Part shown: positions 1 through 64,000 of the stretch, in pieces
How positions within the stretch are numbered: the stretch's first letter is position 1
Layout: every line of letters begins with the position of its first letter
From: Anaeromyxobacter sp.
GTDB taxonomy: Bacteria > Myxococcota > Myxococcia > Myxococcales > Anaeromyxobacteraceae
Assembly (NCBI GenBank): GCA_049840735.1
Contig: JASGJN010000012.1
Coordinates: forward strand, 32,001-96,000
Direction: 5' to 3'
Length of the DNA: 64,000 nucleotides
The notes under the pieces: model-generated
What the model saw: only the letters and a program-made list of their open reading frames with translations
Databases searched by the model: none
Told to the model about the DNA's origin: nothing
Made by a program: the position numbers and the translations under genes

Positions 1-715
1 GCCGGAGCGGATCCACGTCACCCCCAACGGCGTCGAGCCGCGCTTCTTCGAGGCGCGCCGCGCGCCGTCCTCGCCGCGCTATCTGCTGGCGGTGGGCACG
101 ATCGAGCCGCGCAAGAACTTCCCTGCCCTGCTCCAGGCCCTGCGGCACCTGCGGGCCCAGGGACGGGACCTGCGGCTGGTGCTGGCCGGGCGGCGCGCCT
201 GGGGGCCGCCGCTGACCATCGACCGGGACCTGGCCCCGCACGTGGAGCTGCTCGGGCCGGTGCCGGACGAGGAGCTGCCGGGGCTGTACGCCGGGGCCTC
301 CTGCTACGTGCTGCCCTCGCTCTACGAGGGGTTCGGGATCACGCTGGCCGAGGCCATGGCGGTCGGCGTCCCGGCGGTGGCGAGCGACATCCCGGCGCTG
401 CGCGAGGTGGGCGGCGACACGGTCCGCTACGCCGACCCCCGCGCGCCGGCCTCGCTGGCCGCGGCCATCGGGGCCGCGCTGGACGACCGGACGGGCAGCG
501 CCGTGCGGGCGCTGGCGGCCCGGGAGCGGGCGCGGCGCTTCCGCTGGGAGGCGGCCGCGGAGACCACGCTGCGCGTGTACGAGCAGGCCCTGGCCACGGC
601 GCCGCGCCGCCAGCCGCGCCGGGCCCAGGTGCTGCCGCTGCAGCGGCGCGAGGTGGCGCTGGCCGCGCCGCTGGTGGAGTCGCGGGCGCCGGCCGCCGGC
701 GAGGGCGGCGGGTAG
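1..715 (+). CDS. Glycosyltransferase family 4 (GT-B), 5'-truncated by window edge
   Basis: GTIEPRKN and PSLYEGFG...EAMA.G.P motifs; frame open from window start. Confidence 0.9.
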   Translation, partial: PERIHVTPNGVEPRFFEARRAPSSPRYLLAVGTIEPRKNFPALLQALRHLRAQGRDLRLVLAGRRAWGPPLTIDRDLAPHVELLGPVPDEELPGLYAGASCYVLPSLYEGFGITLAEAMAVGVPAVASDIPALREVGGDTVRYADPRAPASLAAAIGAALDDRTGSAVRALAARERARRFRWEAAAETTLRVYEQALATAPRRQPRRAQVLPLQRREVALAAPLVESRAPAAGEGGG

Positions 716-734
716 CGGCCGCGCGCCGGGCGGC

Positions 735-1817
735 TCAGCGCGCCCGCTGCACGGCCCACAGCCCGGCCGCCACGAAGACCAGGTTGGGCAGCCAGGCGGC
801 GATCCAGGGGTGCACGGTGCCGGAGAGCCCCAGCGCCCAGGTCACGCCCTGCATGGCCCAGAACAGCAGCGACACGCCCACCCCCTCCACCAGCGCCGCC
901 GCCATGTGCCCCTTGCGCGCGGCCCGCAGCGCCAGCGCGATGGCCAGCAGCGCGCCGGGCACGCCGGAGAACGGGTAGGCCAGCCGGTTGTAGCGCTCGA
1001 GCTCGAACGCGGCGACCTCCAGCCCCAGCCGGCGGCGCAGCTTGATCTGCGCCAGCAGCGTGTTCCAGGGCATCTGCGAGGGGCGGCCGGGGATGACGGC
1101 GAAGGCCTCGGGGGCCTCGTCGAACCGGTAGCGCGCCTCCGCCGCCTGCCGGTACCGGAGCGTCCCGTCGGGCAGGAAGGTCCAATCCTCCACGTCGGAC
1201 AGGACCCAGTCCTTGCCCTCCGGGCGCATGTGGCCGGCGTCGATGCGCCGGACCAGGTGCAGCTCCGGGTCGAGCTCCAGCACGGTGATGTGCTCGAAGC
1301 CGCCGCCCGGCAGCGCGCCGCGCAGGTGGTAGACGTGGCGGCCGTCGCGGCCGCGGAACCAGCGCTTGGGCTCGCGGGCCGCCTCGTAGCGGCGCCGGTC
1401 GCCGCCGCGCCCGAAGCGGAGGGCGCGGATGGTCTCGGCCCGGTCCTCGGCCCGCACCCCCACCACCTCGTGCAGCACCACCAGCACGCCGCCGCAGAGC
1501 AGCACCACCGCGATGGCCGGGACGGCCAGGCGCCAGGGGCCGAGCCCGAGCGCGCGCATGGCCACGTACTCGCGGGTCTGGCGGAAGCTGGAGGCGGCCA
1601 GGCCGGCCCCCAGCAGCATGGCGGCGGGGGCCACCTGCCGGCTCACCACCAGCGCGAAGTTGGCGTAGAGCTCCAGCACCGCCGGGACCCAGCCCGGGCC
1701 CTTGAAGCTGCCGGCGTTGTCGACGTAGTCGACGGCCACGAAGATGGCCACCACGCCCAGCAGCGCGGCCAGGGTGGCCCAGAGCGTCCGCATGGCCACG
1801 TAGCGCCCGAGGATCAC
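735..1817 (-). CDS. lptG: LptF/LptG family LPS export permease (LptG-like)
   Basis: GTG start (VILGRYV...), multi-TM, E-x-x-AMRALG and WIAAWLPN motifs; overlaps stop of LptF-like gene. Confidence 0.8.
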   Translation of the reverse strand: MILGRYVAMRTLWATLAALLGVVAIFVAVDYVDNAGSFKGPGWVPAVLELYANFALVVSRQVAPAAMLLGAGLAASSFRQTREYVAMRALGLGPWRLAVPAIAVVLLCGGVLVVLHEVVGVRAEDRAETIRALRFGRGGDRRRYEAAREPKRWFRGRDGRHVYHLRGALPGGGFEHITVLELDPELHLVRRIDAGHMRPEGKDWVLSDVEDWTFLPDGTLRYRQAAEARYRFDEAPEAFAVIPGRPSQMPWNTLLAQIKLRRRLGLEVAAFELERYNRLAYPFSGVPGALLAIALALRAARKGHMAAALVEGVGVSLLFWAMQGVTWALGLSGTVHPWIAAWLPNLVFVAAGLWAVQRAR

Positions 1818-2930
1818 CGGACCGCCCCCACGCCGCGCCTGGCCAGGAGGGCCAGCAGCACCAGCCCGGCCCCGCCCAGCACCAGGTTGGACAGCTCCAG
1901 GCCGATCCAGCCCGGCAGCCGGCCGGCCTGCACCAGGGTCTCGCCGCTGCGGAGCAGCAGGTAGTGGAGCAGCATCACCACGAAGGTGCTCCCCACGCCG
2001 AAGGCCCGTCCGGCGAAGCGCGAGGCGCCCAGCGGGACGGCCAGCAGGGCGAAGGCGATCACGGCCAGCGCCGAGGCGATCTTGCGGTGCAGGTAGCCGT
2101 CGAGCCGCCAGGCCTGCTTCTCGTCGTTGCGCGCCCGCGCCTCGGCCATGGCGGCGCGGAGCTGGCCGACGGTCTGCTCGCGCGAGGAGCGACCCAGGCC
2201 GTCCTGCGGGCCGATGGACACCACCAGGCTGGCGCGCTCGAACTCGGGAACCGCGTAGTCGTCGGCCTCCCCCTCGCCGCGGTGGACCTCGCCGTCCACC
2301 AGCTCCAGCCGCATCTCCTGGCCGGCGCCGATGGGGGCCAGCCCGCCGTGGCGGGACAGCGCCAGCACCGGCGCGTCGGGGTTGGAGCGGTCGTGGATGA
2401 GGACGTTCTCCCAGCGCCCCGCGTCGGTGACGCGCTCGGCGAAGAGCGTGTACCCCGGGATGTCGTCGTAGAAGACGCCGGGGCGCACGCCGCGGGCCAC
2501 GTTCTGCTTCACGATGTCGTTCATGCGCAGCCGCGAGGCCCGCAGCCCCCACGGCTCCAGCTGGAGCGACATCCAGACGCCGAGCGCCCCGGCCAGCAGG
2601 GCCAGGATCAGCGGGACCCGCACCAGCCGCGCCGGGGACAGGCCCGCCGCGCCCATGGCCACAATCTCGCGGTCCTCGGCCAGGCGCCCCACCCCCAGCA
2701 CCGCGCCCAGCAGGAAGGCGATGGGGAGCACCTGCACGATGAAGGCCGGCAGGAGCGTGACGATGGCCATGCCCACGTCACCGAGCGACACGCCCGAGCC
2801 GAAGAGCAGCTGCGCGCGCCCCAGGATGGCGGTGGCCAGCATGAGCTGCGTCAGGAAGAGCAGCCCCGCGCCCAGGGGCTGGAGGATCTCCTTCGCCAGG
2901 TAGCGATCGAGACCCCCACCGGCCGGTCAC
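1814..2930 (-). CDS. lptF: LptF/LptG family permease (LptF-like); 1-nt shift in a G run just after the start
   Basis: [10 protein letters not shown]...[22 protein letters not shown] overlap with purE stop. Confidence 0.8.
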
Positions 2931-3441
2931 CCCGCGGCGTCGAGCTTGGCCTGGAGCGCCTGGTCCTTGGCCTCGACCTCGCGGGCCATCTTCTGGCGCT
3001 GCGCGCGGACCGCCTCGGCCACCCGCGCGTCGGAGCGGGCGATGATGCGCGCCGCCAGCAGCCCGGCGTTGCGCGCGCCGGCCTTGCCGATGGCCAGGGT
3101 GCCCACCGGCACGCCGGCGGGCATCTGCGCCGTGGCGAGGAGCGCGTCCATGCCCTTCAGGTCGCTGCCTGCCAGCGGGACGCCCAGCACCGGCAGCTCG
3201 GTCTCGGCCGCGCAGACGCCGGCCAGGTGGGCCGCCGCGCCGGCGCCGCAGAATCAGCACCTGGATGCCGCGGCCGGCTGCCTCGCGGGCCAGCTTGCCG
3301 GTCCGCTCCGGGGTGCGGTGCGCCGACGAGACGTGCACCTCGCTGGCGATGCCCAGCTCCTCCAGCGCCTTCCTGGCCTCGGCCATCACGTCCCAGTCCG
3401 AGTCCGAGGCCCATGAGGATCAGCACCTGCGGGTTGCTCAC
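2927..3441 (-). CDS. purE: N5-CAIR mutase PurE (two apparent frameshifts, about 3410 and 3253)
   Basis: [31 protein letters not shown] across three frames. Confidence 0.95.
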
Positions 3442-4702
3442 GGCTTCCTCCCGATGTCACGGCGGTGCTGGGCACCGCGGGAAGTGGACGCGCGCCACCG
3501 CGCGGTAGGCGCGGTCGGCGGCGTCGTCCAGCCCCTGGCCGAGCGCGCAGACGGTGAGCACGCGCCCCCCGCTCGTCACCACGCGGCCGTCCGGCCCGCC
3601 GGCGGTGCCGGCGTGGAACACCTGCGTGTCGGGCTCGAACGGCCCGGCCAGCCCGTCGATGGCGTCGCCCTTCGCGACGTCGCCCGGGTAGCCGCCGGCC
3701 GCCAGCACCACGCCCACCGCGGCGCGGGGGTCGAAGTCGATGGCCACGCCGGAGAGGTCGCCGCGGGCCGAGGCCACCAGCGCCGGCACCACGTCGCTGG
3801 CCATGCGGAGCAGGATGGGCTGGGTCTCGGGATCGCCCAGCCGCGCGTTGAACTCCAGCACGCGGGGGCCGCGCGGCGTGAGCATCAGGCCGGCGTAGAG
3901 CGCGCCGCGGAAGGGCCGGCCGCGCCGGGCCAGCTCGCGCACGGCCGGGAGCAGCACGTTCCGCTCCACCATGGCCGCCACCTCGGGGGTGACGTTGGGC
4001 GTGGGCGAGAAGGCGCCCATGCCGCCGGTGTTGGGGCCCTGGTCGCCGTCGAAGATGCGCTTGTGATCCTGCGCGGCGGCCAGCAGCCGGACCCGCTCAC
4101 CGTCGGTGAAGCAGATGCAGCTCGCCTCGGGCCCCTCCAGCCGCTCCTCCACCACCACCCGGGCGCCGGCGCCGCCGAAGGCGCGCGCCTCCAGGATGGA
4201 GCGGAGCGCCGCCTCGACCTCGGCCAGGTCCCCGCAGACCACCACGCCCTTGCCGGCGGCCAGGCCGTCGGCCTTGACCACCACCCGCCCGCCCCGCTCG
4301 CGGGCCCAGGCCAGCGCCGGGGCCACCTCGGAGAAGGTGCCGTACTCGGCGGTGGGGATGCCGGCGGCGGCCATGACGTCCTTGGCGAACGCCTTGGAGC
4401 CCTCGAATCTCGGCCGCGGCCGCGGTGGGGCCGAAGGCCAGGATGCCGGCGGCGGTGAGCCGGTCCACCAGGCCCGCCACCAGCGGGGCCTCCGGGCCGA
4501 CCACCACCAGGTCGATGGCGTTCTCCCGGGCCCAGGCGGTCAGGCCGTCCACGTCGTCCGCGCGCAGCGCGACCAGCGTGGCCACCTGCCCGATGCCGGG
4601 GTTGCCGGGGGCAGCGTAGAGGGCGCGGACCAGCGGGCTCCGCGAGATCTTCCAGGCGAGGGCGTGCTCGCGACCGCCCGATCCGACGACGAGGACTCGC
4701 AT
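3438..4702 (-). CDS. purD: Phosphoribosylamine--glycine ligase (frameshifts about 4407 and 3478)
   Basis: [52 protein letters not shown]. Confidence 0.97.
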
Positions 4703-4774
4703 GAGAGCCAGGGCTTATAGCACGCCCCGGGCCGGGCTGGCTGGGCTCGCGGGGCCTGCGGTGACCGGCCACCC

Positions 4775-6871
4775 TCAGGGCGGCGCCGGTGCGTCCTGGA
4801 GCGCCGCCAGGGCGGCCCGGGCCGCAGGGATCTCGGGCTCTTCCCTCACCAGGGCGGCCAGGGTGTCGCGGGCCTCGCCCCGGGCCCCCCGGGCCTCCAG
4901 GAGCCGGGCCAGGTCCAGGCGCGCGGTGGCCAGGTCTGGCGCGGCGGCCAGGGCGGCGCGCAGGAGCCGCTCGGCCTCGTCCGGCTGCCCCGTCGCGGCC
5001 AGCGCCCGGGCGCCCACCACCAGCACCAGCGGCTCGCCCGGCCCGGCCTGCAGCGCGGCCTGGGCCAGCCGCGCGGCGGCGGCGCGCTCCCCCGTGTCGA
5101 GCGCCACCTGCGCCCGGATGGCCAGGGGCAGCGCCGACTGGGGCGAGGCCTGCTGCGCCCCCCGCGCCAGCCGCTCGGCCTCGCGGGTGTGGCCGAGCAC
5201 CAGCTCGGCGCAGGCGGCGGCGGCCAGCGCGCGGCGCGCGGTGGGCGGCTCCGCGGCGGCCAGCGCGGCCAGGCGGGAGGAGGCCTCGGCCACCGGCGCG
5301 GGCCCCTCCCAGAAGTCGGTGGGCATGCGGCGCAGGCGGCCGTCGAGCGGATCGCGGCGGAGCGCCTCGTCGGCCAGCTGCAGGGCCAGCCCGGAGGCGC
5401 GGAGGCGCAGCAGCCCGCCGGCCACCGCGAGGAGCGCGGCCGGGTCGCGGGCCGCCGGCCGGGCCAGGGCGCGGTAGGCCCGCTCCGCCTCGTCCAGATC
5501 GCCCAGCTCGGCCACCCGCGCGGCCAGCAGCAGCTGCACGCGCGGCCCGCCGCCCTCGGCCACCACGCCGGCCGCCAGGCGCAGCGCCGGCAGGTCCCCC
5601 GCCGCGTGGGCCAGCAGCGCCTCCTGGAACCGGGCCGGACCGTTTCCCGGCACCCTGCGCAGCGCCTCGCCCACCGCCGCGCGGGCGCCCGCGGGATCGC
5701 CGCTGGCGCGGGCCACGGCCGCCCGGTGCGCGAGGATCCGGGCCGCCTCGAAGTCGTCCGGGTGGCGCGCCAGGGCCTGGTCGAGCAGGCGGGCGGCGGC
5801 GGGGAGATCGCCCTCGAGCTGGTAGGCGTTGCGGGCGGCCAGCAGCAGCGGCGTGGCGGCACGCGGATCGGCGACCGCCCAGCGGTCCAGCGCCGCCCGC
5901 GCCGCGTGCGGCCGATCGAGGGCCAGCTCGGTCTCGGCCAGCAGCTCCAGCGCGCCGCCGTGGTCGGGGTCCAGGGCCAGCCGCTCGCGGGCCAGCGCGC
6001 GCGCGCCGGGCGCGTCGCCGGATGCCCAGCGGCTGCGGCACGCCGCGGTGAGGAGGCGCCGGTCCCCCGGGTGGGCGCGGGCCGCGGCGGTGAGCGCGGC
6101 GGCGGCCGCCGCGGGGTGGCGCTGCAGCTCGCAGAGCCCGGCGGCGAGCTGCACGCCCGCATCGCCAGGAGCGGCCGCCAGCGCACCCTCCGCCACGCGC
6201 GCGGCCTCGGCGCGGTTGGAGGGGCTGGGAACGGCGAGCAGCAGCCGGGCGTAGGCGGCCTGCAGCCGAGCGTCGCCGGGGACCCGGGCAGTGACCTCGC
6301 GCAGCACCGCGTGGGCGCGCAGCAGCTCCGCGCCGTCGAGCAGCTCGGTGCGGGCCTCGACCAGCGCCGTCGCGTAGCCTGCGACCGCCTCGACGCGGGC
6401 GGGATCGGCCGCCAGCGCGGCGCGGAAGTCGCCCAGGGCGGCGCGAGCGCGGGCCGGCGTGTCCGCGGCCAGCCCGGCCTCACCGGATTGCAGCAGGGCG
6501 GCGGCGTCGGACGAGGCTCCCGAGGCGGGGAGCTTGCCGGCGGCGCGCCAGGCGGCCACGGCCTGGGCGACCGCCTGCGGATCCTGCTCGGCGGGAGGGG
6601 CGCGCCAGGCCTGGAAGCGCCTCCAGGCAGCGGGGAGGCCAACCCAGCAGGCGCCGCCGAGGGCGGCGGCGAGGAGCAGGGCCAGGGTCGCGAGGCCGAG
6701 GCGGCGGAGCACGGCGCCGGAGGCGCGGGCAGGAGGGACCGCGGGGTCGCCGGCAAGCACGGCGGTGGTGCCGACGATGGTCCGGCAGGCTGGGCACCCT
6801 GGCACCGAGCCCGGGCGCGCGTCGTCCGAGTCGTGGACGGCGAAGCAGCGGGCGCAGGTGGTGGCGGGCAT
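4775..6871 (-). CDS. Membrane-anchored TPR-repeat protein with N-terminal CxxC..CxxC zinc ribbon
   Basis: CARC...CPAC, one TM segment, repeated ALxxDP TPR-like helices. Confidence 0.7.
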   Translation of the reverse strand: MPATTCARCFAVHDSDDARPGSVPGCPACRTIVGTTAVLAGDPAVPPARASGAVLRRLGLATLALLLAAALGGACWVGLPAAWRRFQAWRAPPAEQDPQAVAQAVAAWRAAGKLPASGASSDAAALLQSGEAGLAADTPARARAALGDFRAALAADPARVEAVAGYATALVEARTELLDGAELLRAHAVLREVTARVPGDARLQAAYARLLLAVPSPSNRAEAARVAEGALAAAPGDAGVQLAAGLCELQRHPAAAAAALTAAARAHPGDRRLLTAACRSRWASGDAPGARALARERLALDPDHGGALELLAETELALDRPHAARAALDRWAVADPRAATPLLLAARNAYQLEGDLPAAARLLDQALARHPDDFEAARILAHRAAVARASGDPAGARAAVGEALRRVPGNGPARFQEALLAHAAGDLPALRLAAGVVAEGGGPRVQLLLAARVAELGDLDEAERAYRALARPAARDPAALLAVAGGLLRLRASGLALQLADEALRRDPLDGRLRRMPTDFWEGPAPVAEASSRLAALAAAEPPTARRALAAAACAELVLGHTREAERLARGAQQASPQSALPLAIRAQVALDTGERAAAARLAQAALQAGPGEPLVLVVGARALAATGQPDEAERLLRAALAAAPDLATARLDLARLLEARGARGEARDTLAALVREEPEIPAARAALAALQDAPAPP

Positions 6872-6899
6872 GGCGCGAGAGGAGGCTACAGGGATCGAG

Positions 6900-7420
6900 G
6901 GGTGGGGGGGAAGGCGTGGGGGGCTGGCTGGAGGGACTGGGTGTGGCGGGTGGCGGGGCGGGGGTGCGGGGGGGGGCTTGGGGTGAGGGGGGGTGGCGGT
7001 GAGGGGGGCTGGCGGTGAGGGAGGGTGGCGGTGAGGGGGGCTGGTGGCGAGGGGGGCTGGCGGTGAGGGGGGCTGGTGGTGAGGGGGGCTGGTGGTGAGG
7101 GGGGCTGGTGGTGAGGGGGGCTGGTGGTGAGGGGGGCTGGTGGTGAGGGGGGCTGGTGGCGAGGGGGGCTAGTGGCGAGGGGGGCTGGTGGTGAGGGGGG
7201 CTGGTGGTGAGGGGGGCTAGTGGTGAGGGGGGCTGGTGGTGAGGGGGGCTGGTGGTGAGGGGGGCTGGTGGTGAGGGGGGCTGGTGGTGAGGGGGGCTGG
7301 TGGTGAGGGGGGCTGGTGGTGAGGGGGGCTGGTGGTGAGGGGGGCTGGTGGCGGGGCGGGGGGCTGGTGGCGGGGCGGGGGCTGGTGGCGGGGCGGGGGG
7401 CTGGTGGCGGGGCGGGGGGC
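6900..7420. repeat. G-rich tandem repeat, unit about 16 nt GGTGAGGGGGGCTGGT (about 20 copies, degenerate ends)
   Basis: Directly visible; strongly strand-asymmetric. Confidence 0.9.
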
Positions 7421-7592
7421 GATCGGCGCGCGGGGGGCCTGCCGGCGGTGCAGGGCGCAGGGGAACCCCTGCCCCTGCGCCGCGGGCGGTACCGTACTGA
7501 GGGAGAGGGAGGGGGGGCTGGGACGGGGGCGGGGTGGGTAGAGATAGGGTGCGGACGGGGCGGGAACGGGGTCAGGTCGTTCGTGTTTGCGC

Positions 7593-7744
7593 TCACATAC
7601 TCCAGCGCGTGCGCCCTTGGAGTCAACTGAGAGTTACTTACTCCAGCGCGTGCGCCCTTGGGGTTAACTGAGAGTCACTTACTCCAGCGCGTGCGCCCTT
7701 GGGGTCAACTGAGAGTTACTTGCTCCAGCGCGTGCGCCCTTGGA
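7593..7744 (+). repeat. 41-bp tandem repeat x3.7 (consensus TYACTTACTCCAGCGCGTGCGCCCTTGGRGTCAACTGAGAG)
   Basis: Units start at 7593, 7634, 7675, 7716. Confidence 0.95.
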
Positions 7745-7789
7745 GGGGATCCGAAGCGGGGTCACGTCATTGCTGATGACGCTGGGGAT

Positions 7790-7839
7790 CCGTTCGGGCT
7801 GAGCGTAGCGAGCCCGCAGGGCTCGCGGAGTCGAAGCCC
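7790..7839. repeat. REP-like palindromic element family A (CCGTTCG..CTGAGCG...GGAGTCGAAG)
   Basis: Second copy at 29584-29621; internal hairpin GCGAGCCC-GCA-GGGCTCGC. Confidence 0.7.
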
Positions 7840-8118
7840 AGGCGCCGTGAGGCCCCGGCGCTGGAGCAAGTGGGGCGTCTCGCGGCCTTTGCCGGATTTC
7901 GCTTGACGTGAATTGGGCGCGGCGCGGTTTCCGCGGCGCGGCTCCGCCGGAAACGCCTCTCCTGCAATGCTCTGCGTGATCTCCCGGACGTGCCGGGAGG
8001 CGCGTGGGGGAGCGGAGATGGGCTCGCGAGATCTCGCCTCCTGGGCGGCGCCAGGGGCCTCGGCGAGCACCTCGAAAACCGGGCTTACGATGGCGTCCTC
8101 TGCTGGAGGTGCACGCCA

Positions 8119-9342
8119 ATGAACGCCCGACTCGATGTGCTCGACAACAGCTCCCTCATCGCCCGGCTGCACGCTCTCGCCTCGGACGAGCGCGGCTTCA
8201 AGGTCGGGTTCCTGCTGGTGCTGGCGGAGGTGGAGCGGCGGAAGCTCTACCTGGAGCAGGGCTACCCGTCGCTCTGGGCCTACTGCCGGGAGGTGCTCCA
8301 CCTCTCCGAGGACGGCGCCTACCGCCGCATCACGGCCATGCGGCTGCTGTCCCGGTTCCCCTCCCTCGAGGCGCCGCTGCGCGAGGGCAGGCTCTCGCTC
8401 TCCACGCTGGGAATGCTGCGCGACGTGCTGACCGAGGAGAACCTGGAGGAGCTGGTCGGGAGCGCCGCCTTCAAGTCCAAGGCCGAGGTGGAGCGGCTGG
8501 TGGTGACCCTCAAGCCCCGCGAGGTGCCCAAGGACGGGGTGCGTCGGCTCCCTTCTACGCCCCCTGCCGCTTCCCAGCCCCGTCCGGTGGATCCAGCGGG
8601 TGTGACTGCACTGGCGCTCGCGCCGGCCGAGGCGGGCCCGTCCCAGCACCAGGAACCGGCCGTCCCCACGGCGCCTTCCCTTTCCCCCAGCCGCCCCGAG
8701 CTTCACCCGGTCAACGCGGAGCAGTGGTCGATGCGCGTCACGCTCGACGAGGCGGCGCACGCTGACCTCGAGACGCTCCGTGAACTCCTTTCCCACAAGG
8801 TGCCGGACGGCAACCTGGCCGACGTGCTCAAGGAGGCGCTCCGTTGCGCCGTGGAGAAGCACACCAAGCGAAAGGGTGCGGTGGAGGTGAACAGGGCGGC
8901 GGCTCCTGCGCCCGAGGTCTCGACGTCGGCTACGGTCTCCGCACCTGTTCCGGCTCCGGCGGCTCCGGCCTCCTCCACTGACCCGCTCCCGCTCTTCGCC
9001 ACCGCCTACCGCTTCGACCCTCGCACCGTCACGGCCGAAGTTCGCCGCGAAGTCTGGGCGCGCGATGGCGGCTGCTGCTCCTACGTCTCCCCGGACGGCC
9101 GCCGCTGCTGCAGCCGCTGGCAGCTGGAGCTGGACCACATCGACCCGGAGGCGATGGGCGGGCCAGCGACGATCTCCAACCTCCGGCTCCGCTGCCGGGG
9201 GCACAACCTCTGGGCGGCGGTGCAGTCCTACGGCCGCGAGAAGATGGCGGCCTTCGTCCCTTCCCTCTCCCTCTCCCCCTCCCTCTCTCCTTCACTTGCT
9301 CCAGCGCGTGCGCCCTTGGGGTGCGACCTGCGGCGCGGGTGA
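8119..9342 (+). CDS. HNH endonuclease with long N-terminal helical (DUF222-like) region; likely mobile
   Basis: C-terminal RREVWARDGGCC...LELDHI....GG.....NLRLRCRGHN HNH signature; GGAGG RBS before ATG 8119. Confidence 0.88.
   Translation: MNARLDVLDNSSLIARLHALASDERGFKVGFLLVLAEVERRKLYLEQGYPSLWAYCREVLHLSEDGAYRRITAMRLLSRFPSLEAPLREGRLSLSTLGMLRDVLTEENLEELVGSAAFKSKAEVERLVVTLKPREVPKDGVRRLPSTPPAASQPRPVDPAGVTALALAPAEAGPSQHQEPAVPTAPSLSPSRPELHPVNAEQWSMRVTLDEAAHADLETLRELLSHKVPDGNLADVLKEALRCAVEKHTKRKGAVEVNRAAAPAPEVSTSATVSAPVPAPAAPASSTDPLPLFATAYRFDPRTVTAEVRREVWARDGGCCSYVSPDGRRCCSRWQLELDHIDPEAMGGPATISNLRLRCRGHNLWAAVQSYGREKMAAFVPSLSLSPSLSPSLAPARAPLGCDLRRG
9292..9322 (+). repeat. Single direct copy of the 41-bp repeat core at the 3' end of the HNH gene
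   Basis: TCACTTGCTCCAGCGCGTGCGCCCTTGGGGT. Confidence 0.92.
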
Positions 9343-9402
9343 GCGAGCGCGGCGCCAACCCTCGGCAACCTTGGTCACCGACGAACCGACGCCCGTGGGC
9401 GC

Positions 9403-10977
9403 TCAGTGCCGGAAGTGGCGCATCCCGGTGGCCACCATGGCGATCCCGGCGGCGTCGGCGGCGGCGATGGTCTCGGCGTCGCGCACCGAACCGCCCGGCT
9501 GGATGATGGCGGTGGCGCCGGCTGCGGCGATGGCGTCCACGCCGTCGCGGAACGGGAAGAAGGCGTCGGACCCGACGGACGAGCCCTTCACCTCGAGCTG
9601 CGCCTTCATCACGGCGGTCTTCACCGACTCGACGCGGCTGGTCTGGCCGCCGCCGATGGCGGTGGTGCGGTCGTCCTTCGCGAAGACGATGGCGTTGGAC
9701 TTGACGTGCTTCACGACCTTCCAGGCGAAGAGGAGGTCGCGCCACTCCTGCTCGGTGGGCGCACGCTTCGTCATCACCTTGCAGTCCTCGCGGCGCACGG
9801 CGCCGAGGTCGCGGTCCATCACCAGCAGGCCGCCGGTGATGGACCGCAACTCGCGGGCCTCCTCCGGCCGGCGGGTCCAGCTGCTGCGCGGCTGGGCCAG
9901 GCGCGGCGCCTCCAGCAGCCGCAGCCCCTTCTTCGCGGCCAGCAGCGCACGCGCGGCGCCGTCGTAGGCCGGGGCGATCACGCACTCCAGGAAGAGGTCG
10001 GTCAGCTCCTTCGCGGCGGCCTCGTCCACCGGCCGGTTCAGGGCCACGATGCCGCCGAAGGCGGAGACGGGATCGCAGGCGCGGGCGCGGGCGAAGGCCT
10101 CGGCCGGCGTCGCGGCCACGGCCACGCCGCAGGGCGTGTTGTGCTTGATGACCACGCAGGCGACGTCGTCGAACTCCTTCACGCCGGCCAGGGCGGCCTC
10201 GAGGTCGAGCAGGTTGTTGTAGCTGAGCTCCTTGCCCTGGAGCACCTGCGCGAAGGCCACCGTGGGCTCCTGCGGCTCGCGGCCGGCCCGGTAGAACGCG
10301 CCCGCCTGGTGCGGGTTCTCGCCGTACCGGAGGTCCTGCGCCTTGGTGTAGACCGCGCCCAGCGTGGCCGGGAAGCGCGCCGGCTCGGCGTCAGGCGCGG
10401 CCCGGGCCGTCAGGTACTCGCTGATGGCGGCGTCGTAGGCCGCGGTGTGCGCGAACGCCTTCTGCATCAGGCGGAACCGGGTGGCCTCGGAGAGCGCGCC
10501 GGTGGCCTCGAGCTCGCCGGCCACCACCTCGTAGTCGGCCGGGTCCACCACCACGCCCACGTGGGCGGCGTTCTTGGCGGCGCTGCGGACCATGGTCGGC
10601 CCGCCGATGTCGATCTCCTCCACGCACTCGGCGAACGGCCTGCCGGCGGCCACCGCCTCGCGGAAGGGGTAGAGGTTCACCACCACCAGGTCGATGGGCG
10701 GGATGTCCCGGGCCTTCACGTCAGCCTCGTCCTGCGCCAGCCCGCGCCGGTAGAGGATTCCGCCGTGGACGCGGGGGTGGAGCGTCTTGACGCGGCCGCC
10801 CAGGATCTCCGGGGCGGCGGTGTAGTCGCCCACCCCGGTCACCGGCACGCCGGCGTCCGCCAGCGTGCGCTGCGTACCGCCGGTGGAGAGGAGCTCGACG
10901 CCGCGGGCGGCGAGACGCTTGGCAAACGGGACGAGGCCGGTCTTGTCGGAGACGGAGACGAGGGCGCGGCGGACCAT
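9403..10977 (-). CDS. purH: Bifunctional AICAR transformylase/IMP cyclohydrolase
   Basis: [51 protein letters not shown]. Confidence 0.98.
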
Positions 10978-11126
10978 GTGGGCACCTCCGGGAAGGGGTG
11001 CCTTGTAGCCAACCGCGCGCACACATGCAACGGGCTGCGGGCCGCGCCCCGGGGGCGCGGCCTCAGGCCTCAGGGGGAAGGGACGGGCGGGGCCCTGGGC
11101 CTGGCCGGTACCGACGCCCGGCCCGG

Positions 11127-11645
<519 letters not shown>

Positions 11646-11725
11646 CGCCGTCCCCTTCCACACCGCGCCGCCCTGGCGCCACTCGCCCGCCATCCACGGA
11701 GCGCCCCGCCGGCGCCCCTGTCGCC

Positions 11726-12233
11726 CTACCCGGTGCCCGGCGACTGCAGCGCCGACACCGTGGCGACCGCTCCGCCCACCTTCTCCATCCGCCGGAGGGC
11801 CGCCCGCGCCTCGCGCTCGGCCCGCCCCAGCTCGTCCTCGAACTGCCTGCGGCGCGGGTGCTCCCGCGCCTTCCGGGCCAGCTCGCCCAGCAGCTCCTGG
11901 AGCCCCTTCTCGACGTCCTCCAGCCGGTTGCGCACCGTGACGAAGCTGCCCCGGATGTCCTCGACCGTGTAGCCCTCCGCCATCATCCGCTTGATGAGCG
12001 CGATCCGCCGGACCACCGAGACCGGGTAGAGCCCGCTCGATCCGGTGTGCTTGCCCTTCCGCCCGACGCGCCGGCTGCGGGGCAGGAGCCCCATCTGCAC
12101 GTACTTCCGGAACGTCGCGGCCGAGAGGCGCGCGCCCTTCGACTCGAACAGCGCCACGACCTCGCCGCTCGAGATCCCCGCCGGGTGTTCCCGCTCGACG
12201 CGGGCGATCTCCATCCGTGCGAAGGAAATCCAT
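11726..12233 (-). CDS. MerR-like HTH transcriptional regulator (probable 1-nt error near start)
   Basis: [14 protein letters not shown]...GLYP...[18 protein letters not shown] plus C-terminal coiled coil. Confidence 0.75.
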
Positions 12234-12371
12234 TGAGAAGATTCGCCTCAAGGTCCGATTCCGAAAACTTGATTTCGACGGTAATCCATTGAATGGCGAA
12301 GGTCAACGCGGAACGGGGGAGACGCGCTGGCGCAGCGCGGTCAGGTGGGGCGAGGGGGACCGGGCGAGGGG

Positions 12372-12480
12372 GAACCGGAGCCGGAGCCGGAACCGGAAGC
12401 GGACGCCGTAGCCGTACGCCGTAGCCGTAGCCGTAGCCGTAGCCGGGACCGGAGCCGGAGCCCGAACCGGAGCCGGAACC
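12372..12480. repeat. Intergenic hexamer microsatellite (GGARCC)n/(GCCGTA)n
   Basis: Directly visible. Confidence 0.8.
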
Positions 12481-12506
12481 TCAGCAACTCAAGGCTGTTG
12501 GATGGC

Positions 12507-14060
12507 TCAGCGCTGCGTCAGCGGCGCGTTCCAGGTGGTCCGCGCGCCAGCCGCGATCTCCACCAGGGCCTCGCGGGTCCCGTAGCTGGGGTGCGTGGCC
12601 CGGACCCGGTGGCGGCCCGGGGGCAGGGCCAGCGTCACCGGCGTCTCGCCGATCACGCGCCCGCCGACGCTGACCACCGCCCAGGGCGTGGCGATGACGT
12701 GCAGCTCGCCCGTCCGTGCGGCGGCAGCGCCGGCGGCGGCCGGGATCGGCGGGACGCCCGGGGCGCGCGCGTCGGGGGAGACCTGCTCCGCCCCTGCGGC
12801 CAGCGCGGCGGCGATCTCGCCGGAGCGGGCCGGCGCGTCCTCCGGGGCGGCGTGGGTGGGAGGAGGAGCCACCGGCGGCGTCGCGGCCGCCGGCGGAGCG
12901 GCCTGGGCCGATGCGCCCGGCGGCACCGCCTCCACGGCCGCCCTGGGGCGCGCCCGCCCCCACAGCCCGGCCAGCAGCGCGCAGGCCGCCAGCGCCGCCG
13001 CGGCTGCGGCCAGGGCGCGGCGCGGCCGGCGCGCGCGCGGGATCGGGGCGGCGGTCCGGGTGGCGGAGGTGGGCTCCTGCGGCGGCGGCGTGGGCGCCGG
13101 GGGCGGCGGGCGCACCTTCGTCGGCTCGCGCGGGCCGCTCCCGGCGGTGCCCTCCGGCCAGAGCCGGTGCATGAAGGCGCGCAGGTCCCAGTCGGCGGGC
13201 GAGCCGGCCAGGCGGAGCAGCGCGGCGCCCAGGGCGCCTGCCAGCGCCTCCGAGGTGGGACGGCGCGCCGGATCGCGCTCCAGCGCCCCCAGCACCACCT
13301 CGTCCAGCTCCGCCGGCACCGACTCGTTCCAGGCCGACGGCGGCGAGGGAGGCGGCCCGTCGAGCAGCGCGGTCAGCGTGGCCGCGTCGGTCTCGCGGGC
13401 GAAGAGCCGGCGGCCGGCGCACAGCTCCCAGAGGATCACGCCCAGCGCGAAGACGTCGGCGCGCCCGTCGAGCGGCTCGCCCCGGGCCTGCTCCGGCGCC
13501 ATGTAGGCCACCTTGCCCTTGACGGTGCCCGGGGCCGTGAGGCCGGCGCCGCCCATGGCGCGGGCGATGCCGAAGTCGGCCAGCTTCACCTCGCCCTCGA
13601 ACGAGACCAGCACGTTGTGCGGGGAGACGTCGCGGTGGACCAGCCCCAGCGGCTGGCCGCCCTCCGCCAGCCGGTGCACGTAGGCCAGCGCGGTCGCCAC
13701 CTGCGCCGCCAGGTGGACGGCCCGGGCGACCCCCAGGCGCAGCCCCAGCGAGCGCGCGCGCTCCACCACCCGCGCCAGGTCCCGCCCCTGCACCAGCTCC
13801 ATGGCGAGCGAGTAGCGGCCGTCGATCTGGTCCAGCTCGAACACCTGGACCACGTTGGCGTGGGAGAGGCGGCAGGCCAGCCGCGCCTCCTCCACGAACA
13901 TCCGCGAGAAGTCGCTGTCCGCCTCGTGCTCCCCGCGCACCAGCTTGAGCGCGACCTCCTTCACCACCCCGGCCGCGCCGGTCACCTCGGCGCGCCACAC
14001 GTCGGCCATCCCGCCCGAGGCGAGGGGCTCGAGCAGCCGGTACCTGCCGAACGTGCGCAC
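12507..14060 (-). CDS. Hanks-type Ser/Thr protein kinase with TM and C-terminal PEGA-like domain
   Basis: LASGGMADV, HRDVSPHN, DFG, YMAPE; C-terminal GETPV.L.L.PGRH. Confidence 0.93.
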   Translation of the reverse strand: MRTFGRYRLLEPLASGGMADVWRAEVTGAAGVVKEVALKLVRGEHEADSDFSRMFVEEARLACRLSHANVVQVFELDQIDGRYSLAMELVQGRDLARVVERARSLGLRLGVARAVHLAAQVATALAYVHRLAEGGQPLGLVHRDVSPHNVLVSFEGEVKLADFGIARAMGGAGLTAPGTVKGKVAYMAPEQARGEPLDGRADVFALGVILWELCAGRRLFARETDAATLTALLDGPPPSPPSAWNESVPAELDEVVLGALERDPARRPTSEALAGALGAALLRLAGSPADWDLRAFMHRLWPEGTAGSGPREPTKVRPPPPAPTPPPQEPTSATRTAAPIPRARRPRRALAAAAAALAACALLAGLWGRARPRAAVEAVPPGASAQAAPPAAATPPVAPPPTHAAPEDAPARSGEIAAALAAGAEQVSPDARAPGVPPIPAAAGAAAARTGELHVIATPWAVVSVGGRVIGETPVTLALPPGRHRVRATHPSYGTREALVEIAAGARTTWNAPLTQR

Positions 14061-14192
14061 GATCCGGGGATTGTAGCCGACGTGTGCGGACCGTGAAGTT
14101 CACGCTGCGGAAGGATGGGGCCCCGACGTGCGACGGGGGGCGCGGCCTGGCTGGCCACGCCCCCCGGGGTTCCAGCGGACCTGCGACGAATG

Positions 14193-16023
14193 CTACCGGC
14201 CGGCGCGGACCACCGCCCGCGCCGCGGTGCGGCGGCGGCGCAGCACCAGCAGGACCGGCACCGCCAGCAGCGCCGCCAGGCCGGCGCCGCCGGTCGAGGC
14301 GCAGCCGCCGCCCGCGGAGGGCTGGCCGGAGGCCCCGGGGCCGGCGCCCACGGTCGGCGCCGACTTGCCCAGCTTCTGCAGCAGCCGGGTGGCCAGCTTC
14401 TCGCGGGCCGCCATCAGCGTGGCGGCGTCCACGTCGGTGGACCAGTTCTGCGGGAAGAGCTCGCGGGCGATCTCCCGGGCGCCCTCGCGGTCGCCCGCGT
14501 CCGCCAGCAGCTTCAGGTACTCGTAGTCCTCCATGCCCTCGCGGATCATCTTCAGGCGGATTCGAGGCGACCGGGATGTCGGTCTTGCCGCCGATGCGCG
14601 CCGGGGTGCCCGGGTAGAAGAGCGTCCCGTCGCCGTTGCCGGAGAAGTCCCACTGGTTGGACCAGGCGTCGTGGGAGAAGGCGTAGCCGGTCTCCCAGTA
14701 CAGCTCGCCGGTCGCGTCCGACAGGAAGGAGAGCCACTCCATGGCGCGGTTGCGGGAGGCGGAGGCGTCGATCATGTAGCTGGGCCAGCCCTCGAAGTAG
14801 CGGTCGCTGTCGGACGGGTTGCCCATGTCCACCGTCCCGCCGCAGCCGTGGCTCATGCAGCTCTGGTAGAGCCACAGCTCCTTGGTCTTCCCGGACTCCA
14901 GGAAGGCGTCGTAGCGCGGGCGCTGGTCGCCGGCGACGGCGCTGCCCGGCTTGTCGTCGGTCCAGTTGATGACCGGCACCATGATGTCGATGTCGTCGGC
15001 CGCGCCGTGGTCCTCGGCGTCCCAGATCTGCGTGGTCACCAGCGTGCGGAACTCGCTGTCGGCGTCGTGGGCGGCCTTGGCGCGCGTCGGGATGTCGCTC
15101 CAGGCGCAGGTGAGGGGCGGCTCGTCGCAGGTGTAGTCGAAGAGCCGGTCGAACCAGCCCTGGCCGCGGGCATGCTCCGCCCACTGCTTGTGCTCCTCCA
15201 CGCTGGTGCGGCTGCCCACGTACTTCACCGCGGTCAGCTTCGCGCCCGGCAGGCGGGTCGGGGCGGTGCCGTCCACCAGCGCGCCGAAGTACTGCTCGAA
15301 GTGGTCCATGCCCCGGATGCCGTCGTCGTTCATGCCGGTGATGGTGACGCGGTGGTCGAGGCCGAGCTGCGCGTACTGCGCGCGGAGCACCGAGCCGCCG
15401 TCGCCGGCCAGCGAGCCGTGGCCTGAGGGCACCGCGCCGTAGGACATGCCGAAGCTGGAGCGCAGGGAGGCGGTCGAGGGGAGCGCGAAGTCCCAGACCA
15501 GCAGCGTCACCGGCACGGTGGCCTCGCCCTCCGCGGAGCGGACCGTCACGCTGCCGGCGTAGGTGCCGGGGGCGGCGTCGGGCGGGACGCGGACGTCCAC
15601 CCAGATGGCGCGGCTCTCGCCGGCCTTCACGTCGAAGGGGAAGGCGTTGCGCTGCTCGCCCACGACGTCGTCCACGTCGGGGACCAGCGCGTCCGGCCAC
15701 GGGCCGGTGCCGCCGTCCACCGCGGACGGCTGGCGCAGCTGGATGAGCTCCTCGCGGTAGAGCTTCACGTCGTCGATCTTGCCGGGGCCGGTCAGGGCGG
15801 TGACGCTGGCGGACACCTTCGTGGCCGGGCCGGTGACCACCACCTGGAACGACTCGAACTCGTTCCGCGCGGCGGAGATGCGGGCCTCGGTGACGTCGGC
15901 CGGCCTGGCGTCGGGCCGGATCTTCTCGGTCGCGGGCGCGACCCAGACGTCGCCCGCGTGGGCGGCGGTGGGGGCGAGCGCCAGGATCGCGAGGGCGGCG
16001 GCGAGCGCATGGTGGAGGTTCAT
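14193..16023 (-). CDS. Secreted DUF4091/GH123-like glycoside hydrolase with MYXO-CTERM-like tail (frameshift about 14561)
   Basis: Signal peptide, AARNEFESFQ, GNGDGTLFYPG, S-IRLKMIREGMEDYEY, C-terminal GGC-TM-RRRR. Confidence 0.8.
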
Positions 16024-16401
16024 CGGTCGGCTCCTTTCCGGGTTGGGTGCAGCGCCCGGACAACGGGAGGCCTACCGACCGAATTTCTCTCCCCCTGGTG
16101 AGGAGACGTGCGTGGAAGAGGGTGCAGCGAGGGCGCGCGCGGGGCGCGTCCGACGTGAGGGGCCGCGCGCCGCGTGCGCCCCCACGGGGCGGCACACGCA
16201 GCTCGCTCGGCTGATTCTTTTGCTGGGGCCCAGCGGCGCGGGCTGCAGCCCGGCTTCTCCTGCGGCGCGGCGGGCAGGGGCCGGCCCGGCGCGCCCGTCA
16301 ACGGGCGCCGCTCAGGCCGTGGACATTTGGGGGCGCAAGCGGGTGATCACCTCGGCGCGGCCGCCGGGGCCCGCGCCGCGCTCACCCGCCTCGAGCTTCG
16401 C

Positions 16402-16980
16402 TCACTCGCCGAGCGGACCGATCACGCTGGCCGGGAGCGGCGGCGGCCGCTGGCCCGAGCGCACCGCGGGCAGCGGCGGCGGGCGCGCCGGCGGCGGCAG
16501 CAGGGGGCGCGACGAGGCGGGCTCGAGCCGGGCGTGGACGGGCGCGATCACCGCCGGTCCGCGCTCCAGCAGGTCGATGCGCAGGCGGACGCGCTCCAGC
16601 CGGTCCAGCGCCGCCGCCAGCGCCTCGTCCAGCCACTCGTCGGCCGCGCGCCGCTCGTCGGCCGAGACGATGCGCCCGCCGCGCCGGAGCGCGTCCCACA
16701 GCGCCCGGTGGAGCAGCTTGAACTCGCGCGCCACCCGCGCCGGCTGGGCGCTGGACCGGACCAGCACCGTGCAGCGCGAGAGCGCGTCGCCGGTCCGCGC
16801 CCGCAGCGCGGGCGCGTCGCCGCGCAGGGCCAGCGCCAGCTCGCGCAGCAGGGGGCCGGCCGCGAAGCCGATGGCAGGCTCGCCGCCCAGCTCCGCCTCC
16901 ACCAGCCGCTTCCACGTCTCCTGGATCTCCGCCCGATGCTCCTCGACCAGGAGCCCCACCGCCACAGCGCCCACCCTCAC
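16402..16980 (-). CDS. Hypothetical helical protein with Pro-rich tail
   Basis: GTG start; typical codon bias (EEHRAEIQETWKRLVE...REFKLLHRALW). Confidence 0.55.
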   Translation of the reverse strand: MRVGAVAVGLLVEEHRAEIQETWKRLVEAELGGEPAIGFAAGPLLRELALALRGDAPALRARTGDALSRCTVLVRSSAQPARVAREFKLLHRALWDALRRGGRIVSADERRAADEWLDEALAAALDRLERVRLRIDLLERGPAVIAPVHARLEPASSRPLLPPPARPPPLPAVRSGQRPPPLPASVIGPLGE

Positions 16981-17247
16981 CTCCCCGCGGGATCCCCGCA
17001 CCGTGGGCGTCGGGAGAGCAAGGCGCCTGCCACGGGCCCGCGGGGCGCGCGGGAGGACCTGTACGGCGGCCGCCGGCGGCAACGGTGAAAGGGCTTGCCC
17101 AGGCAGTGGCGCGGGGGACCCCGGCGCGGCCTGCGCGCGGGCCGCCCCGGCGCGGGAGGCGTCCGTCCGGGCACGCGCCGCGCGGCGGGCTTGCGCGCAG
17201 CGTGTGGGCGGGCGTGCAGCGCGCGGGCGGCGCGGGAGCGGGCGGGC

Positions 17248-19351
17248 GTGGGATCGATCACCTACTACGGGTTCCTGGCGCGGCACGTGCCCGCGCGGCG
17301 CATCCTGGCCACCGCCGCGCGGAAGGCGGTGCGCGGCGCCTGGAACCGGCTGGTGCCCCCGCTGGCGCCCGACGCGGCGGGGCTGCTCGCCACGCTGGGC
17401 TGCGACGGCGCGGACGACCTCGCGGCCCTGCTGGCGCGGCCTCGGCCGGGCCGCCCGCCCTGGACGCCCTCCGCCCTGGCGCGAGCGCTGGACCGCCACC
17501 TCCCCGGCGAGCGGGAGCGGGCGCTGGGGCGGGCCCAGGCCGCGGCGGCGGGGCGGTTCCAGCTCTGCGGACGCTGGGTGGACGTGCGCCGGCCGGACGG
17601 CGGGCTCGACTGGCAGCGGGACGCCGTGAACGGCGGCCGCTTCGCCGGGCACGCCCCCTCGGCGAGCCTGCCGCCCGCCCCCGGGCTCGACCCCAAGATG
17701 GCCTGGGCGCTGGGGCGCGGGGAGCACTGGGTGGCGCTGGCCGCCGGCGCGGCGGCGGACCCGGGCGGCGGCGCTGCGCTCGCGGAGGCGCTCTCCGCCT
17801 CGGTGCGCGACTTCGTGGCGGTGAACCCGGTCGGCCAGGGGATCCACTGGACCTGCGCCATGGAGGCGGCGCTGCGCGCCTGGAACCTGGTCCAGGCGCT
17901 CTGGCTGCTGGCCATCCGCCGCCCTCCGGATGCGCCGCTGGCGATGGCCGCGGCGCGCCTGCTGGTGACCACCGGCCGGTTCGTGACCTCGCACCTGGAG
18001 GACGACACCGCCGTCCCCAACAACCACCTGACCACCGACTGGCTGGGGCTCCTGGCCTGCGCGGAGGGGCTGCCGGAGTGGCCGGAGGCGCCCCGCTGGC
18101 GCGCGCAGGCGCTCTCCGGGCTGCGGGCCGCGGCGGTGGCGCAGGTGCTGCCGGACGGGATGAGCTTCGAAGGCTCGGTCCCGTACCACCGCTTCTCGCT
18201 CGAGCTGTTCACCGCCGCGGCGCTGCTGGCGCACGCGGCGCGGCGCGGGCTGGGGCACGCCTACGCCCTGCGCCTGCACCGCATGTTCCGCGCCTCGCGG
18301 GCCCTCACCGCCGCCTCCGGGGACCTGCCGCAGCTGGGCGACAACGACGCCGGCCACGCGCTCACGGTGTGCGATCGCGGCCCCACCGAGGCCGCCTACC
18401 TGCTGCCGCTGGGCGCCGCGCTCTTCCGGGACCCGGCGCTGCGGGTGGTGCGCGGCACGGCCGGGGCCGGCGAGGTGGCCTGGCTGCTGGGGCCGCGCGC
18501 CCTGGAGTGGCTGGCGCGCGCACCGGCCGGCCCCGCCCGGCGCAGCGCCGCGTTCCCGCACGGCGGTTATCACGTGCTGCGCCGCGGCCCGCTGGAGGCC
18601 TTCGTCTCCTGCGGGCCGGCCGGCCAGGCCGGGCTGGGCGGCCACAACCACAACGACCGGCTGGCGCTGGAGCTGCGCGTGGGCGGGACGCTGGCGGTCT
18701 GCGATCCCGGCATGCCGGTGTACGGACGCGATCCCGATGCAGCGGAACCGGTTCCGCGCCACGGCGGCGCACGCCACCGTGCGGCTGGACGGGATGGAGC
18801 AGGTGCCCTTCCCTCCCGGCCGGCTCTTCGCCCTGCCCGACGGGGCGCACGCCCGCCTGCTCGCCTTCACCACCGGGGCCGAGGCCGATCACCTGGCCGG
18901 CGAGCACCACGGCTACGGGGCGCGCGCCGGGGTCGTGCACCGCCGCGACCTGTGGGCCACCGCCTCGGGGCTGGTGGTCGTCGATCGCCTCCTCGGGTCG
19001 GGGACCCACCTCGTCGAGCTGCGCTGGCCGCTGGCCACCACGGCCGCCCAGCTGCGCCGGCTGGAGCCGGCGGAGCAGGCCGCCCTGGCGCGGCTGGCCG
19101 CGGCGGCGCGGCTCCGGCCGGCGCTGGACCGCGCGCGCGCGGTGGAGGTGCCGCTGGGCGGCCAGGGGCGGCTCCTGCTGGCCTTCGCCTGCCCGCCCGG
19201 CCTGGCGGCCACGGTGGCGCCGGTGCCGCGCTCGCCCGGCTACGGCCAGCTGGTGGAGGGCGCGGTGGTGGTCCTCTCCGGGCCGGTGCCCTGCCCGGCC
19301 ACGCTGATCACGCTCTTGCTGCACCTGAACCGAGGGAGCCCGCCCGCATGA
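17248..19351 (+). CDS. Heparinase II/III-family protein (frameshift about 18735)
   Basis: NNHL, DG.SFEGS..YH, PQLGDND, GHNHND.L, DPG...Y, RNRFRATAAH.T. Confidence 0.85.
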
Positions 19352-20691
19352 TCTCGACCGAAGCCGCCCCCCAAGCGTCGGGGCTCCTGGCCCGCCTGGC
19401 CGACCGCACCGCCCACGTGGGCGTGGTGGGCCTGGGCTACGTGGGGCTGCCGCTGGCCCTCACCTTCGCGCTCCGCGGCGGGCTCCGCGCGCTCGGCATC
19501 GACGTGGACCCGGCCAAGCCCTCGGCCATCCGCGCCGGGCAGAGCTACCTCGAGACGGTCGACGCGCGCGCCGTGGGCGACGCGGTCCGCGCCGGGCGGC
19601 TGGACGCCACCACCGACTTCGCGCTGGCCTCCGGCTGCGACGCGCTCATCATCTGCGTGCCCACGCCGCTCACCCGCGAGCGCGAGCCGGATCTCTCCTA
19701 CGTGATCCGCACCGGCGAGGCCCTCGGCCCGCGGCTCCGGGCCGGGCAGCTGGTGGTGCTCGAGTCCACCTCCTACCCCGGCACCACCGAGGAGGTGCTG
19801 CTGCCGGTCCTGGAGCGGACCAGCGGGCTGCGCGCCGGGCGCGACTTCCTGCTGGCCTTCTCGCCGGAGCGCGAGAACCCCGGCTCCGGCGTGGCGACGC
19901 ACACGGTGCCGAAGGTGGTGGGCGGCTGCACGCCGGCGTGCCTGGAGGCGGCGCTGGCGCTGTACCAGGCCGGCTTCGAGCGGGTGGTGCCCGTCTCCTC
20001 CACCCGCGTGGCCGAGATGACCAAGCTGCTCGAGAACGTGTTCCGCTCGGTGAACATCGCCCTGGTGAACGAGCTCAAGATGCTCTGCCACCGCATGGAC
20101 CTGGACGTGAACGAGGTGATCGACGCGGCCTCGACCAAGCCCTTCGGCTTCATGCCCTTCCAGCCCGGGCCCGGCCTGGGCGGACACTGCATCCCCATCG
20201 ACCCGTTCTACCTGACCTGGAAGGCGCGCCAGTACGAGTTCCAGACCCGGTTCATCGAGCTGGCCGGCGAGGTGAACACCGAGATGCCGCGCTACGTGGT
20301 GCAGCGGGCCATGGAGGCGCTCAACGCCCGCGGCCGCGCGCTGAACGGCGCGCGCGTGCTGGTGCTGGGCATCGCCTACAAGAAGGACGTGGACGACATG
20401 CGCGAGAGCCCGGCCGTCCGGCTGATCGAGCTGCTGCACGAGCGCGGCGCGCAGGTCGTCTACCACGACCCGCACGTGCCCCGGATCCCGCAGATGCGCC
20501 AGCACCGGCTGGACATGGTGAGCGTGCCGCTCACCGACGACGCGCTGGCCTCGGCCGACCTGGTGCTGATCGCCACCGACCACTCCTCGATCGACTACGC
20601 GCGGGTGGTGGAGAAGGCGGCGCTGGTGGTGGACACCCGCAACGCCTGCCGCGGCGTGCGGGTGGGCCGGGAGCGGATCGTCAAGGCCTGA
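19348..20691 (+). CDS. UDP-N-acetylhexosamine/nucleotide-sugar 6-dehydrogenase (WbpA/TviB-like)
   Basis: GLGYVGLP, CVPTP, ESTSYPGTT, FSPER, GPGLGGHCIPIDP, YKKDVDDMRESP. Confidence 0.93.
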   Translation: MISTEAAPQASGLLARLADRTAHVGVVGLGYVGLPLALTFALRGGLRALGIDVDPAKPSAIRAGQSYLETVDARAVGDAVRAGRLDATTDFALASGCDALIICVPTPLTREREPDLSYVIRTGEALGPRLRAGQLVVLESTSYPGTTEEVLLPVLERTSGLRAGRDFLLAFSPERENPGSGVATHTVPKVVGGCTPACLEAALALYQAGFERVVPVSSTRVAEMTKLLENVFRSVNIALVNELKMLCHRMDLDVNEVIDAASTKPFGFMPFQPGPGLGGHCIPIDPFYLTWKARQYEFQTRFIELAGEVNTEMPRYVVQRAMEALNARGRALNGARVLVLGIAYKKDVDDMRESPAVRLIELLHERGAQVVYHDPHVPRIPQMRQHRLDMVSVPLTDDALASADLVLIATDHSSIDYARVVEKAALVVDTRNACRGVRVGRERIVKA

Positions 20692-20736
20692 GACGACGCC
20701 AGAGCGCCGCGCCGGCCGCCGTGCTAGGTACGGGGC

Positions 20737-21162
20737 GTGACCTCCCGGCTCGCCCTCTTCGCCCTCGCCCTCTGCGCGCTCCCTGCGCGCGCCGACGCGC
20801 CGGATGCGCGCGCCGCCACCCTGCAGGCCATGGAGGCCGAGCTGGGCCGCTCCATGGGCCGGCTCAGGCTGGAGGGGTACGACGCCCCCTACTTTGCCTC
20901 CTACCAGGTGGTGGAGACGACCCGGCACGAGCTGGGCGGCCGCTTCGGCGCGCTCTTCACGGACCGCACCCGGCGCAGCCGGACGCTCAGCGTGGACGTG
21001 CGGGTGGGGAGCTACGAGCTCGACTCCTCCGGTCCGGAGGAGAACGCCATCCTCCTGGGCGCCGACGGCCCGAGCTGGTCGGCGCCGCGCGAGGCCCCGC
21101 TGGACGGGGACGTGGCCGCGCTCCGCAACGCGCTCTGGCTGGTGACCGACGAGCAGTACAAG
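20737..21162 (+). pseudogene. 5' half of a secreted TldD/PmbA-family metallopeptidase, interrupted by the CRISPR/IS insert
   Basis: Signal peptide, AMEAELGRSM..L, VRVGSYELD; ends LWLVTDEQYK where repeat-like sequence begins. Confidence 0.8.
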
Positions 21163-21239
21163 CTTCAGGGGCCGCTCCCGAGACAAGCCCCCAGACCGGC
21201 CCACCCAGGGGGCCCTCGTAGGAGCAGAGCCGCGCACAG

Positions 21240-21804
21240 GCTTCAACGGGGCCGCTCCTCGTGAGGAGCGGAGAGTCCCACCGACGACCCCGTCCCGGGC
21301 TCGTTCGCTTCAACGGGGCCGCTCCTCGTGAGGAGCGGAGAGCCCCACGGCCGCGACCATGCCTTCGCCTCCGTGCGGCTTCAACGGGGCCGCTCCTCGT
21401 GAGGAGCGGAGAGGCCGACGCCAACACAAGACCGCTGAACGTCTCTTCAACGGGGCCGCTCCTCGTGAGGAGCGGAGAGGTCGAGGCCCGCCGCTCCCGT
21501 CGGGCTTCAACGGGGCCGCTCCTCGTGAGGAGCGGAGAGGCTGCAGCCAGATCCAGATGCGGCCGTCACAAGCTTCAACGGGGCCGCTCCTCGTGAGAAC
21601 AGGGGCCGCCCTCGTGAGGAGCGGAGAGCCGGGGATGAGGCCCACAACGAACGCGGCGCTTCACGGGGCCGCTCCTCGTGAGGAGCGGAGAGGGCGCTGA
21701 GAACACCGAGTCGCGAGGCGCAGCTTCAACGGGGCCGCTCCTCGTGAGGAGCGGAGAGCCTCCTGCGCGCGCCCGGCGACGTCTTGCTTCAACGGGGCCG
21801 CTCC
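21240..21804 (-). CRISPR. CRISPR array block 1: 9 repeats (GCTTCAACGGGGCCGCTCCTCGTGAGGAGCGGAGAG on +), 8 spacers of 24-35 nt; two degenerate repeat relics at 21162-21229
   Basis: Repeats start at 21240, 21307, 21378, 21444, 21504, 21572 (internal partial duplication), 21658, 21723, 21786 (cut by IS). Minus-strand form has an 8-bp stem and ends GTTGAAGC, resembling type I-G (I-U) repeats. Confidence 0.95.
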
Positions 21805-22350
21805 TGTGATCGGCCACACCGATCCGTGTGAAGTGCGGCCAGGAGATCGAGCGCCGGAAACTTCGTGAGCCTGCGGCGGGCAGGTACGACGGAGAGGTCA
21901 CGCGTCGAAAGGACGAAGGCCGGGAGCGGCAACTCCCAGCCTTCCGTGTCGAGCGAGGGCGCGTCGACGTACGCAGCCTCGCCCGAGACGAGCGCCATGG
22001 CAAGAAGTCGGCGCGGGCAAGGGCGTGCCCGATCACCGGCTGGCTACATGCGCGCGCTGTCGCGCGTCGTTCTCGCTCTGTCGCGCGTGTGACCGAGGCC
22101 AGGTCTTCTGCGGGCCGGCGTGTCGGGCAGCGGCGCGCTCGAGGTGATCCGCGCGGCGCGGAGGCGTCATCGTCAGAGCGACGAGGGCAGGCTCGACCAC
22201 CGGGATCGGGAGCGTGCGCGGCGCGCTCGGCGGTCAGCCCGCGTGGGGATCTGGGTTCCGAGAAGTTGCCGTCGTCGCCGATGGTCCGCGCGGACGCTGG
22301 CGCGTGCGACTCCACGGTGGAGCCGGGCGTCGCCGCGCCCGAGGTTCATC

Positions 22351-22721
22351 ATGAGCGAAACGATCACGGTCACCATCGCCCCCAGCCGGACCGCGTGATC
22401 CTGGCCACGACGGCGACGCACGACGTTCTCAAGGCTGTCCTCGGACCGTCGCGCCGGTCTCATCCGAGAGCGGCGGCGACGTTGCTCGAGGGGCTCGCCC
22501 TCTGGCATCAGCAGCCCCTCTCCGTTGTGCTGTCTGCGGACGCCTCGGACGATGGTACCGCGCTGGGCCTCTGCGACGCGCTCGGGTTTGGACGCTCGCT
22601 CCACTACGAGGTCGCCCTCGCGTACGCGGATCGCTGGCACGGGCGCCGACGACGTGATCGTCGAGGGCTCGGTGACTTCCGCGACCTGCGCCAGCTCTCG
22701 TTCTGGGAGGCGTCGCGATGA
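22351..22721 (+). CDS. IS passenger hypothetical protein upstream of istA (frameshift about 22395)
   Basis: MSETITVTIAPS..RVI...AAATLLEGLALWHQQPLSVVL...GLGDFRDLRQL; ATGA-coupled to istA. Confidence 0.6.
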
Positions 22722-23070
22722 CGGTGAGCATCGCGACCGCCGCGAGATCCGGCGGCTCTACTTCGCCGAGCATTGGAAGCGCGGGACGATTGCCGCCCAG
22801 CTCGGGGTCCACTTCGACACCGTGGCGCGCGTGCTCGGCAGCTTCGGCCCCAAAGCCGGGACGCCAAGGCCCGAGGCTCGCGTTCTCGAGCCGTACGTCG
22901 CGTTCGTCGATGAGACGCTCGCGCGTCACCCGCGTCTCGTATCCACCCGCATCCACGACATGCTCGTCGAGCGCGGCTACAGCGGCAGCCTCCGCACGCT
23001 CCGTCGTACGTTCGCGCCAGTCGGCCAGCGCCGCGCAACGAGGTCTACGTGCGCGTCGAGTCCCTCAGCA
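22718..23070 (+). pseudogene. istA: IS21-family transposase IstA, N-terminal fragment
   Basis: REIRRLYFAEHWK.GTIA.QLGVH.DTV, LEPY..FV.ETL.RHPRL.STRI..ML.ERGYSGS...LRR; degenerates after about 23070. Confidence 0.8.
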
Positions 23071-23335
23071 GGCGGTGGCTCACGTGAGCTTGTTGCGCGA
23101 TGTGGGCCGAGCTCGTGGTCAAGAGTAGCAGCGCACGAGAAAGGCAAGGTCAGCGCATCCGCATAGCCTCGGCCTCGCTCTCCATAGCTGGGCCACGTCG
23201 TCACACGTCGTCCCACAATTCGTGCGTCCCAGCCTCAGCGTGGCTCACGCACGTCGCGAGGCGAAGGCGTCCCCGCCAGACATCGAGCAGCTCTCACATA
23301 AATATCAAAAGAGTAATAGGGGCAGAGAGAAAAAA

Positions 23336-23550
23336 ACTTCGGGCGCTCCTCGTAGGAGCGGAGACTTGTCGTTGACTTGCTCCGCTCGCAAGCTTCAACG
23401 GGGCCGCTCCTCGTGAGGAGCGGAGAGGACGACGGCGGCATGACGAGGCGCTGCTGCTTCAACGGGGCCGCTCCTCGTGAGGAGCGGAGAGGCCGCGCTC
23501 CCCACCGCGAAGCGAAGAAGCGATGCTTCAACGGGCCGCTCCGTAGGAGA
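23336..23550 (-). CRISPR. CRISPR array block 2: two perfect repeats (23392, 23456) and two degenerate ones (about 23336-23365, 23525-23550), 3 spacers
   Basis: Same 36-nt repeat as block 1. Confidence 0.92.
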
Positions 23551-24844
23551 AGGCGCTCAAAAAGTCCGACTACTTCAAGAAGAAGTCGAAGGGGGTCTAC
23601 CGGCCCGACGCGGCCGACCGCGCCCCGTCCTTCTCCCGCGAGCCGGCCTCGCGCCACGTGGACGCGCCGCTCCCGTTCACCTTCGACGCCGAGGCCTGGC
23701 GCGGGCGGATCCGCGAGGCCACCGCCCGCTTCCGCGATCACCCGGAGATCTTCGACGCCGAGGTGGAGCTGACGGCGGAGCGGCAGGTGCGCTGGTTCAC
23801 CTCCAGCGAGGGCTCGGCCCTGATCACCGAGCAGGCCGTCTACAACATCCACCTCACCGCCGTGACCCGCGCCCCCGACGGCCAGCTGCTGGAGGACGGA
23901 CGCGACTGGTACGCGCCCACCGAGGCCGGCCTGCCCGCGCCGGCGCAGCTGGGCGCGGCGGTGGATCAGGTCATCCAGGAGCTGGTGGCGCTGCGCCAGG
24001 CCCCGGCCATCGACCCGTACACCGGGCCGGCCATCCTCGAGTCCGAGGCCGCCGGCGTCCTCTTCCACGAGGCGCTCGGCCACCGGCTGGAGGGGGAGCG
24101 GATCGACGACGACCAGGACGGGCAGACCTTCCGGGGCCAGGTGGGCCAGCGGATCCTGCCGCCCTTCCTGACGCTGGTGGACGATCCCACCCTGGCCACC
24201 CTCGGCGGCCAGCCGCTGAACGGCTTCTACCGCTTCGACGACCAGGGCGTGCCGGGGCAGCGCACCGTGCTGGTCCGCGACGGGAAGCTCGAGGCCTACC
24301 TGCTCTCGCGCAAGCCGGTGGCGCCGTTCACCCGCTCCAACGGCCACGGCCGCGCGCAGGGCATCCGCCGCCCGGTGTCGCGCATGTCCAACCTGATCCT
24401 CACCTCCACGCGGCAGGTGCCCGCCGCCAGGCTCAAGCAGCAGCTGATGGAGGAGGCGCGCCGGCAGGGCAAGCCCTTCGGGCTCATCATCCGGGACATC
24501 ACCGGCGGTGACACCAACACCGCCTCCTACGGCTACCAGGCCTTCAAGGGGACGCCGCGGCTGGTCTACCGCGTCGACGCGAAGACCGGCGCCGAGCAGC
24601 TGGTGCGCGGCGTGGAGCTGGTCGGGACGCCCCTCTCCAGCGTCAACCGGGTGCTGGCCACCAGCGACCGGGCCCAGGTGTTCAACGGCTACTGCGGCGC
24701 GGAGAGCGGCTACGTGCCGGTCTCGACCGCGGCGCCCGCCGTGCTGGTGCAGGAGCTCGAGCTGCAGCGGGTGGCCCGCGCCAGCGACCGCAGCCCCATC
24801 CTCCCCGCCCCGTGGACCGACCAGGGCGGCGGGTCACGATCTGA
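23550..24844 (+). pseudogene. 3' part of the TldD/PmbA-family metallopeptidase (frame stays open to 25022; true end probably about 24844)
   Basis: KAL..SDYFKKKSKGVYRP, FHEALGHRLEG zinc motif, DDP, Y.FDDQG, SNGHGR, RMSNL, FNGYCGAESGYVPVS. Confidence 0.88.
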
Positions 24845-24997
24845 ACGGGGGCTGCGCCCCCGCCCCGCCAGCAGAGCTGTCGGGGCCCCACCCCTGCTGC
24901 GGCGGAGCCGAGCGCGCCGCGGCCTGTCGGCCTTGCGCGCCATCCGCCGCCGAGGGGCTGCCGCCCCTCCCCTGGCTTTCGCCGGGGCCCCCACCCC
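24844..24997. repeat. Hairpin-rich dispersed repeat, family B
   Basis: Near-identical to the first 150 nt or so of the 234-bp unit at 55794. Confidence 0.88.
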
Positions 24998-25053
24998 GTT
25001 TCGGACCAGCGAGCGACCGTAGCCCGCGTCCGCCCCTTCCGCCAGGTGACCCC

Positions 25054-25530
25054 GTGAGCACGCCCGTCCCCGTCCCGCCCCTCGACGCCCTGCTCGGCCA
25101 GCCGCGCCGGGCCGCCCTCGACGCCTTCGCGCGCGCCGGCTGGCGGCCCTGGGCCACGCCCATCTCGCTCGACGCCGGGCTGCGGCGGCGGCTCAACATC
25201 GATCTCTCCGAGCCCGAGGTGGCGCTGCTGCGCGACGAGGCGCTGGCGGCGGTGGCGCACCTCGAGACCGATCGCGAGGGGCTGGTGACGCACGTCGAGG
25301 TGGTGGGGGCCGACCCGGCCGACCCCGTGGCCATCGCGCTGGCGCTGCTGGGCGAGATCGGCCCGCCCCGCACCGGCGGCAACGCCCAGGCGCGCGAGTG
25401 GGTCTGGGGCCCGGAGTCGGGGGCCGAGGCGCAGGTGGCCGGCGAGCCGGTGCGACTCTGGATCTGCGCCGAGCGGGCCTACGGCGACCGGCTCTGGCTC
25501 ATCGCCAGCCTGGTGCGGCGGGCATCGTAA
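25054..25530 (+). CDS. Hypothetical protein
   Basis: GTG start, coding-like GC3 bias. Confidence 0.6.
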   Translation: MSTPVPVPPLDALLGQPRRAALDAFARAGWRPWATPISLDAGLRRRLNIDLSEPEVALLRDEALAAVAHLETDREGLVTHVEVVGADPADPVAIALALLGEIGPPRTGGNAQAREWVWGPESGAEAQVAGEPVRLWICAERAYGDRLWLIASLVRRAS

Positions 25531-25706
25531 CGGGGACTGCGTCCCCGCCCCAGGAGCAAAGCTCCTGGGGCCCCACCCCTGCTGCGCTGGGTCCCGCCGC
25601 GCTGCGGCCCCAGAATCATCAAGCCAGGGGAAGGGGGCCTTGCGCGGCACCCAGCGAGGAGGGGCGCTGCCCCTCCCCCGCGCTGCGCGCGGGGCCCCAA
25701 CCCCCT
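25529..25706. repeat. Divergent family-B repeat copy
   Basis: AACGGGGACTGCGTCCCCGCCCC-hairpin-GGGGCCCCACCCCTGCT...; stems kept with different sequence. Confidence 0.75.
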
Positions 25707-26656
25707 CAACCCGCCCCCGCAACCCCGCCACGCGCCGCCGGCACCCCGCACAGCCTGAGCAGCAGCGGCGCCACCGCGGTCAGGTCGGCCACCGCCGCCA
25801 CCTCCGCCGCCGCCCGGCCGAAGCCCAGCACCGGCACCCGGGCCAGCGTGTGGTTGCGGGTCGAGAGGTCCTCGACGTTGCCGTGGTCGCTGGTGACCAG
25901 CAGGGCGTCGTCGGGCCCGAGGCGGTCGAGCAGCGCGCGCAGGAAGCGGTCCAGCCGCCCCAGCGCCTCCAGCGCCCGCCCCATGGCGCGGGCGTGGCCC
26001 GCCTCGTCGCTCTCGAAGAACTCCAGCAGGACCAGGTCCTGCCCGGCCCCCAGCGCCGCCAGCAGCGCCCCCGCCTCCTCCGGCGTCCGCAACGGCACGC
26101 CGGCGCCGTACCGCCGGGCCCGCTCGCCGGTGAGGTCGTGGGTGAGCCCGTCGCCGGCCCGCGCGTCGGCCCAGGTCCGGAACCGGCCGCCCCCAGCCGC
26201 GTAGGCCACGGTGGTGGCGGAGGCCCGGGCCCTGCGCCGCCCCTCCAGCGCGAACTCCGGCTCCCCCTCCGCCGGCAGCCCCAGCGCGCGCAGGTAGGCC
26301 ACCGGGTAGGCGTTGGCGAAGAGCGCGCGCCGCCCGGCCGCGGCCAGGGCCGCGAAGACCGAGCGCTCGGCCAGGAGCGCCCGCAGCGGCGCGTTGGGGT
26401 AGCCGAGCAGGTGCCGGCCCAGCGCGGCGGGCGCGTTGGCGCCGGTGAGGAGGGTGGCCTGGCCGGTGGCCGACTGCGGCCGGCCGGGCACGCCCAGCGT
26501 GGCGTCTGCCAGCGCCCAGCGCCCGCCGTGAGGCAGCGGCGTCCCGCCCCCGTCTGCGAACCGGGAGAGGAGCAGGTCCTCCCGGGCCAGGGGGTTCACC
26601 TCGGGGTCGGGAGCACCTGCCCCTACCCCGTCCACGAAGACGAAGAACACCGTCAC
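25706..26656 (-). CDS. Alkaline phosphatase-superfamily metalloenzyme (phosphomutase-like)
   Basis: FVDGVG, PQSATGQ, D.AGH, TSDHGN.ED...HT. Confidence 0.8.
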   Translation of the reverse strand: MTVFFVFVDGVGAGAPDPEVNPLAREDLLLSRFADGGGTPLPHGGRWALADATLGVPGRPQSATGQATLLTGANAPAALGRHLLGYPNAPLRALLAERSVFAALAAAGRRALFANAYPVAYLRALGLPAEGEPEFALEGRRRARASATTVAYAAGGGRFRTWADARAGDGLTHDLTGERARRYGAGVPLRTPEEAGALLAALGAGQDLVLLEFFESDEAGHARAMGRALEALGRLDRFLRALLDRLGPDDALLVTSDHGNVEDLSTRNHTLARVPVLGFGRAAAEVAAVADLTAVAPLLLRLCGVPAARGGVAGAG

Positions 26657-26767
26657 GGCGGGATGATAGGCCAGCCGGGCCGCGGGCGCCCGCCCCCGCG
26701 CGTTCTCGGCGCGACGCCGGACCCGGCCGGCGCTATCCTCCGCGCACCTCTCGTCCGGATCTGCCCC

Positions 26768-28052
26768 ATGCGCCTCCGCGACTTCCCCACCGACGTGACC
26801 ATCACCTTCGACGGGCAGCCGGTGCCGGCGCGGCGCGGCGAGAGCATCGCCTCGGCGCTGCTGGCGGCAGGCAAGCCGCTCGTGTCGCGCAGCGCCAAGT
26901 ACCACCGGCCGCGCGGCCCCTTCTGCCTGGCCGGCACCTGCGGCAGCTGCCTGGTCCGCGTGGACGGGCTCCCGAGCCAGCGCGCCTGCAAGACGCCTTG
27001 CGCCGAGGGGCAGGTGGTGGAGTCGCAGAACGGGCTCCCCGACGCCGGGCACGACGTGCTGGGGGTCATCGACACCGTCTACGCCCACGGCCTCGATCAC
27101 CACCACCTCATGACCTGGAGCGCTCTCGCCAACCGCTTGACGGTCGCCGCCTCCCGCGAGCTGGCCGGGCTGGGCAGGCTCCCCGCCGCGGCCGCCCTGC
27201 CCCCGCGGCCGGCGCCGCCGGAGCGCGAGGAGCGCTGGGACGTGCTGGTGGTGGGCGCCGGCCCCGCCGGCCTGGGCGCCGCGGAGCGGCTGGTCGAGGC
27301 GGGCCGCCGCGTGCTGGTGGCCGAGGCCGAGCCGGCCGCCGGAGGCCGGCTGCGCTGCCGGCTGCCGTGGGACGGCCAGCCCGGGCTGGACTGGGTGGAG
27401 GCGGTGCGGGCGCGGCTGGCCTCGGGAGGCGGCGAGCTGGCGGTCCGCACCGCGGTGCTGGGGCTCTGGCTCGACGGCGGGAGCCCGCTGGCGCTGCTGG
27501 CGCAGGACGGCGCGCCCACGCGCCTGCGGCTGGTGCGGCCGGGGCGGGTGGTGCTCTGCAACGGCGGCCACCCGCTGCCGCCGGCGCTGGAGGACGGCGA
27601 CCGCCCGGGCGTCTTCGGCGGGCGCGGGCTGGCGCTGGCGCTAGCCGAGCACGGGGTGATCCCGGGCCGGCGCGCGGTGGTGCTGGGCGCGGGCCCGGAG
27701 CCCGCCGCGCTGGCGGCGGCGCTGACCGCGGCCGGCGTGGCCGTGGAGCAGGTGGCAGAGGCCGCCGGCCGGATCCGGGGCCGGGCGCGGGTGCGCGGGC
27801 TGCGGCTGCCGGACGGCCGGACCGTGCCGTGCGACGTGGTGGCGGTGGCCACGCCCCCGGCGCCTGCCACGGACCTGGGCCGCGCGCTGGGGGCGGCCCT
27901 CACCTTCGACGGCGGCGCGCAGGCCTTCGCGCTGCAGGCGGACGCCGCCGGGCGCACCACGGCGGAGGCGGTGCTGGCGGCGGGCGAGGTGACCGGGGCG
28001 ATGGACGCGCGGCAGGCGGCCGACTCCGGCCGCCGCGCCGGGGAGGCGGCCC

Positions 28053-28060
<8 letters not shown>
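26768..28060 (+). CDS. 2Fe-2S/FAD oxidoreductase, sarcosine oxidase/proline dehydrogenase alpha-like
   Basis: [30 protein letters not shown]. Confidence 0.85.
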
Positions 28061-29541
<1,481 letters not shown>

Positions 29542-29583
29542 GGGCATGCTGCCCCTCCCCGCGGGTGCCATGCTCGAAGACGG

Positions 29584-29651
29584 CCGTTCGCCCTGAGCGC
29601 AGCCGCGGCGGAGTCGAAGGGCGCCCCTCCCCCGCTGCGCGGGCCCCCTCC
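29584..29651. repeat. REP-like family A copy followed by a family-B-like tail
   Basis: CCGTTCGCCCTGAGCGCAGCCGCGGCGGAGTCGAAGGG plus CCCCTCCCCCGCTGCGCGGGCCCC. Confidence 0.65.
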
Positions 29652-29752
29652 CCGCTCTCCACGCTCCCTCCGATCGCTGGGCCCCGCGGCGCCTCGCCGC
29701 GATATCGGACCGGGACCGCGCGCGGGCGGCGGTTTGCGGTGAAGCTCCGGCC

Positions 29753-30583
29753 ATGTCACTCGGAAAGAAGATCGCCTTCCTCGGCTCCGGGAACATGGCC
29801 GAGGCGCTGGTGAAGGGGCTCCTGCGGGCCGGCATGGCCGAGAAGGACGAGGTGCTCTGCGCCGAGCTGCGCAACGAGCGCCGCGACGAGATTGCCAGCC
29901 GCTACGGCGTGCGCGTCACCGACGACAACCGCGCCGCCACCGAGGAGGCCGACATCGTCGTGCTCTCGGTGAAGCCGCAGAGCATGGACGAGCTGCTGGA
30001 GGAGATTGCCCCGGCCATCGACCACCGCAAGCTGGTGATTCCGATCGCCGCCGGCATCCCCATCGCCGCCATCGCCCGCAAGCTGGGCGCCGGCGTGCGC
30101 ATCGTCCGGACCATGCCCAACACCCCCGCCCTGGTGGGCGCCGGCGCCACCGCGCTGGCCCGCGGGGCCCACGCGACCGACGCCGACCTTGAGCAGGCCC
30201 GCGCGCTGTTCCAGGCCGTGGGGATCGCGGTGATCGTGGAGGAGCACCACCTGGACGCGGTGACCGGCCTCTCCGGCTCCGGCCCGGCCTTCCTGTTCCT
30301 GGCCATCGAGGCGCTGGCCGACGGCGGCGTGAAGGTGGGCCTGGCCCGCCCGGTGGCCATGGCGCTGGCCGCCCAGACCGTGCTCGGCTCCGCCAAGCTG
30401 GTGATCGAGAGCGGCGAGCACCCCGGCCGGCTCAAGGACCAGGTCACCAGCCCCGGCGGCACGGCCATCGCCGGCGTGCACGCGCTGGAGGTGGGCGGGC
30501 TGCGCGCCGCGCTGATCGCGGCGGTCGAGGCGGCCACCCGCCGCTCCCACGAGCTGGGCGAGAAGGCCGCGAAGAAGGACTGA
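29753..30583 (+). CDS. proC: Pyrroline-5-carboxylate reductase
   Basis: FLGSGNMA, VKPQ, RTMPNTP, GLSGSGPA, VTSPGGT. Confidence 0.97.
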   Translation: MSLGKKIAFLGSGNMAEALVKGLLRAGMAEKDEVLCAELRNERRDEIASRYGVRVTDDNRAATEEADIVVLSVKPQSMDELLEEIAPAIDHRKLVIPIAAGIPIAAIARKLGAGVRIVRTMPNTPALVGAGATALARGAHATDADLEQARALFQAVGIAVIVEEHHLDAVTGLSGSGPAFLFLAIEALADGGVKVGLARPVAMALAAQTVLGSAKLVIESGEHPGRLKDQVTSPGGTAIAGVHALEVGGLRAALIAAVEAATRRSHELGEKAAKKD

Positions 30584-30585
30584 AC

Positions 30586-31020
30586 GTGCGCCTCGCTCCC
30601 GCCCTGTCCGTCGCGCTGGCGCTGGCCGGCTGCGCCTCCACCAAGCCGGTCGGCCGGCTGCGCGTCGATCCGGCGCCCGCGGCCGACGCCGCCGGGCTCA
30701 CCGACGTGGAGCAGCGGCTGGTCCGCGCCGTCTCCAGCGTGGGGGCGGAGCGCGGCCTCTTCTGCCGGCCGTTCGGCGGCTCGGTCCTGCTCTCGTGCAC
30801 CGCCGCGGCGGTCAGCAACCTGAGCGCCACGCTGGAGATCGAGCTGGTGCGCGCCGGCACCGGCTACGAGGTCTCGGTCGACCAGGCCATCCTGCTGGCC
30901 GGCCGCGACTCGCCCATCTGCGCCGTGGAGAAGCGCCTGGCCGACGCCATCGACGCCGAGCTGGGCTCGCCGCGCGCCCACACCGACGTCCACAGCACCT
31001 GCCCGCCGCGCAAGCAGTAG
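30586..31020 (+). CDS. Hypothetical lipoprotein
   Basis: Lipobox LAGC. Confidence 0.65.
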   Translation: MRLAPALSVALALAGCASTKPVGRLRVDPAPAADAAGLTDVEQRLVRAVSSVGAERGLFCRPFGGSVLLSCTAAAVSNLSATLEIELVRAGTGYEVSVDQAILLAGRDSPICAVEKRLADAIDAELGSPRAHTDVHSTCPPRKQ

Positions 31021-31167
31021 CCGCCTCCCGCCGCCCTCCAGCCGCCCCACCCCCTGCCCGCCCGCGCGCAGGGTGGGCGGGGAGCCCTTGCCGCTCCTCT
31101 GAGGGGCTCGCACATTCGGACGACGACGCGGACGGGATCTTCCGCCCCACTCGAACCGGGAGCGTGC

Positions 31168-31347
31168 ATGGCAGATTGGGGCAAGGCACAGAAGGGCCGG
31201 GACATGACGGTGCGGGAGGCCGGCCGCCTGGGCGGTGAAGCCCGCAAGGAGCAGCTGGGGTCGAAGGGCTACTCGGAGCTGGGGCAGAAGGGCGGGCAGC
31301 GGGTCCGGCAGCTCATCGAGGAGGGCAAGCAGGCCGAGCGGAAGTGA
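31168..31347 (+). CDS. 59-aa KGG-motif general stress protein (GsiB/Em-like), absent from ORF track
   Basis: MADWGKAQKGRDMTVREAGRLGGEARKEQLGSKGYSELGQKGGQRVRQLIEEGKQAERK; GGAG RBS. Confidence 0.85.
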   Translation: MADWGKAQKGRDMTVREAGRLGGEARKEQLGSKGYSELGQKGGQRVRQLIEEGKQAERK

Positions 31348-31427
31348 TGCCTCCCGGGGCGAGGCCCGGCGGCGCGCCAGCGTCGCGAGCCTTGTCCGGC
31401 GGGTGGGGCGGTGCGAGAAAGGGGGCC

Positions 31428-32126
31428 ATGCGCCACCTCCTCGCCTGCACCGCCGCGACCCTCACCCTCCTCGCCTCCGCCTGCACGCCGCGCGCGGTGG
31501 TCCCCACCGCCGAGCAGGAGCGCGTCCAGAAGGAGCTCTCCGGTCAGCAGCGGTACCTGCGCGTGGCCGCGAACGTCGGCCCGCTGTGGGGCGACACGCG
31601 CAAGCTGCTGGTGGCCGACCAGCCGGCCGCGGAGATCGACCTGGTGCTCTCGCCCGGCGGCGACGTGATCGCCCCGCCGCGGTTCGACCGCGTGCTGCGG
31701 CCGGGGACGCCGGTGCGGATCGAGTCGGTCGAGTTCCCCGCCGGCTGGCTGATCGCCGAGCGCGTGGTGACCACGCCCCGCTACCACCCGTGGGTCTACG
31801 TGCGGCTGCCCGGCGAGACGCGGCCAGGCGTGCTGGTGCTCTCCCAGACGGTCGAGACCTTCGACGACGTGCGCGGCGAGCTGGAGCGCATGCTGACGGC
31901 GGACGATCCCTCGGCCGCCTTCAACTCGCTGGCGCCGGAGTACCGCAACGCCATCCTGCGCAAGGAGGCGATCGAGGGGATGAGCCCGGCGGCGCTGGAG
32001 ATGGCCTGGGGCGTGCCGGAGCGGAAGCGGATCGACCGCCCCTCGCACACCGAGGAGTGGTCGTGGCCGGGCGGCAAGCGCCGCGCCTTCCTGCGCGACG
32101 ACCGGGTGGAGCGGCTGGAGAAGTAG
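31428..32126 (+). CDS. Hypothetical lipoprotein with BamE/SmpA-like C-terminus
   Basis: Lipobox ASAC; GMS..ALEMAWG.P...EEW.W. Confidence 0.7.
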   Translation: MRHLLACTAATLTLLASACTPRAVVPTAEQERVQKELSGQQRYLRVAANVGPLWGDTRKLLVADQPAAEIDLVLSPGGDVIAPPRFDRVLRPGTPVRIESVEFPAGWLIAERVVTTPRYHPWVYVRLPGETRPGVLVLSQTVETFDDVRGELERMLTADDPSAAFNSLAPEYRNAILRKEAIEGMSPAALEMAWGVPERKRIDRPSHTEEWSWPGGKRRAFLRDDRVERLEK

Positions 32127-32161
32127 GGGCTTTCAAGCGGAGGGCTGCGCCCCCCGCCCCG

Positions 32162-32923
32162 TCAGCGGCGGCGCGGCCCGCCCCGGTCGTCCCGGCGTGG
32201 CCCGCCGCGGTCTTCGCGCCGGGCGCCGCGGTCGTCCCGCCGGCCGCCGCGCCCACCGTCGCGCCGCTCGCGCCCGGGCTCGGCCGGGCCAGGGGTGACG
32301 CCGATGGCCACCGAGAAGACGGTGCCGGCGCGCAGCTGCGCCACCAGGTCGGCCTCGCTGGCGACCGGGTCGCGGAAGAGCGTGGCGGCCTTGCCGATGT
32401 CGCCCACCTCGTGGGCGTCGGAGGCGCCGACGCAGGGCAGGCTCATGTGGTCGGCCGCCTCGATGGCCAGGTCGTTGGCCGGGCCGCGGCGCCGCGTGTT
32501 GAGCCCCTCGATGGCCGAGAGGCCGTCCAGCGTGAAGATCACGTCGCCGCTCGGGCGCTCCACCGTCTTGTCGTAGGGGTGGGCCGCGATGGCCACGCCG
32601 CCCAGGGCCCTCACCTTGGCGAGCACGTCGCGCACCGGCCAGGGCACGGCCGAGCCGAACAGCTGCGGCGGCGCCGGCACCTGGGCCGGATCCGGGAAGA
32701 AGCAGAGGTAGTGGCCGCGGTCGGTGGTGACCTCCACGCCGCAGAGCGCCAGCACGCCCTCTTCGCGCCCCGCCGCCGGGATCTCCTCCAGCCCCTCGAG
32801 CGTGTTCAGGTCGGTGAAGGCCAGCCCGTCCAGCCCAGACTCGCGGGCGCGCCGGAGCGCGTCGCGGGGCGCCAGGGTACAGCCGCGGGTGTGGTGGGTG
32901 TGGACGTGCAGGTCGATGAGCAT
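32162..32923 (-). CDS. PHP-domain metal-dependent phosphoesterase
   Basis: IDLHVHT, TD, GVEVTT..GH, AHP, SDAH. Confidence 0.88.
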   Translation of the reverse strand: MLIDLHVHTHHTRGCTLAPRDALRRARESGLDGLAFTDLNTLEGLEEIPAAGREEGVLALCGVEVTTDRGHYLCFFPDPAQVPAPPQLFGSAVPWPVRDVLAKVRALGGVAIAAHPYDKTVERPSGDVIFTLDGLSAIEGLNTRRRGPANDLAIEAADHMSLPCVGASDAHEVGDIGKAATLFRDPVASEADLVAQLRAGTVFSVAIGVTPGPAEPGRERRDGGRGGRRDDRGARREDRGGPRRDDRGGPRRR

Positions 32924-32982
32924 GGGCGCGATCGTCTACCACATCCACCGCGCGGTGCGCCGCCCCGGCGCGGTGGGCGCCG

Positions 32983-33248
32983 TCACGCCTGGAGGACGGC
33001 CTCGGCCCTGGCCGGCTGCCGCCCCTCGGCGGCGCGGATCAGGGTAGCCCATCAACATGAGGCTGGAGGTGTTCTCCAGCACCCGCTCCCGGGTCGCGCG
33101 AGATGAGCGTGGAGCTGTAGTGCAGGAAGAACTGCGCCAGCTCCTCGCCGGCCTCGCGGACGATCAGGGCGTTGAGCTCCGCCGAGTCCATGGTCCGGAT
33201 CCGATTGATGAACTCGACCGCGAAGCCCTTCTTCTTCACCCCGGCCAT
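32983..33248 (-). CDS. Small hypothetical protein (frameshifted)
   Basis: MAGVKKKGFAVEFINRIRTMDS...LENTSSLMLMGY; GGAGG RBS. Confidence 0.6.
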
Positions 33249-33455
33249 GAGGCCCTCCTGGCGTACCGTGCAGCAATCTAGGGAGGGCCGGCGCCGTCGG
33301 CCAGGTACCCCGGCCCCGCCCCGGGACAAAACCGCAAGGCGATACCGGTGGTTACGGCCGTGGATTGTTTGACAGGCTCCGGCGCCGAGGGGATACTCGT
33401 TCCGGGTCTTGCGGACGCGGGGAGAGCGGGCGTGGCCGATCAGCGAGAGAGCGCG

Positions 33456-33653
33456 ATGAGCTTCACCGGGGTGAAGGTGTTCTCCGCCACCAAGGCCAGG
33501 GAGCGCGAGGAGCTGGGTGAGACCATCACCCGCTGGCTCCAGTCCAACCCGGGCAACGAGGTGGTGGACCGGGTCGTCACGCAGTCGAGCGACGACGAGT
33601 TCCACTGCCTGACGATCGTCCTGTTCTTCCGCGAGCGGAAGACGGCGGCCTGA
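33456..33653 (+). CDS. Small hypothetical protein
   Basis: GVKVFSATKAREREELGE.IT.WL...QSSD.EFHCLTI. Confidence 0.75.
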   Translation: MSFTGVKVFSATKAREREELGETITRWLQSNPGNEVVDRVVTQSSDDEFHCLTIVLFFRERKTAA

Positions 33654-33822
33654 GCCGCCCCATCCTAGCCAGCCGGCGGCGTCCCGCCCGGCCCACCCTC
33701 CCGCGGCGGCCGCTGGGCGTCCTGCGCGGCGGTGGGCGCGCCCGGCGGCGGCGCGGGATCGCCTGGCCGCTTCCCGCGGCCCGCGCTCCCCTTTCCCTGT
33801 GGGGCGTGGTAGGAGCCCTCGC

Positions 33823-35152
33823 ATGAAGCTCAAGCAGAAGCCCGAGGACTTCCAGGTCACCGAGTCCTGGCGCTTCGACGAGGACCCCCGGGGCAGCTGG
33901 TTCGTCTACCTGATGGACAAGCAGAAGCTCTCCACCTTCGACGCGGTGGAGCGCATCTGCGCCCGCTTCAAGGTCCCCCGCGCGGACGTGAGCTACTGCG
34001 GCCTCAAGGACAAGCAGGGGCGCACCACCCAGCTCATCGCGGTGAAGCGGCGGGAGCTGGAGCTCCAGGACGCCGACCTGCGCCTCAAGCCCATGGGCCG
34101 CACGGCCGCGCCGCTCTCGCGAGAACACCACCTCCAACCGCTTCGCCGTCACGGTGCGCGACCTGTCCGAGGAGGACGTGGCGCGCCTGCCCACCTCGAT
34201 CGCGGAGGTGCGCCGGCTGGGCGTGGTGAACTACTTCGACTCGCAGCGGTTCGGCTCGCTCAAGCACGGCCAGGGCTTCATCGTGAAGGACCTGATGCGC
34301 GGCGACTTCGAGGCCGCGCTGCGCAACGTGCTGGCGCGGCCGAGCGACCTGGACCTGTCCGGCGACGCCAAGGTGAAGGGCTTCTGGAAGGAGCACTGGG
34401 GCGACTGGGCGCGGCGCAACCCGCACCCCGGCGCCGAGCGCTACGAGGCCGTCATCAAGTGGCTCAAGGGGCACCCCGAGGACTACCGCGGCGCGCTCCT
34501 CCGCACCGAGCCGCGCTGGCGCGCGCTCCAGGTCTTCACCTACCAGAGCTGGCTCTGGAACGAGGGCGTGAAGGCCTACCTGCGCGACGTGGTGGGCATC
34601 GGCTCGCTCACCTCCATCCGCTACCAGGCCGGCACCCTGCTCTTCCCGCGCGAGCTGACCGCCGACCAGGCCCGGCTGCTCTCCGACAAGACCTTCCCGC
34701 TGCTCGGGCCAGGCACCCGCTTCGACGACCCCGCGGTCGAGCGCGCCGCGCTGGCGGTGCTGGGGCGCGAGGACATGGGGCTGGCGGACCTGGCCGTGCC
34801 CGGCACGCCGGAGATCCACTTCGACCACGAGGAGCGGCCGCTCCTCTCGCACCCCGGCCGGCTGACGCTGGGCGAGCCGCGGCCCGACGACCTGAACCAC
34901 GGCAAGCTCCGGGTCAACGTGGCCTTCACGCTGCCGCCCGGCGCGTATGCCACGCTGGTGGTGAAGCGGGTCTTCCACTGGACGCTGGAGCCGCGCGGCC
35001 GCGAGCGCGAGCGCAGCCCCGCCCCGCCGAAGGTGCCCGCCGCGCCGGCCGCCCCTGCGGCGCCGCAGGGCTTCCTGGCGCGCAAGCGGGCCGAGAAGGC
35101 CGCCCGCGCCGAGCGGCGCGCCGAGGCCGGCAAGCAGCGGAAGAAGGGCTGA
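33823..35152 (+). CDS. truD: tRNA pseudouridine(13) synthase (frameshift about 34125)
   Basis: KQKPEDFQV, GLKDKQG.T.Q, NRF, NYFDSQRFG, F.LPPG.YAT. Confidence 0.92.
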
Positions 35153-35208
35153 CGGCGCTCCTCGGCCGCGCCGATCGCCGCCTCTCCTGAGGCCTGACGC
35201 CTGAGGCC

Positions 35209-35682
35209 TCAGCTCGGCCGCGGGTCCGCCCACTCCCAGATCAGGTGGCCGCCCTCGGCCAGGCTCTGCAGCAACGCTGCGATGGCCTGCACGTCCACCT
35301 CCGGCGGCAGGTCGATGGCGACGATCTTCGGGCGCAGCACCTCGTGCGTGCACCCCATCTCGATGAGCCGCTCCAGCAGCTTCTGCATGGGGGCCGCGCG
35401 CAGGTCGATGCCGTCGTCGAGGGCCACGCGCAGGGTGCGGTGGCCGCCCTTCTCCAGCACCTCGTCGAGCAGCGGGGTGGCGCCGCCCTCCTCGGTCGCG
35501 CCCACGATGTCGTCGCGGGAGATGCCGTACGCGAAGAACGCGCTGGACTCGATGCGGTAGCGGCCGCTCCCCAGCGGCTCCCCCCACAGCCAGTCCTCCG
35601 CCGGTCCGCCCTCGTCCGTGCCCCGGTCCAGCGGCACGCGGATGCGGACCAGCCCCTCGGTCGTCTGGAGTTCGGTCGTCAT
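35209..35682 (-). CDS. DUF4265-family protein
   Basis: E.LW.EPLG...YRI.S..FFAYG.S.DD.V, GH.TLRV. Confidence 0.7.
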   Translation of the reverse strand: MTTELQTTEGLVRIRVPLDRGTDEGGPAEDWLWGEPLGSGRYRIESSAFFAYGISRDDIVGATEEGGATPLLDEVLEKGGHRTLRVALDDGIDLRAAPMQKLLERLIEMGCTHEVLRPKIVAIDLPPEVDVQAIAALLQSLAEGGHLIWEWADPRPS

Positions 35683-35695
35683 CGACGACGCATAT

Positions 35696-36475
35696 CTACC
35701 TGGGACCGAGCCGCTCCGCGATGGCATCTGCCAGGGCCTGTCCAGTGTGTCGGTCCGGCAGGACCCCCACCGTAAGGCCGGCCCCACGCAGGGCCTCCGC
35801 CGTGGTCGGACCGATCGCTGCCACCACCGCCCGCTCCAGCAGCCGCCGATCGCCCAGCGCCGCCAGCACCGCCTCCACCGCCGAGGGCGAGGCGAAGGCG
35901 ACCGCGTCCACGTCCCCCTCTCGCAGCCAGCCCTCCAGCGCCCGCAGCGCCTCCGGCGGGGCCGCCACCGTCCGGTAGGCCTCCACCGCCACCACCTCGG
36001 CGCCGGCGGCGCGCAGCCCGTCCACCAGCTCGGGCCGCCCCTCGGCCGGCCGCGGCACCAGCACCCGCCGCCCCGCCACCCGCGCGCCCAGCGCCGCCGC
36101 CAGCGCGGCGCCGGTGGCCTCCGCCGGCACCAGGTCCGGCGGCCGGACCGCCTCGGCCAGCCGCGCCGCCGTGGCCGGCCCCACCGCCGCCAGCGAGCGC
36201 GCGGCCAGGGCCGCCGGGGCGAGCCCGGCCGCGCCCAGCGCCTCGAGCGTGCGCTCCACCGCGGTGGCGCTGGCGAAGGCCACCCAGTCGAAGGCGGCCA
36301 GGTCCCCCAGCGCGGCGCGCAGCGGCGCCGGGTCGGCGGGGGGCCCGAAGGCGATGGCGGGGAGCGGGCGCACCGCGGCGCCCAGGGCCGAGAGCCGCGC
36401 CGAGAGCGCGTCCGGCCCGCCCGCGGCGCGGGTCACCACCACCGTCCGGCCGTCGAGCCGGGGCGCCACCGTCAC
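35696..36475 (-). CDS. hemD: Uroporphyrinogen-III synthase
   Basis: VVVTR, DWV.FAS..AV, VGP.TA, AYRT, FASPSAV, IGPTT. Confidence 0.92.
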
Positions 36476-37419
36476 TCCGGGCGGCGCGGCGCGGCCAGGC
36501 TGGTGGCGTGCGCCTCCGCCTCGCGCAGGATGGCGCCGGCGCCGCGCGCCAGCAGGTCCTCGGCCAGCTTCACGCCCATGGCGCGCGCGCCGGCCACCGG
36601 GCCGGTGAGCTCGCCGCGGACCAGCTGCCCGCCGTCCACCGAGGCGACCAGCGCCCGGAGCGTCACCTGCCCGCCCGCCACGGTGGCGTGGCCGGCGATG
36701 GGGACCTGGCAGCCGCCCTCGATGCGCGCCAGGAAGCCGCGCTCGGCCTCGACGCGCACGCGGGTGTCGGCGTCGTCCAGCGCCGCCAGCCGGCGCAGCG
36801 TGTCGGGGTCGTCGGCGCGGGCCTCCAGCGCCAGCGCGCCCTGCGCCACCGCCGGGAGCATCTGCTCGGGCGGGAAGACGTAGGTGGCGTGCTCGGCCAG
36901 CCCCAGGCGGCGCAGGCCGGCGTAGGCCAGCACCACCGCGTCCAGCTCCTCCGACGCCTTGCGCAGGCGGGTCTCGACGTTGCCGCGGATCACCTCGATC
37001 CGGAGGTCCGGCCGCAGCGCCCTGAGCTGCGCGCCGCGGCGGAGGCTGGAGGTCCCCACCCGCGCGCCCTGCGGCAGCGCGTCGAGCGTCTTCCAGCGCG
37101 GCGAGCAGAGCGCGTCGCGCGGGTCCTCGCGCACCGGCACCGCGCCCACCACCAGCCCCTCGGCCAGCACCGCGGGCAGGTCCTTCATGGAGTGGACCGC
37201 CACCTCGGCGTCGCGGGCCAGCAGCGCGTCCTCGATCTCCTTCACGAAGAGCCCCTTGCCCCCCACCTGCGAGAGCGGGACCTCGAGGATCCGGTCGCCG
37301 CGGGTGACGAGCTCGTGCAGCCGGACCTCGAGCCCGGGCTCGCGGTCGCGGAGCAGGCCGGCGACGTGGTTCGCCTGCCACTTGGCGAGCGGGCTGCGGC
37401 GGGTGGCGATGCGGATCAT
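36472..37419 (-). CDS. hemC: Hydroxymethylbilane synthase
   Basis: [42 protein letters not shown]. Confidence 0.97.
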
Positions 37420-37466
37420 GCTGCGCTTCTCCTGGCCGGCGCGGGGCCGGGGTGGGGGTGCGAGGG

Positions 37467-38813
37467 TCAGCCGCGGGCGGGGCCGGCGGCGGTGCGGGAC
37501 GGCTCGCCGTCCGGGGCGGGGGCGCTCCCGGCGGCGGGCGCGCCGGGGGCCGGGGTGGGCACGTCCTCGATGCCGAAGAGCTGGGCGGCGGCGCCGGGCA
37601 GGCCCGCGTCGCCGGAGGAGGCCGCCTCCTTGAGCCGGGCGGTGGGGCCGTGGAGCAGCTTGTTGACGATGGCCTGGGCCATGGCCTCGACGCTCTTGCG
37701 CCCCTTCTCGTCGAGGTGGCCGCCCACGGCGGCCAGCGTGCGCTCGGCCTCGGCGCGGGCGATGGCCTCGGCCTTCCTGCGCAGCTGCGCCAGCACCGGC
37801 AGCGCGGCGCGGGACTCGCGCTCCCGGGTGAAGGCCATCACCTCGGCCTCCACGATGGCCTCGGCGCGGATGGCCTCCGAGCGGCGGGCCTCGTGCGTGG
37901 CGGTGACCACGCGCTCCATGTCGTCCACGTCGTAGGCGTAGACGTCGCCCAGCGAGGCGCAGGCCGGGTCCACGTTGCGCGGCACCGCCAGGTCGATGAG
38001 GCAGAGCGAGCGGTGCCTGCGGATGCTTCATGGCCGCCGCCACCATCTCGCGGGTGACCACGAAGGTCGGCGCGCCCGTGGAGACGATCACCACGTCCGC
38101 CTCGGTCAGCAGCCGCGGCAGCTCCTCCCAGGCGCGGAAGGCGCCGCCCACCTGCTCGGCCAGCGCCTGCCCGCGATCCCGGGAGCGGTTGCGCGACCAG
38201 GATCCGGTCGGCGCCCAGCCCGGCCAGCGCCTTGGCGGAGAGCGTGCCCATCTTGCCGGCCCCGGCCAGCAGCACCGCGCGGCCGGCCAGGTCGCCGAAG
38301 ATCTTCTTCACCAGCTCCACCGCCACCTGCGACATGGAGGTGATGCCCTGGCCGATCTCGGTCTCGGAGCGGACGCGCTTGGCGGTGGCGAAGGCGCGGT
38401 TGCAGAGCCGGTCGAGGTAGCTGCCGGCGGAGCCCGCCGCGCTGGCCAGCCCGTAGGCCTCCTTCACCTGCCCCAGGATTCTGCTGCTCGCCCACCACCA
38501 TCGAGTCGAGGCTGGCCGAGACGCGGAACAGGTGGCGCACCGCCTCCGCGCCGCGCTTCTCGTAGAGGTGCGCGTGGGCGCCCGGCGCGCGGCCGGTGAA
38601 GAACCGCCGGGCCGGCTCGACGTCCTCGGCGTGCACGAAGACCTCCACCCGGTTGCAGGTGGAGACCACCAGCGCCTCACCCACGCCGGCCTCGGCGCGC
38701 AGCGCCAGCAGCGCCTCCTTCAGCACGTCGCCGGCCAGCGCCACCCGCTCGCGCACCTCGATGGGCGCGCTCTTGTGCGAGAGGCCGACCAGGAAGAGCT
38801 CCCGTCCACTCAC
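37467..38813 (-). CDS. hemA: Glutamyl-tRNA reductase (several apparent frameshifts)
   Basis: [45 protein letters not shown]. Confidence 0.95.
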
Positions 38814-39661
38814 GGGGCGCCCCCGGCCTGGACGGTCCCGTAGTTCCCGGCGTGGCGCGTGGCGCCGGGGATGGCCTCCAGCGTGAGCATCGAGCCGGCC
38901 ACGATTGCGAAGCCCACCAGCGTGAGCAGGGCGTAGCGGCGACCGTGCCAGCCGGTGCGCCGGAGGTGGACCATGGCGCCGTAGAGCAGCCACACCAGCA
39001 CCGAGATGACGAGGTGCGGATCCCAGGACCAGGCGCCCTCCCAGACCTTGCGGGCGGTGAGCGTCCCGAAGAGCAGCGCCACCGTGTAGAAGACCCAGCC
39101 GGCCCGGACCAGCCGCTGGTTGAGCCGGTCGAGCGTGTCGAGCGAGGGCAGGCGCGAGAAGAGGGCGCCGAACCGCTTCCCCTTCACCTCGCGCTCCTGC
39201 AGCAGGTACATGATGGCCACGCCGAAGGCGATGCCGAACAGCGCCAGCGCCAGCCCCACCGCCGACACGTGCACGAACACCGTGGGGGTCCGGAGCGTCT
39301 CCTCGGCGATGCCGGGCACGCCGGCGGTGCTGACCAGGGTGGGCAGCAGCACCACGCTCACCAGCGGCGCCACGAAGGCGCCCAGCGTCGGCACGCGGTA
39401 GGCGCGGTGCACGACCAGGAAGGCGCCGGCCGCCATCCAGGTGGCGAAGATGGCGCCGCCGCGGAGGCTGAAGAACTCCCGGCCCCCGAACTCCGCGCAC
39501 CCGACGCCGATGGCGACCGCGTGCACCAGGAAGGCCACCGCCAGGATCGAGAAGCCGGCCGTGGCCAGCCGCGCGTGGCGAGGCCGCGAGAAGTAGAGGA
39601 CGTAGGCTGCCGACGCCGCCACGTAGAGGACCGTCGCGATCCGCAGGATGATGATGCTCAT
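38810..39661 (-). CDS. ccsA: Cytochrome c assembly protein CcsA/HemX-like
   Basis: Multi-TM, RLPSL.TLD, W.WDP; heads the hem operon. Confidence 0.8.
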
Positions 39662-39725
39662 GCTGGAAGCTCTCCGCGGCGCGGCGGCCAGCGGCCGCCC
39701 GCCTGATCGCCCGTCCGGGCGTGGC

Positions 39726-40250
39726 TCACGTCAGGTTCTCCAGGAGGAAACGGGCGAGGGCCTCGGCTTCCTTCCGCCGCTCCTCCAGCGCCCCGGGGAG
39801 CGGCGCCGCCGGGGCCGCCGCGACCGGCGCCGGGGCGGGCGTGGGGGCCGACGCCGGCGTGACCTCCGGGGGCGGCGCCTCCTCGGCCGGCGCGGGAGCG
39901 GCGGCGCGCGGCGCCTCCGGGCGGGCGCTCGCCGCGGCCTGCAGGGCCTCGCCCTCGGCCAGGAAGCCGGGCTGCACCTCGTAGCCGGTGTCGCCCATCA
40001 GGCAGGAGTCGTTGAACGGCTCCGCCCCCAGCTCGCGCAGCTGGGCGACGCTCTTCACCTTGTGGACCAGGCCGTGGGGATCCGCCTCCTCGCCCACCAC
40101 GCGCAGGAAGCGGACCGCCGGCTCCAGGGCGTAGCGCCGCCCCTTCCCCTCGCCGGCGAGGAGCGCCATGACGTTGCGGTCCAGCTCGATTTTTCCCTGT
40201 TCCGCCCAGGTGTCCAGCATCGCCTGGGAGACGAAGAGGAGCCCGCCCAT
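39726..40250 (-). CDS. Hypothetical protein
   Basis: [14 protein letters not shown]...DPHGLV.KVK...[11 protein letters not shown]; Pro/Ala linker. Confidence 0.7.
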
Positions 40251-40433
40251 GCCGCCTTCCGATCCCGCAAATTTCCAGCGCCGGGCCACGGGGACCATGT
40301 AGGCCTCGCCGCGGCAGCCGGTCGCAGAAGGTACCACGCCCGCCGCGCCGCTTGCCAGGGTTGGACCGCGCGGCTATGTAAGCGCGGCTTTGGCCCGGCT
40401 CATCCGCCCGGCGCCTCATCACAGGGAGCTTGC

Positions 40434-40772
40434 ATGGCCTCGTCCGACGTCGTCACCCTCAAGGACTCCACCTTCGAGCAGGAGGTCCTGAAGAGCGAGA
40501 CCCCCGTGCTCGTCGACTTCTGGGCCGTGTGGTGCGGGCCCTGCAAGGCCATCGCGCCGCTGGTCGACGATTCGGCGGCCCGCTACAAGGGCAAGCTCAA
40601 GGTCGGCAAGATGGACGTCGACAACGAGCAGATGGTCGCGCAGCAGTTCGGGATCCGCTCCATCCCCACCCTGCTCATCTTCAAGGGCGGCCGCGTGGTG
40701 GACACGGTCATCGGCAGCGACGCCTCCAGCCGCATGAAGCTGGAGGAGGGCATCAAGAAGGTGGTCGGCTAG
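40434..40772 (+). CDS. trxA: Thioredoxin
   Basis: [19 protein letters not shown]. Confidence 0.96.
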
Positions 40773-40800
40773 CCCGCCCGCCTCCTCGCGCAGCGCCCGG

Positions 40801-40825
40801 CGCCACGGCCTCCCCGGCCGTGGCG
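40801..40825. terminator. Hairpin between convergent trxA and rodA
   Basis: CGCCACGGCC-TCCCC-GGCCGTGGCG 10-bp stem; weak U tail. Confidence 0.55.
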
Positions 40826-40838
40826 TTCGCGTCTGCGA

Positions 40839-41955
40839 TCAGTTCACGAAGCGTCGCATGCCGATGTTCGCGAGCAGGCCGAGGCCGGTGTAGATGACCA
40901 CCACGCTGGAGCCGCCGTAGCTCATGAGCGGCAGGGTCACGCCCACGACGGGCAGGAGCCCGGTCACCATCCCGGTGTTGATGAACACCTGCCAGAAGAG
41001 CATCCCTATGATGCCCACCGCCAGGAAGCTCCCGAAGCGGTCGCGGGCCGCCCCGGCGATGTCCAGCGCGCTGGTGAGCAGGCCCAGGTAGAGCAGGAGC
41101 AGCAGCGCGCAGCCGAGGAAGCCGTGCTCCTCGGCGAAGACCGAGAAGATGAAGTCGGTGTGCTGCTCGGGCAGGTAGGAGAGGTTGGTCTGGGTCCCCT
41201 TGTTCCAGCCCTTCCCCGTCCCCTGCCCCGAGCCCACCGCGATCATCGACTGGCGCGCGTGGTAGCCCGCCCCCTTGGCGTCCGCCTCGGGGTTGAGGAA
41301 CGTCTCGACGCGCTTCTTCTGGTAGGGCTTGAGGTGCGGGTAGACCAGCACCCCGCCGCCCACGGCGATCCCCACCAGCAGCGCCAGCGTCTTCCAGCGC
41401 ACGCGGGCGAAGAGGATTCTGCGTGCAGCCCACCGAGATGACGATCAGGGAGGTCCCCAGGTCCGGCTGCTTGAGGACCAGCACCGCGGGCAGGAGCGTG
41501 ATGCCCAGCGGGATCATGATGCCGAACAGGCCGTAGCCGTCCTTGCGGCGGTCGGCGTCCCCGGCCAGGAAGCTGGCCATCGCCAGCGCCACCGAGATCT
41601 TGGCCAGCTCGGAGGGCTGGAAGTTGACCGGGCCGAAGCGCAGCCAGCGCCGGGCGCCCATCACGTTGGTGCCCTTGAGCAGCACCATGACGAGCAGGAT
41701 CAGCACCACGACGTAGAAGACCCAGGCCAGGCGGTGGAAGCTCCGGTAGTCGACCAGCGCCACCGAGAGCGCCACCAGCGCCCCCGCGCCCATCCACCAG
41801 GCCTGCGCCTTCCAGGTGCCCTCGAGGTGCGCGGCCGAGGCCAGGTTCCAGATGCCCACGCAGGAGATGGCCAGGACGATGAAGGCCAGGTGCCACGGGA
41901 AGTGGGCGAAGAGCCGCCGGTGCGGCGTGGTCGCGAGCGAGACGTCAGGCGCCAC
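40839..41955 (-). CDS. rodA: Rod shape-determining protein RodA (frameshift about 41417)
   Basis: GARRW, FQPSE..K, QPDLGT, LPE.HTDFIF, G.TLP.MSYGGSS. Confidence 0.95.
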
Positions 41956-44287
41956 GGGGCGCTCCTCCGGCGGCCGGGCCGCCTGCGCCGGTGCTCTCGT
42001 CCGGCAAGGCCGGCGCCGGCTCGACCGGAGCGGGCGGGACCGGCTCCGGGGCTGCGGGGGACGGCGCGGGCACCACCGCGGGCGCCGGTGCGGGGGTCGC
42101 CTCGAGCGGCGCGGGGGACGTGGCGGGCAGGACCGCCCTGGCAGGCTTCGCGGCGGGCCGGGGGGCCGGCGCGGCGCCGTCCCTGGGGGGCGCGCCCGGC
42201 GCACCCGGCGCGGCGGCCGCGGGGGCGCGGGCGGCGCCGGGCGCGGGGGCGCGGGCGGCGCCGGGCGCGGTGGCCGTGGCGGCCGGGATCGCCGCGGCGG
42301 GCGCGGCGACGGCCGCCCTGGCCGCGCCGGGCGCCCCGGCGGCCGCGGACGGCGCGGGCGCGAAGGGCGAGGGCTGGCCGGCGTCGAGCGCCTTCAGCTC
42401 GAGGTACTTCTTGATGAGCGCCACCGCGGTCGGGGCGGCGTTGGTGGAGCCGAAGCCGGAGTGCTCGTTCAGCACCACCACCACGATCTCCGGGTCCTCC
42501 GCCGGGGCGAAGGCCGCGAACCAGGCATGGTCGCGCTCGAAGTAGGGCACCGCCTCGGCCCTGAGCCGCTTGGCGCCGAGCTTCACCACCTGCGCGGTGC
42601 CGGTCTTGCCGGCCAGGACGACCTCCTTCACGCGCTGGCCGTAGGCGGTGCCGTACGGCTGGTTCACGGCCGCCAGGAGCCCCTTCATGACGGCGTCGCG
42701 GGTGGACTTCTTGATCTCGAACCTCGAGCGCGGGTCGGGGGCGAACTCCTTCAGCACCTTGCCGTCGGCGTCCTCGATCCGCTGCACCACCTGCGGCCGC
42801 CAGACCGTGCCCGAGGCGATGGCCCCGTAGAACACCGCCTGCTGCATGGGCGTGACGTTCACGTCGCCCTGCCCGATGGACAGGTTGACCGCCATGCCCT
42901 TCTGGTAGCCGCCGGCCTGGTGCTTGTCGTGCCAGGCGACGTCCGGGATCACGCCCGGCACCTCGCCCGGGATGTCGAACCCGGTCGGCTGGCCCAGGCC
43001 GCCCTTGCGCGCCCACCGGGCCATGCTGTCCGCGCCGAGCTGCGCGCCCAGCGAGTAGTAGAAGACGTCGCAGCTCGCGCCCAGCGCGTGCTCGAAGTCC
43101 ACCCAGCCGTGCCCCGCCTCCTTGTCGCAGCGCCAGCGGGCCCGGCCCATCTGGAAGTGGCCGGGGCAGTAGATGGTCGTGCCAGGGTGGGCCACGCCCT
43201 CCTCCAGGGCGGCGATGGAGGTGAGCGCCTTGTAGGTCGAGCCCGGGTGGTAGTGCTGCTGGATGGCGCGGAAGAGCTCCGGCTGGAGCGGGTCGGAGTG
43301 GATGGCGGCCAGCTCGGCGGAGGTGATGCGCCCGGACATCTTGTTGGGGTCCGGCGACGGCCGGTCCACCAGCACCAGCAGGAAGCCGGTGCGCAGGTCC
43401 ATGGCCACCACCGCGCCGGCGGTGGCCGGGAAGGTCTTCTCCGCGAACTCCTGCAGCCGCCAGTCGAGCGAGAGGACCAGGTTGTTGCCCGGCTTGCTCT
43501 GGACCAGCCGGTACTCCTCGGGGATGAGCGACTCGGCCTCCGGCTTGCGGCGCCCCTTGGCGTCCACCGGCACGCGCTCCGCGCCGTCGGTGCCGCGCAG
43601 GAACGGCTCGAAGCGGTACTCGAGGCCGCGCCGGCCCACGTAGTCGCCCAGCTGGTAGAGCGGCTGGCCGCTGCCGCCCTTGCGCAGCCCGTCGTTGTAG
43701 CGCTTGAGCTCGTCGTCCCCGACCTCGTTCATGTAGCCGATGAGGTGCCCGCCCAGCGGGCCGTAGCGGTAGTGGCGGTGCGGGGTGGGCTGGACGTCCA
43801 CGCCGGGGAGATCGCCCTGCTGGGCGAGGAAGCGGTCCAGCTCCTCGCGCGAGATGTCCACCTTGATGGTGAACGGCTTGAACCAGGCCTGCCGCACGCG
43901 GACGATGGGCAGCTGCGCCTTGGCGCGCGCCACCTCCTCCGGCGCCATCGACACCACCGCGGCGGCCCGGTCGAGCACGTCCAGGCAGGCGTCCTTGCCC
44001 TTGCCGCAGAAGGCCGGCGTGAGGGTCACGTCGTAGGACGGCCGCGAGTCCACCAGCACCTTGCGATTCCGGTCCACGATGAGGCCGCGGTCGGCCGGGA
44101 TCCGGAGCTCCTTGAAGGAGTTCTCGGTCGCCTGCTCGAGGTAGTCCTCGCCGTGGAGGATCTGCAGGTAGTAGAGGCGCCCGATCAGCGTGAGGACGGC
44201 GAGCACCACCACCCCGGTCGCCCAGAACAGGCGAGGCCGGAAGTCCTTCTGCGCCGCACCGGGCGCGCTGGGTGGGATGAGGGACAT
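41945..44287 (-). CDS. mrdA: Penicillin-binding protein 2 with Pro/Ala-rich C-terminal tail
   Basis: PADRG.I.DR, PGSTYK, SCD, IGQG, KTGTAQ, DHAWF. Confidence 0.95.
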   Translation of the reverse strand: MSLIPPSAPGAAQKDFRPRLFWATGVVVLAVLTLIGRLYYLQILHGEDYLEQATENSFKELRIPADRGLIVDRNRKVLVDSRPSYDVTLTPAFCGKGKDACLDVLDRAAAVVSMAPEEVARAKAQLPIVRVRQAWFKPFTIKVDISREELDRFLAQQGDLPGVDVQPTPHRHYRYGPLGGHLIGYMNEVGDDELKRYNDGLRKGGSGQPLYQLGDYVGRRGLEYRFEPFLRGTDGAERVPVDAKGRRKPEAESLIPEEYRLVQSKPGNNLVLSLDWRLQEFAEKTFPATAGAVVAMDLRTGFLLVLVDRPSPDPNKMSGRITSAELAAIHSDPLQPELFRAIQQHYHPGSTYKALTSIAALEEGVAHPGTTIYCPGHFQMGRARWRCDKEAGHGWVDFEHALGASCDVFYYSLGAQLGADSMARWARKGGLGQPTGFDIPGEVPGVIPDVAWHDKHQAGGYQKGMAVNLSIGQGDVNVTPMQQAVFYGAIASGTVWRPQVVQRIEDADGKVLKEFAPDPRSRFEIKKSTRDAVMKGLLAAVNQPYGTAYGQRVKEVVLAGKTGTAQVVKLGAKRLRAEAVPYFERDHAWFAAFAPAEDPEIVVVVLNEHSGFGSTNAAPTAVALIKKYLELKALDAGQPSPFAPAPSAAAGAPGAARAAVAAPAAAIPAATATAPGAARAPAPGAARAPAAAAPGAPGAPPRDGAAPAPRPAAKPARAVLPATSPAPLEATPAPAPAVVPAPSPAAPEPVPPAPVEPAPALPDESTGAGGPAAGGAPRGA

Positions 44288-44288
44288 G

Positions 44289-44798
44289 TCAGCGGAGGAG
44301 GCCGGGCTCCTCGCGGTGGAACATGCGATCGATGCGGCGCATGCCCGCGAGCACCAGCGGGGAGACGGCGGCGGTGAGGAGGGCCTCCATCAGCATGCGG
44401 GGCAGCAGGGCGGCCCCCGGCATGGCCTCGTCGGGAGAGGTGAGGCGGAGGAGCACCAGCGCCCCCACCGACAGGAGCAGCGTGCCCACCAGCGTCAGCG
44501 CGGCGAAGGCGGCGCGCGCCCGCACGTCCACGGCGGCGTTGATGGCGCGCACCGTGAGGAAGAGCGCCACGGAGAGGAACGTCATGAGCCCCTTGGGCGA
44601 CCCCGTCACCAGGTCCAGCACGTAGCCCACCCCCGCCGCGCCCACCGAGCCGTCCACGTTCCCGCCGTGCAGCCCCAGGTAGACCACGCAGGCCACCGGC
44701 AGCAGCAGCGACACGGTGCCGCCCCCGCACCAGCGGAGCACGGCGGCCTGCAGGGCCGCCAGCAGCAGCGCGAAGATCACGTGCGCCAGCGGCTTCAC
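44289..44798 (-). CDS. mreD: MreD-like membrane protein
   Basis: Hydrophobic, GY..DL..G.P.G; between mreC and mrdA. Confidence 0.75.
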   Translation of the reverse strand: MKPLAHVIFALLLAALQAAVLRWCGGGTVSLLLPVACVVYLGLHGGNVDGSVGAAGVGYVLDLVTGSPKGLMTFLSVALFLTVRAINAAVDVRARAAFAALTLVGTLLLSVGALVLLRLTSPDEAMPGAALLPRMLMEALLTAAVSPLVLAGMRRIDRMFHREEPGLLR

Positions 44799-45679
44799 GG
44801 TCGCCCGCCCGGCGCGAGCACTGCGGGGTCGGCCTCCGGCTCGAGCTCCTGGGCCTCCCAGGCGGTGACGACCAGCACCTCCTCCACCCGCGTCACGTCC
44901 ACCGCCGGGACGACCTGCGCCTCCTGGAAGAGGCCGTTGGCGTTGCGGCGCAGCTGCGTCACGCGGCCGACCGGCAGGCCGCGCGGGAAGACGCGGTCGG
45001 TGCCGGAGGTGACCAGCTCGTCACCCTCGGTCATGTCCTCGGTGCGGAGCGCGAACTCCAGCTTGGCCGCGTCGGGCTTGCCCAGGCCGCGGACGTTGGC
45101 TCGCGCGCGGGTCCGCTCCACCCGGACCGCGATGGAGCTGTTGCGGTCGGTGACCACCATCACGTCGGCGGTGGTGGGGGACACGGCCTGCACGCGCCCC
45201 ACCACGCCCTCGGCCACCACCACCGGCATGAGCCGCTGGACGCCGTCGGCGGTGCCGCGGTCGAGCGTGAGCAGCTGCAGCCCGGTGGGCGAGAGCTGGA
45301 CGCCGATGACGCGCGCGCCCAGGTAGGTCCGCCCCTGCGTGCGGCTGGAGAAGGCGAGGAGCTTGCGCAGCCGCTCCGCCTCGGCGCGATCCTGCAGCAG
45401 CTGCTGCCGCTCCATCTTGAGGTCGTTGACCTCGCGGTTGAGCGTCATGGCGCGCGCGTGCGCGCCGCGCAGCCCCACGTAGCCGGACCAGGCGTCGAGC
45501 ACGCCGGTCACGGCCCACGCCACGCCCTTCTCCACCGGGCTGGTGACCCACAGCACGGCGCGGTCCAACGCCGAGCGCTCGCTCGGACGTTTGGCGTGCG
45601 CGAAGTAGACCCCCAGTGGCACGAGGAGCAGGACCGCGACGAGGATCAACTCGCGGTACCGCTTGAGCAGAGAAAGCAC
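44795..45679 (-). CDS. mreC: Rod shape-determining protein MreC
   Basis: TM plus coiled coil, DRG..DGV, VTSG.D.VFPRG.PVG.V. Confidence 0.93.
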   Translation of the reverse strand: MLSLLKRYRELILVAVLLLVPLGVYFAHAKRPSERSALDRAVLWVTSPVEKGVAWAVTGVLDAWSGYVGLRGAHARAMTLNREVNDLKMERQQLLQDRAEAERLRKLLAFSSRTQGRTYLGARVIGVQLSPTGLQLLTLDRGTADGVQRLMPVVVAEGVVGRVQAVSPTTADVMVVTDRNSSIAVRVERTRARANVRGLGKPDAAKLEFALRTEDMTEGDELVTSGTDRVFPRGLPVGRVTQLRRNANGLFQEAQVVPAVDVTRVEEVLVVTAWEAQELEPEADPAVLAPGGRP

Positions 45680-45807
45680 GGTGTGTCCGGGGCCTCCAGC
45701 GGGGGCAAATTCCCTTGCATTTTAGCGCCTCTTGCGTAGGGTGTTCAACCTCGCGGCGCTCGCCCCTTCGCAGGGCGCCCCCTACAACAACCCGGAGCAC
45801 CGGTTCC

Positions 45808-47376
45808 ATGCTCGATCGTCTTCGTGCCGGCAAGCAGGGCATCCTGGCCTGGCTCGTCATCGGCGGCATCATCGTCACCTTCGTCCTGTTCTTCGGCCCT
45901 GGCTCGTTCGGCAAGGATTCCGCCGCCTGTGGCGGTGGGCCGGCCTACGCCGCGCGGGTGAACGGCCGGACCGTCCAGGTGGAGGCCTACTCCCGCCGCT
46001 ACGACGCCCTGTTCCGCATGGCCGACCGGCAGTTCGGCGGCAGGCTGACCCGGGATCTGGCCGACCAGATCGGCCTCAACAAGCAGGCCATGGACGCCGT
46101 GGTGGACGAGGAGCTCCTGTCGCAGGAGGCCGAGCGCCGCGGCATCCAGGTGACCGACGAGGAGCTCGGGCAGGTCATCGGCGCCGACCCCACCTTCCAG
46201 GAGAACGGCGCCTACAGCCCCGACGCGTACCGCCGGTGGGCCGACGAGAACTACGGCTCCCGCGCCCGCTTCGAGACCATCCTGCGGGCCCAGCTGCTCT
46301 CCCAGAAGCTCGAGGCCGCCTTCGAGGAGACGGTGAAGGTCTCCCCGACGGAGGTGCGTGAGCGGTGGGAGATGTACTCCAACCGCGCCGAGCTGACCTA
46401 CGTGCTCTTCCCGACCACCGGCGCCCGCGGCGACGTGAAGGTGACGGACGAGGACGTGAAGGCGTTCCAGGGGCGCGAGGCGGCCCGCATCGAGGCCTTC
46501 TACAAGGAGCACCCGGAGCGCTTCGACCAGAAGAAGAAGGTCCGCGTCCGGCACGTGCTGGCCCGCATCGACGGCACGCAGGACGAGGCCGCGGCCCGCA
46601 AGAAGATCGACCAGGCCCATGAGCGGCTCGCCAAGGGCGAGGCCTTCGAGAAGGTGGCGGCGGCGCTGTCCGACGACACCAACACCAAGGATTGCGGCGG
46701 CGACCTGGGCCTGATCGCCGAAGGGCTGGCGGACGAGGCCTTCATGAAGGCGGCCCTGGCGCTCGAGCCCGGCAAGGTGTCGGACCCGGTCCGCACCGCC
46801 TTCGGCTGGGACGTGCTGCGGGTGGACGAGGTCATCCCGGCCCGCCAGCTCACGCTCGACCAGGCCCGCCCCGAGATTGCCCGCGAGCTGCTCACCGACG
46901 AGCGCGCCGCGGCGGTGGTGAAGGAGAAGGCCCAGGCCGCCCTGGCGGGCGCCAAGGGCGGCAAGGCCCTGACCGCGCTCTACCCCGCGGACGAGAAGGC
47001 GGCCCAGAAGCTGGGCGGCCAGCCGCTGGTGTCCAAGGACTCGGGCCAGTTCTCGACCGCCCTCCCCTACATCCCGGGCCTGGGCGAGCACGCCGACCTG
47101 GTCAAGGACGTGGCCGCCGCCAACGCCGGCGACGTGCTGCCCAAGGTCTACGAGACCCCCGCCGGCGCCCTCGTGGCCCAGGTCAAGACCCGCGAGCGGC
47201 CGGACCAGGCCAAGTTCGTGGAGGCCCAGCCCCAGGTGACGCTGCGGCTGCGCGAGGAGAAGGCCGGCCAGCTGCGCCGCGCCTGGCTGCAGGAGCTGCG
47301 CGCCAAGGCCACCATCGACGAGAACCCGCAGCTGGTGGCCGCCGCGGCGCCCGTCCAGCCGCCCGTCGAGCAGTAG
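45808..47376 (+). CDS. ppiD: PpiD-like SurA-N/parvulin chaperone
   Basis: N-terminal TM, VRHVL, GGDLG, VS.PVRT.FG. Confidence 0.85.
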
Positions 47377-47390
47377 CGGTCGCCGCCGGC

Positions 47391-47972
47391 ATGCCGCAGC
47401 TCGTCCTCGCCTCCCAGAGCCCGCGCCGCCGTGCGCTGCTCGAGGGGCTGGGGATCGCCCTGGAGGTCCGTCCGGCCGAGACCGACGAGTCGGTCCGGCC
47501 GGGCGAGCCGCCCCGCGAGTACGTGCGGCGGGTGGCCCGCGAGAAGGCCCGCGCCGTGGCCGGGGCGGTGGTGCTGGCCGCCGACACCTCGGTGGTGCTG
47601 GGGCAGGAGATCCTGGGGAAGCCGGCAGACGGGCCCGACGCGGCCCGCATGCTGCGGGCCCTCTCCGGCACCCGGCACGAGGTGCTGACCGCGGTGTGCG
47701 TGCGCAGCCAGGGCCCCGCCGGCCCGCGCGAGCACGAGGCGCTGGTCGCCACCGAGGTCCGCTTCCGCCCCCTCACCGCGGGCGAGATCGCCTGGTACGT
47801 CGCCACCGGCGAGCCGCTCGACAAGGCCGGCGCCTACGCCCTGCAGGGCGCGGGCGGCGCCTTCGTCGAGGGGGTCACCGGCAGCGTCTCGGGCGTGGTG
47901 GGGCTGCCGGTGGCCGAGACGCTGGCGCTGCTCGCGGCGGCCGGGTTCCGGCTGCCCTGGGAGGCGCCGTGA
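47391..47972 (+). CDS. maf: Maf-family nucleoside triphosphate pyrophosphatase
   Basis: [24 protein letters not shown]. Confidence 0.93.
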
Positions 47973-48611
47973 GCATCACCGAGAGCGTGCGCGCGCTGCG
48001 CGGCGCCCTGCCGCCCGGGGTGACGCTGGTGGCGGTTCTCGAAGACCCAGCCGGTGGAGGCCATCCGCGAGGCCTACGCGGCCGGGCAGCGGGACTTCGG
48101 CGAGAACTACGCGCAGGAGTGGCGGGCCAAGGCGGACGCGCTGGCCGACCTCGCCGACCTGCGCTGGCACTTCATCGGCGGCCTGCAGACCAACAAGGCC
48201 AAGTACCTGGCCGGGCGCGCCGCCTACGTCCACACCGTGGACCGCGAGGAGCTGGCCCGCGAGCTGTCGCGCCAGCTGGTGAAGCGGGGCGCCACCGCCC
48301 GGGTGTTCCTGGAGGTGAACGTGGGCGGGGAGGCCTCCAAGGAAGGCTGCGCGCCGGAGGCGGTGCCGGCGCTGGCCGCCGGGGTGGCGGAGCTGCCCGG
48401 GCTGGAGCTCGTCGGGCTCATGTGCATCCCGCCCTCCGACCAGGACCCGCGCCCGCACTTCCAGGCGCTGCGGCGGCTCGGCGACCAGCTCGGGCTGCGC
48501 GAGCTGTCGATGGGCATGAGCGGCGACTGGCGGATCGCGGTCGAGGAGGGCTCGACCTTCGTCCGCGTGGGGACGGCGCTCTTCGGCGCGCGGGCGCCGA
48601 AGGCGCCGTAG
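47969..48611 (+). CDS. yggS: PLP homeostasis protein YggS (frameshift about 48036)
   Basis: LVAV-SKT, FGENY.QE, WHFIG.LQ.NK, LSMGMS.D, VRVGT.LFG. Confidence 0.93.
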
Positions 48612-48643
48612 GCGCGGGCCTGCTCGAGGCCTGGCGCCTCTCC

Positions 48644-48865
48644 TCAGACCACCTTCAGCTTCAGCCGCCCCGAGTCCGTCACCTCGGCCCGGAACTCCTG
48701 CCCGCAGTAGTAGCAGCGGACCTCGTCGCCGTGGCCGAACCGGTCGTCGTAGGGGTTGTTGGCGGAGCACTCGGGACAGTCGAAGTCGGCGAAGCGGCGT
48801 GCGCGCCCCAAGTCCTCCCCGCTCGTCGACTTGTCGTCGTCGTCGTAGCCCGGATCCATCGGCAT
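48644..48865 (-). CDS. Small zinc-ribbon protein
   Basis: CPEC...CYYC, 73 aa, GGAG RBS. Confidence 0.7.
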   Translation of the reverse strand: MPMDPGYDDDDKSTSGEDLGRARRFADFDCPECSANNPYDDRFGHGDEVRCYYCGQEFRAEVTDSGRLKLKVV

Positions 48866-49046
48866 GGCTTGGCTCCCCGGCCCCGCCCGGGCGGGACCGG
48901 GTGGAGCGTACCAGAAGAGGCCGCGGCGCGCCCGCGGCCCCGGGGCGGCGGCCCGGGCGGTGGTTGCGCCTCCGCCGCGGGCGCCGAAGCGTGTGGACGC
49001 CGGGCGAACCGGCGCCCACCGTCGGGTCCGGCGGGGAGGACGTCGG

Positions 49047-49799
49047 ATGACCCGTGCGGCGCTGATGGTTGCCTCGATCGCCCTCTCGCTCCCCGCGCTG
49101 GCGGCGCCGCCCGCCGGCTTCGCCCCCGGCGAGGAGACGGTGTTCCGGGTCCGCTGGCTGGGGATCCCCACCGGCGAGGGGCGGATGCTGGTGGGGCAGC
49201 CCCAGGGCGACGTCTGGCCGGTGATCGTGCAGGGGCGCACCGCCGGCCTGGCCACCGTCGTGAGCGTGCGCGAGCACCTCGTCACCTACTGGGACGCCCC
49301 GGCCGCGCTGGCCCGCGGCTCGGAGCTGTGGGCCAGGGAGCCGGGGGACGAGCACCGGGACCGGACCTGGTTCGACCGGGCCGCCGGCACGGCCACCGTC
49401 ACGGTGCAGCGCAACGGCCGCCAGGACGCCCGCACGGCGGAGGTGCCGCCGGACACGCAGGACCTCACCGGCGCGGTGCTGTGGCTGCGGCTGCAGCCGC
49501 TCGAGGTGGGGCAGGAGCTGGAGGTGCCGGTGCTGGCCGGCACCCGCCACTTCCGGCTGCGGGCGCGGGTGGTGGCGCGCGAGCAGGTCTCGACGCCGGC
49601 CGGCACCTTCCCGACCTTCAAGCTGGAGGTGCGGACCGCGCTGGACGGGGCCTTCTCGACGCGGCGCGACTCGACGCTCTGGCTGGCCGACGACCCGAGC
49701 CGCTTCCTGGTCAAGGCCAGCGCCGAGTTCGCGCTGGGCAGCGTGGTGGCCGAGCTGGAGCGCTACCGGCCGGGCACGCGGGTGGCGCGGGCGGACTAG
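49047..49799 (+). CDS. DUF3108-family secreted protein
   Basis: Signal peptide, F.PGE, TQD, E.V.TPAG.F. Confidence 0.8.
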   Translation: MTRAALMVASIALSLPALAAPPAGFAPGEETVFRVRWLGIPTGEGRMLVGQPQGDVWPVIVQGRTAGLATVVSVREHLVTYWDAPAALARGSELWAREPGDEHRDRTWFDRAAGTATVTVQRNGRQDARTAEVPPDTQDLTGAVLWLRLQPLEVGQELEVPVLAGTRHFRLRARVVAREQVSTPAGTFPTFKLEVRTALDGAFSTRRDSTLWLADDPSRFLVKASAEFALGSVVAELERYRPGTRVARAD

Positions 49800-49803
49800 C
49801 GCC

Positions 49804-51478
49804 GTGGCCGCCTCCCTCCCCGCCGCGCTGGCGCTGCTGCTCGCCGCTGCCGGCGGCGCGCCACCGGCGCGCGGCGTGGCCGGCGTGGCCAGCTCGCTGG
49901 AGAAGCTGCGCCCCTCGGATCCGCTCCCGCCCGGCCGCGCGATCGCGCTGGCGGCGGCGCGCGGCGAGTGCGAGGCGGCCCAGGTGGCGGTGCGGACGCC
50001 GCAGGGGCTGCGGGCGCTCTCGGCGGAGGCAGCGCCGCTGCGCGGGCGCGGCGCGGCCCGCCTCCCGGTGGCCCTCTACCGCGTGGCGACGGTGCCGCTG
50101 GCGCGCCCCTCCGGGCCGGACGGCGAGGCGGGCGAGTGGCCGGACCCGCTGGTGCCGGTCCGCGATCGGACTTCGGCGAGGCGCGCCGCGCCTTCCCGGT
50201 GGCGGTCGCGCCCGGCCGGCTGCAGGCCGTCTGGGTGGAGCTGTGCGTGCCCGGGGAGACGCCGCCGGGCAGCTACCGCGGAAGGGTCCTGCTCAGCGAG
50301 GCGGGGCGGGCGCTGGCCGAGGTGCCGGTGACGCTGGAGGTCTGGCCGCTCACGCTGCCGCGCACGCCCACCTTCGCGGCGCCGTTCGGCCTCTCGACGC
50401 GGCTGGGCACGCGGGCGCTGGGGCGGCCGGACGATCCGGCGCTGGCCCGGGCGCTGGCCGCCGCCGCGCTGCGCCACCGCCTCTCGCCCTTCACGCTCTC
50501 GGCCGACCCGCCGGACGGACAGTGCACGGCCGAGCGGTGCGCGCTGGACTGGACCGCCCTCGACCGCGAGCTGGCACCGGTGCTGGACGGCACGCTGGTG
50601 CCGGGGGTGAAGGGGCTGTTCGCGGAGGTGCGCATCCCCGGGAGCGTCTGGTCCGGCCCGGAGGCCGACCTGGCCGCCACGCTGCGCGCCTGGCGGGCCC
50701 ACTTCCAGGCCCGCGGGTGGGCCGACAGGCTCTGGCTCTACACGCTTGACGAGCCCCGCCCCGACCAGCTGCCGGAGCTGGCGCGCCGGGCCCGGCTCGC
50801 GCACGCGGCGGGGATCCGCGTGCTGGCCACCACCACGCCGCAGCCGGCGCTGGACGGGCTGGTGGACGCCTACGCGCCGGTGCTCAACGCGCTGCCGGAC
50901 GGCGCCCGCCCGCCGCGCGGCGTGGCGCTCTCCTACGCCTCGTGCATGAGCCACGGCTGCGCCGAGCTGCCGGACCTCGACGGGCCGCAGCTGCGGGCCA
51001 TGCGGCAGGCGTTCTCGGGGTGGCCCGGCTACGAGATTGACCGCCCCGGGACGGCGGCCCGGGCCATGGCCTGGCTGGCCTGGCGCCGCGGCCTGTCGGG
51101 CGAGCTCTACTACGATATGCTCCAGGCGTGGACTGGCGACCCCTGGACCGACCCGCGGCGCTTCGCCGGCAACGGCGACGGGACCCTGCTCTATCCGGGC
51201 CGGACGGCCGAGCTGGGGGGCCAGCACCCGTTCCCGGTGGAGTCGATCCGGCTGAAGCTGATCCGCGACGGGCTGGAGGACCTGGAGCTGCTCCGGCTGG
51301 CGGAGCGCGCCGGGCTGGACGGGCTGGCCGACGCCCGGGCCGGCGCGCTGGTGCCGACGGCGCGGCGATGGGAGCGCGCGCCAGGGCCGTGGCTGGAGGC
51401 GCGGCGCCAGCTGGCCGAGGCGCTGGTCCGGCGGCTGGCCGGGCCGCGCGGACGGCGCGGACGCGGGGGCGCCGGTGA
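49804..51478 (+). CDS. Second DUF4091/GH123-like protein (frameshift about 50168; 3' end approximate)
   Basis: AARGE.EA.Q, WPDPL.P, Y.SCMSHGC, GWP.Y.ID, GNGDGTL.YPG, SIRLK.IRDG.ED. Confidence 0.8.
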
Positions 51479-52239
51479 TCGCCGCCCTGCTCGCGCTCGC
51501 CGCCGCCGCGCCGCCCGCCTGCGGGGCGCCGCCGCTGGCCGACGGACCGCGCCCGTGGGCCACCGGTGAGCGGACCACCTACGACCTGGACCTGCTCGGC
51601 GCGGTGCGGGCCGGGACGCTCGAGCTCTCGGTGGAGCCCCCCGTGGCCTCGGGGCAGGTGATCCCGCTCCGCGCCCGCGCCCGCACCGACGCCTCGGTGG
51701 CCGCGTTCAAGCGGGTGGTGGCGGTCAGCTACTCCTGGGTGGACGCGCGCACCCTGCTGCCGGAGCGGTTCCGCGAGGAGGCCAGCGAGGACGGCACGCA
51801 CAAGCTCTCCGACGCACGCATGGCCAGGGGCGAGCCGGAGCTGGTGCTGCAGCACGAGTCGGGTCGCCAGCGCAGCACCCGCCGCGTGGCCCGCCAGGGC
51901 GCGGCGCTGGACGCGGTCTCGGGGCTGTTCCTGCTGCGCGCCGCGAAGCTCACGCCGGGCGAGCGGTACTGCTTCGACCTGGTGGCGCGCGGGCGCGTGT
52001 GGCGCATCCAGGGCGGCGTGGCCGCCCGGACGGAGAAGGTGGACACGCCGGTGGGGCGGCTGGAGACGGTGCGGGTGGACGGGACCGCCGTGGCCGCCGA
52101 CGGTCCGGACGAGAAGCCGGCCGAGATCCACCTGTGGATCTCCACCGATCCGCGGCGGCTCCTGGTGGCGGTGGTGGCGGTGATCGACGCGGGCCCGGTG
52201 CGGGCCATGCTCACCGGGGTGGACCGCCCGCAGCGCTGA
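51475..52239 (+). CDS. DUF3108-family secreted protein
   Basis: W..GE...Y, LD..S, E.V.TP.G, LWIS.D. Confidence 0.75.
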   Translation: MIAALLALAAAAPPACGAPPLADGPRPWATGERTTYDLDLLGAVRAGTLELSVEPPVASGQVIPLRARARTDASVAAFKRVVAVSYSWVDARTLLPERFREEASEDGTHKLSDARMARGEPELVLQHESGRQRSTRRVARQGAALDAVSGLFLLRAAKLTPGERYCFDLVARGRVWRIQGGVAARTEKVDTPVGRLETVRVDGTAVAADGPDEKPAEIHLWISTDPRRLLVAVVAVIDAGPVRAMLTGVDRPQR

Positions 52240-52250
52240 GGCGGCCGCCG

Positions 52251-52601
52251 CTACATGCGGGCGGCGACCTGCGCCAGCCGGCGCCGCGCGCTGGCCAGCA
52301 CGGTCTGCAGGTACTCGACCCGCTCGGACGGGCCGCCGCCGGTGACCAGCGACAGGAGCCGCTGCTGCGAGGGGCTGGCGTCGGCCAGGGCCGCCTCGAC
52401 GTTGGCGACGTAGGCGGCCACCGCGGCCAGCGCGGCGCGCGCCTCGCGCAGGTCGTCCTCGAGGAAGTCGAGCACCACGTGCTCGCGGGCGGTCGAGCCG
52501 GCCAGCCGCTCGCGCAGCTGGTCCACCGCGCCGGGGCCGGAGGGGGCCGGGGTCGCGGGGGCGAGGGCGATGCGGGCGAAGGCGGTGCGGGTGCGGCTCA
52601 T
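52251..52601 (-). CDS. Hypothetical helical protein
   Basis: MSRTRTAFARIAL...HVVLDFLEDDL; RBS. Confidence 0.6.
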   Translation of the reverse strand: MSRTRTAFARIALAPATPAPSGPGAVDQLRERLAGSTAREHVVLDFLEDDLREARAALAAVAAYVANVEAALADASPSQQRLLSLVTGGGPSERVEYLQTVLASARRRLAQVAARM

Positions 52602-53378
52602 GGCTTCCCTTTCCCCGCCTCGGCGGCGCGGCGGCAGGCGGTCTCCACGGCGGCGGCCACCCGGTCCGGCGGCAGCCCCTCGGCCAGCAGGTCGGCGATT
52701 CTCGCGGCCCGCGGCGGCCACGCCCTCGGGCCCGGGCTGGCCGCGGGCGGCGGCCAGCCGCTCCGCCAGCAGCGCGGCGCGCGGGTCGAGGCGCGGCGCG
52801 CGATCGGTCCGCTGCGGACGGGCGGCGCGCGGGCCGGCCCGGACGGCCGGGGCCACCGGGTCGGGCGCGGGGCTCGCGGCCGGCGCGCCGGCCTCGGCGG
52901 GGAGGACGGCGCGGCCCAGCAGCACCTCGTCGCCCACCGCCTCGCCGGCCGCCTCGCTGGGCAGGAACACGCGCCAGAGCGTGCCGCGGTTGTCGCGGTG
53001 TAGCGGGCGCGCGAAGCCCTTGGCGACGAGGGCGTCCAGGACGCGGAGCAGCCGGCGCTCGGAGAGGCGCAGCCGGGCCATCAGGTCGCGCTTGCCGGCG
53101 CGGCACCAGTTGCGCCCCTCGCCACAGGAGAGGCGCAGCAGCTGGAGGTAGGCCGCCTGCTCCTCGATCTCGAGCTGGGCTGCGGCCTGGTCGAAGGCGT
53201 CGAGGGGGATGGGGGCAAAGCCGGCGCGGACCCGGACCGCCCCCAGGAGCTCGCCGGCGTAGGGCAGCCGCCGCATCTCGCCGGGCCGGAGAGCCTCCGG
53301 AGGCAGCGGCGCCACGGCCTGGGTGGCCAGCGCGGCGCTGCCCCGGATCCCGTGATGATGACCGCCCTGCCCCGCCAT
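52598..53378 (-). CDS. Hypothetical winged-helix-like protein (frameshift about 52699)
   Basis: YLQLLRLS.G...C......L..RL.LS.R.L.R.L..LV.KG pattern. Confidence 0.55.
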
Positions 53379-53458
53379 CGCCCGCACCCTCCGCTCCAGC
53401 CTGGCAGGGTAATCGCGTGATATCGGGGGTCAACTTTCCAGCCGCCTCCACAAACGCA

Positions 53459-53484
53459 GACGGCCCGCCGGGAGGCGGGCCGTC
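53459..53484 (-). terminator. Intrinsic terminator-like hairpin after DUF507 gene
   Basis: GACGGCCCGCC-GGGA-GGCGGGCCGTC followed by TGCGTTTGT on minus strand. Confidence 0.6.
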
Positions 53485-53509
53485 GGGGCTGCAGCGCGGC
53501 TGGGGCGCG

Positions 53510-54028
53510 CTAGATGAGCCCGCGCGAGCGGCGCAGCAGCTCGACCGTCTTCTGGTACTCGATGTCCCAGGCGCTGGTCCCCTCCTGCAGGTGCTTCAGG
53601 CGGGCGCGCGCCTCGCGGTCGATTCTCCTCGTCCACGTCCAGGTGCTTCTTGAAGATTCGGAAGACCTTCTTCCGGAGCACGTGGTCCTCGGAGAAGACC
53701 TCCTCCACGTTGCGGGAGATGAGCAGGAACTCGATCATCTGGCCGATGACGTACTCGATCCCCTCGTCGCCCATCTTGAAGCCGCGGACGTCCGCCATCT
53801 CGCGCTTCACCTGGTTGAACCGGGAGTGATCGACCCGCGCCGCTCCAGGGCCTCGCGCGTGGCGGCGTTCACCCGCTCCTCCGCGGCGAGGTACTCCTTC
53901 ATGATGGCCGCCATGTCCATCTCGGCGTCCGCGATGCGCAGGGTCTCGATCTCGACGTCACCGTCCTGCATGAGCGTCTGGATCACCTCGCGGGCGATCG
54001 TCGGGATGACCTTCGGGTAGAGCCGCAT
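53510..54028 (-). CDS. DUF507-family protein (frameshifts)
   Basis: MRLYPK.IP.IA.E...VEEV..ED..LR...EG...W.IEY.K. Confidence 0.8.
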
Positions 54029-54365
54029 GGAGTGTGTTCCCTCGCCCTTGCGCCGCGGGATTGCCGAGGCGAAGTGCCGGTGCGAAGCCCGCGGAAATCG
54101 AAAGGTAACGCCCTATAAACCCCGCCTGCACGGGAGGGCAAGCGAAAACGTCCTTCATTACGCATGTTCCGTGCCGAGGCCGGCGGGCGCATCAGCCCCC
54201 GTGGGCACGGCCCCTCCGGGAGCCCGGGGCACGGTGGGTCGCACGCACGGTGCGTATGAGTCGACCCGGGGCCGCGCCCGTCCCACCCAGCCCTCGACGC
54301 GACGGGGCGGCGCCCTCCCGGACGTCGCCCATCACGCGGCCCCGCCCGGCGGGGCCCGCCGGTCG

Positions 54366-55286
54366 TCAGCCGGCGAAGATCTTCATCACCGCGTCGAGCA
54401 GCGCCAGCGCCTCGGCCTTGGGGCGCTGGAAGGCGTTGCGGCCCATGATGGACCCGAAGGCGCCGCCCTCCTTGAGGCCGCGGACCTCCTCCAGCACGGC
54501 CTCGGTCCCCTTGGCCTCACCGCCGGAGAAGATCACGATGCGCTTGCCGTTGAAGGCGCCCTGCACCACGTGGCGGACGCGCTCGGGCAGCGTGCCCATG
54601 GGGATCTTCGAGCTCCTCGTAGACCTTCTTCGCCTCGGCGTTCTCCAGCAGCGCCTTGGGGGGCTTCACCTTGATGATGTGCGCGCCCATCTGGGCGGCG
54701 ATCTGCGCGGCGTAGGCGCTGATGTCGAGGGCCTGCTCGCCCTCCTTCGAGATGCCGCTGCCGCGGGGATAGCTCCACACCACCACCACCAGGCCATTCG
54801 CCTTGGCCTCCTCGGTGAGCTCGCGCAGGTGCTCGAGCTGCGTGTTGCGGGCGTCCGAGCCGGGGTAGATGGTGTAGCCGACGGCGGCGCAGCCGAGCCG
54901 CACGGCCTCGCGCACCGTGCTGGTGACGGCGGAGATGGCGCGCCGCCCAGCTTCGAGAGCGAGTCGGAGTTGTTGACCTTCAGGATGAGCGGGATCTGCC
55001 CGGCGTAGCGCGCCGCCACCGCCTCGATGAAGCCGAGCGGCGCCGCGTACGCGTTGCAGCCGGCCTCGATGGCGAGCTGCACGTGGTACTCGGGATCATA
55101 GCCGGCCGGGTTCTTGGCGAACGAGCGGCCAGGGCCGTGCTCGAAGCCCTGGTCGACGGGCAGGATCACCAGCTTGCCGGTGCCGGCCAGCTTGCCGGTG
55201 TTGAGCAGCCGGTACAGGTTGGCCCGGGTTCCGGGGGTGTCGGCCTCGTACCAGGACAGGATCTGCTTCACGCGGTCCGTCATCAT
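54366..55286 (-). CDS. fbaB: Class I fructose-bisphosphate aldolase (frameshifts about 54940 and 54610)
   Basis: ILPVDQGFEHGP, YAAPLG, GYTIYPGS, WSYPRG, GAHIIKVK, IMGRNAFQRP. Confidence 0.93.
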
Positions 55287-55487
55287 GAGGGCCCCTCCTA
55301 TCGGGTGCACGTCGCGTCCGAGGTCGCTGGACGACCCGTCGCTCGGGCGGTGCACTTGCCGCTGTCTTAGGCCGTGCGCCGCGCGCGGCAATGGGAAAAG
55401 CCGGGCGTGCGCCCGCGTGCCACGGACGCGTGGCGCGCGGCGCCGGGCCTGCGCAGCTTCAGGGCATACCCTAAAAGGAAGGTGCCC

Positions 55488-55787
55488 ATGGCCCGTGGTT
55501 TCGGCGAACCGCCAGAGCGCAGCCCGGCGGCGATCCTGTCCGAGGTGGAGTACCCGATCTCGCGAGACGACCTGGCGACGGCGGCGGCGGAGGCGGGCGC
55601 GCCGGTCGACGCGATCGACTTCCTGCGCTCGCTGCCGGAGCGCACCTACCAGAGCCCGTCCGACGTGCTGCGCGAGTTCGGCGAGGGGAGCGCGCGGTTC
55701 GGCATGTTCTCGACCGACGTGCGCCACCGCGGCGACCTGGGGAAGGAGGCGGTGGAGACGGGGGACAATCCGACGCGGCATCCATAG
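55488..55787 (+). CDS. DUF2795-family small protein
   Basis: L..V.YP.S..DL...A...GA.......L..LP...Y.SP.DV. Confidence 0.7.
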   Translation: MARGFGEPPERSPAAILSEVEYPISRDDLATAAAEAGAPVDAIDFLRSLPERTYQSPSDVLREFGEGSARFGMFSTDVRHRGDLGKEAVETGDNPTRHP

Positions 55788-56556
55788 AACGGGGACTGCG
55801 TCCCCGCCCCGCCGGCAGAGCCGTCGGGGCCCCACCCCTGCTACGGCGGAGCCGAGCGCGCTGCGGCCTGACGGCCTTGCGCGCTATCCGCCGCCGAGGG
55901 GCTGCGCCCCTCCCCCAGCTGCGCTGGGGCCCCTACCCTGCGTTCCGTGCACGCGGTCTGCGTCGGGTAGGCGCTACCTGCGCCGCGGTATCACGGGCAC
56001 CGCGACGATCACCAACACCACGCCAGTGACTGGCGTCCCCGCCCCGCCGGCAGAGCCGTCGGGGCCCCACCCCTGCTACGGCGGAGCCGAGCGCGCTGCG
56101 GCCTGACGGCCTTGCGCGCTATCCGCCGCCGAGGGGCTGCGCCCCTCCCCCAGCTGCGCTGGGGCCCCTACCCTGCGTTCCGTGCACGCGATCTGCGTCG
56201 GGTAGGCGCTACCTGCGCCGCGGTATCACGGGCGCCGCGACGATCGCCAACATCACGCCAGTGACTGCGTCCCCGCCCCGCCGGCAGAGCCGTCGGGGCC
56301 CCACCCCTGCTACGGCGGAGCCGAGCGCGCTGCGGCCTGACGGCCTTGCGCGCTATCCGCCGCCGAGGGGCTGCGCCCCTCCCCCAGCTGCGCTGGGGCC
56401 CCTACCCTGCGTTCCGTGCACGCGGTCTGCGTCGGGTTGGCGCTACCTGCGCCGCGGTATCACGGGCGCCGCGACGATCGCCAACATCACGCCAGTGACC
56501 TCGTCCCCGCCCCGCCGGCAGAGCCGTCGGGGCCCGGAGCCGAGCGCGCTGCGGGC
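55788..56556. repeat. 234-bp tandem repeat x3.25 of the hairpin-rich family-B element
   Basis: Units start at 55794, 56028, 56263, 56497 (partial); few substitutions between units. Confidence 0.95.
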
Positions 56557-56580
56557 CTCCGTGAACAGGCCCCGGCCACG

Positions 56581-59500
56581 CTAGGTTCTCGGCCGCGGGA
56601 AGCAGCGGGTCACGTACCCGCACCCCTCCTCGCGGCAGCGCTCCTCGCTGCGGCCCAGCGCGGCGGGGGGCACGTCCTCCCCGGACAGCGTGTGGCGGGC
56701 GAGCCTGGGGGCCAGGGCCTCGAAGCGGACCAGCTCGCCCTCGGCGGGCGTGACGTCCACGGCGCGGTGATCGCCGCGCAGGAACTGGAGCCGGGCGCGG
56801 ATCTTCCGGCCCGGGTGGGCGCGGGCCGCGGCCAGCGCGTAGGCGAGCAGCTGCAGGCGGTAGCGCTCGGCGGCGCCGGCGCGCGGGGTGGCGTACTTGT
56901 AGTCCACCACCACCAGCTCGCCGCGCCGCTCCCGGACCAGCGCGTCGATGGCGCCGGACACGTACACGACGGGTGAACCGTCCCCCTCCAGCCGGAGCAG
57001 GAACGGCACCTCGCGCGCGAGGCTGCCGTCGCGGGCGGCCGAGGCCAGGATGCGCCCGGCGGGGGACTCCAGGAAGCGGACCACCTCGGCGGCGATGCGG
57101 CGCACGCCGGGGCTGCCGGGATCGTAGCCGCGCCGGGCGGCCGCCGCGGCCAGCTGGGCGCGCCGCTCCAGCGGCGGCGCGGCCAGATCGGTCTCGGCCA
57201 GCATGGCGTGGGCCAGGGTGCCGCGGGCGGTGGCGCGGGCCGGGTCGTCGGCGGGCGGCGCGCCGGGGAGGCCGCGCGGCTCGGGCAGCCCGAGCACCCG
57301 GCCCAGCAGGTGGCGGCGCGGGCAGCGCGCCAGCTCCGCCAGCTCGGTCACCGCCAGCCGCACCGCGGCCGCGGGCGGCGGAGCGGCCAGCCGCGGCGGC
57401 GCCGGCGGGGCTGCCGCTGCGAGCGGCTGGGCGGGCTCGGGCCGGAGGGCCGGGCCGCAGGCGAAGGTGGCGGCCTCGGCCAGGGGCACGGGCACGGCCA
57501 GGTCCGGGCGGGCGGCCAGCGCCGCGTCCACCTGCTCGCGCCAGGTGTCGGCGCTGCGGCCCCGCTCGCCGGAGAGGATGAGGTGGTCGCGCGCGCGGGT
57601 GAGCGCCACGTACAGCAGCCGGCGGGACTCGGCGGAGGCGGCGCGCCGGTCGGCCTCGCGAGCGGCGCGCGTGGCGGCGGTGTCGAGGAACTGCTCGCGC
57701 GCCGGGTCCCAGTGCTGCACGGCCAGCGCGCCCGCCGCGTCCAGCAGCGCCCGCCGGTGGTCGGCGGGGGTGCGGGCGCCCAGGTCGGGGACCAGCACCA
57801 CCGGCCACTCCAGCCCCTTGGCCTGGTGGATGGAGAGCAGCGCGACCGCGTCGCCGGCCTCCAGCTCGGCCTCGGGCTCGCGCGGCGGGCGGGCCGCCTG
57901 GGCGCGCAGGTGCGCGGCCAGCTCGGCCACGGTGCCGCCGGCGGACGCGAAGCGCGACGCCAGCCCCAGCGCCTTCTCGAGGTTCTGCGCCCGCCGCTCG
58001 CCATCCGGCCCCGCCAGCAGCGCCGCGTCGAGATCCAGCAGCTCCACGGCGCGCGCGAGCAGCTCGTCCACCGGCACCCGGTCGCGCAGCTCCCGCAGCG
58101 CGCGCCAGGCCCCGAGCAGCCGCCCGAGCCGCGCCGCCTCGTCCGGCGCCAGCGCGCCCGGCCCGCCCGCCTCCGCCACCGCAGCCGCGAGCGCCTCGGG
58201 CGCCAGCCGGCCCAGCCGCGGCAGCCCCACCGCGGCCAGGACCACCAGGGCGCCGTCGGACACCGCGCAGAGCGGCGAGCGGAGCAGCGCCGCCCAGGCC
58301 ACCAGGTCGCCTGGATCGGCCAGGCTGGCCAGCAGCTCGCCGAGATCGCGGACCTCACCGGCCTGGTAGAAGCCGCCGCCGCGGGCCAGGCGGTACGGGA
58401 TGCCGGCCTCGCGCAGCGCCCGCTCGTAGGGGCCGAGCTGCGTCAGGCGGCGGAAGAGGATGGCCACGTCGCGCGGGCGCGGGCAGCGCATGCGATCCGG
58501 CCCGCCGTCCGGATCGCGCTCCCGGACCGCCACCCCCGCGGCGCCGGAGAGCAGCGCGCCGATGCGGGCGGCCAGCGCCGCCCCCTCCCGCAGCCGCCGC
58601 TCGGAGGCCTTGCCCTCGCCCTCGTCCACCAGCAGCTCCACCGCCGGGCGTGCCCCCTCGGCGCGGGTGGCCAGCAGCCGGTCCTCCGGCGAGAAGGTGA
58701 GCTCGTCGGGGCGCGGCGGCAGGCCGGCCGGCGGCTGCAGCGCGCGCGCCGAGACCTCGTTGACCAGGTCCAGCACCGCGGGCGAGGAGCGGTGGTTGTC
58801 GGCGAGGTGCAGCACGCGCCCGCCGCCGGCGTCGAAGCCGCCGATGAGGCGGGCGAAGACCGACACGTCGGCGCCGCGGAAGCGGTAGATGGACTGCTTG
58901 AGATTGCCCACCGCCACCAGCACCGGGCCGGCGCCGCCGGCCTCCGCCGGGCAGAGCAGCCCGAAGAGCGACTGCTGCACCGGGTTCACGTCCTGGTACT
59001 CGTCCACCAGCAGCGCCCGGAGGCGCCCGCGCAGCTCGGCGCGCAGCGGCGCGTCGGCCAGGAGCAGGTCGCGGGCGCGCACGAGCAGGTCGTCGAAGTC
59101 GACGGCACGCGCCGCCTGCTTGCGGGCGGCGTAGCGGGCCGCCGCCTCCTCCAGCAGCCCGCCCAGCTCGGCGCGGAGCGGCGCCGCCAGGACCTCGGCC
59201 GCCAGCGGCTCCAGGGCCTCGCCGGCGGCGCGGAGCGCGGCCTGGGCCGCCTTGAGCTCGGGGCCGTCTGCGGCGCGGAGCCGCCCGCGGGCGGCCGAGG
59301 CCAGCGCGGTGAGCCGGTGCAGGGCGTCGGCGGAGAGCGGCCCCTCGCGATCGCCGGGCGCGAGCGCGTCGCGCCGGCGGGCCACCGCCTCGACCAGCGC
59401 CGCCCCGGCGCCGGAGGCCCTGGGCCCGCCCGCGAGCAGCGCGTCGGCGGCGGCCAGCAGCTCGCGGCGGGCGGCCAGCGCCGCGGCCAGGTCGGCCTCG

Positions 59501-60099
59501 ACCAGCGGCACCGGCCCGACGTCGCCGCGGGTGGCCCGCGCGCGGAGCAGGCCGGCCAGGACCACCGGGAGCGCGCCCCGCCCCGCCCCCGCCCCCAGCG
59601 CCGTCGCCAGCGCGCGCGCCGCCGGCCGCCGCGCGTCCAGCGCCGCCACCACGGCCTCGCGGCAAGCGGCCAGCAGCCAGGCGCTGGTCCGCTCCTCGTC
59701 GGCGACCTCGAACTCCGGATCGAGCCCGGCCTCCGCCGCGTGCTCGCGCAGCAGCCGCCCGCAGAAGCCGTGGATGGTCCCCACCGCCATGCGGTCCAGC
59801 GCGTGCAACCGGGCCAGCCAGTCGCGGCGGTCGTCGGCGCCGGCCGCCTCCCGGGCGCGCCCGGCCACGGCCGCGCGGAGCCGCTCGGTGAGCTCGGCGG
59901 CGGCCTTCTCGGTGAAGGTGATGGCGGCCAGCTCGGCCGGCGCGCAGGGCTCGCCCAGCGCCCGCCCCTCCAGCAGCCGAAGGCAGAGCTCCACCAGCGC
60001 GGTGGTCTTCCCGGCGCCGGCGCCGGCGCTGACGGCGGTGGGCGCCTCCAGCCGGAAGAGCGCCTCCGCCACCGGCCCGAAGACGAGGGGGCGGCTCAC
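56581..60099 (-). CDS. addA: AddA/RecB-like UvrD helicase-nuclease
   Basis: AGAGAGKT, ITFTEKAA.E, TIHGFC, VDEYQD, KQSIYRFRGAD, SIHQAKGLE, YVALTRAR, G.ID...DYK. Confidence 0.88.
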   Translation of the reverse strand: MSRPLVFGPVAEALFRLEAPTAVSAGAGAGKTTALVELCLRLLEGRALGEPCAPAELAAITFTEKAAAELTERLRAAVAGRAREAAGADDRRDWLARLHALDRMAVGTIHGFCGRLLREHAAEAGLDPEFEVADEERTSAWLLAACREAVVAALDARRPAARALATALGAGAGRGALPVVLAGLLRARATRGDVGPVPLVEADLAAALAARRELLAAADALLAGGPRASGAGAALVEAVARRRDALAPGDREGPLSADALHRLTALASAARGRLRAADGPELKAAQAALRAAGEALEPLAAEVLAAPLRAELGGLLEEAAARYAARKQAARAVDFDDLLVRARDLLLADAPLRAELRGRLRALLVDEYQDVNPVQQSLFGLLCPAEAGGAGPVLVAVGNLKQSIYRFRGADVSVFARLIGGFDAGGGRVLHLADNHRSSPAVLDLVNEVSARALQPPAGLPPRPDELTFSPEDRLLATRAEGARPAVELLVDEGEGKASERRLREGAALAARIGALLSGAAGVAVRERDPDGGPDRMRCPRPRDVAILFRRLTQLGPYERALREAGIPYRLARGGGFYQAGEVRDLGELLASLADPGDLVAWAALLRSPLCAVSDGALVVLAAVGLPRLGRLAPEALAAAVAEAGGPGALAPDEAARLGRLLGAWRALRELRDRVPVDELLARAVELLDLDAALLAGPDGERRAQNLEKALGLASRFASAGGTVAELAAHLRAQAARPPREPEAELEAGDAVALLSIHQAKGLEWPVVLVPDLGARTPADHRRALLDAAGALAVQHWDPAREQFLDTAATRAAREADRRAASAESRRLLYVALTRARDHLILSGERGRSADTWREQVDAALAARPDLAVPVPLAEAATFACGPALRPEPAQPLAAAAPPAPPRLAAPPPAAAVRLAVTELAELARCPRRHLLGRVLGLPEPRGLPGAPPADDPARATARGTLAHAMLAETDLAAPPLERRAQLAAAAARRGYDPGSPGVRRIAAEVVRFLESPAGRILASAARDGSLAREVPFLLRLEGDGSPVVYVSGAIDALVRERRGELVVVDYKYATPRAGAAERYRLQLLAYALAAARAHPGRKIRARLQFLRGDHRAVDVTPAEGELVRFEALAPRLARHTLSGEDVPPAALGRSEERCREEGCGYVTRCFPRPRT

Positions 60100-63000
60100 G
60101 CGGACTCCTCGGCGGCCCGCGCCGCGACGCCCTCGAAGCGGCAGACCGCGCCGTAGGGGCAGTGGCCGCAGCCCTGCGAGACGATGGGGAAGCGGCCGTC
60201 GCGCATGGCGCGGACCTGCGCCACCACCGCCGAGGCGAAGCGGCCCGGCGCCTCGGCGTCGGCCTCGACCGCCGCGCCTGCGCCGGGCGCCGCCGCCAGC
60301 TCCAGCGCCGGCGCCTCTGACGGGAACACCACCGGATCGAGCCGCTCGGCCTTGCGCAGCAGGGCGTAGCTCGCCTCCAGCCATGCGCGACCCGGCAGCG
60401 CGGCGCGCGCCGCCAGGAGGTAGACCGGGACCTGGAAGGAGGAGCGGCCGAAGGCCTCCGGGTCGAGCTGGTCCGCCAGGTCCGGACCGCCGCGGCCGGT
60501 CTTGTAGTCGAGCACGCGGAGCCGCTCGGGCGAGGCGTCGACGCGGTCGATGCGCCCCCGCAGCTGCACCTGCTCGCCGTCGGCCGCGAGCGTCACCGGG
60601 GGCGCCTCGCCGGGGCCGCCGAAGGCGTGCTCGAGCAGCGCCGGGGTGAGGCCGTCGTGGTCCCGGGCCTCGCCCAGCACGATCCGATCGAGCCGCTGCA
60701 GGAGCAGCTCGCGCCGTCCGGCCCAGGCGGCCGGATCCCCGGTGCGCCCCTCGCGCTCGAAGCGGTCGAGGATCCCGCCGGCCAGCGCGCGCGCCTCGGC
60801 GAGGTCCTCGGGCGAGCCGGCCAGGGGCCAGGCCCCGCGGTCGAGGCGCGCCCGGACCAGCCGCTCCATGACGGCGTGCAGCAGCGTGCCCTCGTCACGA
60901 ACGTCGATGTCGAGGTCGGCGGCGGCGTCGTCCGGCAGCCGCGCGCCGAGGCGGAGCAGGGCGCGGAACGGGCAGCGCGCGTAGGCCTCCAGCTGGCTGG
61001 GGGTCCAGGCGGCCGGGAGCCTGCCGGCGAGCAGCGCCCCGCCCGCGCCGCCGACGGCGCCGGCGAAGGGGTGAGGCTGGCCGGCCAGGACGGCCGTCCG
61101 CCGCTCCGCCTCGACCGCGCCCACCTCGCGGGCCTGCCGCGCGCGATGGGCCAGCGGCGTGGCCGAGAGCGCGGCCTCGGCCGACGCGCCCGCGCGCGCG
61201 GCGGCCCGGAGCGCGGCCCGGGGCGTGCGCGCCTCGGGGAGCGCCGGCTCCGGGAGCGGCCCCGAGGGTGGGAGGATGCCCGCTGCGGCCAGCGCCTCGA
61301 GCAGCAGCGGCGCCGGGGGTCCGCCGTCACCGGCCGGCCCTGGGCCGGGCCAGAGGAGCGCCAGGCGCTCGCGCCCCGCGGCCAGCGCGCAGAAGGCGCG
61401 GTGCTGCGCCTCGGCGCGGCGCGCCGCGGCGGTGGGGAGGGCCTGCCGGCGGAGGAGGCGATCGAGCGCGTGGCGCTCGGGCTCGCGCAGCAGCGGCTCG
61501 GGGGACGGCGCAGGCGGGAAGGCGCCGTCGGCGCAGCCCAGGAGCACTGCGGCCCGGGCGGTCGCTCCGGGCGCCTCGTCCAGCCCGAGCAGCGCCACCG
61601 CGCCGGCCACCGGCTCGGGAGGCGGCGGGAGGGAGGCGCCCTGGGCCACCAGCGCGAGCAGCGCGCGGAAGCGCCCGGCGGGGAGCGGCGTGGCGCCGTG
61701 TCCGGAGAGGGCCAGGGCCCGGACGACCTCCTCCGCCGCCTCCTCGATGCGGGCCAGCGCCGCCAGGTCGCGGCCCGCCACCTCGCGCGGCCCGCGCGCG
61801 GCGCGGCGGCGGACGCCGGTGGTCTCGAGGAAGGCGGCCAGGCGGGCCGCGTGCTCTCGCGGCGCGCCCGGGCGGGCCAGCGGGGCCAGGGCCGCGGAGA
61901 GGCCGTCCAGCGCGGTGGCCGCCTGGAGGAGGGCCGCGCGCTCGCGCCCGGCGGCGTCGGAGAGCGAGGCGGCGCGGAGGCGCAGGCGATCGGTGGGCGC
62001 GCCGCGGGCGTCGAGGGCGCCGGCGCGATCGAGCAGCCGCTCCAGGCCGGGCAGGTCCGGGCCCAGCCAGCCGGAGCGGGCCAGGCGAAGCGCCGAGGTG
62101 CGGGTCAGCGCGCCGGCGGCGGCGTGGGCCTCGAGCACCAGGCGGGCCACCGGGACGTCGAGGAGCGCCGGGCCGCGGCCGGTCGCGAGCGGCACGCCGC
62201 GTGCGGCGAAGGCTCGGCGCAGACGGGCCGCCGCCTGGCGCGGAGCGGGGGAGAGGAGGAGGAGGTCGTCGGGTGGGAGGCCCTCCTCGATCCAGCGGGC
62301 GCAGAGGGCCGCCGCCGCGTCGGCCTCGCCCGCTTCGCCGGCCCCCTGCAGCGCCAGCACCTCGCCCGGCGCGTCGGCCGGGGCCCCGGCGCCAGGGCCG
62401 CCGGCCAGGGCCGAGAGGAGGGCCGCCGTGCGCGGCGTGCGGGCGTCGTCGTCGAGGGTGGGGAGGACCAGCTGGACGTCGCGACGGGAAGCCAGCTCGT
62501 GCAGCGCCTCGAGGCGGCGCAGGAGCGGCTCGGCCGGCGTCGAGAGGTCGGGGCGGTCCGGGAAGAATGAAAGGTGGACGCGGGTGCGGGCGGCGCGGGA
62601 GGCCAGGGAGAGGAAGAGGTCCCAGCCGGCCGGGGAGAGGGTGGTGACGCCGTCGACCACGAGCAGGTCGAGGCCGTCCAGCTCGGGTGAGGTGACGCCG
62701 CGCCGGGCCGCGTCGGCGGCGGCGCGGAGCGCGCCCGGGCGGTCGAGCACGGTGAGGTCGTGGAGCCGGGACTCGAAGGCGTCGAGCGCGTCGGCGAGGA
62801 CCGAGAGGCGGCGGGCGGCCGCGCCGGTGAGGGTGAGGGCCGCCGCGCGGGCGTCGTCCGGACGGACCTCGGCCTCGCGCAGCTCGGCGAGGGCCGAGGC
62901 CAGGGCCGCCGCCAGGCCGTCGTCCGGCGCCAGGCCCGAGAGCGGGGGGCCCGCCGCCGCCCCCGCCTCGATGGCCACGAGCCGTTCTGCCAGCGGCGTC

Positions 63001-63161
63001 AGCACCGCCCGGCGCTCGGCCGCAGCTGCGAGGATGCCCGGGACCAGGCGGTCGAGCGTGGTGACCGCCGGCCCGAACAGCACCCCGCCCTGCGCGTCGC
63101 AGAGGCGGCGCGCCGCCCGCGCCGCCGCGAGCGGTGTGGAGACCACGCAGAGAGCCGGCAC
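60096..63161 (-). CDS. addB: AddB-like PD-(D/E)XK nuclease subunit
   Basis: S.LE.YARCP, GRIDRVD, DYKTG, Q...Y, C..CPY...C; coupled to addA. Confidence 0.82.
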   Translation of the reverse strand: MPALCVVSTPLAAARAARRLCDAQGGVLFGPAVTTLDRLVPGILAAAAERRAVLTPLAERLVAIEAGAAAGPPLSGLAPDDGLAAALASALAELREAEVRPDDARAAALTLTGAAARRLSVLADALDAFESRLHDLTVLDRPGALRAAADAARRGVTSPELDGLDLLVVDGVTTLSPAGWDLFLSLASRAARTRVHLSFFPDRPDLSTPAEPLLRRLEALHELASRRDVQLVLPTLDDDARTPRTAALLSALAGGPGAGAPADAPGEVLALQGAGEAGEADAAAALCARWIEEGLPPDDLLLLSPAPRQAAARLRRAFAARGVPLATGRGPALLDVPVARLVLEAHAAAGALTRTSALRLARSGWLGPDLPGLERLLDRAGALDARGAPTDRLRLRAASLSDAAGRERAALLQAATALDGLSAALAPLARPGAPREHAARLAAFLETTGVRRRAARGPREVAGRDLAALARIEEAAEEVVRALALSGHGATPLPAGRFRALLALVAQGASLPPPPEPVAGAVALLGLDEAPGATARAAVLLGCADGAFPPAPSPEPLLREPERHALDRLLRRQALPTAAARRAEAQHRAFCALAAGRERLALLWPGPGPAGDGGPPAPLLLEALAAAGILPPSGPLPEPALPEARTPRAALRAAARAGASAEAALSATPLAHRARQAREVGAVEAERRTAVLAGQPHPFAGAVGGAGGALLAGRLPAAWTPSQLEAYARCPFRALLRLGARLPDDAAADLDIDVRDEGTLLHAVMERLVRARLDRGAWPLAGSPEDLAEARALAGGILDRFEREGRTGDPAAWAGRRELLLQRLDRIVLGEARDHDGLTPALLEHAFGGPGEAPPVTLAADGEQVQLRGRIDRVDASPERLRVLDYKTGRGGPDLADQLDPEAFGRSSFQVPVYLLAARAALPGRAWLEASYALLRKAERLDPVVFPSEAPALELAAAPGAGAAVEADAEAPGRFASAVVAQVRAMRDGRFPIVSQGCGHCPYGAVCRFEGVAARAAEESA

Positions 63162-63428
63162 CCAGCAAGCCTACAGGGTTGGGCTGACAGTCCCGGAGAC
63201 CACCCTTTTGAAACCGCAGCGCTTTTCCGGAGAGCGGGTGCGTCCAGGGAGTGTGCGGGCGCTGCGACGGGGGCGTGGACGACGGATGGGAGCTGGTTTC
63301 GGAGCCGGCGCCCAGCGTGCGGCGGCCGTCCAGGCGCCCGATCGCCTTTCCTCGGGTGCGCGGGCACACCTCTCCCGTGCTCCGCCGCGAGCGCGGCGCG
63401 AGCCGGACGGCCCGGGAGCGCAGTGCGC

Positions 63429-64000
63429 TCAGCTCGGCGGGTTCTTCCGCTTCAGCGCCGCCCGGCGGCGCTTCGCCCACGCGTCCGTGCCGATGTACGT
63501 CGCCCGCACCAGGTCCTCGCGCCGCTCCTCGGCCTGCGCCTCCCGCCGCCGCTTCGCCTTCCCCTCCATGTCGGCGCACAGCGCCTGGTACTTCTTCCGC
63601 CGCGTCGCGTCCGTCTTCCCCAGCGCCAGGTACTCCGGCAGGTCGTCGATGAGCGGGTGCCGCTCGCCGTACGCGTAGTGCCGGTGGCTCGAGTACGCGT
63701 AGTCCTTGGCGCACCTCACCATGCCCGCCATCACCGGGTTGCGGTCCCCGTAGCCCGACACGAGCAGCGGCGCCTCGCCCCCCGTCTCCACCTGCCCGGA
63801 GTAGAGCCGCTCCATGACCACCTGCCCGCAGCGCTCCGTCTGCTCGTTGTACCAGCGCGCGAACACGCTGTTCACGTCGCGCCAGAAGCCGCTGAACGCC
63901 GCCTGGCCGCGCGTGGCCTTGAGCTGCACGTGAACGTGCGTGGTCATGATGCAGAAGGAGTGGATGAGGATGCCGTACTTGCCCTTGTACTTGGCCAGCA
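63429..64000 (-). CDS. HUH Y1 transposase, REP-associated tyrosine transposase (RAYT)-like; 5' end outside window
   Basis: IHSFCIMTTHVH (HUH), FARWYN....R.G.V..ER, Y...NPV.AG.V....DY.YSS. Confidence 0.85.
   Translation of the reverse strand, partial: LAKYKGKYGILIHSFCIMTTHVHVQLKATRGQAAFSGFWRDVNSVFARWYNEQTERCGQVVMERLYSGQVETGGEAPLLVSGYGDRNPVMAGMVRCAKDYAYSSHRHYAYGERHPLIDDLPEYLALGKTDATRRKKYQALCADMEGKAKRRREAQAEERREDLVRATYIGTDAWAKRRRAALKRKNPPS

What the first reader, a model, noticed from the sequence alone, without database searches (positions are those of the whole stretch)
20737..24844. Cas-less CRISPR array dropped cleanly into the middle of a TldD/PmbA gene
Seen: the gene reads ...LWLVTDEQYK (ends 21162), then about 2.39 kb of CRISPR repeats and IS sequence, then resumes KAL(KK)SDYFKKKSKGVYRP... 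(23550) and continues to the HExxxH site. Both junctions are repeat-derived and share an AAG, so the insert is bounded by the repeats themselves rather than by IS ends. There are no cas genes in the window. Inference: the halves join with little or no loss of coding sequence. If real, this is an array mobilised as a unit (for example ectopic Cas1-Cas2 integration or repeat-mediated recombination) that knocks out or switches a secreted peptidase. An at least equally plausible reading is a chimeric or low-coverage long-read insertion: the terminal repeats are smeared and the spacers (24-35 nt) are short and uneven, as deletion-prone single reads would give.
Basis: partly seen in the sequence, partly recalled or inferred. 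Interest (0 to 1): 0.85.

Follow-up and report, generated by a model that had tools for sequence, protein, structure and literature searches.

The report
Foreign CRISPR fragment stitched into assembly
A stretch of another microbe's CRISPR array and transposon sits in the middle of an otherwise intact peptidase gene, but it is so error-ridden compared with the rest of the genome that it is most likely a long-read sequencing or assembly artefact rather than real biology.

Summary
The insert is there: 2,387 nt (21163-23549) of a myxobacterial G-type (I-G-like) CRISPR array, split by an IS21-family element, interrupts a tldD-like gene with no codons lost. It looks like a low-quality read of foreign DNA. 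Against sludge-metagenome copies of the IS, the substitutions are almost all synonymous, but all 7 indels are deletions in the window, about 5/kb against 0.18 frameshifts/kb genome-wide. About 1.2 kb of IS collapses to 171 nt of short islands. Spacers are 24-35 nt (36-37 is typical) and only 7 of 16 repeat pieces are perfect, while the host's own I-E array is nearly flawless. Nine extra A-rich bases sit inside host codons that 14 of 14 orthologs lack. The repeat occurs nowhere else in this assembly or in 400 sampled phylum genomes, and the assembly has other foreign welds (second rpoBC, second cysS). Raw reads of this assembly were not available, so a real minority event (Ku/LigD end-joining capture) is not excluded (about 10%). 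The scan noted one other array-junction artefact on unrelated DNA, not this one. Verdict: probably not a real feature.

The parts
20737..21162 (+). 5' half (142 codons) of a TldD/PmbA-like peptidase gene, host sequence, no frameshift
   Evidence: 70% identity to G006 ortholog residues 45-161
21163..21239 (-). Smeared left end: two partial, deletion-ridden repeat remnants with 24- and 10-nt gaps
   Evidence: aligns to the array above all 60 shuffles, and not to the host flanks
21240..21804 (-). CRISPR array, 36-nt G-type repeat (ends TTGAAGC on the minus strand, 8-bp hairpin), spacers 24-35 nt, one collapsed unit at 21572-21628; the last repeat is cut after 19 nt by the IS
   Evidence: type criteria from PMC11237760 section 7
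21805..23066 (+). 5' 1.26 kb of an IS21-family element: Cys-rich orf0 (about 22020-22340), 124-aa orf1 (22351-22721), istA N-terminus (22718-23066); about 97% identical to sludge-metagenome copies, with 6 deletions in this stretch
23067..23237 (+). Collapsed IS body: about 1,180 nt of the reference element represented by 171 nt holding short exact islands (23095-23120; about 20 nt ending at 23151)
   Evidence: tables 5 and 8
23238..23340 (+). 37-nt IS island (23238-23274, one deletion), then 66 nt of A-rich junk (44% A, 41% GC) in place of up to about 700 nt; no recognisable right inverted repeat
23337..23549 (-). Rest of the array: remainder of the IS-split repeat, two perfect repeats, and a terminal repeat with 4 deleted bases and a truncated end
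23550..24844 (+). 3' half of the tldD-like gene (HExxxH at 24066); its first 15 nt contain 9 extra A-rich bases absent from orthologs

Best explanation
The organism most likely has an intact tldD-like gene. The insert is a fragment (originally about 4 kb, inferred) of a different organism's chromosome, a G-type CRISPR array with an IS21 element in one repeat, that entered the contig through one or very few error-rich long reads and was never corrected by the host's own reads. Shown: the insert is foreign to the rest of the assembly, far more deletion-rich than its flanks, collapsed in several places, and bordered by noise inside host codons. Inferred: it rests on about one read; the multi-copy parts (repeats, IS 5' end) were partly polished by reads from other copies while spacers and the IS 3' half were not; and the host-foreign-host order arose in the read signal or in the draft/polishing step. 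The exact physical step is not determined.
For: (a) Against sludge contigs the IS shows 32 listed substitutions. All 12 that fall in the securely framed parts of orf1 (22406-22679) and istA are synonymous, and the orf1 protein is 98% identical, so the element is under selection, not decaying. Yet 7 of 7 indels are deletions in the window (binomial p 0.016). (b) 6 indels in 1.26 kb (4.8/kb) against 213 frameshifts in 1.21 Mb of 1,150 host genes (0.18/kb; contig C12 0.35/kb); Poisson P of about 1e-4 or less for 5 or more. (c) 1,180 nt of IS shrink to 171 nt with islands of 20-37 nt; in one contig 103 nt become 28. (d) 11 spacers average 29.6 nt and none reaches 36, against a 36-37 average for G-type (PMC11237760) and periods of 72-73 in a related array (L181). 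Only 7 of 16 repeat pieces are perfect. Internal control: the host I-E array has 37 of 40 periods at exactly 61 nt and no indel in 41 repeat cores. (e) Nine extra A-rich nt lie inside codons conserved in 14 of 14 orthologs. (f) The repeat is absent from the other 25 contigs and from 400 sampled phylum genomes at up to 3 mismatches; no close IS copy in the assembly or in 36 congeners (best 68%); no Cas4 in the host (control rang). (g) The assembly has other foreign welds: a second rpoB/rpoC at the start of C23 (40-62% vs 93-95% for the host copy), a second cysS at the start of C19 with 3 frameshifts in 1.4 kb, and 40-47% GC tails joined abruptly to C21 and C26.
Against: No reads of this assembly could be examined; the runs found hold at most 12% of the stretch and none spans either junction. 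A host-foreign-host structure with zero loss is not among the chimera classes I read about (inverted, cross, gapped; PMC13141652 passages), and I have no citation for it. It is not a common error here: among 1,150 genes tested, 7 were flagged for an internal gap, and this was the only confirmed foreign kb-scale insert (2 others inspected and found to be host sequence, 4 not inspected). The background frameshift rate comes from tblastn and is a lower bound, while the IS indels come from nucleotide comparison; by the tblastn method only about 3 frameshifts per kb of IS coding sequence would be seen, still roughly tenfold higher. The donor genome and its cas locus were not found. The smeared parts do not resemble the host flanks, so they are not a blend of host and insert.
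Confidence: 0.8

Rival explanations
1. Real but rare: in a minority of cells a double-strand break in the gene was repaired by Ku/LigD end joining that captured a linear fragment of another myxobacterium's DNA, which happened to hold part of an array and an IS. The assembler reported this minor haplotype, so the sequence has single-read quality.
For: The host encodes 2 Ku and 3 LigD polymerase-domain matches. NHEJ captures heterologous DNA in chromosomal breaks and adds a few non-templated bases in Sinorhizobium (PMC6379672 passages). It explains zero loss, no homology, no TSD and arbitrary fragment ends. Assemblers can output variants supported by a single read (bioRxiv 2025.04.22.649783 passages).
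Against: The extra bases lie at two points inside host codons rather than at the join. The noise rises at both junctions. The assembly has several welds that are clearly technical. Capture was rare even under selection in the cited assay.
Confidence: 0.12
2. Fixed insertion of a mobile G-type array: the array moved as a unit by repeat-mediated recombination or Cas1-Cas2 and inactivated the gene, then decayed.
For: Both ends are repeat-derived, with 1-5 nt of microhomology to the gene. G-type arrays are reported scattered away from cas genes in myxobacteria (PMC11237760). Isolated arrays move horizontally with MGEs in Pseudomonas (PMC13142298 passages).
Against: A fixed insert would be polished like its flanks and like the I-E array. 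Decay would bring non-synonymous substitutions with the deletions, and they are nearly absent; the two gene halves are also undecayed. No leader, no other copy of the repeat, no Cas4, and no csb1/csb2 match (the csb searches had no positive control). Repeats make up 16 pieces of the insert, so both ends touching repeat sequence is not very improbable by chance.
Confidence: 0.05
3. IS21-driven event: the IS mobilised flanking array DNA (one-ended or composite transposition) into the gene.
For: An IS21-family istA lies in the insert.
Against: The IS is internal and splits a repeat; the insert ends are not IS ends; there is no other close IS copy in the assembly and no duplication at the gene.
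Confidence: 0.03

Closest known systems
Long-read metagenome assembly errors: chimeric contigs and variants resting on one read (bioRxiv 10.1101/2025.04.22.649783; passages read)
   Same: Foreign sequence inside a host contig; a contig can carry a region supported by few reads or one; unsupported indels.
   Different: The passages read describe end-to-end chimeras and sub-population variants, not a zero-loss foreign insert inside a gene.
Nanopore false-positive chimeric reads (PMC13141652; passages read)
   Same: Abnormal signal at chimeric breakpoints; false insertions of 114 and 508 bp were caused by such reads.
   Different: The classes are inverted, cross and gapped; a host-foreign-host read is not described in what I read. 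The platform of this assembly is inferred from its error profile, not known.
Myxobacterial G-type (I-G) CRISPR arrays, including scattered ones (PMC11237760 section 7)
   Same: 36-nt repeat, hairpin, TTGAAGC tail, no adjacent cas genes.
   Different: Spacers are 24-35 instead of 36-37 on average; the host has only an I-E system in the searches made; the array lies inside a gene with broken ends.
Isolated arrays moved by MGEs in Pseudomonas aeruginosa (PMC13142298; passages read)
   Same: Array away from cas; IS elements near or within arrays.
   Different: Those arrays have leaders, match the host's own system and sit at a consistent chromosomal locus; none of this holds here.
NHEJ capture of heterologous DNA in Sinorhizobium meliloti (PMC6379672; passages read)
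   Same: Homology-free insertion at a break; the host has Ku and LigD.
   Different: Shown with selection and an engineered break; here there is no evidence of a real molecule.

Membership tests
G-type (I-G) myxobacterial CRISPR array | 36-nt repeat with hairpin and TTGAAGC tail | tested here: met
   criteria
G-type (I-G) myxobacterial CRISPR array | Spacers averaging 36-37 nt | tested here: not met
   24-35 nt, mean 29.6, n=11; read as deletion error
G-type (I-G) myxobacterial CRISPR array | Cognate csb1/csb2/cas3/cas4-cas1 genes in the genome | tested here: inconclusive
   No PF09617 or PF09609 match, but no control rang; no Cas4 with working control; the only Cas1 lies at the I-E locus; genome 94% complete
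G-type (I-G) myxobacterial CRISPR array | Leader sequence at the array start | tested here: not met
   On the minus strand the first repeat abuts the host gene at 23549/23550
IS21-family element | istA DDE transposase | tested here: inconclusive
   Only the N-terminal 87 aa: NF033546 E 3e-11, 43 bits, below the 160 cut-off; a full-length relative in G051 passes
IS21-family element | istB, right inverted repeat and target duplication | tested here: not met
   3' half collapsed; no right IR detected; the repeat resumes with a possible 5-6 nt overlap that cannot be verified
TldD/PmbA peptidase gene | PmbA_TldD C-terminal domain and HExxxH motif | tested here: met
   NCBIfam TldD equivalog scores are below cut-off, so TldD-like only
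Assembly/read artefact | Error density far above the assembly's background | tested here: met
Assembly/read artefact | Most raw reads skip the insert; low depth inside it | not testable with these tools
   No run holding the host stretch was found; only contigs were laid
Cas1-Cas2 off-target integration | Single spacer-sized insert with target duplication (recalled, not from a call) | tested here: not met
   Multi-kb insert, no duplication of gene sequence beyond a possible triplet

The most novel reading that the evidence does not exclude
The insert is a real molecule: a natural, homology-free capture of about 4 kb of another myxobacterium's chromosome (array plus IS21) into a double-strand break, by the host's Ku/LigD system or by mobility of scattered G-type arrays, caught in a minority lineage of a wild population. 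That would be a direct snapshot of how orphan arrays and new IS families enter genomes.
Probability: 0.12. Interest if true: 0.6.

Novelty: not a real feature. Interest (0 to 1): 0.13.

Why it matters
As an artefact it is a useful warning: a genome rated 94% complete and 1.6% contaminated carries a false pseudogene, a false orphan CRISPR array and spacers that would give wrong virus-host links, plus foreign rpoBC and cysS pieces. If it were real, it would be rare natural evidence for end-joining capture of foreign DNA or for whole-array mobility.

Tried and rejected
Exact repeat in genome contigs and metagenome contigs: 0. IS left-end patterns in the same collections: 0. Looser repeat patterns: 0 of 150 phylum genomes and 0 of 20 genomes of one other family; 1 viral contig (L181). 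The donor was therefore not identified; among named relatives of IS orf1, one cluster member is labelled Polyangiaceae, which is only a hint. Spacers: no significant phage match (best E 0.7), no plasmid match to the array, only 15-17-nt matches in the host. Rfam: nothing. The idea that smeared parts blend host flank and insert: not supported. The idea that such inserts are common in this assembly: not supported. The sludge runs hold the IS and not the host or the array, so they say nothing about the habitat or presence of the host; uncovered parts prove nothing. A literature search for arrays inserted into genes or ectopic integration found 0 papers with 4 of 5 terms; two searches on chimeric reads listed no paper whose title or abstract describes a host-foreign-host read; PMC10333696 passages gave no repeat sequence to compare. 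No structure or complex prediction was run, as it does not bear on the question. Supplements were not read; data sets of PMC11237760 may list repeats closer to this one.

Full report
Setting. The window is G000:C12:32001-96000 of a 6.67-Mb, 26-contig, about 74% GC assembly. That it is an Anaeromyxobacter-like myxobacterium sequenced with long reads is my inference from gene content and error profile; no call names it. C12 is collinear with relative G006 on both sides of the locus.

Observation. The tldD-like gene stops matching orthologs at 21162 and resumes at about 23550. The C-half carries a PmbA/TldD domain and HExxxH. Of 40 other genomes searched, the 14 best ortholog loci were examined, and all 14 are uninterrupted at this point with K-E-A-L-x-x-aromatic. 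No conserved codon is missing in the window, but three extra A-rich codons are interleaved with the first host codons on the right. So there is no loss, but the join is not clean.

Anatomy of the insert. It is a single array of a 36-nt repeat that forms an 8-bp hairpin and ends TTGAAGC on the minus strand, which fits the myxobacterial G-type mostly found with I-G systems (PMC11237760 section 7). An IS21-family element starts at 21805, 19 nt into one repeat, and the repeat resumes near 23340. The IS has two accessory ORFs and istA. There is no leader.

The insert is foreign to the host. The repeat occurs on no other contig, in none of 400 sampled phylum genomes at up to 3 mismatches, and not exactly in the genome or metagenome collections. 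The closest IS in the assembly or 36 congeners is 68% identical, while four activated-sludge runs hold a copy about 97% identical. The host's own system is type I-E on C13; Cas4 was not found, and the csb1/csb2 searches were blank without a working control.

The insert has raw-read quality. First, against the sludge IS the 12 substitutions in securely framed coding parts are all synonymous and orf1 is 98% identical in protein, yet all 7 indels are deletions in the window. Decay would not look like this. Second, 6 indels in 1.26 kb compare with 0.18 frameshifts/kb in 1,150 host genes (of 1,991 G006 ORFs queried; those under 55% identity or 60% coverage were dropped) and 0.35/kb on C12. The methods differ in sensitivity; a like-for-like count still gives about tenfold. 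Third, about 1,180 nt of the IS are reduced to 171 nt with islands of 20-37 nt, and up to about 700 nt more to 66 nt that are 44% A; that the reference contigs are IS to their ends is inferred from their 3.2-kb length in two runs. Fourth, spacers average 29.6 nt against 36-37, one unit has lost its spacer, and 7 of 16 repeat pieces are perfect. The host's I-E array, assembled in the same genome, has 37 of 40 periods at 61 nt and no indel in 41 repeat cores. A fixed insertion would have been polished like that array.

The assembly has other foreign material. C23 begins with a second rpoB/rpoC far from the host copy, C19 with a second, thrice-frameshifted cysS, and C21 and C26 end in 40-47% GC sequence joined abruptly. 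Such chimeras and single-read variants are documented for long-read metagenome assemblers (bioRxiv 2025.04.22.649783, passages), and abnormal signal at breakpoints for chimeric nanopore reads (PMC13141652, passages).

What speaks against the artefact reading. I could not see the reads. A host-foreign-host structure with zero loss is not among the chimera classes in the passages I read. It was the only confirmed such insert among 1,150 genes (7 flagged, 2 others inspected and found to be host sequence, 4 not inspected). The donor was not found. The host has Ku and LigD, and end joining can capture foreign DNA (PMC6379672, passages), so a real minority haplotype would give the same low quality. 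G-type arrays do occur scattered in myxobacteria.

Verdict. About 0.8 artefact, 0.12 real minority capture, 0.05 fixed mobile array, 0.03 IS-driven. The consensus organism very probably has an intact gene. Earlier notes of the scan held nothing on this locus or sequence and one loosely similar array-junction case in another genome. Interest is low, mainly as a quality-control example.

Noticed in passing
G000:C23:1-7500 and C19:1-25000: Foreign contig starts: a second rpoB/rpoC (40-62% to G006 vs 93-95% for the host copy on C17) and a second cysS with 3 frameshifts; GC 59-65% against about 75%.
   Followed up: partly
G000:C21:381500-383900; C26:577170-584960: Low-GC tails (40% and 47%) joined abruptly, apparently mid-gene, to host sequence; probable chimeric ends.
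   Followed up: partly
G000:C22:830000-972777; C25:125000-161792; C4:1-35000: Long terminal blocks at 59-64% GC whose G006 homologs almost all match better elsewhere in the genome (36 of 38 for C22); islands or larger chimeras.
   Followed up: partly
window 21805-23066; L087:3600-5900: IS21-like element with two accessory ORFs before istA: a Cys-rich orf0 and a 124-aa orf1 with 941 homologs and no Pfam domain among those listed; the same layout occurs in G051.
   Followed up: partly
G000:C13:464000-474340: Host type I-E CRISPR-Cas locus with 41 repeats, 61-nt period.
   Followed up: yes
G000:C20:96373-96623: In-frame insertion of about 77 codons in a host gene, low-complexity plus a REP-like element found many times in the genome; possibly a coding REP insertion.
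   Followed up: no
L181:1-185: A phage-like contig with a terminase-like ORF carries three related G-type repeats at its end, period 72-73.
   Followed up: partly
G000:C13:309355, 397154; C13:394616, 587395; C20:608701: Two Ku and three LigD polymerase-domain matches.
   Followed up: partly
window 6001-8000: Strong local GC skew (0.19 and 0.44) unlike the rest of the window.
   Followed up: no
whole assembly: 178 of 1,150 tested genes (15%) are frameshifted, 12 of 46 on C12, so broken genes in this genome need caution.
   Followed up: yes
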